A stretch of DNA of 63,109 nucleotides, filler included, from Hyphochytrium catenoides (lineage: Eukaryota; Protista; Hyphochytriomycota), in assembly GCA_900088475.1 (NCBI GenBank). It is 12 parts of 12 records of this genome, joined end to end, with 100 filler letters (N's around TTAATTAATTAA, not from the genome) between each part and the next. Parts side by side here need not be neighbours in the genome. Positions count along the whole stretch, not along the records: positions 32,375 to 36,967 come from FLMG01004264.1; 11 more parts are not named here. One strand, 5' to 3'. Below the pieces are notes generated by a model. That model was not told where the DNA came from. It searched no databases and was given only the letters and a program-made list of their open reading frames with translations. Each line of letters begins with the position of its first letter. Position 1 is the stretch's first letter. The position numbers were made by a program, and so were the translations under genes. This document shows, piece after piece, positions 1-63,109 of the stretch.

Positions 1-1415
1 AGAGAGAGAGAGAGAGAGAAAGTGGGGTAAAGATAGAGAGGACGAGAGAGAGGGAGAAAGAGAGAACAAGAGAGAAAGAGATAGAGAGAGACAGAGAGAA
101 AAAAAGAATAGGGATCGAAAGTGAGAAATGTGGAGAGACGGCGAAACCGAGAGACAGAGTGCGAGAGAGGTTTGGACTGAGACCTGATCTTCCCATGACA
201 TTGACGCCCCAACCTAACAGACCGACACACACACTCCCATCACTTCCATTGTTGGGTCACCAAGCCCCCACCACGGCATTTCTTGCTCGCTTCCTTGCTC
301 CTCTTCTCTCCTCTCTAATGTCTGGGCGCGAGCAGCCTCCTCCCTCGAGTGACCATGACGCTGTCACTCGCATCTGGTCAATCAGTCTAGGAATTCAGAC
401 AGACAGCCTGCCCAGTCTAGGAAGTCAGAGCAAGCTGAAGAGCAATAGAGACTCTATTGAGCTGAATGGGCTCGGCATCTGGCATCGGCACCGCCCATGG
501 TCTACGGCTCATGCCATGTCGAATAGGAGGCTGAGGTTCATATTGGCAGGTAGAAAGGATGCATCTGTTGCCTTCCTTCTCCAGATCTCCAAATCAAAGG
601 TTCTAAAGCTGTCCCATTGGGGCGGTCTTCTTGTCCTTGTATGGACAGATCGACAAAAGAAAAGGAAGAGTCGTCCCGGTGGCTTTATTGCTAGGCGCAC
701 ATGGCCTAGCTCTTGGCGTCTGCCGCTCAACATACTGATAAGACCCCTCCCCCATTTCGCTCGCACCATGCTTTATGCCTTGACTTGGCTTCTGGAGAGG
801 AACCAATACCCCCATAGTCAGTTTAATAGCCTTTCCGGTGCTTGCCTGCCGTCAGTCCACATCTCGATGTCCACCTCCCTCGCGCCCTTTTTAGGAAAGC
901 TCTCCATCCAGCCAAGCATTGCAGAGCACCATGCTCACAGCTGGGTAGCTCTGGATAGGCTAATCGCGGCGTAAGTCTATCTTCTTAGCCAGCCAGCCCC
1001 TGTAACAGCCGGTATTTCTTCACTGAAACGTCGAACATGCCACAGCTCTTGCTGTTAATTGAAGCTTGAGACTCGTTAACGTTAACAGATCCGCAATCAA
1101 TACAGATGACCGACGCCACCTATCAGGCTTGTAAGGTCCCCATTGCGTGCTAGTCAAGGCATTGCCTGCGCCAGGCTTTGGACTCACAGCATGTGAGGCG
1201 ATCGAAAGGCAAGAGATGGCGCTTGGGGCAAGAAAGCAGGATGGACTTACATACATAGGCAGTGAGATTCACTATATACTTTTATTATTAGCTAATAATA
1301 AGAGGCTTTAGCAAAACAGAAGGATAGCAGTGGCAGGGTAGCTGCGCCGACCACTGCTTGACTGGGACCACATGGTGCTCTTGGAGAGCCTTGATAGTGA
1401 CAGAACAATAACGAG

Positions 1416-3632
1416 TTATGAACATTGGCTTGGAAGCCCAAGCTCGCTGTTGGAGACCGAAGTGCTGATGCCCATCCATGACCGCATAGCCGTGATAATA
1501 GCCTTATCTCTGTGTACCCGCGTGTACTTGCCACTCTGCCAATTTCCACTGGCATCAAAGACGGTGTAACCGCATACGTTAGGGTCATGCGCAGGCGTGA
1601 AAGCCACGCTAACGCAGTCCTTCCTTGGTCCCGTGTATCGAGAGCAGTCTGACTTCCCATCTGGGAAGCCCTGTGCGCTGGAGGTAAACGAGTACGATGA
1701 CAGCACAAGCTTGATTTTCCAGTCCGCGTCTGTCCGGGTGAATAGGCGCACTTGAAAGCTTCTATGCTTGTTAAGGTCCCGGTCCTTTAGCAGTACCGAG
1801 CCAGTGTCTCCCATATCCCTTGATGAAGATCCCGGGTTCTGCTGGTCGTGGTCATCGTTTTGGATGACAAACCGGCTCGGGGGAAGGACCCAAGAACCAC
1901 AAGCAGGGAACTCCTTAGGATAATCGGAAGCCCAGATCTTAATCTTGTCTACATCAGAGGAGGCAATGCCCTTGGAGCTGAGGGCATTGTAGAAGTAGGT
2001 GTAGTACTGATAGCTGCTTGGCCTGCAGGCGAGAAGGTCCTTCTCGCCACCCAGGATGATCTCCAGCCAAGAGACAAAGTCTGCAGGCAGGTTGCCACCA
2101 AGGTTCTTATTGAAGCGGCCAAAGATAGCGGAGAGATCATCTGGACGGATGTGCTTGGCTGCATCCACCCTGAAACCAGAGAATCCAATGCCAACAAGCT
2201 CCGTCAAATAGTCGGCAATGCGCTGCTGCACGTAGGGCTTGGACGTATCCAGATCGGTCAGTCCAACTAGCCAACCGCTGTCAAGGATGGTAGGATCAGT
2301 CCAAGAGGAAAGGGACCGTTCACAATGGAAGTCAGTGGGCCCATACGGCACAGCTGGAAACTCCAAAGCTGGGCGATTGCCAGTGTTCGGGTTGAGCTGG
2401 TAGGTCCAGGCATGAGTGTAGAAGGGCGACTGGGCAGTGCCATTCTTGGGGCCCCACCGCTGGCAGCCGCCCTGGTTGTTCCTATGGAAGTTCAGATCGT
2501 TCCCGCTTCCACTCATATGGTTCACGACTGCATCTGCGTAGACCCGAACGCCATTCTTGCGGCAGGTCTCAATCATGCTCTTCAGCTGGCTTCGAGTACC
2601 CATTCGGGAGTGCAGTTTGTAGGAGACAGGCTGATAAGTGAAGAACCAGGGGTTGAGGCCACGAGTATTGTCGTCCAGGTACTCATCAGTGGTGAGGTGC
2701 TCTTGAGGCGGGTTAATCTTCACTCCTAGGTACCCAGCCGGGCCTAGATGAGCCACACATTCCTTCGCGATCTCCTCATAAGGCCAACCGAACAACTCGA
2801 CGATGGCTCCTTTTTGTCCGTCATACTTGTACTTGGAGTTCACCGCGGGAACGTTCCAGACAAAGTCCACAGGCTCCAGTTTAAGCTCCGCCCCCAAGCT
2901 GGCGGAAGAGACGCTGATCATTAGAGAGCCAGTGACCGAGGATGCGGAGGCGGTGAAGACGTTAGAGGTAGAGGTGGCACCATTGTAGCTGTAAGCGAGG
3001 TCAGAGACGGCCTTCTTAGCAAAGGTAACCACCGTGACTTTGGCAGCGGTGCGCGCTGAGTCGGTGTACTCTACTCTGGCATAACCTTGAAGAAGACCAT
3101 AATCCTGGAAGGACGCTTGCCAGTCTGAAGACCCCCTCAAGGGGGTTTGATAGCGTCTGGCCTCATTACTCTCAGGATAGTTAGACTGTGAGCCTTGGCA
3201 GGTGTCCAGCCCATTCCAGTTCGTGCAGCTGTTAGGATCCAATGGTGGCACGACAGTCGGCGTGACAGATGGTTCAGAAGGACCAGGAGTCGGAGTGGGC
3301 GTTGGGTTCGGGGTGGTGGTGGTCGGCGCTGAGGATGGCTCTGGGGCAGGTGTGGGTTGCACTGTTGGTTGAGGGGTGGGCGCGGGACTTGGTCTAAGAG
3401 TTGGTTTGACAGTTGTTGGCTCTGGAGTGGGCTGAGGAGTTGGTTGGGGTGTGGGCTGAGGAGTAGTAGGAGCCACAGTTGGGGGCAGGGAGGGGGTCGG
3501 GATAGGCGAAGGCTGGGGGTTTCCTGTGGGAGAGCTGCAGATGACATCTTCTGCCGCCCAAATGCCATTCTCCATAATTCCCGCGAGCATCACGGCCGCC
3601 AGGGCTGCAGCGGTCTTGATTGATCGCTTCAT
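1416..3632 (-). CDS. Secreted alpha-amylase (GH13) with Pro/Thr-rich N-terminal linker
   Basis: Intronless 738-aa ORF. Signal peptide ([18 protein letters not shown]), ~100-aa PT-rich tract, then GH13 conserved regions [15 protein letters not shown] (nucleophile Asp), WLEI (acid/base Glu) and NDDHD, plus YQPVSY and LVGLTDL. Confidence 0.95.
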
Positions 3633-6600
3633 GATTCTTGACGTTCTCTTGCTATCTGAACAAAGGCGCTTCTACAAGCGTCGGGGGAATGGGATAAGAG
3701 ATGATAAGCCTTGTTGGTTGGAAGGCTTATTGGAAAATGGGCTACTACTAGGAAGTAGCAGGGAGAAGAGAGTTGAAGGGCAGAAGAGACGGTGCACATC
3801 ATACTACCCTTTGTTAAAGGAAAGAGAGTAGACACGGGAGTTTGTATGGGTGCTTGTCAGTGAACTCGTCTGATGATAGCAGAGAGCGGAAGAGAGAGCG
3901 CCAAGGACCTCTTTTCCTTCTTCTGGAGCTTCGGGGTTTAAAGTTGGAGTTCAATAATAGACGAGCAGAATGTCAAAGGTCAACAGCAGCTCAGCAGCAT
4001 CTCTCAGGCTCAACTTGCACACACACGCAAGGTGTAGAACGGACAGCAGCACGACGCCCTGACGTCAAGCAAGGTACCATCTTCTTCCCTCTTCTTCTTT
4101 GTCCACTGCATGGGCAGACACGTACCACCCGGAGATGAGTGTGTGTGTCCATAGATTTGTACGGCGCGACTGCTGGTAAGAGGCGTCAGGCATCCGACTC
4201 GAGGTGTTTGGACACCTCTTATTGGAGAGATGCTAGGCAAGTTGAGGTGCAGCGAAGATCGACCCGAGGAGAGCAGAGCAAGAGGGGTGGAACACCTGAT
4301 CTCACTTTCCCCCCTTCCTCGCACAAACAAGAGGAACAAGGGAGGACACTTCATGGTTTCTTCTGCCCTGCTTGGTCCTCTCGACTGTCTCTCCTCTCTC
4401 CTTCCTCCACCCCTTCTCTATCCTCTCATAGCTTCCTCTTCTCCTCCTCTCTAGCTCTCCCTCACCCCTCCTCTCAAGCCTGTCCCTGCCTCTCCAAAGA
4501 AGCTTTCCCCGTAGCTCTACTGTTTCCCTGCCTCTTCCCCGTTACCAAAGGAAGAGCAAGGCGTGCGGCGGCGGTCGTGGCTGTGTGATGGATGAAGAAG
4601 AAAGAAAGCGATGGCGCGGAGCTGGTGATGGCCATCGGCGCTGCTTTCCTGCCTTTGGTCGCTCACCAACTGCACTCAACCACCACCGGCGGATTACCTT
4701 CAGGTTACACAGCAGACGGGGTCTCTGATCTATGATGAAGGGGGGAATACGATTAGGTGTTGGGAAGACTTCAAGCCCAAAACGTTTCTAAGATTTACCC
4801 ATTACGACACGCCCATGCTCCACGCGTCTCTCCATTGTTATTATAAACCCACGTGATGATCAGTGGGAGTCATACCACGATAGGGTTATCTACTCTTTGA
4901 GGCAGGGGTGCTGACAAATGGGGTATGGGTTTGAGGTTGATGTTCAAGGAGGTTGGCCAGCCGTCTCCGTTGACGTTGGGAGCGAGCCTACAGGCGCTCT
5001 CCTCCTCTCATCAATCGTGGGGCAGACTCATAGCCAGCGAGACAGACAGCTAGCTCTTCAGAGTCTACAGACCACGACGACCACCAGCGGCTAGCTAGTA
5101 GCATGAGGCTGGGCTGCTGGGCTTGCCGGGCTCCCTGATCACGCGGGGCGGAGTCTCTCTTCTCTTGCTCTCTTCCTCTTGTTGGCGGCCCCCACCTCCC
5201 ATAATCCATCCGCAGGTACAACTATCAAAGACCGATCTGCCTGCGTCGAGTAGTCAACGAGCCTTCTTCTTTGTTCTTCTCTCACCACAACATGTCGTTT
5301 AGGCAGCGACGGCTGTGAGGGGAAGAAGGAGGTACAAGGAGGAGGAGAGTAAACTTTTTTGCTGGGGCTGCTGGCGTGCAATCCTAGGAAGAAGACATCT
5401 CTCCGACCGGCTGCCTTTCTTTCACATGCTTGTCTACCCTTTCTGCCGTCATCTCCCTTGCCAACCCGCTCCTCTCGGTGCTGGCGCTTCCTTTGAGTAG
5501 TCGTACAAAGATCTGGGAATCATTACCCTCCAATTGTCTTTCTCCGGTCCACCACGATTCGAAAGATTCTCTTTGCTTCCTAGTTCCTCATTCGGATGCT
5601 ATGATAGAGTAATAGTAGTATGGCCGCCCTCTCTCCTTCCTTTGTCCTCCCTTCTATTGAGATTACTATCTACCGCTTGCTGCTCACTTTAGTCTACCAC
5701 TTCAGCTTCTTCACGTCGTTGGGTTCCCTTAGACAGCATACTTCACTAGTGAAGAATGCTTTGCTTCGTCCAAGTGGAGCATTTCAAGGGCCGATCTAAT
5801 GTTGACAGCAATTTTGATAGAAGATTGAGCATTTTTGGTCCCATCTCCTAGTGGCCTGCCATCATGCAGCAGCATGTGACGGCCATTCCTCGTGTCGCGA
5901 TCTTTGTAGTCTTAGAAGGTGGGTTCAACCAGCAGGACGTCTTGTCCTGTTATCTTTACAAGCGCGGTGCGTGCATTTATCTCTTCGTGCACCTTCATCT
6001 CCCAGAGTTTTTTGTTTCAGCGAGCGCAAGTTCAAGCGCCACTTCAAGGATGGCGGGAAAACTAATGAAGAAATCGATCTTCGTCACCAACTATCGTCAG
6101 CTCAGACTGCCATTTGGACCGGCAGAACTCCAGCACCGCCCACGATTACTTCCGTGCAGCATCTATGCTTATGATTGACCTGTGACGACAATTCTGAGAC
6201 GCCTGACCACGACAGGACTCACACCGCCCGTCGCCTTTGTTCACCGCCTTCCTAGCTCAACTCTATGATAATATAAACGTCTACAATCACTTAGTTCGTA
6301 AGGCAAGTGATCCGTAGATTAGTGAAGCCTCGACCTAGTTTACACCTGGCATTCGCGCTGGCCGCGTTCCTTCTTTCTTCCATAATGTAGGTGTGGGCTC
6401 AGAAATGCCTTCAACCCTGGAGGAGGACGTGGCTTGAAGAAGGGAAGAGCAGCAAGGAACAAGGAGAGCTAGTGATTGCCTTCTGGATGCCAGTTTTCAG
6501 CTGCCCAAGTTGGTGTTCTTGGAGTCATCGGGGTACTTTTGGGTAATTAGGCAACTGCCTCTCAGAAGGCTGTGTATAGCTTACAGACTTTAGTAATCTC

Positions 6601-7085
6601 AAGTCCGAAATTTCCACATGATGTACTTAGAATCGGTATACCTTATTATCCTCGGGAACCTATGCAGTCTTCCTCCTGGTGCTGTGGATTGAGGTCAGTA
6701 ACGGACCGGCGAAGGCTGCCTGCCTCAGCGCCTGGGTGACGTTCTTCTTCGGAATGGAGGACGAATGTCTTCAAGGCAAGGAGGAAGGGCATCAATGGGC
6801 AAGGGGCGAGGATGGAAGAAAAGACCATGAGAGGAGACAGGAAGGCGGTAGACCAACCCAGGACACGGTGCCAGTATAGAGCACGGAAGGTTGAGGCAAA
6901 CGGCGGGAGGAGCGACGCAAGCCTGATCTATTTGGCTAACGCTGTTGGGGTCATCTATAAAGTCAACGCCATGCACTCACCGAGGAGTTCAGGGTCATGA
7001 GGTGCATTGTACCGTTCTCAGGCTAGCCCTTGCTCTTAGCATTGCTTCTACACCCGGGGGCAGGTAGTCCTTAGCAAGTACAGCT

Positions 7086-9155
7086 ATGGGAAACTGCAAG
7101 AGCAATGCGTCAGAGAATGCCTCAGATCCTACGCCGCCACCTCTAGATCAAGAACAAGATATAGAGGACACTAAAAAGCCTGATGAAGCGGTGACAGACA
7201 ATCAGAAAGCGGAAGATCTAGAGGAGAAAGGAATTGCTGAGGATGAGTCTGATGAGGAAGACGTAGGTGTAGACATTGGAGACGATGATGAAGTAAGCAA
7301 TGCTGTAGAATCCCGGCTCAGAGAGGCAGAGAAATGTATTGGCAAGCTAGAAAAGAAGCTGAAGGAGGCGGAGCGGCAGGAAGGAGCTTTGAAGGAGGAA
7401 CTGGCTGCAAAGGGCGTCGAGCTTGACAGAGTTAAAGCTGAGCTGGAAGATATGAACCTTCGAAGCTCAGTGATCGAGGAGATGGTAATGCCCGCAATGC
7501 TACTCTATTAGGAGTTCCCCATGTGCTCTCTCTCTCTCTCTCTTGTCCCGTATTGCCGCTTACGGTCCCTGCGATCCTTTGTCCTTTCTCTTGCTTCGAG
7601 ATCCTGACTCAAAGAGCAGATTTCTTTTGTCGACCTTGGTGTCTTCTCGCTGCCGTTATTATCGTCCTTGTGAGAGCATTGGTGACCTCTGTGGCACCGC
7701 CGGCAATCTATTTCTCTCACTGTTCATCCGCACTGTTCTATAGTCATCTGCACTTGTCCTGTCATCTCTGTTAAGCTCCTTGTGCCAGCTGTGCTATGTA
7801 TCTGACTTCTCTGCCCTTCGCTATTGCCGTGCTCTGCTGTCACTTCTTCGTCGGTCGTACTCCTACATGTCAAGCTGGCCTCCGTGACTTCAGAGAAAGA
7901 GGATTTGGAGCGATTGAACGCTCAGAACAAGGCTTACATAGACGCGATGAAGTGGGAGGTTGTGAAAGCGCGGACTCTTGGGTCCCCTGCGAGTCGGAGA
8001 AGCAGTTCTACAGCGTCAACCAGTGGACCAGAAGGTACTGCTGGAAAGGTTGGCAGGAGGGTGACTGTAGCCGGATCAGAGCAGAACATGAAGAGTCCGT
8101 TGAGTCTTTCTGCTCCTCAAGCGTTGTCACCAGTGCAGAACCACGAAAACAATAAGAAGGAACGTGACCGGGAACTGGTGGATGCAGAAGAAGGAGAAAG
8201 GACTCAGATAACGCAGGAAAGCTCAACTCTTAGAAAGGAGACAGGAGACCAGAATACATTGCTGACATCTAGCCATGAAGAGGGAAGAGAGGAGGTACTA
8301 CCGGTCTCCGCTACTTTTCTTCCTCTTGCCTACCCCTTAGGTGACCAGGAGGCTGTCACGCTAAGCCCAGAAGAACCGCAAGAACAGAAAGAGGACGAAG
8401 CTGACGAGGGCAGAAGCTCAAAGGGCAGTACAGCGCCCTCCTCTGCGACATACTACCAGCCAACGCCTGATGCAGAAGGAGACGTGGAGTTGGAGGCTAA
8501 GACTGAGCTAGCCAAGTCTCAATCGGTGGATTCGACTGCGGCTTCTCTCATAGAGAAGGGAAAAGAAGAGGTTGATCATACTACGCAGAGGAGCGGCAGT
8601 TCGCTCTCCCTCCTGCAACTAGAGAGTTCGAGCTTAAAGGCCGAGACTATTTCAGCTGGGGATGCTCGTCAGGACGAGGTCGGGGCGGGAGAAGACCTGA
8701 GAGACAAGACACAAGAGACTACTGGGTCGACGCAACAACGAAACAGCCAGCTAGTAGGGTGGAAAGAGGGCAGGCCAACAGAAACCGCACCAGTGGAGAA
8801 GATGATGATGGGCGAGATAGCTGAGGATGCACAAGTTATTTCGAAGGAGGTAGAAGAAAGAAGACCGACAGAAGTCCACGAACCTGTGTCAGAGGAAATC
8901 CAGTCTATTGTGACAGGAGATGAGCTGGAGAAGGGTTCTAAAGTCTCAGGTGAGCCCGTCCGTACTGCTCCTAAGATATTATATGGATCTGTGACTGGGC
9001 TTTCCCCCTTACTCTTTCTTGCTTGTGGACAACCAGCTCGAGAGAGACGACCTAAGCTTATCGAGTTCGAGGACGATAGAGACGACCTGACCAGCAATGG
9101 GTCTAACCCTAAGACATCAAGCAAGACAGTCGTAATGGTATGCGAGGACCTCTAA
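7086..9155 (+). CDS. Hypothetical acidic coiled-coil protein with N-terminal myristoylation/palmitoylation motif (spliced)
   Basis: Exon 1 starts MGNCKS and contains a heptad-like stretch (ESRLREAEKCIGKLEKKLKEAE), ending at the donor GAGATG|gtaatg (~7483). The frame resumes near 7875 (LASVTSEKEDLERLNAQNK) as a long Glu/Ser-rich exon. A further short intron is likely at ~8950-9036. The 3' end is uncertain. Confidence 0.65.
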
Positions 9156-9326
9156 GAGAGGAAGACTGTAGTAGATTCTGCCATGCTCAGCTAGGCGTAA
9201 GTACTGATTGAACGAGCAGGGAACACCTGCTGAGAGACTCTAGACGGTCTGTCTTAGAGAGTTCAGAGCTGTGTCCACGATAAACTACGCCCAAACGGCA
9301 TCAGTAGGACTCTCTAGCAAGTGTAC

Positions 9327-9389
9327 TCTAATATATATATATGAAGACCATCACACAGTCAAGACACTGTGTGGTGCTCTGATTCCTAG
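9327..9389 (+). mobile_element. Candidate ultra-short Helitron-like element
   Basis: Starts TCTAATATATATATATG. Has an 11-bp stem hairpin CATCACACAGT/ACTGTGTGGTG (9349-9376), then CTAG (9386-9389) followed by T, matching the Helitron terminal pattern. The upstream base is C rather than the expected A. Confidence 0.35.
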
Positions 9390-9452
9390 TGCAGGGTAAG
9401 AAAGCACCGATCCCACCTTCCGTCGCTTTCTTTTCCCTTACTTCCTCTCAAT

Positions 9453-11338
9453 CTAAACTCCTGCGAACCGCGCGTCAGGGCTTCCAAGCTCGCGGTCGCT
9501 CTTGGCGCTCTCAAGCTTGTCCTGGTCCTTTCTCTTCGATTGGGAGAAGATCGGGTCCACGCGGCCAAGAGAGGACATCAAGCTTCTCCTCACGGCTGCG
9601 TCCTTGTCTTCAGGAGCATCCACAATCATTGGAGGCACGTAGTCAGTGCCTTGGAAATAATGAGCGATCAGCATCATGACTCCAATGACGGAGTAGCCGA
9701 CGCAAAGGTGCCAGCCTACATCCCCGTCCTCCCAGGTCCAGCCCACCTTGGTCCCGTGAATGAAGCCAAATAGGGAGAAGATGGCAGCGGAAAAGGTCCA
9801 GATACTGGCCTTGATGAAGTTCCTGTCAATGATGTAGAGCATCATGCACGCCCAGATTAGACCTGTCAACATTTGACCGTGACCAGTATTCCTCAAGCCT
9901 TGCGTCGATGCTGTCATTGCGCTAGCCGCAGCCTGAGCAGTCTTTTGGTTGTTAGCAAAGCCTGGGAACGTCGTCACAACGCTCCCTAGTGGGTCGGCAA
10001 TCGTCGACATTCCCCACTCGGCCAAAGTAGGTGCAATGCCCATGATAAAGACAGGATATTGACGAGGCTTAGCAATGCTCAGCGTTTCTGAGCAAATCAC
10101 CAGACCCACGAATACAATGACCGGAGACAGTGCGTCCACAGAGATGAGCTTCAAAAAAGGCGCTGCCAGCCCGGTCATGCAGAAGATGAAGAAACAGATG
10201 CCATTCGCCAGATTGTACCCTACTCTGCCTCCGATCATCTGATACCCAGGGTGATTAGGATAAACAGTCATTCCCAAGTATGATCCAAAGAGGGCGGTGA
10301 TGGTGGTGCCAATTCCATCTCCAACCATAGACCAGCGGACAGAGTACATGTCTCCGCCCTGATGGCAAAGTTCCACGCAGGTGATAGTTCCAAGGCAGAT
10401 AGCGATTGCCACAGGGATGATGATTCCTAGGAAGCCGTCGATCTTATCGAAGTTATTGATCACATCGCTGATGGGAAACACAAGGCCGTGAAATCCAATT
10501 TCTTTAGAGTTCTTCTCTACCTCAGACCACTTGTTGACCCCGTTGATCCACGCCAGTATTGTGCCCACTAGGAGTGCAAATACAGCGGTAGGAATGGGAC
10601 CCCAGCGAATCTCTCCGAAGTATCCCATCATGACGATGAAGAGAGATACCACGCACACCATAGGATTGACCATGGAGCCCACGATAGAGTTGAGTGTCAA
10701 ATATGCGACAGCAACACCAGAGATGGACGACAGAAGAGCAAGAGGAGGGGTAAACTCTTGCAACTGCTTGGCCACAGCTGTGGAGACAAGAAGAAGGAGG
10801 CCTGTAAGCAGATTGGCAGCAACAGCTACGAGCCATGCAAGCTCTCTAGCATTTTCAATAACGGCGTTTTTTTCCTCATCCGTCTTAGCGTTCTCCAGAC
10901 CTCCAAGGTTGCTAAAGTAGACTCCAAGCACGATGGAGAATGTGAATGTCAAGGTGCTGAGGTAGGGCAGAGGAGATGAGTATAGAGAAAGAGACATTTT
11001 AGCTTATGCAGAGACTCTGTGTGCTGCACAGGGAAGGGCACTTACCCAGGCGTATTAATGCCATAAGGTTGAACAGTAACATCCCTACGACCGGTCTTAT
11101 GAGCATAAAGGTATCCTTGGATAGAATAGTATAGCGACCCCCAGAGCATGCCGATGCCAGTGGCAGGGACAATTCGGGAGTAGGTAATGTCAGGCCCAAG
11201 ATGTTTCTCTATGATGGAGACCACCAGCATAAGTGTGGACAGGTTGTTGCTGAACAGAGAGACGAAGCAGTCTACATCTGCCAGAACAAAGATGGGTATG
11301 GAGCTGAAGAGCGCCCTCAGGTACGCGAGGTTCCACAT
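9453..11338 (-). CDS. Xanthine/uracil/vitamin C (NCS2-like) permease, bacterial-type family; 2 exons
   Basis: Exon 1 11338-11046 (MWNL...DVDCFVSLFSNNL...DVTVQPYGINTPG), intron 11045-10957 (GTAAGT...CTCAG), exon 2 10956-9453 in frame. Many TM helices plus the motifs SMVGDGIGT and TVYPNHPGYQMIGGRVGY. Confidence 0.85.
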
Positions 11339-14300
11339 CTTATCTCTATGATATGTCCAGCGCGTGACGCCGGAGCTAAAGAGCGCTGCGCTCAGGCTTT
11401 CCTCAAGATCTCAACTACCTTGAAGAAGTGATTATGGGGGACAAGGTTCTCCACCAGACAGCCTGTGGGAGCCGCAAGGGATGGCAGGAGCATTCTACGG
11501 CCGGAGAGGACACAGAGTGGGAAGGCAGGCCAAGCTCCCACAGTCTTTAGGGCGCTTTTGGGCCTGTCAGCCCTTTGGTGCCTGTGCCTTCTTCGTCTGT
11601 TCATCCTTCATCTATGGGAGAGCGGCAGCGGAGGGTGTGAGACGGAGAAACGGATGCTGCTGGTGCTGTTTGGATGACAGAAGAAAGACCAAAGAAGCTG
11701 TGGGGCCTCTGTCTCTGTCAGTCTGTGCCGCAGCGGACGTGATGGCTCCAGCTCTATGTGTGGGCACCCGTTTAAATCTTCATCTCTTGCACTCTCTGTC
11801 TCAGCGGGGCCGTGGTCCCTTGCAAGTGAATCAGTATCTATTTCGCTTTATTTCTCCCTCTTTATAGAACGCTCTGTCTCTCCCTCTACCTTGTCATCCA
11901 CTTTTTCTCCCTCATGTCCAACATTTAGGAACAATGCTAATGCCCGGTGCCATAGATATTCCGCTTACTGCTAAGATGGAGCTTCGGTTCCAGCTCATTA
12001 CCTAATCCTTAGCCGATCTTCCCGCTGGATTCTTATTGACCACCCAATAATCCCATCTTAGGCCTCTTAGACCATTGCGCACCTTTTGAGCTTCTGCCTA
12101 TCCTAATTGCTGGCTGAAGGGAACACTGTAACGTTGGGGGCTTCCCTGTCGGTGTGCGCACATAAAGTAGATCAATTATTTGGTGTGGTGTACAATAATG
12201 TGCGTAGCATAGAATTATCGTGAAGAGCCAGCTGCCTTATCGCCCAAGCAGACCAATCAAAGGAAAGAACGGGCAGTAGGTTGAGTAGCCAATTGTTTAT
12301 TCGGTAGAAATTGAATTTTTCTCCATGCGCACCTCCTCCCTAAGGCCTAGCATAATCTGTTGTTACTGCCGATGGTCCTTGTTCTATGGGTAGCTCTACT
12401 CATCGCGCCAATATCTTTTGACTATACTTCCACTGCAGCCTTTATAACTCGAGGATAGACTTTCGTACATCAAAGTTTATCTAGAGATGTGCGGATAACT
12501 GATAGAAACTGCTTATAGATGTTCAATTGCGTGCGCTCATTATTTTATTAGAGTGACCTCTGCTTTCTAAAGTAAAAGGTGCAGTTCGGGTGTGGTTGAG
12601 GCATCAGAAAAGTAGGTTCAAGTGCAGATCAAGCAACATGCGAGGTTCTATGTGCTGTTTGTTGGCTGTGATGAGCAGCGGCAGAGATCGCGGCAGGTGC
12701 GCTGACGGCGGCAGGTCAGGCCTCTAGCTTCTTGCTGTGCTAGGTCTCAAAGCATGGCTGTGAGCTGTGACTTGACAAGGTCGGAATAACCTCTGAAATT
12801 TTTGTGTCAGAGTTATTAGGCTTGACGGGTGTGAGGAGAGAATTTCTAGGGCAGTGCAGTTGAAGATGCTCCTGTCTCGTGTTTGCAGAGCGTTGCTGAT
12901 GCGATGATGCCTGTTCAGAAGCCAGTTCCAGATGGATTGCCCTATCTCCAATAGTACGAGAGCTGAAGGCCAAACCGTTAGAAGTCCGCCATTCTTTTGA
13001 TTTGCAAGAGAGCGGATGTTAGAGTTTTAGGTGACGGAGAGACAGAGAGCCCAACATTAGCCCGTTTATGTTGGATTGAGGCTTTGTTTTGTAACCCTTA
13101 TTACATGCTGTATATATCTTAGGCTACAATAGGTGCTGGCTAAGTCCAGTTGTTGCAGTTGAAGCAAAGGAAGCAGTCATACCCGTGATGCCAACAGTCT
13201 TATTAGAAGTTCAAGAGAAGGGATAATGCAGTGCTTTTGTGTCGAGGAAGGGCTGCCTAGCCTCTACATCATGAGAGACTCTGCACTGGAAGGGCAGCTA
13301 TCAACTATATAAGTTGGCGAACGGCCTGCCATGCGTACAATGCCAAAAGAAGGTCTATCCTTGACGTGGGCGGATTGAAGTAACAGGCATGGTCTTCACA
13401 GATACTTGAAGTACCAGCAGATGAAGCTGCTAATGAAGGGCCATCATCGCAATTGTAGCGGCAACTTCGTGCATGCTCTCAAGTGCAAAGAGGGAGGTGG
13501 CCCAAGGGTTATCCCCTCAATCGTAATAGCGGCAAGAACATCTTGCTTATCAGCGTGTCATTTATTATTACCTTGCCACCACGCGTAGGATGCGCGAAAG
13601 GGCATTCTCGCATCATCGTTACAGAGCTGGGTAGGGTGATGTCAAGGTATCTACTATTCAAGGACGATTAAGGTTGCGTCGCCGAAGACTGTGAGGGGCG
13701 CTGTTGCTGTACGAGGACATTTATGGGTGTCAACAAGAGTGCACACTTATAGGAGCCACAAGGGCCCCTTTTGCTTTCAAGCTGCCATTGGTTCTCTCTC
13801 CTAATATGACACTTGTGAGGGCCAGAAGCCTACAAGAAAGACCAAAGGCGTAGACCTGCTTATGGTGTGGAGGTGATTTTCGTTCAAAAGAGTAGGAGGG
13901 GGAACGGGGTGGCACTCTATATCATAATGGGTAAATAGCGGATGGCGGTGAACGAAGTTCCTAATAATACTTCGAAAGCAGCAGCGGAAGATAGAAGAAG
14001 TGATGCACATCTTACTACTCGGCAATATCAAGGCCAGTGCGCTAGGAATCCTTCATTTAATTCAGCGCATCCTCCTGCTTTTTTCCTTGTGGGATGTCAA
14101 CCCCGCTGACGTAGTACTTTATAATGAGCTGACGAAGCGCAACTGCTAGCTTGAACCATAACACTGCTGCCCCTCTGTAATATCCCCAGTCCGTCATTAG
14201 CAGAGGAGGAAAAGAGTCAAGACATCTTCACATACCCGCACCAACAATAGCTCCACATGGCTCCAGTTACCTCCAGTTCTGCATCACTCTGCTCTCTCCT

Positions 14301-16140
14301 AGAAAGCAAGTAATAGTAATAGTCTCGAACACCGAAGGATGTTGACTACCATGGCGCGGGGTGGTGGTATATACTACTCATCACTACGTTTTCTTCTTCC
14401 CTGACATCATAAAGAAGGTCGCAATCGTTATTGTTAAAAGTTGGAAGCTCTTTTTTTGAACGTCACTTCCCTGATAGGGACGAAAGCTGCTGTTTTATTA
14501 TTTTGGAAATATCATTGTTGAAGGGACCAGCTCTTCTTGGTCATGAGGAGATGAGGCGAGCTATTAAGGACGAATACCAATGGGCTCTCTCACTCTGCTT
14601 TGGCAAAGACGAGCTACTCCGATGACGGGGTTCTAAACGTACAACTCACCGCTCCAATCTTGGGGAGAGAACGACAGAGATGATGAAAAAGAACGACATT
14701 ATATGCTCTTCTTCTTCAGCACCTGGTAAGTTTCTGTCGTGGTCTGCCATATCTCATGTACTACTTCTTTCTTCTGTAGTCCATAGTTGAGTGCCTTTGC
14801 CCCCGCGACCTTTTCTTCTTGTTATCCATCCCCTCCACTCCAAACCCACCCTTCTGCCTTCTGCACAACCTTCGTAGTTCAGTCTTTCCCGATTCCGAGA
14901 TCCACCATGCTCACGGCATTATTACTCTGGGAGGGCGAACTATAGCCCTGCCGGATCCATCAGCTTCCACCAGAAAGCTCAGAGGGCGGAAGTCATCTAC
15001 TAGCTGATTCTCTGGAGTAGTGGCTGTTAACACCACTGCATTATTACTCCAGATGGTGATGAGGAGAGATTAGGCGTCGATATCCAGGAGCTTACTATAC
15101 ACGTAGAAAGGGGTGAGAAGGCACGCAAACGCAGCCACATGGACCTTGCCGGTGCCCTGTCCAAAGGGCTCTTGTTGGCTGTTATTCATGTCACTCCTCC
15201 ATTCAGATGCTAATGACGTTAAATGGTACTTGTTGGCTTTTCGCTCTGAAAAGAGCGTGTCGAAGGGGGATAAGGATGAGCTTACAGCTAGTAGAAGCTC
15301 CTATGGTGCTTGGAAGTGTAAACAACAAGTAGGCAATTTGTTTGGCAGAACATGTGCAGCAGCAGCAGCAGCGGTGTCATGCATCTTAAAACGACCTTCA
15401 TTTTTGGGCAGTGGTGGTAGGAAGTTATTCTTTGCCATTAGTACTATCTACTAGACGCCACACAACCCTTGACACAGGTGGCAGGCCCGACCTCGTCTCG
15501 TTGTGAATGCTGGATCAAATCTTGCAAAGGTGGTAGAGGGAATTTGCAGCTTCTTTCATTACTGCCCTCCTCGTTCTCGGATTGAGCGACTGCCTGATGC
15601 TATTAACGCAATGACCTCGTTGCCTGAGGCAGATTATTATCGAGACCTTTATGACTGACAAAAAAAGAAGCAGGTTATCATAAGCATCTCTGAAAGAGAT
15701 CCCTCTCAGAGATCCCAACTTTCGGCCTTTTAATGAAGTTTGAAGCTCTAGCAGGGTGGTGTCCTCACTAACCACGTGGCGCTACTAAAAGGATCCTGAG
15801 AGACCTCTCTCAAGGCGTGCTTTGTTCAGATGATGAAGGAACCAATCATGATTGCCAGTCTCAACTAACAGATGGTACTCCTAGAATAATCGATGTGAGA
15901 AGGAGGAAGAATGCCTCTGCAGTGCTAGGGAGCTGCTGCGTGACCATCGTCTGGTCCTCTGCCCAATGGATTCTAAGATTGCCGACCGCCCTTGGCTCAT
16001 CGAAGAGAGAGATCTGGACTATGAATCCTGGTAGTTTCGGACAGTAACGATATGTCGTACCGAGGTAGAATGTCTACAAAAAAACCTGCACTGAGACTAG
16101 GAAATGCACCCTCTTCGGAACTACAGCAAAGTAGAACTAA

Positions 16141-16570
16141 CAGAGTGATGGTCGGTCAGAGTGATGGTCGGTCCCCTTCTTATCTCACCACTTTCGGTGA
16201 ATGAGCTGAAGACCCGAATATACCGAGGGTAACTTTGGTCAAGGCGTGGAGATGCAGTGTGAGGGGGGTTGAATGGCCAACGGCTAACCTAACGGTCAGG
16301 ATTCTGATCGTTCCAAAGATTCGGCGTTCTGCTTTCTTCCGGCTTCGTCTCTCTCTGTCTCTCTCTCTCTCTGTCTCTCACTCTCTCTCTCTGCTCCTCT
16401 TTCTCTGTCTCTTTGCCTTCTCGCTCACTCTCACTCTCACTCTCCGCTGCTTTTTTATCAAGAGAAGCCCAACAGCACTTTGCAGAGCTTGCTTTCCCCA
16501 CGGACGATGGCGACAGGTTGACCCTCATCGTAAGTTTCTTCTATAGAGTTCGACGGGTGTGTCATTGAGA
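16141..16570 (+). repeat. Dispersed repeat copy A (hAT-like terminus with subterminal motifs)
   Basis: Shares colinear blocks with 20232-20720: AGAGTGATGGTC, GAAGACCCGAATATACCGA, CGGCTAAC..CAGGATTCTGA, a TC tract, ATGGCGACA(A)GG(C)TTGACC and GTGTGTCATTG. Confidence 0.7.
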
Positions 16571-16822
16571 TCTTTGCCTGCTGACAGTCCCCAGCAGTAC
16601 GGGCCCTATAAAGACAGAAAGCAAGAGTGGACTTTTGGGAGAGGATAAACCTATACCTTTCCAGAACTGGTTTAGGACCGCTCTCACCCCGGCTCACTCT
16701 TTAAATAGCTTTGCAATCCTCAATACTCGCTCATCGACGGTCCAACTTGCCTTTGCCACCCATCCAGGGCACAATCAACCTCAGTGAGGAAGGAAAAGAA
16801 GGAGTTGATTCTTTTTGAAGAT

Positions 16823-18779
<1,957 letters not shown>

Positions 18780-20231
18780 TTATTGTTGGCTGGCTCTCTT
18801 CCAGGAAAAGATAGGTAGCCTAAGAGAAAGGTTTCTGGGCAATGAGCGTATCGCAGATGGAATTTGCTCCATCCAAGTCGTCCACCCTTGGTCTGCGTCG
18901 TCAGCTCTTTATGCTCTACGATGAACGAAGGATCATTCCTTGCCTTGCTACTTAATGTTTAGTTCACTCTATTCTTCTTCATAATGCAATCCCAATGCTA
19001 TGAAGCGTCATAAGTCATCAATAAAGTCTCCTAAGTCTCGAAGGAACCATGTCCGTCAAGAGTCTCCAATCTGGGTGGGGAGGAGAGATATAGTGATTTG
19101 ACCAAGAATGGCCTTCTCTCCTGGACGCAGCAGCTAGAAGATCATCACCTTGATGGCCTCAACATCATTGGAAAGCCTCATTCCACAAGTGACACAGGGC
19201 AGAGAGCACTAAATAATCATAGAAGAAGCGCAGGCAGAGAGAGAGAGCTAGAGGTATTGACGGTTACTATAGCTAATAACGCCGCTCTATGGGAAGGGAG
19301 CGAACATTGAGTGCATGTACACTGGGCCACTGTTCCCGCCTTTTATTCAACACTACTGAACCTCGACCTCATTGTAAGGCCTTCTCTTCAACGGGTCTTC
19401 TAGGAGCCCTAGGATTAGAGACTTGTAGGCAGTGGAGCAGAGTTGCGTCGTATCAACCTCTGGCCGCCTCCTCTGATTAAGGGGCTCAGAGTTGCCCCAG
19501 GCGCACAAAACTCTCCACCTAAGCGCCATACTAATCATACCTTTTTTAAAATGTATTGATTGAATAGCATAGACTATTACTTTGAGACAGAGGGGGTATA
19601 GGTTATCTACAGATGTGCGAAAAAGTGGTAGAAGCAGTTCATCTGCTTGCGCTCTTCAAAGAGAATCGTGTCTTTCAATGGTGCGGATGGGTCTATGAGA
19701 AGGTTTGAGGGGACTATGACGCTGTTCGAGTGTTCGAGGCATCAGAAGGGTAAGCTCAGATCAAGCTACTCCTACTTGTTGGAGGATCTACGTGCTGCTG
19801 CTGTGATGAGCGAGGGGACAGGCGGCGGCAGGCGCTTGGCGACAGTCAGAATAATCCTCCAGCTCCTTGTGCTAGGAGGAGACCTTAAAGCACGACTGGG
19901 ACTTGATAAGGTCGGTACAATAATCTCATGAGTGTTTGTGTCCAAGCTGACTGGCTGGTGAGCAGCGAACTCCTAGTGTAGGCCAAAGCGCAGTTGAGGA
20001 TGCTCCCTGCCTGTTGGTAGAGCCTCAACCGATGTGATGATGCCCATTGGCCTCAGGAGGAGGCAGCTAAAGGCTTTAGTCCTTGATCGACGGCCCTCCT
20101 AACTCTCTCCAATAGCAGTCCAAGAGCTCAAGCACGGGCACATGATGTCGCACAGCGGAAACCGCACAATCATCAACAGAGGGCACGACTCGAGAGAGGG
20201 AGAGGAAGGAGGAGAGTTACAAACCCAAAAA

Positions 20232-20558
20232 TAGAGTGATGGTCTTTCGGTGCCCAGTCCGATAATGGACCGAAGACCCGAATATACCGAAGGGACGTTT
20301 TGGTCCGAAGACCGAAGAGAACTATTTATAAGTGACCAAAGACCTACACGGCTTGGTTAGATTCGGGTGATCTCCTTATATCTTTGTTGGGAGGACAGGG
20401 GGATGGATGGGCCTTCAGTGCGGCTAACGGCCAGGATTCTGAACGTTGTGAAGATGCAGATTCTCTTCCCGTCCGCTTCTTCTCTCTTCTTCCCGCTCTC
20501 CCTTCCTTTCCTCTCTCTCTTCTCTCTCTCTCTCTCTGTGTCTCTGTCTCTGTCTCTG

Positions 20559-20607
<49 letters not shown>

Positions 20608-20720
20608 GCATCCGGTTCTCTCTTTATAGGCACCGGACAGTCATCAGCTCGTCGAAGATTATGGCGACAAGGCTTGACCATCGGCTGCGCTCTTCCATTG
20701 ACTTCTACTCGTGTGTCATT
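20232..20720 (+). repeat. Dispersed repeat copy B (hAT-like terminus with ACCGAA subterminal repeats)
   Basis: Begins TAGAGTGATGG, followed by several (A)CCGAA(G) motifs. Diverged direct copy of 16141-16570. Confidence 0.7.
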
Positions 20721-21067
20721 GTTGACATGTATTTACCCCGCTTTCCCACCTGTTCCTTCACTGAGTAAGGTGACAGAGGTGAAGGGAAGAGCCACAACAG
20801 AGTCTGCAGGAGAATGGAGATAGACAGAAGAGCCACAATGATGGGTTATAACACTGGTGCCCCTTTAACTTCTAATAAGAAACGTTCAATCAAGGGAATA
20901 CCACGAAGTAGGAAGTCCTAGCACAGAACCAGCTATGACCGCTATCTAAAGAGCAAGAGGTAGTTTATTCTTAGGGAAGGTAGCCCTTCCAGCGCTAGCG
21001 CAGGAAGCATGGTCACCCTAATTCACTCTCTAATTTGCTTCTCACTCCTCAAGCCTTCCACGTCGCC

Positions 21068-21167
21068 NNNNNNNNNNNNNNNNNNNNNNNNNNNNNNNNN
21101 NNNNNNNNNNNTTAATTAATTAANNNNNNNNNNNNNNNNNNNNNNNNNNNNNNNNNNNNNNNNNNNN
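21068..21167. other. Artificial contig linker (44 N + TTAATTAATTAA + 44 N); also at 27278, 32275, 36968, 47439, 49999, 51993, 54349, 55604, 58024 and 61641
   Basis: The same 100-bp structure recurs 11 times, and TTAATTAATTAA gives stops in all six frames. Confidence 0.99.
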
Positions 21168-21270
21168 AAGACTCTGTCACGGCGAGCCCTGAGGCATAGT
21201 AAGAGGTCCACGGATTATTGAGAGGTCCAGGATCTCTCTGTGGCAGCCACCCCAGGGTGGTGAGGCGACG

Positions 21271-21308
<38 letters not shown>

Positions 21309-21528
21309 GCCCAGTTGACGCACGACATAGATTGAAGGGAATCGATGAAGATGATGGAAAGAGGGAAGACCTGCTGTACTGTACCTGTACGCCCTGAAGG
21401 CATGTTCTGCAAAAAGAGAGTGAAGCGAGAGAGAGAGAGTGTGAGAGAGAGGGTGTGTGAGAGAGAGAGAGTGAGAGAGAGAGAGTGTGAGAGAGAGAGT
21501 GTGAGAGAGAGAGAGTGTGAGAGAGAGA

Positions 21529-21597
<69 letters not shown>

Positions 21598-23263
21598 CAA
21601 GCGCGTGCGAGAGAGTGACAGAGAAGAAGATTGATAGTTCTCTCTAGGCACAAGAAAAAAGGCCGTTTCCTGGCTACTACGAAGCTATTTTGCATCTCAA
21701 GAAACAGAAGCGGTGCAATTCGGTTATCTACCCTCTTACATACTGATAACTGTAGACGGATAATCGCTGCTATCGTCCGTTATTGCCTAGAGCTGGGGCA
21801 CTACTACTACTACTGGTTGGTAAGAATAACGGACTGAGTAGCAGTGCACTGCCGCCGCGGCGAGCGCATGATGACGCAAGGCAGCTACCTGGAGGTCTTC
21901 CCTCTCCTCCTCCGCCTCTCCGCTGCCTGGCTCAAGCTCCACGGTCATCTGGATTATCCTCATCATGGTCCTGCCATGAGGAACTGGGTAGTAGTTCTCC
22001 TACTCGTGTCGTTACGGATGTGCCGTTACCAGTAGGAGAATGACCCGTTATTGCCCAGCGCTTCCTACTCTCTTCTAACATTAGGTAGCCTTCGTCCTCT
22101 AACTCTTCTGACGGGAAAGCAGTCCTCTCTTTCTAGCTACCTTTCCTCCTCCACCTCCTGTGCGTGCGTCCCTCTTCTTCTACTACTTCTTCTTCTCCCC
22201 TGCTACTGGTCTTCCTTGCTGACCCCTAAAGAGTTCCTATCTCATTCAAGCAACAGTCACATTTTTTCCACATCTTAGTCTTCCAAGGAGCATATCTCCC
22301 TGTTGTCGTGAACGCCTATCAACTGGCAAGATCATGAGGAGACGCCTGGGGATGTTATCCCGCGTCAAGAAGACGTAACCGATGAAGAGACCCTGGCGGC
22401 GTCTCTCTCTCAACTTCTAGTAGGCCTAGGAGGAGGGAGAAGCATATGTAGTTCCCAGAGTGCGACTATGCTGCAGCTCTGACATAATAATGGATGGCTC
22501 CTCCTCCTTCTTCTATCAACTTCCTACTCCTACTCTTCTATCAGTCCGTCTTAACCGACTACCGTTTCAGCTCAACAGAGTCACAACGCGTATACCCTGA
22601 AGCTATTAAGCTGCTTGTCATTGATGGAGAACACTCTCGCTCTACCTAGGATTAGGACTGAGAGAGGAAGGAGTGCCAGGAGAGGAAGGAGATAAAAGAT
22701 GGGACGTACAGAGCAGTTAACAGGACTGAGAGACTATCAAACGGGAGGACAAAAACTTCAATAGTCTTCCTCTCGAACTCTCGGCGTCCTTTGTCTTCTG
22801 GCTCCGGCTTCTGCGGGGAGATGATACTTCCAGGGCAGCAGGCAGAACGCCAGCAGCGGACTATGGAGACAGGCCATTGGCATGTTGAAGATGAAGGAGC
22901 AGATAGAAGAAGGAAGGGAGAAGAAGGAACAAGTGAGAGGAGAAGAAGAGATGACAAAGCCAGAGTAGCTGGCCGTAAAAGGCTCCTTTGAGAAATTCCT
23001 CTGTTCTTCAGTCATTGCGTCTGCTGCGCTCTGTGGCGATTCATACCTCCATGCCGTGCCAGACACTTTGCGATTTGCTTGCTTGAAAGGCCCTTGCTCT
23101 ACGGCAGCCTCACTAGGCTTCACGTGAAGGAGCCAGCAGCTCTCATCCACTGGTGGCCCAATAGCATCAGATAATAACGAGACACACGGCGGCATCTCTT
23201 TAGGAGTGGCCAGTCAGTTCGTAGCAGACACAAGGGAGTAATAATCCCAAGAGAAAAGGAATT

Positions 23264-25596
23264 ATGGAGGCCAAGCAGGTTATCATCTACGAAGGCACAG
23301 TATGGGGAGATCTGCTCTCTTCTGATATCGTGCCAGGCGACACTGCCTTCATGGCCGTCTGTACGGCGCTAGTCTTCTTCATGACGCCTGGACTCGGTAA
23401 CGTCGACTCTCAAGCCATCTTTTCTCCCACTGCTTCCTCTACTAACGCCTCACAATCCATCATGTCTATCTAACGGGGAAAGGTGTCTTTTACGCCGGAC
23501 TAGTCCGCCGGAAGAATGTGATGTCACTCTTCCATCTCTGCATGCTCTCCATGGTGGTGGTCAGCCTTCAGTGGTAAGCTTCACAGCTCCGTTCTAATCC
23601 TCCTCACTTCTGAGGCGCGCCAAGGCAGCTGCTGCTAACGGGCTGGTTGTCCGCTGCCGTTAGGTACCTCTGGGGCTTCTCTCTTGCCTTCAGCGACGAG
23701 CCAACGAACGGGTTCATCGGCGACTTTAAGTTTGCTTTGCTGAGAAAAGGAGGATTGGTCTCACATCCAGGCGCTCCCACGATCCCCTTTGAGCTCTTTG
23801 CCTTGTTTCAGATGATGTGCGCCGCGGTCACGCCTGCGATCACCTTTGGGTCTGCCGCTGAGAGGTAGGAAGTCCCTGAGTACTCGATGTCTTAGGGTCA
23901 CCCACTCTCTCCGGCTCTGCCTCTGTTCTCTACAATCTGTGTCTCACGCTTCGTGTCTCTCTCTCTCTACAGCAGTATGTGTCTGTGTGTGTCTCTCTCT
24001 CTTCTCTCTCTCTCTGACTTTTCCTCTCTTGGTCTTTTTGCCTCGAGTCTCGCTTGATCTCCTCTCTTTCTATATCTTTCTTCGGTCTCTCTACTTCTCC
24101 TTCCCAAAAGTCACTCTCAGAAAAATTTTTCTCTCGCGCCCTCTCTCTGTCTCTCGTCTTCTTTGCAGCCACGTCTGAGCTCCTGACGCCTGATCTGTCT
24201 TTCCGTTTTCTTCTGTTGCCAGCAGAGTGCGGATCCTGCCCTCAATGGTGTTTCTCTTCATCTGGATGACTCTGGTCTACAGCGTGACTTGTTACTGGGC
24301 CTGGGGACCTCATGGGTGGCTCTACGAGCTTGGCTTCTTGGACTTTGCTGGAGGTAAAAGGCATTTTTGCCACCCAATCGGGACTTCTTGGCCCTGTTAC
24401 CGTTCTTCATCGTCGTAACTTTACTCTTCCTCTTCCCGATCCGCGTAAAGGCTCTATGGTCCACATCGGATGCGCCTCTGCAGCTCTGGCCTTCGCTATC
24501 TTTCTTGGCCCTAGAGTTGACCTCAACAGTGCGAATAACGACCACGTGCCCCACAATCTCACTTACGTCCAGATCGGGACTGGGATCCTCTGGTTTGGAT
24601 GGTAAGAAGCTGGGAGCCATAGAATCTACTGATTCATCCGTCTGAGGCCTGTTTCTTCTCCCTTTCTCGTTGTCTTCGTGGACCCAAACTAACGACTGGC
24701 ACTAGGTTTGGCTTCAATGGAGGAAGTGCAATGAAGGCCAATGCGCGCGCTGCTGCCTCGATGACAGCTACGCATCTCAGTGCTTGCGTCGCTGCCCTAG
24801 TCTTCATGGCTCTTGAGTACCGAACCAAGAGAAACTACAACTCGCTCAACTTCTGCGGTGGCGTTCTTGCAGGTCTCGTGACGGCCACGCCTGCGTCAGG
24901 CTTCATCAGCCCCAGTTCCTCCTTGGCCTTCGGTCTGCTCGGTGGCGTTATCTGTTACTATGGGCTCAAGGTGAAGCATCTTCTGAAGTTCGACGATGGT
25001 AAGAACGCAGAGCTTCACTTACCAGGCAGACAAGCGCTAACCATAGCCTTTTCCCGTTTCGCTTCTTTCTTCCCTATCTTTTGACACACGTTGACCGGAA
25101 ATTCCCAGCGTTGGATACCTTTGGCATTCATCTTGTTGGCGGCTCTTTGGGTCTCTTTCTAGCGGGAATCTTTGCACAGCGCAACGTCATCAGTCTCGGA
25201 GCTCCCATTGGCACTAACATGCCAGCTGCAGGATGGCTGGATGGCGTCTACGACCAAGTCCCTATCCAACTTGCAGGCATCTTCGCTGTTGCCGCATATT
25301 CCTTCACGGTCACGTACCTCATCCTCTACGTCGTGGACAAGATCCCCGGCCTTCACTTCCGATTGAGTGCGGAAGATGAAGCTTTAGGCACCGATAAAGC
25401 AGAGCTTGATGAGCAGGCTTATGATTTCGTGCCCGCCAAGGAGAATCCTGCTGATGGTGCTGCGGGAGAGGGCTCTAGGCACTCTGGCGCTTCCGGACTT
25501 AAAGACAGCAGCCAGGGTAAGATGAAAACGCAGCCTTCCAGCTGCAGTGCTGGAGGTCCTCCTAGCCTCAGCGTTAGGCCAATGACCTCAGACTAG
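23264..25596 (+). CDS. amt: Ammonium transporter (Amt/MEP family), multi-exon
   Basis: Exons give GDTAFMAVCTALVFFMTPGLG|VFYAGLVRRKN, YLWGFSLAF, FQMMCAAVTPAITFGSAAER, DFAGG..MVHI, PHNL, LWFGW|FGFNGGS, AGLVTATPASG and DD|ALDTFGIHLVGG. Both conserved pore histidines are present. Confidence 0.97.
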
Positions 25597-27433
25597 TGCA
25601 TGCATGAGAGTAAGGGCGAAGACGATATAGTCGGTTCTTCTTGGTTCTTCTTCTCCTTCTCCAGGATGTCAATCAAGTAAAGAGAGAAAGGCTAACTAAG
25701 TGATCTTCATAATGACTCTTCCTTCGGCAGTACTTTATCTATCTTCTCAGATGCGTTGTCTCTTCTCTCCGTGCACCTCTTCCTTCCACTTCTGAAAGCT
25801 CTCACTTTTTTCTGACTGATGGTACGCCCGAGGGACAGCTTTCATCGTCCTTAAGGGTAGGTCTTTCAATTACCGACCTACTTCTAAGGGGAGATCTGCG
25901 CCCTCATAGTCTAGATGTTTAGAGTTTCCTAGTCAAGGACTGTGCGGGCCTGGACTTTGTCTAGCCTCATTCAAGCTCGGCAGACTGCTTTAGTTTGAAG
26001 CGTTTGAGGGAGTGGGAGCCTTCCCGGGCTCAAGTCTAAAGATTCTATCTTTCCTGTGACAACATTGCGGACTCTGTACTCTAGAGGGGCAAAGTCCTGA
26101 CATCGCCAAGGAAGAGCGTCATGGGGCTCAAACCGCAGATTCTTCCTTCTCCACCAAGGATAGCCCTACACTCAAGCGGACCGTGAGTCTTTGTGGCTCT
26201 TCCTTAGGAAACTCTTGGGCACGGAAGTGAAGCCAAAGTGGAACAATGGTTTGCGCTTAGACGATTGACATTGGAGTGGGATCCGCTGCCATGGCGTTCA
26301 TCAACTATCTTCGCAGTATTATCTGCATTATCCATGAGAGAGCTCCTCCCTCTCCTTAGTATTACAAAGCAGGCCTCTTCCTGGGTGTGTCACGTGGAGC
26401 AGGTAGGTGTATTAGCCCCTTGGCAGCTCGCCAAGTCCACATTTGTGGCTTCTATCGAAGTCTGCAATGTATCTTCGAGGCTACTGGAGCACCTAGTGAC
26501 GGAGAAAGAAGGAGAACGAAAAGCTGGTGCCTTTGGCTGGTGCGAGGAGGGAGGGCGGCGCTTCATTCTCCTTCTCTGCTCTTGCTGTTGGGGCAAATCT
26601 TTATTATGTGGAGCACCTCGTCTGCAGAAATCTTCATCTTCATCCAGGCACCGCCTGCACTACTGTAGAGACAATGGCAACTATCATTAGACCGAAAATA
26701 GCAAATAATCAACAATCATATTCTTTATAAAAAATATGAAGGAATCAGGGCTAATAAGCGCCAAACTCATGCCTTGCACGAGAATAATACTGAGTTGTTA
26801 TTCTCGTAGCCGCTAACGCCCTGGATTTTGACTTTTCAACTCTATCACAAAGTAGAACGAACTTCTCTAATGTTTTCTTCTTTTCTTGTTCTGTCATCAT
26901 CTGTCTGTCGGCCCCGATCGTCGGTCTCCTGTCTCTTGTCTCTTCCTCTCCGCCGCTGTGCTCATTGCTCGAGCTTCAGCTTCTGCTTACTGCTGTTTGG
27001 TGGGAAGGGGAACGACATGTACTCTTAGCTAGAGAAATCCGCAGCGTTAATAATACGCGATTAGTTCTACTGCTGCCCTGGGGAAGAGGAAGACCAAGCA
27101 GCCTGGCTGCCGTCTGGAACAGTTACGCGGCCATTGTCTAGGGCGATGACATAGAAAGCCAAGAGACGCATGTGTGAGGTGGGCAATCTGTTGTTGGGCA
27201 TCTAGGCTATGAGAACCATGCGCCGCTATGAACAGGAAGAACTGCATAGGTTCATGAATGAGTCTTTGTGTCACCAGNNNNNNNNNNNNNNNNNNNNNNN
27301 NNNNNNNNNNNNNNNNNNNNNTTAATTAATTAANNNNNNNNNNNNNNNNNNNNNNNNNNNNNNNNNNNNNNNNNNNNCTCTCTCTCTCTCTCTGTCTAGC
27401 TAGCTCTCTCTTCTTCTCTCTTTCTCTGTGTAC

Positions 27434-27668
27434 CTCATAGGCTTTTGTGACGACAATGCCGCCAAAGAAAGTAATCCAGATGACGCTGTAATAGAGGAAA
27501 AACAGTTCTGTCCATCGCTTCCCGGGAGAAGTTGCTAGCCATCGCGGCTGCTGCTGCTTGCCTGGCAAGCAAGTGGGAAGCGAAGGAGACGTGGGAGGAA
27601 GGGAGGACGGCAGAGATGTGAACCATGAAGATTGAAGATAGAAAGAGAGAGAAAGAGAGCGCCAGAGA

Positions 27669-27731
<63 letters not shown>

Positions 27732-27828
27732 GGAGAGAGAGAGAGAAAGAGAGAGAGAGAATAGAGAGAGAGAGAAGGAAAGAGAGACTGTGCCAAGTTC
27801 TTTGACGCTCACCATTCTTCTTCTGCAT
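27434..27828 (-). CDS. CPI1: Cycloeucalenol cycloisomerase (cyclopropylsterol isomerase), 5' part only; truncated by contig end
   Basis: Exon 1 27828-27813 plus exon 2 27561-27434 (GT-AG, in frame) give MQKKNGKQQQPRWLATSPGKRWTELFFLYYSVIWITFFGGIVVTKAYE. This matches the CPI1 N-terminal signature WLAxxPxKRWxExFFLxY as I recall it. Confidence 0.85.
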
Positions 27829-28240
27829 CTTGGCTTGCCTTTCCTTATAGAAAGAGTTACCGTTCCACTTCAATGCCAGATCCTTCAAGCGTAGAAGTGA
27901 GAGAAGGATGATTCTCAGAAGAGTGATCAAGCTTCTGTTGCTTGCGGAAACGGAGTGGGAAGAGAGAGGAAGGAAGAGAGGTTGGCTGTGTGAGGCTGCG
28001 AGGATAATAGAGCCAGAAATGGAGACAAAAGAGAGAAGAGAGACAGACAATTAGCAAGCCGCCAGAGCAAGGGCTGAGAAAGAAAAAGAGAGATCGAACT
28101 GGTACAGTAAAGAGGACAAAAGGGGAGATAAAGACAGAGAGAGAGAGAGAGAGTAAGAGAGAGAAGAGAGAGAGAGAAAGAGAGAGAGAGAGAGGAGAGA
28201 GAGAGAGCGTGTGTGTGTGTGTGTGNNNNNNNNNNNNNNN

Positions 28241-28274
<34 letters not shown>

Positions 28275-28400
28275 CATGCAAAGCAAAAGATACACACACA
28301 TCCAGTTTGTGGTGGTTTGAGTCCCCTATTTTATTCATGCTTAATAGTACAGTAGTCGAGGGGCTATGCTACTTGATTCCCTCAAGGAATAAAAGGTAGG

Positions 28401-31400
28401 TTACGAATCGCTGGTCAATCCCTTGGCGAGGATGGGTGGGAAGAGTTGTTGGTCAATCGCTTTCTGGACGGACTCCAGCACCAGCTCCTCCGTCAGCTGC
28501 AGCAGAGAGACTGACCCTCAGACACAGAAGACCAGTAGAGTAAGGACCAAAGAAGAGAAGCCACAGCTCTAAGTAGGGAAGGATGCAGCATAAGCTACGA
28601 GGCAAATAGCACAGCCATCTGGGAAAGAGCTGCAGGACAGGCACAGGCAACGGGCCAGACGCATCTCTAGAAGGGACGCAGCAGCGCCTTACCTGGGGGT
28701 GACTATACTTGAAACCCAAGCTCTCGATGGCAGTGCCGTCAACACAGAGGTGATTGTGGCTCAGCAGTTCGGCGTCGATGTAGGGGGAGAGAGGGGTGTT
28801 GTTGACCTTATGGATCTGCGTCATCGCAAACTTAGACAATTCACACTTTTTCTAGATGTTTGCCCTCCGTCTTCCAATACTTCCAGTTGGCTCTTTCCCT
28901 CCCTTTCTTATCTAGCTCCTTCTCTCTGCTCATCCCGCAGCCAAAGTCAAGCTTATCTGTCATAGAGTATTCTGCCTTTTTGACCTACCTTGCAAAGCTC
29001 CACCCATGGGCGCATGTGTTTTTCGTTCGCCTCTTCCACGACATCATTTAGGGACAGCTACTCACGGTGTAGCAGCAGAAAGTGTGAGAGACAAATACGC
29101 AAGTGAAAGCGTCAAGAGTGGTCGAGATATTAGGAAGGCAGGCAAGAAACTTCGGATGTGGGGATGAACCAGAGGTATTGAAAGTAGAAGACAGAGAAGG
29201 AAGTAACCCTAGCAAATACGCAGAGGAAAGATAGCTGACATACCCTAGCGAGGTTGGAGATTAACTTCCCCTGGAAGCCAGTCTTGATGCCAAATAGTTT
29301 CCCTAGGATGGCATTTATCTTTCCTTGGTCTGACCAAGCGCACCAGTGGACAGAGGGCAACAGCATTCGTCAGCTCAAGCGTCGTTGTTGAAAGAGCAAA
29401 GAAGGAGTACAACGGAAACTATCTACCGGTGTCCGACTGGTCGGAGAGGTTGTACGTCGAGCCCACTTTGCCATTCTGGGCGAGGAACCAAAGAGCTGCA
29501 ACCACATCCCGTACATGGACCTTAAAGGAAGCAAAGAAAGAGAGTTATGGCTGAGGAGAGAGGCCCAATATACCCATGTCACATAGCCTTTCCCAACATT
29601 CGACGTTATGCCCTACCGTATTGACTCGCATTTGGTCGTCCCATAAGAACTTCATTTTCTCTCCTAACTTCTGATACCTAGTCGAGAAAGGTAAGGTCCA
29701 AAGGAGAGTTTAGAGGGGATACGGTAAGGTCCAAAGGAGTGTAGAGGGAATACGGGACCTAGCAAATCCGGAGACATCGACGGAGAAGGATCGAGGGCCA
29801 TGCAAAGCGGAGAGAAGAGCAACAGGAGATGGGAAAGAGGAAAGTGGTCATGCTCAAAATCGCCCCTGTTGAGTAGTGACAGAAAGAAAACGACATACGA
29901 AGCTGCGCAGACAATCCTTGGCATCAGCCCTGTCACATCTCCTGGTCCGTACACCTAAAGCACACAACATAAATAGCCTTTGATCAGTCATAAGGGAGCT
30001 CTATTAGCACCAAACACAGCCAAGAAACCTAGAAGCGGGAGAGGCAAACAGAGACAGCTACTCGTCGGACTTCTTAAATGGGCGTTCTAACTTGAACACT
30101 AACTAGGATAAAAACCTACCGTAGATGGTCTCACAACGATGAGGGGAAGGGACATTCGTCTGAGAGCTTCCTCTGCCTGTCATCAAGGCACAGTTAGTAC
30201 TGGATGTCTTTAGAGCCAAGTTCTTGTCGCGGAGAGTCCCTTTACTCTGCTTTATTCCCTGGCGCAGTGCTCGCTAACTTCTTTGCTTCCTGTGCTTCAG
30301 ATCACCTGTCCTCACATTCCCTCTCATAGGAACAGGCTTCCCGTCCCTAGAACCTGATATGTGGCTTACCTCAAGCTTGTACTTGGCTTGCTTTGTCCAA
30401 GGGTCTAAACTGAAGTCTTCCTTCGCTGGTGTCTTGTTCTGCGACTTGTACACCTAACATGTTGATGACGTGCGGGGATTTGAACACGTGCGGGGATTAG
30501 AAGAGTACATGCACGTGACCTTGCGCCGCTTAGATTTTCAGGATCAGTCCCTACCTGCGCTGTGGATACCTCGATGAAGCACTTTAAGTCTACAGCGGGA
30601 AAGGCGGAGGTAGAAAAATGCAGATAAACATTGCCGATGAGAAAGGAAGAGGGTCACATGGGCTCATAAAAAATGCGGCCACCTGGGAGCTTCTGTTGGG
30701 CCGTTGTACCTGTAGGGCGCGGAAGGGAGTCATGAAAATCAGAGCTAAGGTTAGCTGTGTCGCTAATATCAAGCGCTATTAGGACAGGAAGTGTAAGAGA
30801 AGTAATGATACAAGTGGGACGCGAAACTTCTGGATAAGTGCTTGTCAGGTGTGAGACCAAGTGAAAATAGTGAGACACTCTATAGGAGTGAGACTAAGCC
30901 AGACAGAGAAGGAAAGAGAGCGTATGACTATGGACAATAGACCAAAACATCGACAGGATGTAGAGCGATAGATTAAGGTTGCAACGCAAGTAAGCAGGCT
31001 GAAGAACAAAGTAGCAAGAACGGCAGGGCAGTAGAGGAACGAACAAGTGAGTCCGCACAAGCTCATCATGTCATTCGCATCCTCTTCTTACCGCACTTGA
31101 TAGATAGGTCTCTGCACCGTGTGACATAGTTCGCCTCTGCCATGCCGTACTTCGTCTCTCCGGCCAAGTTGAAGATGTAATCGAAGGGACCACGCTCAGG
31201 GTCCAGCGCCTTCGCTACGTGAGCATCCCGTGTCAGATCGGCCTGGATAAACTCCACTACTGGATCCTGGAAGGCTGCATTGTGCTCCTCGCTGAGCACA
31301 TGAGATAAAAGATATACAGAGGCAGAGGACATCGAAGGGAGTTAACAGACTGGACGGGAAGAGACAAAGGGACTAAGAAGAGAGAGAGAGACAGACCGAC

Positions 31401-31611
31401 ACAGAGAGAGACCGGGACGACGGGGATATAGGCAGGAAGAAATTCAGATGGCGACGTTTGTTCACCTGAAGGCCACTACCTCCGGCCTGGTCTTATCAAC
31501 TGCTCTGATGAGCGCGCAGCACTTCTGATCGACCAAGAACTTGACTAGGTTCCTGCCAATAAACCCGCAGGCCCCAAGGACGATAACCTTTGGCGCACGA
31601 GCCTCTGCCAT
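28401..31611 (-). CDS. NAD-dependent epimerase/dehydratase (extended SDR), ~12 exons
   Basis: MAEARAPKVIVLGACGFIGRNLV (Rossmann GxxGxxG), DYIFNLAGET, YGPGDVTGLMPRIVCAA, TPLSPYIDAELL, and a last exon LTEELVLESVQKAIDQQLFPPIL...stop at 28401. Confidence 0.88.
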
Positions 31612-31819
31612 GATTTCTCCTTTTCCAGTCTCTTTCTGATCGTCACTGCCTCTTTTGTCGGTGCTGCCTGCTTCGTTCCCTCTTTGTCTTTGCCGACTGT
31701 CAGTCTCCGGCCTGGAGAGAGCTGCTCGCCGTTGGCTGGCTGGCTTGGAGATAGACACACCCAACCCAATAACGTCCTAATCTTCAACCTGCCCGACCTC
31801 GTCCGATGCCAAGGGAAGA

Positions 31820-31851
<32 letters not shown>

Positions 31852-32675
31852 TCTCTCTCTCNNNNNNNNNNNNNNNNNNNNNNNCTCTCTCACACTCTCT
31901 CTCTCTCTCCTCTCATTCTCTCTCTATTCCTCTTTCTCTATTCACTCTCTATTTCTGGTAAGAGGTCTATGATTATCAAACAGCGGTTATCTTTTGTTAG
32001 ATAAGAAGCCAAAGATGGGCAGTCGTAGTAATATCTATGCTCATCGCCGCCAGGCCTAGGTTGTACAAAGCTGTAGGGACTGTTGTCATAGTAATACGTC
32101 TAGGGATTGACCACAGCCTAGTTGTGATTGGCTAAACTCAAAAAATACGTGCTTTGCCCATTTCGGATATACGAGAAAATCGGGATAGCATCCGACAATA
32201 GGCGACTATATAGAGGCCTTAGGGCTGGAGGAAGCAACTACTTGAAGGGTTATCATACTGCAAATAGAGGTCTTNNNNNNNNNNNNNNNNNNNNNNNNNN
32301 NNNNNNNNNNNNNNNNNNTTAATTAATTAANNNNNNNNNNNNNNNNNNNNNNNNNNNNNNNNNNNNNNNNNNNNAGAGAAACTCGTAAGCAGCATGTTAA
32401 GGATATCAACCCAGAGGAGTGAAGAGACCAATCTGAGCCGTCGCAACAGGAGAGAGAAAGAGAGATCAATAGGTGATGGACGATCATGGCTCGATGAGTA
32501 GAGGAGGAAATAAAGAAGGAGCGACAGGCAGAGCGAAAAGGGAGAAAGGAAAAAGAAGGGAGAGAGACGGAGAGTGACGGAGAGGGATGCAAGGAAAAGA
32601 AAAAAAAGAGAGAGAGAGAGGCAGAGTGAGGAGAGCCCAAGAAACATGACAAGAAGTAAAGAAATAGAGGAGTAC

Positions 32676-33945
32676 CGGTAGACATTGCAATGTCTGAGGC
32701 TATGATCACGTCAGGGCTCTCAGCGGACGGAGGGGCAGGAGGCTTGTCTTTTCCGCCTTCAACGTCATCCTCTCTCTCTTCCCTTTCCTCATTACTCTTC
32801 CCCGTCACCCAGATGAAGGAATGAGAAGGATGGCGAAGCGTGGAGGGGATAATGACCAAGAGCTGGTGCCACCACAGAAACCTATTCGTCTCGTTCTCCC
32901 TCCTCCAGCTCTGGCTCGTCAAGTTCAGCAGAAACGCTGATTGCAAGAGAGGAATAGCCACAAAAGGCACAGGTAGCAAGGCGCGGAAAAGAGCAGAGGA
33001 GAGAGAAAGAGAGAAAGGAGGAGAAGGAGAAGAAATGATTGATGAGGCCAGAACATTGAGGGAGAGAGTGAGTCAGTCTGTCCAACCAGTGAACAACTTC
33101 CCTGTTTCTTCACGGGCAGGCAACTCTTTGTCTATCTCCCTTAGCTTCCGGTTGCCTCTCTGCTATGTCATTAGTTCTTCGCCTTCCTTGTGATTCACGT
33201 CTTTCTCCCATGTTGACATTCTGAGTTCTCTTCCTTTCACTCTCACACTGATTGCCCATTGTTTCTTTTAGGCACCTAGCCTTTCAGTCTCTGCCCCTCA
33301 AACGCTGTCTCTCTCTCTCTCTCTCTCTTTCTCTCCCTCTCTCCTGTCTCTCGCTCGCCCTCCCTTCCTTTTGCTTTCCCTCTTTTCTAGACCCCAATCT
33401 CTCTATAATTGCTGACCTTTGTAGCTGTGCCTCCCATCTCTAGACTTGGCGCTGAAGGTGTGCGGGAGCTGTTCCCAGCGGCTCTGAGGGTCAGGGCGAT
33501 AGACGTAGGAGTCTAAGGATGTGCAAGGCAGGGCAAGGGCTTTGCATCGCATGTAGGTAGAGGACGAGAGAGGAGAAGAGGAAAAAGAAGAGAAAGGCGA
33601 AGATGAAGAAGGGAGAGACTCAGCTGAAGGCGAAGCCGAGGAAGGCAGGGACAAGGAAGAAGGAGATGGCGGTAGAGAGGAGAAAGGTTCCATGGCTGGA
33701 TTCAGGCTCTCTTCCTCTTTCTGGGGTCTCTCTCCTCCTTCCCTCTGATCATTGCCTTTCCATTCATGCTCCCACACACTAGAAGAGAGAGAAGAGGCAC
33801 CAGGAGAGAGCCGGAGAGAGCTCAACGCCTCTGTCAACGGCAGAGTCACCGCTGCCTGGAAGCTGAGCATCGCCGTTGTCCACCCCAACGAGCAAAGAAA
33901 GCGGCGGAAGGTCTTCCCTGAGCAAGTTCTGGAGGATCTCGGCAT
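32676..33945 (-). CDS. PqaA (PhoPQ-activated pathogenicity-related) / Dictyostelium AprA-family protein, 5' part; truncated by contig end
   Basis: An exon ending at 33417 (TSLDSYVYRPDPQSRWEQ...SYK) splices in frame to exon 32936-32676 (AFLLNLTSQSW...LWWHQLLVIIP...FIWVTGKSN). These match the family motifs LDxYVxxPDP, LxLTSQxW and WWHxLxIxxP. The start codon is uncertain. Confidence 0.8.
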
Positions 33946-34695
33946 ACTGCTGATAAGTAAAGGGCAATGGATCAGGGAGAGGAATCTTCCAGAAGAGAGA
34001 GAGAGACAAAGAGGGGCCGATGAACGGATACGCGGTTAAAGATAACAGAGAAGAAAGAGAAAGATGAGGTGAATGAAGATGACAGAAAGAGAGAGATAAT
34101 GGAGAGAGCTTTGCACTCGCGGTGAGCTCATGCAGCAGATAAGCGTAGAAAGACGAGCCCTGAGCAGAGTCGGAGGATGAAGGCCTGCAGCAGCTTGGAG
34201 AGAAGAGGAGACTATGAGCTAGAGAGATGCGAGAGAATTGACGAGAGAAAGAGAGACAAACAAGCGAGAGAGAGAGAGAGACAGAGACAGATGGAGCGAG
34301 AGCAAGAGCGAGCGAGAAAGACAAGGGAGAGAAGAACGACGAGAGAGAGAGAGTGAGTTGGGCTTCTCTTCTTCGTGTTAGTCAAGCGTGTTCTCCCCCA
34401 GGAACTTCAAGGAGAAAAGCTATTCACCCTTTAAATTCTAAGAGTGGTTCGAATGTATGCATGAAGTCAAAGACGTGGACAAGGAGAAAGTTATATTGGC
34501 CTTTACAAGGTTTTTCCCTTTTAGAGCTACCCCAGGACTAGCCCGTAAGCTCCTAGACTCCCTTTGGTCAGTGTGGAGTATGGCTTTCTAAGCATTGTTT
34601 ACAAAGAATGTGAGAGGAAAGAAAAAAAGGAGTGATAGATAGAGAAAGGAGAGAGAATGAGGACAAGAGAAGGTGTGTGTGTGTGGGAAGGGGGT

Positions 34696-34737
<42 letters not shown>

Positions 34738-34944
34738 GAGGGAGAGAGAGGGAGAGAGAGAGAGAGAGAAGAGAGACTGGGGGAGAGGAGAGGAGAGTGA
34801 TGTTTATGTCTGACAACAACGAGGAAGAGATCTTAGTGGGATCGTCATTGCCCTTTCTTCCCCTTCCTCTTCCATCAGGAGAGGAAGTAAAAGAAGAGGA
34901 GCAAAAGAGGAGAGCAAACGAGGAGAGCAGAAGAGCCACAGCTT

Positions 34945-34992
<48 letters not shown>

Positions 34993-35035
34993 GCTTCCAT
35001 CTCTTTCTTTCGTGCCAACACTAGGAAGTGCTGAT

Positions 35036-35571
35036 CTACTCTCTTGGTAGTGTGTGCTGCCACTTGAGGAACATATAGAGAAGGACCAAACCGATGACGA
35101 GGAAGACAGTCACCGGAAGGTCTTCCAGTCTCTTCTCTCTCAGTCTCTCCCAGTTCCCGATGAGAATGAGATAAACCATTGTCTCGCACACCATCGCCGA
35201 GGCGCCGAGACAGTCTCCCACAATTCCTTGTATAACACCAAGAAAATACCATCGAAGAGAGAGAGAGAGAAAGAGACAAGCCACCCAGCAGACAACGGCT
35301 TGTAAAGGAGAGAGAAGGAACGCCGTGACGCCAAACTAGGGAGCCGAAAGGAGAAGGGGGAGAGAGAGAGAAAGAATGAAAAGAGAGAGAGAGACACACG
35401 AGAGAGAGTGAGGAAGTCAGAACAACAGATCAAGACAGAGAGAAGATGGAAGGAGTTAGGAAAGAACACTTTTAGCTGGCAAGACGTAGAGGTAAAAAGC
35501 TGAAAGAGAGAGAGAGACAAAGAGAGGAGGTTAGGGGAGACATACGCTGATGATGGACAGATAGCTTGAAC

Positions 35572-35622
<51 letters not shown>

Positions 35623-35759
35623 GTAACTCCGATCAAATAAGTAGGAAGAGCCCTCTTAAAAACGAGAGAGAGAGACACATGAGCTGGAGATTGAAGGAGA
35701 GAAGGGAGCCAGGGCACAGACTTGAAAGGAAACTGTATATATAGAGGGAGCATAGTATT

Positions 35760-35802
<43 letters not shown>

Positions 35803-36494
35803 ATTAAAGGAAACGTGATAGAACAATGAGAGGTCGAGGTTTTAAGACAGTCGCCCTTTACCGTCCAGGCGCCTGCAAGGAAAATCCTGGGAGGAGAGAG
35901 ATACTTCGTGGCATCCGCAAAATCGTAATAAATTTGGTCTCTCTCTCTCATACTTTGGTCTCGGAGATAGGGCATGGAAGAGACCAGGAGTACAGGGACC
36001 CTAGAGACAGACAGGGAAGACGGTTAAACAAGTAGAGAAGGACAGCAATTATGACAAACAGACACAGAGAGAGAGAGAGAGAGAGAGAAAGAAAAAAGTG
36101 AGAGAAGGGACATAATTGGCCGGAGACAAAGAAGGGAAAGCTGAGAAAGGAGAGATCGGAGACTGGCGAAGAGGGAAAAAGCAGCCAGTCAGAAAAGAGA
36201 GAGGCAAAGAGAGAAACGAAGGAAAAGAAGAGACGGAGTGAACCACAACCGGTGGTGGAAAGAACTGGAGAGAGAGGAAGACAGAGAAGGCCTAACATAA
36301 AGGAAAAGTTGGAGAGACAGCAGGCTAGACGTTAGAAGAGAGCGTCACAGACCATCTAGCCAGCGTGTGCGCAGTGATGAGGGCAGTTGGCGCGAGAGAG
36401 AGAGGAACAACAGAGAGAGAGTACAGCTTCAAAGCCATCGCCAGCAGGATCCCGATGCAGCCGTATGTACCAAGCCTAGAGGAGAGAACGAAGA

Positions 36495-36531
<37 letters not shown>

Positions 36532-36533
36532 CA

Positions 36534-36572
<39 letters not shown>

Positions 36573-36897
36573 TTAAAAGCTGAGGTAGACGAGAGAAAGA
36601 TGAAGAGAGAACTGCATGACAAGGGAAAGAAGAGAGAGATTGTGGGAGCAATGGACAGAAACTCTCATTTGGCACTAGTGGCCAGGCAAGAAGAGGAGAG
36701 AAGAAAAGAAAAAGAGACAAAAAAAGAGAGGGAGAGATACGAGAAGAAGGACAAGAGTGAGAGAGAAAAAGAGAGAGAGTCAGCCAAGAAGCAGACGACA
36801 AACCTGCTGTCTTTCATGATGGTCAGGATCTGAGTCTTTCCCCAGCCGCCTCCAAACCCATCGAAGGTATCCGCTAGCCCATCTTCGTGGAAGCAAC
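35036..36897 (-). CDS. cobS: Adenosylcobinamide-GDP ribazoletransferase (cobalamin synthase), 3' four exons; 5' end lost at linker
   Basis: Exons 36897-36804, 36475-36353, 36000-35862 and 35335-35036 splice in frame: [37 protein letters not shown]...AHTLARW...PYLR...[10 protein letters not shown]...stop. HxDGLADxxDG, IMKDSRxGxxG and GxxGDxLGA are CobS signatures. Confidence 0.93.
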
Positions 36898-39011
36898 CTA
36901 CGCGGGATTGTTAGGGCCTTGTGCCTCTCTCTCTCTCTTCTTGTTCTCTGCATCTCTCCTCTCTCTCNNNNNNNNNNNNNNNNNNNNNNNNNNNNNNNNN
37001 NNNNNNNNNNNTTAATTAATTAANNNNNNNNNNNNNNNNNNNNNNNNNNNNNNNNNNNNNNNNNNNNAACAGACAGCACGACCAGGAAAAAGCAAGCAAC
37101 AGCGGCACCGGGTTAGACAGGATGATCAATTGGTCAGCTTTATATGCTGCTCCAGACGGCTCAAGTGCTAGTGATGATGTCACTATTGGAGTTGTTTCCT
37201 ACGAACCTTTGAGCTTCTCACTCAGCTTTCCATGCTGATCTCTCAGGGCTTTGACCTCCGGCTATGATGTTTCAGTTAGCTCAATCCCGTGAGAAAGGAC
37301 AACATAACACCGATGGCTTGCGAAGTACTTCTTGGTAACCGTACCGTCCAAGTAAGACGAAACAGAAGACTGATACCTTGCTAGTATCCAGTGTTCCGCA
37401 GCTGTCTGCTGTCCCATTGCTACTACGGCCCTCGCTTTCCTCCCTNNNNNNNNNNNNNNNNNNNNNNNGGTCTGCTTGCAGAAGGCCGTCAATTCTATGC
37501 TCTAGCTCCTGGAGACAGTACACAAGTGGGCGTTCGTCCAAGCTTAGCAGACAGCACTATCACGCATCCTCAACGGTGTGTCGGGAGGTGGTAACATCTA
37601 TCCTTCACCAGCAAAGAGTCTCTTCCGCCGCCAACCGCTAACTGACCTCCAAAGTCTTCTCTAAGCGGATCCGGGGCAAATCATAGCTCAGGTATCGGAA
37701 GACTCGGTGAATCTATAATGAGAAACATGCCAGAGCAGACAGGTTGATTAGTGATCAGGAAGAGAAGGAGGGCTGGTCAATCATCAGGATGATGATGGTG
37801 GTGGGCAGACGGCAGTAACAACATAAAGAATCGGCCTAAGATAAAGAGAGCTGCGGCTTCAAGGGCAAAGCTAAAGAGAACATGAAGAGACTGAATAAAG
37901 ATAAACAGAGAATGGCAGAAGAAAGACTGAGCTGGAAACCGTCGTATGGCAGTATGAACAACGATGTTCCTACTTAGTTATTTTTATTTAGGAGGACCAC
38001 CAGCATGGCGCTCGTGCGACAGATTCAAGGAACGTACACGCCCACTTCTTCTTCAACCACCTACCTGAATCTCTTCTTCTAGTGTGCTATGAGCCATTGT
38101 CTGGCCTTGCTATCCTCCTGTACGAGAGGATGACCTCCTTCTTCCTTTCTTGGCTTTTCTTTCAGCAGGTGCTCTATCCGTTGTTGTCAATCTTCTAGAG
38201 CTTGTATTGTATGTACTGCTGCCTAACGTGCACTAGAACGGTTGTAGGTCCAAGGAAGGTAGTGGCTTTTCTTGTCGGAGGTCTCGTTGTTAACCTCCTC
38301 TACAAGCTCCGAAATCCATCGACGAAAACCCTGTCGCCCATGGGAAAGCTTATCTTCTCATAATATCAGAGTTGTTCTTGCCTCCTGCTGCCGTCTCTTC
38401 TTCCCTAGCCACCACAGCGCCAAGCACGACTGCCGTCGTCCTCCAGTTATTGCATCATCTGCCTTCTGCTTGCTGTTGGAAGAGCAGAGACAACGGAGGG
38501 ACCGAGGATGAGGACAGGAGGTGGAGGACGAGGAGGAGGCGGCGGAGGAGGAGGAGGGACCATCATCAAGCAGCCCCCACCTAGAAGGAAGTTTTTCTTC
38601 TCACTCACAATACTGAAACGGACAAGCCGGCATCTGAAATCAAATGTTAATTATCTCGGAATGATATTCGGATTATGGCAACGGATCCGTAATCCTCATG
38701 GCGGAGGATGGTTGTGGTGATGATCTTGTCTTCGGGTGGCTGTTGGTCATCATCAATCGTCAAGGAGGAGTGGCAGATGGTCGGTCTGATGATGATGATG
38801 AGTCATCTTCTAGTGCATCTCCTCCGCGTCCTGCCGCCGCTGCTGCGGTTGCTGCCAATGACAGTCTCTCTCAGGCGTCTGCTTATCCCAGCTCGATATG
38901 AACACAACCTCCTCTAGATCCTTATATCACGTAACGCAAACAGAAAAGAATAAGAGTCTTGGCTGCAATCATAGCCGCAGTCTTACTGAAAGTTTGACGC
39001 GCCTGGAGTTA

Positions 39012-39380
39012 TCACATGTCCCATCTCATCACAGTAAGGTCCGCCCAGCTGCCATTAGCTAGAGATTGCACCTTAGCACTAACGCGTTGTGAGGTATCGA
39101 CTGGCACAGTCATGATCTGGGAGGTGTAGGTTCCTGTCGGTGTTGCCCCTATGTCAAGCTCTCCATCGGAAGGATTCAAAGTCACAGATACAGTGCTCAT
39201 TGCTCCAGAGAGGTTGTTCAATCGAAGGCGCAAGACAGCACTGCCAACAGTCTTGGGCAGTATACTCGATAGACTATAAGGACTGTAGGTAGTTCCTGTG
39301 ATAGACTGACTTACCAGGTCACTGACAAAGCGGACAGAGCCATCTTCTTGCATTACAGAGTTGACGAAGGTTGCGTTACC
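39012..39380 (-). CDS. Intronless orphan beta-rich ORF fragment, possibly a viral structural/fibre-like C-terminal domain
   Basis: Open frame ...ATFVNSVMQEDGSVRFVSDL...YSLSSILPKTVGSAVLRLRLNN...QIMTVPVDTSQRVSAKVQ...WDM*. Ser/Thr/Val-rich and abuts the viral helicase fragment. Confidence 0.4.
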   Translation of the reverse strand, partial: GNATFVNSVMQEDGSVRFVSDLVSQSITGTTYSPYSLSSILPKTVGSAVLRLRLNNLSGAMSTVSVTLNPSDGELDIGATPTGTYTSQIMTVPVDTSQRVSAKVQSLANGSWADLTVMRWDM

Positions 39381-39670
39381 GACCATGACTTTATCCCTGC
39401 CGGGTTCATTGGCCTCCATAGTGGTATTGAGAGAACTACTATCATGAACAACATTACAAAGTACAATGCCTTGGACAACGCGAACGGGTACAAGGACCGT
39501 CTTCTCTTGGGATCAAAGTTTATTCGTTCGAGAGGGACTTAACTTCAAAGCCGTGCGGCAACTCTTCGTCATGTCTCTACCGAACGATATACCATCCTTA
39601 CTCCAAGTCTTCGGTCGTACAGTGCGTCGGGGATCTCACCTTGAGCTACCACCAGACCAGCGCGAGCAAG
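39381..39670 (+). pseudogene. Endogenous NCLDV SF2 helicase fragment (asfarvirus D1133L / VETF small-subunit-like), frameshifted
   Basis: Removing a 4-bp tandem duplication (TTCG, 39523-39530) gives HDFIPAGFIGLHSGIERTTIMNNITKYNALDNANGYKDRLLLGSKFIREGLNFKAVRQLFVMSLPNDIPSLLQVFGRTVRRGSHLELPPDQRE. This has helicase motifs V (EGLN) and VI (QxxGRxxR) plus the NCLDV-type SHxxLPPxxR tail. Confidence 0.8.

Positions 39671-63109: not shown

Follow-up and report, generated by a model that had tools for sequence, protein, structure and literature searches.

CobS/CobV is the adenosylcobinamide-GDP ribazoletransferase (EC 2.7.8.26), and to our knowledge eukaryotes cannot make the corrin ring. Chlamydomonas reinhardtii and Pavlova lutheri, two species that carry out pseudocobalamin remodelling if DMB is supplied, were described as having genes for COBT, COBS and COBC (Helliwell et al. 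2016, PMC4850488), as were 46 further MMETSP strains (about 11%) belonging to Alveolata, Stramenopila, Hacrobia and Viridiplantae; the top non-algal COBS match came from Sphaeroforma arctica, and the algae possessing COBS lack CbiZ, CbiB and mostly also CobU (PMC4850488). A study of horizontal gene transfer in diatoms discussed remodelling in some species by way of CobS, CobT and CobC, and listed further genes of the late cobalamin pathway (CobN, CobA/CobO, CobQ, CobD/CbiB and CobU) as horizontal transfers (10.1101/2020.01.24.918219). According to a 2026 preprint, CrCOBT is required for remodelling in Chlamydomonas; no Chlamydomonas COBS knockout showing the phenotype expected could be isolated, which leaves the function of eukaryotic COBS itself unproven (10.64898/2026.08.07.738727). 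Work cited in the same preprint indicates that the CobS of Vibrio cholerae is needed for pseudocobalamin remodelling.

The ability to convert one form of B12 into another shapes the nutrient exchange between bacteria and eukaryotes, and nuclear COBS serves as a marker for predicting B12 remodelling in algae. The window studied here, a stretch of 63,109 nucleotides of joined genome parts, includes a 4.6 kb piece (32375–36967) whose minus strand probably carries the 3′ part, in four exons, of a nuclear COBS gene with spliceosomal-type introns, likely to serve corrinoid salvage or remodelling. Both this class of gene and its reading in terms of remodelling are already described (Chlamydomonas, Pavlova, the MMETSP strains and Sphaeroforma) and are not a new idea; the finding leaves the existing picture of B12 biology unchanged and adds one more intron-bearing COBS, a data point in a scattered distribution that may go back to one ancient transfer or to several.

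Gene model and splice junctions

The piece has a G+C content of about 50% and is rich in (GA)n/(TC)n runs. Three-frame translation of its minus strand revealed four open blocks of ordinary amino-acid composition, designated exons A to D (Table 1), with 218 open codons across them within the piece. A preliminary description of this DNA had proposed four exons joined in frame across GT-AG introns at 35036–36897, and had pointed out that the ORF track displays no single gene there. The limits prove to be exact, as 36897 directly follows the usable AG and the TAG stop codon ends at 35036; the phases match at the junctions, and the ORF list contains only separate short fragments of the gene.

Table 1. 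Features of the putative COBS gene and of the neighbouring sequence (positions in the window; exons and introns listed in the direction of transcription)
Feature	Position	Strand	Description
Upstream intron, 3′ end	36898–36967	-	Ends CGCGTAG; 23% pyrimidine on the sense strand; cut by the edge of the piece
Exon A	36897–36804	-	Phase 1 start (xGT, probably Gly), 30 full codons
Intron 1	36803–36476	-	328 nt, GTTTGT...CTCTAG, 83% pyrimidine on the sense strand
(TC)n array in intron 1	36495–36569	-	Reads (AG)n on the plus strand
Exon B	36475–36353	-	LGTYG, then one hydrophobic helix, to AHTLAR
Intron 2	36352–36001	-	352 nt, GTCTGT...CTCTAG, 80% pyrimidine on the sense strand
Exon C	36000–35862	-	46 codons and one base, divergent loop region
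Intron 3	35861–35336	-	526 nt, GTAAAG...CCCTAG, 78% pyrimidine on the sense strand
(TC)n arrays in intron 3 (TRF)	35760–35802; 35576–35619	-	Read (AG)n on the plus strand
Exon D	35335–35036	-	99 codons (to 35039) and TAG stop (35038–35036); last CobS helices
C-terminal motif GIVGDCLGA	35201–35227	-	Within exon D; Val of GIVGD at 35219–35221
C-terminal extension	35039–35146	-	36 residues past the last profile column (hmmalign)
Hydrophobic segment of the extension	about 35060–35128	-	19–23 residues; exon D residues about 70–92
Ordinary-composition stretch	34400–34600		200 nt, non-repetitive; no family match
Non-repetitive island	33780–34000		Open frames 33782–34000 (minus) and 33749–34036 (plus)
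PhoPQ_related exon	32767–32931	-	Within the open stretch 32377–33072

The first base of exon A was fixed by an in-frame TAA (36913–36911) five codons upstream, which leaves the AG at 36899–36898 as the only usable acceptor. Since exon A starts in phase 1, at least one further exon must lie upstream, beyond position 36967; the exons encoding the N-terminal part, about 80 residues (CobS positions 1–79), are located past this edge of the piece.

The junctions were compared with a profile of bacterial proteins built in the present study. A search with the open stretch around exon A as the query led to 44 bacterial cobS loci and 39 CobS proteins, of which the 36 of normal length were used to construct a profile of 259 positions. 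Exon A ends with ...AAA GAC AGC AG / GTTTGT, where AG begins an Arg codon interrupted by intron 1; the G at the start of exon B makes it AGG and completes the sequence KDSR. This codon corresponds to profile column 110, which is occupied by Arg in 34 of the 36 bacterial proteins and by Arg here. Intron 2 also splits a codon, exon B ending with AGA TG / GTCTGT and exon C being preceded by CTCTAG and starting with G; the resulting TGG (Trp) falls on column 154, where six of the 36 bacteria likewise have Trp.

For the junction of exons C and D, all combinations of a GT or GC donor with an AG acceptor that leave an open frame were enumerated. Among these, the donor ACG / GTAAAG (35861) with the acceptor CCCTAG (35336) forms the single GT-AG solution in phase 0, and only this model, with the acceptor before 35335, keeps the residues matching profile columns 198–211. 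An alternative pairing of the GTAAAG donor with an acceptor at 35298 was rejected, as the phases mismatch; two other open GT-AG pairs, running in phase 1 to the same acceptor, were rejected for the loss of the residues of columns 198–211, and alternatives with GC donors were not preferred. In the chosen model, every one of the six splice sites has a canonical sequence and a matching phase, and the four-exon gene is predicted to be spliced and expressed.

Base composition gives the same borders. The sense strand contains 78–83% pyrimidine in introns 1–3 versus 41–62% in the exons, the dips in pyrimidine content coincide with the predicted exon borders, and the sole dip between exons B and D is exon C. 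The TC microsatellites that had been ascribed to the introns are there, as (TC)n arrays, one in intron 1 and two in intron 3. The composition flips within one gene, the cut upstream intron being 77% purine.

Relationship to the CobS family

Profile searches were conducted exon by exon, with 36806–36895 (minus strand) as the query for exon A. Exon A matches positions 60–88 of the 207 of the Pfam family CobS (PF02654; E 1.3e-10), and its 42.2 bits alone exceed the gathering score of 23.2, which places the gene in the CobS family by a curated threshold; it also matches positions 80–108 of the 255 of NCBIfam NF001277, the adenosylcobinamide-GDP ribazoletransferase equivalog (E 1.6e-12). Exon B matches Pfam CobS at 90–123 (E 0.1) and NF001277 at 110–152 (E 0.006), and exon D matches them at 162–207 of 207 (E 5e-4) and at 208–253 of 255 (E 3.7e-5), respectively; the NCBIfam equivalog cut-offs (about 273 bits) relate to whole proteins and are out of reach for single exons. 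Exon C had no Pfam or NCBIfam match. With the bacterial profile built here, the matches were 80–109 for exon A (E 4.5e-21), 111–153 for exon B (E 3e-8) and 198–257 of 259 for exon D (E 1.9e-11), while exon C matched weakly at 157–171 (E 0.19, not significant). The matches of exons A, B and D are collinear, abutting and on one strand, no column is lost at any junction, and each bacterial CobS compared matches the three exons in the same order. Chance cannot produce such a pattern of collinear exons, junctions and composition.

Of the 35 columns covered by the exons in which at least 90% of the 36 bacteria agree, 32 have the identical residue here; Leu119 is replaced by Ile, Gln242 by Met and Thr233 by Val. 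Exon A contains a 16-residue motif stretch and IMKDS; the 11 residues corresponding to the HxDGxxDxxDG motif are identical in every invariant column. The KDSRxG motif is also kept, with KDS at the end of exon A, Arg assembled from AG/G and LGTYG opening exon B. The C-terminal motif G-x-T-G-D-x-L-G-A reads GIVGDCLGA in exon D and has Val in place of the Thr that occupies this position of GxTGD in 36 of 36 bacterial CobS proteins. This Val represents the sole non-conservative change in a core motif. Thus, the signature motifs reported in the preliminary description as intact are so in the case of HxDGxxDxxDG and KDSRLG, while GxTGD is altered to GIVGD.

Hydrophobic helices are present in exons B and D. 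The additional C-terminal hydrophobic helix, already noticed in the preliminary description, was found as well: past the last profile column, the protein continues with a charged linker that includes a 10-residue charged stretch, and then with a hydrophobic segment whose Kyte–Doolittle 19-mer windows reach 2.3. The extension is absent from all 36 bacterial CobS proteins. Pyrimidine-rich DNA readily translates into hydrophobic peptides, which calls for caution in the prediction of this tail. No solved CobS structure was found in the PDB, whether the query was exon A or a complete bacterial CobS.

Exon C is the weakest part of the gene model. It is supported by its composition, its splice phase, its length (46 residues, where the profile has 43 columns) and a Y-x-R sequence, the counterpart of the bacterial YARED motif, aligned at the conserved profile columns 165 and 167; compared with the nearest bacterial subfamily, its loop is longer by about eight residues and does not contain the SKxKP stretch. 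Between exons B and D, the bacterial profile did not distinguish exon C from other stretches with an open frame.

Exon A is 70–86% identical to CobS of Bacteroidota, Beta- and Gammaproteobacteria and Acidobacteriota. Outside exon A, the identity to the bacterial CobS compared is 30–45%, which argues against a recent transfer, and no group stands out as the donor. An exhaustive search of representative proteins with 86 residues of exon D found no matches at E ≤ 0.001; as this query is short, the blank rules out only library proteins at least about 45–50% identical over the stretch, and an ordinary bacterial CobS would stay below significance. Word searches with exon D and with the open stretches of exon C (183 aa) and exon B (162 aa) gave no candidate, within a length window that may exclude full-length kin; a metagenome scan with exon D detected no relative, and the ESM Atlas returned no usable match. 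These blanks show that the spliced protein and its close orthologues are absent from the searched libraries; they do not mark the gene as unusual among eukaryotic COBS.

Neighbouring sequence and possible host lineage

A second gene is represented by an exon on the same strand, about 2 kb past the stop codon of cobS in the downstream direction. The exon matches positions 29–83 of the 367 of the Pfam family PhoPQ_related (PF10142; E 2.4e-9), to which Dictyostelium AprA belongs, and the remainder of this gene extends beyond the left end of the piece. Between the two genes lies a non-repetitive island flanked by purine-rich runs on the plus strand. Neither of its open frames, minus or plus, had a significant Pfam match, and the island could represent a third gene's exon or a UTR. 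The 200 nt of ordinary composition downstream of the cobS stop may be a 3′ UTR or intergenic. Searches for tRNA genes and Rfam families within 32375–36967 found none.

The composition of the introns has a described parallel. In Physarum polycephalum, introns are described that consist almost wholly of pyrimidine-only or purine-only repeats with plain GT-AG flanks, such repeats break the assembly into short pieces, and one gene has a 94% A+G intron together with a 92% C+T intron (PMC4758236, PMC2258281); the introns described here are similarly pyrimidine-rich or purine-rich within one gene. Literature matches for the name of the PhoPQ_related family in eukaryotes concern amoebozoans, namely Dictyostelium AprA and Neoparamoeba. 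By analogy, the style of the introns and the PhoPQ_related neighbour tentatively hint at a myxomycete-like (Physarum-like) amoebozoan rather than an alga, a lead that is somewhat more apt to fail than to hold. If this lead is right, the host would be a bacterivore, for which the remodelling of prey-derived corrinoids would be a sensible role. The fuller version, in which a COBS of a Physarum-type bacterivorous amoebozoan, diverged in its helix, loop and VGD motif, converts the cobamides of prey for the host's own B12 enzymes, is speculative and rather unlikely as a whole. Were the amoebozoan reading true, corrinoid remodelling would extend from phytoplankton ecology to predatory protists and to an axenically growable organism; a slime-mould-like amoeba would offer a convenient non-photosynthetic system for testing the role of COBS.

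Predicted function, alternatives and comparison with known systems

The gene may be regarded as a eukaryotic descendant of bacterial CobS/CobV, with a product predicted to be a multi-pass membrane enzyme. Such an enzyme would attach alpha-ribazole (or its 5′-phosphate), and with it the lower base, to an activated corrinoid, a step that would complete the nucleotide loop of a cobamide. As eukaryotes do not synthesise the corrin ring, its most likely use would be the salvage or lower-ligand remodelling of bacterial corrinoids, as proposed for the algal COBT/COBS/COBC set. The suggestion of remodelling is reasonable by analogy and matches the work on the algal genes (PMC4850488; 10.64898/2026.08.07.738727); the completeness of the gene, the activity of the enzyme and its physiological role are likewise read from the DNA and should be regarded as putative.

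The identity of exon A to CobS of Bacteroidota and Proteobacteria, up to 86% over 29 residues, could suggest bacterial contamination or an assembly chimera in which a bacterial cobS is broken by microsatellites. This explanation is effectively refuted: the interruptions occur exactly at GT and AG with compensating frame changes and remove no profile column, the remaining exons are only 30–45% identical to any bacterium compared, and a second intron-bearing gene follows downstream on the same strand. Spliceosomal-type introns indicate a gene of a eukaryotic genome and not bacterial contamination, and the argument from introns put forward at the outset holds, with three complete GT-AG introns of consistent phases and a further one cut by the edge. 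A decaying relic, i.e., a unitary pseudogene of a transferred cobS that is open in this piece yet unexpressed or inactive, would account for the Thr to Val exchange in the invariant GxTGD, for the Gln to Met exchange three turns later, for the divergence of exon C and for the lack of relatives in any protein or metagenome search. It appears improbable, however, as an open frame of 218 codons runs through the four exons, whose base composition is ordinary, the six splice sites are all canonical with matching phases, a split codon restores a conserved Arg, and decay would be expected to lose some of the conserved columns, 32 of 35 of which are kept.

It is also conceivable, though quite improbable, that the gene encodes a functional membrane transferase of the CobS family with a shifted role, for example exchanging lower ligands directly on complete cobamides, with no GDP-cobinamide as intermediate, or using a non-corrinoid acceptor. 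The VGD motif, the rebuilt loop of exon C and the added transmembrane helix could suit a different substrate, and the departures from the bacterial proteins sit in the loop and in the C-terminal motif. The need for CobS in the remodelling of pseudocobalamin by V. cholerae, as cited in 10.64898/2026.08.07.738727, may be counted on the same side, and so may the lack of CbiZ, CbiB and mostly CobU in the algae with COBS, which leaves the classical substrate without an obvious source (PMC4850488). However, no change affects the core motifs HxDGxxDxxDG and KDSRxG, and no sequence feature points to another substrate. A nuclear COBS taking part in corrinoid salvage or remodelling is the preferred reading of the locus.

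The nuclear COBS genes of algae and protists are likewise CobS homologues in the nuclear genomes of eukaryotes incapable of making corrinoids de novo (PMC4850488; 10.1101/2020.01.24.918219); the comparison covers the kind of gene. The CobS of V. cholerae, according to the work cited in 10.64898/2026.08.07.738727, similarly belongs to an organism that does not synthesise the corrin ring and remodels imported cobamides; it is bacterial, intronless and experimentally tested, whereas the protein described here is known from its gene sequence alone. The closest correspondence is with bacterial CobS/CobV (PF02654; NF001277 subfamily of Bacteroidota, Accumulibacter and Photobacterium), which has the same order and content of conserved blocks and hydrophobic helices at the same places, profile positions 79–257 being fully covered here. 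Unlike the bacterial genes, the gene described here has three spliceosomal-type introns (four with the cut upstream one), and its product differs from the bacterial proteins in the exchange of Thr for Val in GxTGD, in a longer loop without SKxKP and in a tail helix within 36 additional residues.

What the first reader, a model, noticed from the sequence alone, without database searches (positions are those of the whole stretch)
39381..39670. Endogenous giant-virus relic: Asfuvirales-like D1133L/VETF helicase fragment in a protist genome
Seen in sequence: two overlapping + strand frames join into one SF2 helicase C-terminal segment once a 4-bp duplication (TTCGTTCG) is removed: HDFIPAGFIGLHSGIE...RLLLGSKFIREGLNFKAVR...MSLPNDIPSLLQVFGRTVRRGSHLELPPDQRE. 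Established knowledge: the GSxxxxEGxxxxxVR / QxxGRxxRxxSHxxLPPxxR combination is typical of NCLDV D6R/D11L-family transcription helicases, not cellular helicases. From memory it closely parallels ASFV D1133L (HxFIP, LHSxIE, EGLNF, MSLPxDIP, QVFGR). Inference: an asfarvirus-related giant virus infected this lineage and left a decayed integration on the same scaffold as spliced or host-type genes (QPRT, NHE). That could be a new host-virus link.
Basis: partly seen in the sequence, partly recalled or inferred. Interest (0 to 1): 0.9.

Follow-up and report, generated by a model that had tools for sequence, protein, structure and literature searches.

The report
Giant-virus scrap in a protist genome
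A 770-base scrap holding a broken piece of a giant-virus helicase gene (kin of an African swine fever virus gene) and a piece of a second, likely viral gene sits beside an ordinary metabolic gene of a microbial eukaryote; it likely came from a sister strain of a larger virus-like sequence found in the same organism, a known kind of viral fossil that likely records repeated infection.

Summary
39376-39666 is a frameshifted 9% piece of an Asfuvirales D1133L-type helicase gene (55% identical to the gene of an African-swine-fever-virus-type record, best hit 61%; cellular helicases score at chance). It is not an assembly chimera: single contigs of two samples join it to the host QPRT gene. The insert is larger than reported (38895-39666) and is a mosaic: the helicase piece is fused, over a 5-base overlap, to the oppositely oriented tail of a second coding gene. 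The organism's own sequencing runs hold long contigs (9.8 and 21 kb) that match both pieces at about 88% and run on in frame. 24 of 27 listed helicase differences are synonymous (23% expected if neutral), so the scrap did not simply decay from that copy: it likely came from a sister virus, recently. The host is not placed: QPRT hits oomycetes best (65-69%) but lies outside them. Asfarvirus-like inserts in oomycetes and a hyphochytrid are published, so the host-virus link is probably not new. Verdict: real, new member of a known kind, with a useful hint of repeated infection.

The parts
38895..39666 (.). Whole foreign insert, about 772 bases, a mosaic of pieces from at least two genes
   Evidence: covered piece by piece by long contigs of the same organism that run on with other sequence beyond 38895 and 39666
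39376..39666 (+). Fragment of an Asfuvirales D1133L-type SF2 helicase gene (second RecA-like domain region with motif VI, about 9% of the gene); no start, no N-terminal motor half
   Evidence: 287 letters of a 9813-base contig align with 33 differences
39523..39530 (+). Frameshift at a tandem 4-mer; absent from the long related copy
   Evidence: table 4 (the aligner sets the gap a few letters upstream; its exact place is ambiguous)
39012..39380 (-). 3' part (122 codons and stop) of a second gene, beta-rich, likely viral, possibly a fibre/spike-type domain (weak lead)
   Evidence: matches a 21222-base contig at about 89%; 6 of 8 listed differences on third codon positions; NF048003 E 5e-4, below cut-off
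39376..39380 (.). 5-base overlap where the two oppositely oriented gene pieces are joined (microhomology)
   Evidence: Helicase-copy alignment starts at 39376; the other copy's loose end, aligned by hand, matches 12 of 18 letters up to 39380 and then breaks
38895..38963 (-). Downstream flank of the second gene, matching the first of two tandem look-alike gene ends on the 21-kb contig
   Evidence: tables 5, 5c, 8
39667..40011 (.). Right flank with short (10-15 base) inverted copies of insert sequence; possibly templated repair filler
   Evidence: 5 inverted matches against 0.6 expected; one other place in the window reaches this level; 6 of 6 mismatches are transitions
40361..41254 (-). Host quinolinate phosphoribosyltransferase (QPRT/NadC), 297 aa, no intron
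   Evidence: best hits oomycetes 65-69%; same contig as the insert
42514..43732 (+). Exons of a spliced host Na+/H+ exchanger gene (gene ends not mapped)
   Evidence: heterozygous bubbles in its region

Best explanation
38895-39666 is a small insert in host DNA that joins a frameshifted piece of an Asfuvirales D1133L-type helicase gene to the tail of a second, likely viral gene, and it was likely pasted in recently by error-prone break repair from a virus that was a sister strain of a larger virus-like sequence present in the same organism. Shown: the identity of the helicase piece, its linkage to QPRT, the two-piece build, the long in-frame related copies, and the synonymous pattern of differences. 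Inferred: pieces of viral DNA reached the nucleus during an infection that the cell survived; they were joined to each other over 5 shared bases and to the chromosome without target-site duplication (microhomology-mediated end joining, perhaps with templated filler on the right); the insert then became fixed on both chromosome copies and took one frameshift and few other changes. It cannot make a working helicase and is most likely an inert fossil.
For: Identity: best of 611 hits 61%; 55% over 94 residues to the helicase of ASFV-type record L007, whose next gene is D339L/RPB7, against 30-36% to other SF2 paralogues of the same loci; tree split from those paralogues 100% SH-aLRT; PDB: poxvirus NPH-I 4.6e-5, VETF small subunit 1e-3, human DEAD-box E>=1. 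Linkage: contigs 39036-41440 (X1) and 38939-41440 (X2) span insert and QPRT; depth 530 and 33.4 against 185-327 and 11-18 for single alleles nearby; no joint for an empty allele. Source: contigs of 9813 and 21222 bases match at about 88-89% in 3 of 4 runs laid and run on in frame. 22 of 27 classified helicase differences at third positions, 24 of 27 synonymous against 23% expected, dS about 0.5-0.7, dN/dS 0.02-0.07. With 212 non-synonymous sites, 3 to 8 changes bound neutral decay at roughly 1.4-4%.
Against: The long contigs could not be read beyond 30 letters past each end, so that they belong to one viral genome is inferred from similar depths, length and co-capture; the second gene has no homologue found and is viral only by association. 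All runs are assembled contigs of one study, possibly the data behind this window; no long read or PCR. Only 28 of 33 helicase and 8 of about 43 second-gene differences were listed by the tool. The repair mechanism rests on one 5-base overlap read by hand and on short matches that one other place in the window also reaches (4 of 185 overlapping control windows at 5 or more, 2 of them this locus itself). The 95-column tree resolves little inside the clade (47 of 90 inner branches open, quick method).
Confidence: 0.82

Rival explanations
1. The insert is a partial copy spread inside the genome from the large resident viral element by recombination, then decayed, as described for Acanthamoeba viral insertions.
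For: A long related copy of both pieces is in the same organism; partial copies of large insertions are reported in Acanthamoeba (bioRxiv 10.1101/2024.10.31.621330, abstract).
Against: Neutral decay of two genomic copies would give about 23% synonymous differences; 24 of 27 are synonymous (P 8e-13). It survives only if the source was another, unseen or since-lost element, or if the resident one went on evolving as a live virus; both still need two viral lineages.
Confidence: 0.08
2. The insert is kept because it serves the host, for example as a source of small RNAs against the related virus (two opposite gene pieces downstream of a transcribed gene).
For: Present at two-allele depth in both samples, and no difference listed between window and runs over 38939-40251 while the left flank shows 10 in 1414 bases in X2; 88% identity to the resident copy leaves matching stretches.
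Against: The low-difference tract also covers most of QPRT, and X1 shows few differences on either side, so loss of heterozygosity or bubble-popping explains it; nothing here shows transcription.
Confidence: 0.05
3. Assembly chimera: viral or contaminant DNA wrongly joined to host sequence.
For: The assembly is fragmented, and 38895-39084 resembles two places on another contig, which could mislead an assembler.
Against: Independent contig building in 3 runs of 2 samples crosses the right junction, two of them into QPRT, and short contigs overlap across the left one; the insert differs from the long copy at 11-12% of sites and has host two-allele depth.
Confidence: 0.02
4. Gene pieces captured and carried here by a host transposon (Helitron or Pack-type element).
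For: Mosaics of short gene pieces in both orientations are typical of such elements (own knowledge).
Against: No terminal inverted repeat or target-site duplication at 38895 and 39666; the ends are covered by the long contigs themselves, not by a high-copy repeat. No dedicated Helitron scan was run.
Confidence: 0.03

Closest known systems
African swine fever virus D1133L (homologue of vaccinia D6, early transcription factor small subunit; PMC7163114, passages)
   Same: 55% identity over 94 residues to the matching gene of ASFV-type record L007; same clade in the tree; motif QxxGRxxRxxSHxxLP present
   Different: Only 9% of the gene, frameshifted, in a eukaryote's chromosome; nearest sequences are unnamed environmental proteins (P0004, P0031, L005), not ASFV
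Asfarvirus-like sequences in Hyphochytrium catenoides (PMC5795050, section 2.8 read whole; PMC5294986, passages)
   Same: Diploid, heterozygous host with long low-variation virus-like stretches and viral genes linked to host genes; same viral order
   Different: Those reports deal with whole genes on two large scaffolds; here a sub-gene mosaic in a gene-dense host region that differs from the long copy at synonymous sites. The host here was not identified, and the papers' supplementary gene tables were not read
Asfarvirus-like insertions in Phytophthora and Pythium (PMC8204020, passages)
   Same: Partial viral genes including a helicase in a stramenopile genome, best hits to asfarviruses
   Different: There they lie among transposons in a gene-sparse region and are argued to stem from an old invasion; this one looks young and lies between housekeeping genes
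Scattered partial viral insertions of Acanthamoeba (bioRxiv 10.1101/2024.10.31.621330, abstract and outline) and the Rhizophagus 1.5-Mb element (PMC10640383, passages)
   Same: Decayed, chimeric Nucleocytoviricota DNA in host chromosomes
   Different: Size (0.8 kb), and divergence from the large copy that is synonymous, not neutral

Membership tests
Asfuvirales D1133L-type helicase (origin of the fragment) | Groups with D1133L orthologues, apart from the other viral SF2 paralogues | tested here: met
   85 rows against 11 paralogues, 100% SH-aLRT; 32-55% to orthologues, 30-36% and far lower scores to paralogues
Asfuvirales D1133L-type helicase (origin of the fragment) | Motif VI region QxxGRxxRxxSHxxLP and upstream HxF/YxP | tested here: met
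   both in the fragment; in 124 and 131 of 151 hits. My pattern for the GSxxIxEGxNF stretch (80 of 151 hits) does not match the fragment, because the break lies inside it
Asfuvirales D1133L-type helicase (as a working gene) | Full-length protein of about 1000-1500 aa with DExH motif II | tested here: not met
   95 of about 1100 residues, no DExH, frameshift; median hit length 1183
Asfuvirales D1133L-type helicase (gene order) | RPB7-like gene (D339L) nearby | tested here: not met
   Found in 45 of 83 viral loci L002-L084, some of them the same contig; nothing else in the window matches those loci. Not testable on the long contig
Endogenous viral element (small) | Viral sequence continuous with host genes, at host depth, with signs of decay | tested here: met
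   frameshift
Giant endogenous viral element (GEVE) | Tens to hundreds of kb with several hallmark genes (capsid, PolB, packaging ATPase, RNA polymerase) | tested here: not met
   For this locus: 772 bases, one hallmark piece; six-frame window against 4426 ORFs of 83 viral loci gave no other credible hit
Giant endogenous viral element (the long related contigs) | Hallmark genes and junctions to host DNA | not testable with these tools
   No genome held; read laying shows only the matching parts and 30 letters beyond
Pseudofungi (oomycetes and hyphochytrids) as host | Host genes branch with or beside oomycetes | tested here: inconclusive
   19 of the 20 best QPRT hits with or without name include 18 named oomycetes at 63-69%, but the gene lies outside the oomycete clade, and sisterhood is marginally rejected (p-AU 0.04); one gene, no hyphochytrid in the set
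Transposon-captured gene pieces (Helitron, Pack-TIR) | Terminal repeats or hairpin-CTRR end, target-site signature, many copies | tested here: inconclusive
   No terminal repeat, target-site duplication or high-copy end seen; no dedicated scan

The most novel reading that the evidence does not exclude
The long, in-frame, low-variation contigs are the genome of a still-living Asfuvirales virus carried by this organism (latent or partly episomal; its depth relative to the host locus is 0.42 in one sample and 0.8-1.35 in the other), and the scrap is the footprint of a recent infection by a sister strain. That would make this host a handle on an extant asfuvirus of a fungus-like protist, a group from which none had been isolated according to PMC10640383 (2023, said of oomycetes).
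Probability: 0.2. Interest if true: 0.75.

Novelty: new member of a known kind. Interest (0 to 1): 0.42.

Why it matters
Small giant-virus fossils in protist genomes are common, and Asfuvirales DNA in oomycete-like hosts is published, so the relic alone is ordinary. What adds value is the pair: a young scrap and a long in-frame copy in one organism that differ almost only at synonymous sites. That is direct evidence that at least two closely related asfuviruses met this lineage, and that the virus was evolving under selection until recently, where one old invasion has been argued for oomycetes (PMC8204020). It points to a host in which such a virus could be looked for, and the junctions give a readable example of how viral DNA scraps enter the chromosomes of a microbial eukaryote.

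Tried and rejected
No genome held for the window, so hallmark genes could not be sought genome-wide; viral records could not be searched by handle. Second gene piece: no Pfam or PHROG family; one viral-contig match that is a chance 10-residue likeness in a phage contig; none of 844 candidates among longer proteins; no match in phage records; single-sequence fold poor (pLDDT 46) and its BFVD search empty at E<=0.001; Atlas first search gave tail-tip/fibre clusters at 0.88, a lead only, and a second Atlas search did not complete. P0004 found nothing in metagenome contigs; the fragment found 4 loci at 51-56%, none closer. Names: 20 top hits looked up, none informative. No RNA holder listed. Run X4 laid nothing (80 records). 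The careful helicase tree did not finish; the quick tree is reported. Earlier scan notes: nothing. Rejected: cellular DEAD-box origin; Q706L/NPH-I-type paralogue, although NPH-I is the best PDB hit, because the tree and scores favour D1133L orthologues; a host placed inside oomycetes. One difference next to the break (39526) was left out of the codon count as its alignment is ambiguous, and 5 were not listed by the tool; both extremes for those 5 were computed.

Full report
Observation. The two + strand frames and the tandem 4-mer at 39523-39530 are as described. Read through with X at the break, 39381-39669 gives 96 residues without a stop. The window is not one molecule: scaffolds are joined by N44-TTAATTAATTAA-N44 linkers; the finding lies in scaffold 37068-47438, in the gap-free piece 37469-46617, with an intronless QPRT and a spliced Na+/H+ exchanger.

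What the gene is. Against 1.84 billion representatives the piece finds 611 proteins at E<=0.001, the best at 61% identity and E 3.8e-28; the listed hits have a median length of 1183 aa. Twenty of them were looked up and carry no useful name. Identity therefore comes from viral contigs: 3 loci by the piece itself, 80 of 97 by an alignment of top hits. In locus L007 the next gene is ASFV D339L/RPB7 (E 1.6e-214 to PDB 8q3b_D), so its helicase of about 1130 aa is D1133L; the piece is 55% identical to it over 94 residues, against 30-36% to other SF2 helicases of the same loci. A quick tree of 96 rows and 95 columns separates the piece and 84 others from 11 paralogues at 100% and puts it nearest to unnamed P0004, P0031 and L005 (support 90); finer structure is unresolved. 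In PDB the best hits are poxvirus NPH-I (4.6e-5) and VETF small subunit (1e-3); human DEAD-box proteins score E>=1. D1133L is described as the homologue of vaccinia D6 (PMC7163114, passages). The piece covers about 9% of the gene and lacks motif II, so it cannot encode a working enzyme.

Is it in the host chromosome? Three public DNA runs of two samples, one study, hold the scaffold. Their contigs 39036-41440 (X1), 38939-41440 (X2) and 38975-40251 (X3) cross the right end of the piece, the first two into QPRT; depth is 530 and 33.4 where single alleles nearby have 185-327 and 11-18; no joint for an empty allele is listed. These are contigs, perhaps from the data behind this window, and depth is not copy number; still a chimera is unlikely, and the insert appears to be on both chromosome copies.

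The decisive result. Laid at 80% likeness, 3 of 4 runs show long contigs that match the region and run on beyond it. A 9813-base contig covers 39376-39666 with 33 differences in 287 letters and without the frameshift; its 30-letter loose ends, translated by hand, are open in the helicase frame, and the downstream one reads like the residues that follow in P0004, P0005 and P0008. A 21222-base contig (17584 + 4292 in X1) covers 38985-39362 with 43 differences, and about 1 kb away also 38895-38963 and 38995-39084, so it holds two tandem look-alike gene ends. The insert is thus 38895-39666: the tail of a minus-strand gene (122 codons, 39380-39015) fused to the helicase piece. By hand, the second copy's loose end matches 12 of 18 further letters up to 39380, five of the six mismatches on third positions, and the helicase copy starts at 39376: a 5-base overlap. 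There is no target-site duplication or terminal repeat.

How the copies differ. Of 27 classified helicase differences, 22 are at third positions and 24 synonymous, against 23% expected without selection (P 8e-13); dS is about 0.5-0.7 and dN/dS 0.02-0.07, whichever way the 5 unlisted sites fall. In the second gene 6 of 8 listed differences are third-position (P 0.02), so it is a real coding frame. Two genomic copies decaying neutrally cannot give this. The divergence arose in a virus under purifying selection: the scrap came from a sister strain, or the long copy went on evolving as a virus. Three to eight changes at 212 non-synonymous sites, plus one frameshift, bound decay since insertion at roughly 1.4-4%: young. 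The second gene has no homologue found; leads to fibre or spike domains are weak (Atlas 0.88; NF048003 E 5e-4, below cut-off). That it is viral is inferred from co-capture and from its contig's depth tracking the helicase contig in all three runs (226/222, 27.9/32, 6.98/8.45).

Mechanism (inferred). Viral DNA pieces present during an infection that the cell survived were joined by microhomology-mediated repair into a chromosome break downstream of QPRT. The right flank 39730-40011 holds 5 short inverted matches to the insert against 0.6 expected (2 and 0 of 1000 Markov shuffles reach 5), with 6 of 6 mismatches transitions in six matches picked after seeing them, which would fit templated filler; but among 185 overlapping control windows one other place reaches 6, and the threshold was chosen after the fact. 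This is suggestive only.

Host. QPRT's best hits are oomycetes at 65-69%, but in trees it lies outside the oomycete clade without a starred home, and sisterhood with oomycetes is marginally rejected (p-AU 0.04). A stramenopile near the oomycetes, such as a hyphochytrid, is my best guess (about 60%); it is not shown. Heterozygous bubbles indicate a diploid.

Comparison with print. Asfarvirus-like core genes are reported for Hyphochytrium and several Phytophthora and Pythium genomes (PMC5294986, passages). PMC5795050 (passages and section 2.8) reports 45 viral-like genes, 38 on two low-SNP scaffolds, PCR-confirmed linkage to a host gene, transcripts of polB but not of the capsid gene, and no particles; it leaves open whether the region is integrated or a captured viral genome. 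PMC8204020 (12 of 15 passages) reports partial viral genes with a helicase in Phytophthora. Partial, chimeric copies of viral insertions are described in Acanthamoeba (abstract). Searches listed no paper on a small insert differing synonymously from a resident element in such a host; I saw listings only, and supplements that I did not open (gene tables of PMC5795050 and PMC8204020) may bear on this.

Most novel reading. The long contigs' depth relative to the insert's contig is 0.42 in X1, 0.84-0.96 in X2 and 1.1-1.35 in X3 (X2 and X3 are one sample). A fixed hemizygous element should stay near 0.5. Library bias can do this and the tool warns that depth is no copy number, and the published hyphochytrid work saw no particles; so a live or partly episomal virus gets 0.2.

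Verdict. Real, correctly named, integrated; a new member of a known kind, with a clear sign of two related viruses in one host. Interest 0.42.

Noticed in passing
window 21068-21167, 27278-27377, 32275-32374, 36968-37067, 47439-47538 and six more: Artificial linkers N44-TTAATTAATTAA-N44 join separate scaffolds; neighbours across them are not linked.
   Followed up: yes
runs X1-X3, contigs of 9813, 17584, 4292 and 21222 bases: Long bubble-free contigs of a likely large viral element; relative depth differs about twofold between the two samples. X1 and X2 share a longest record of 53978 bases, not examined.
   Followed up: partly
window 38939-40251 and on to 41236: Almost no differences between window and runs over about 2.3 kb (one in X2), while flanks show many; a homozygous tract or bubble-popping.
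   Followed up: no
window 53204-54103 (-): Intronless SIMPL/DUF541 gene (PF04402, E 4e-37), a mostly bacterial family by my recollection; possible horizontal transfer, or a contaminant scaffold.
   Followed up: no
window 9453-11003 (-): 516-codon multi-pass membrane protein with no Pfam or NCBIfam hit; looks like a permease by eye.
   Followed up: partly
window 1416-3671 (-): Intronless, likely secreted alpha-amylase with a Pro/Thr-rich stalk (PF00128).
   Followed up: no
window 49418-49891 (+): Ty3/Gypsy integrase tail relic with SH3 and chromodomain hits below cut-off.
   Followed up: no
window-wide: Very many (AG)n/(CT)n microsatellites, which create spurious long ORFs; aldo-keto reductase at 17121-17639 and ammonium transporter at 25003-25596.
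   Followed up: no
P0019 with P0282-P0286: Short (113-160 aa) proteins nearly identical to the ASFV-type helicase region, from Logan contigs; not examined.
   Followed up: no
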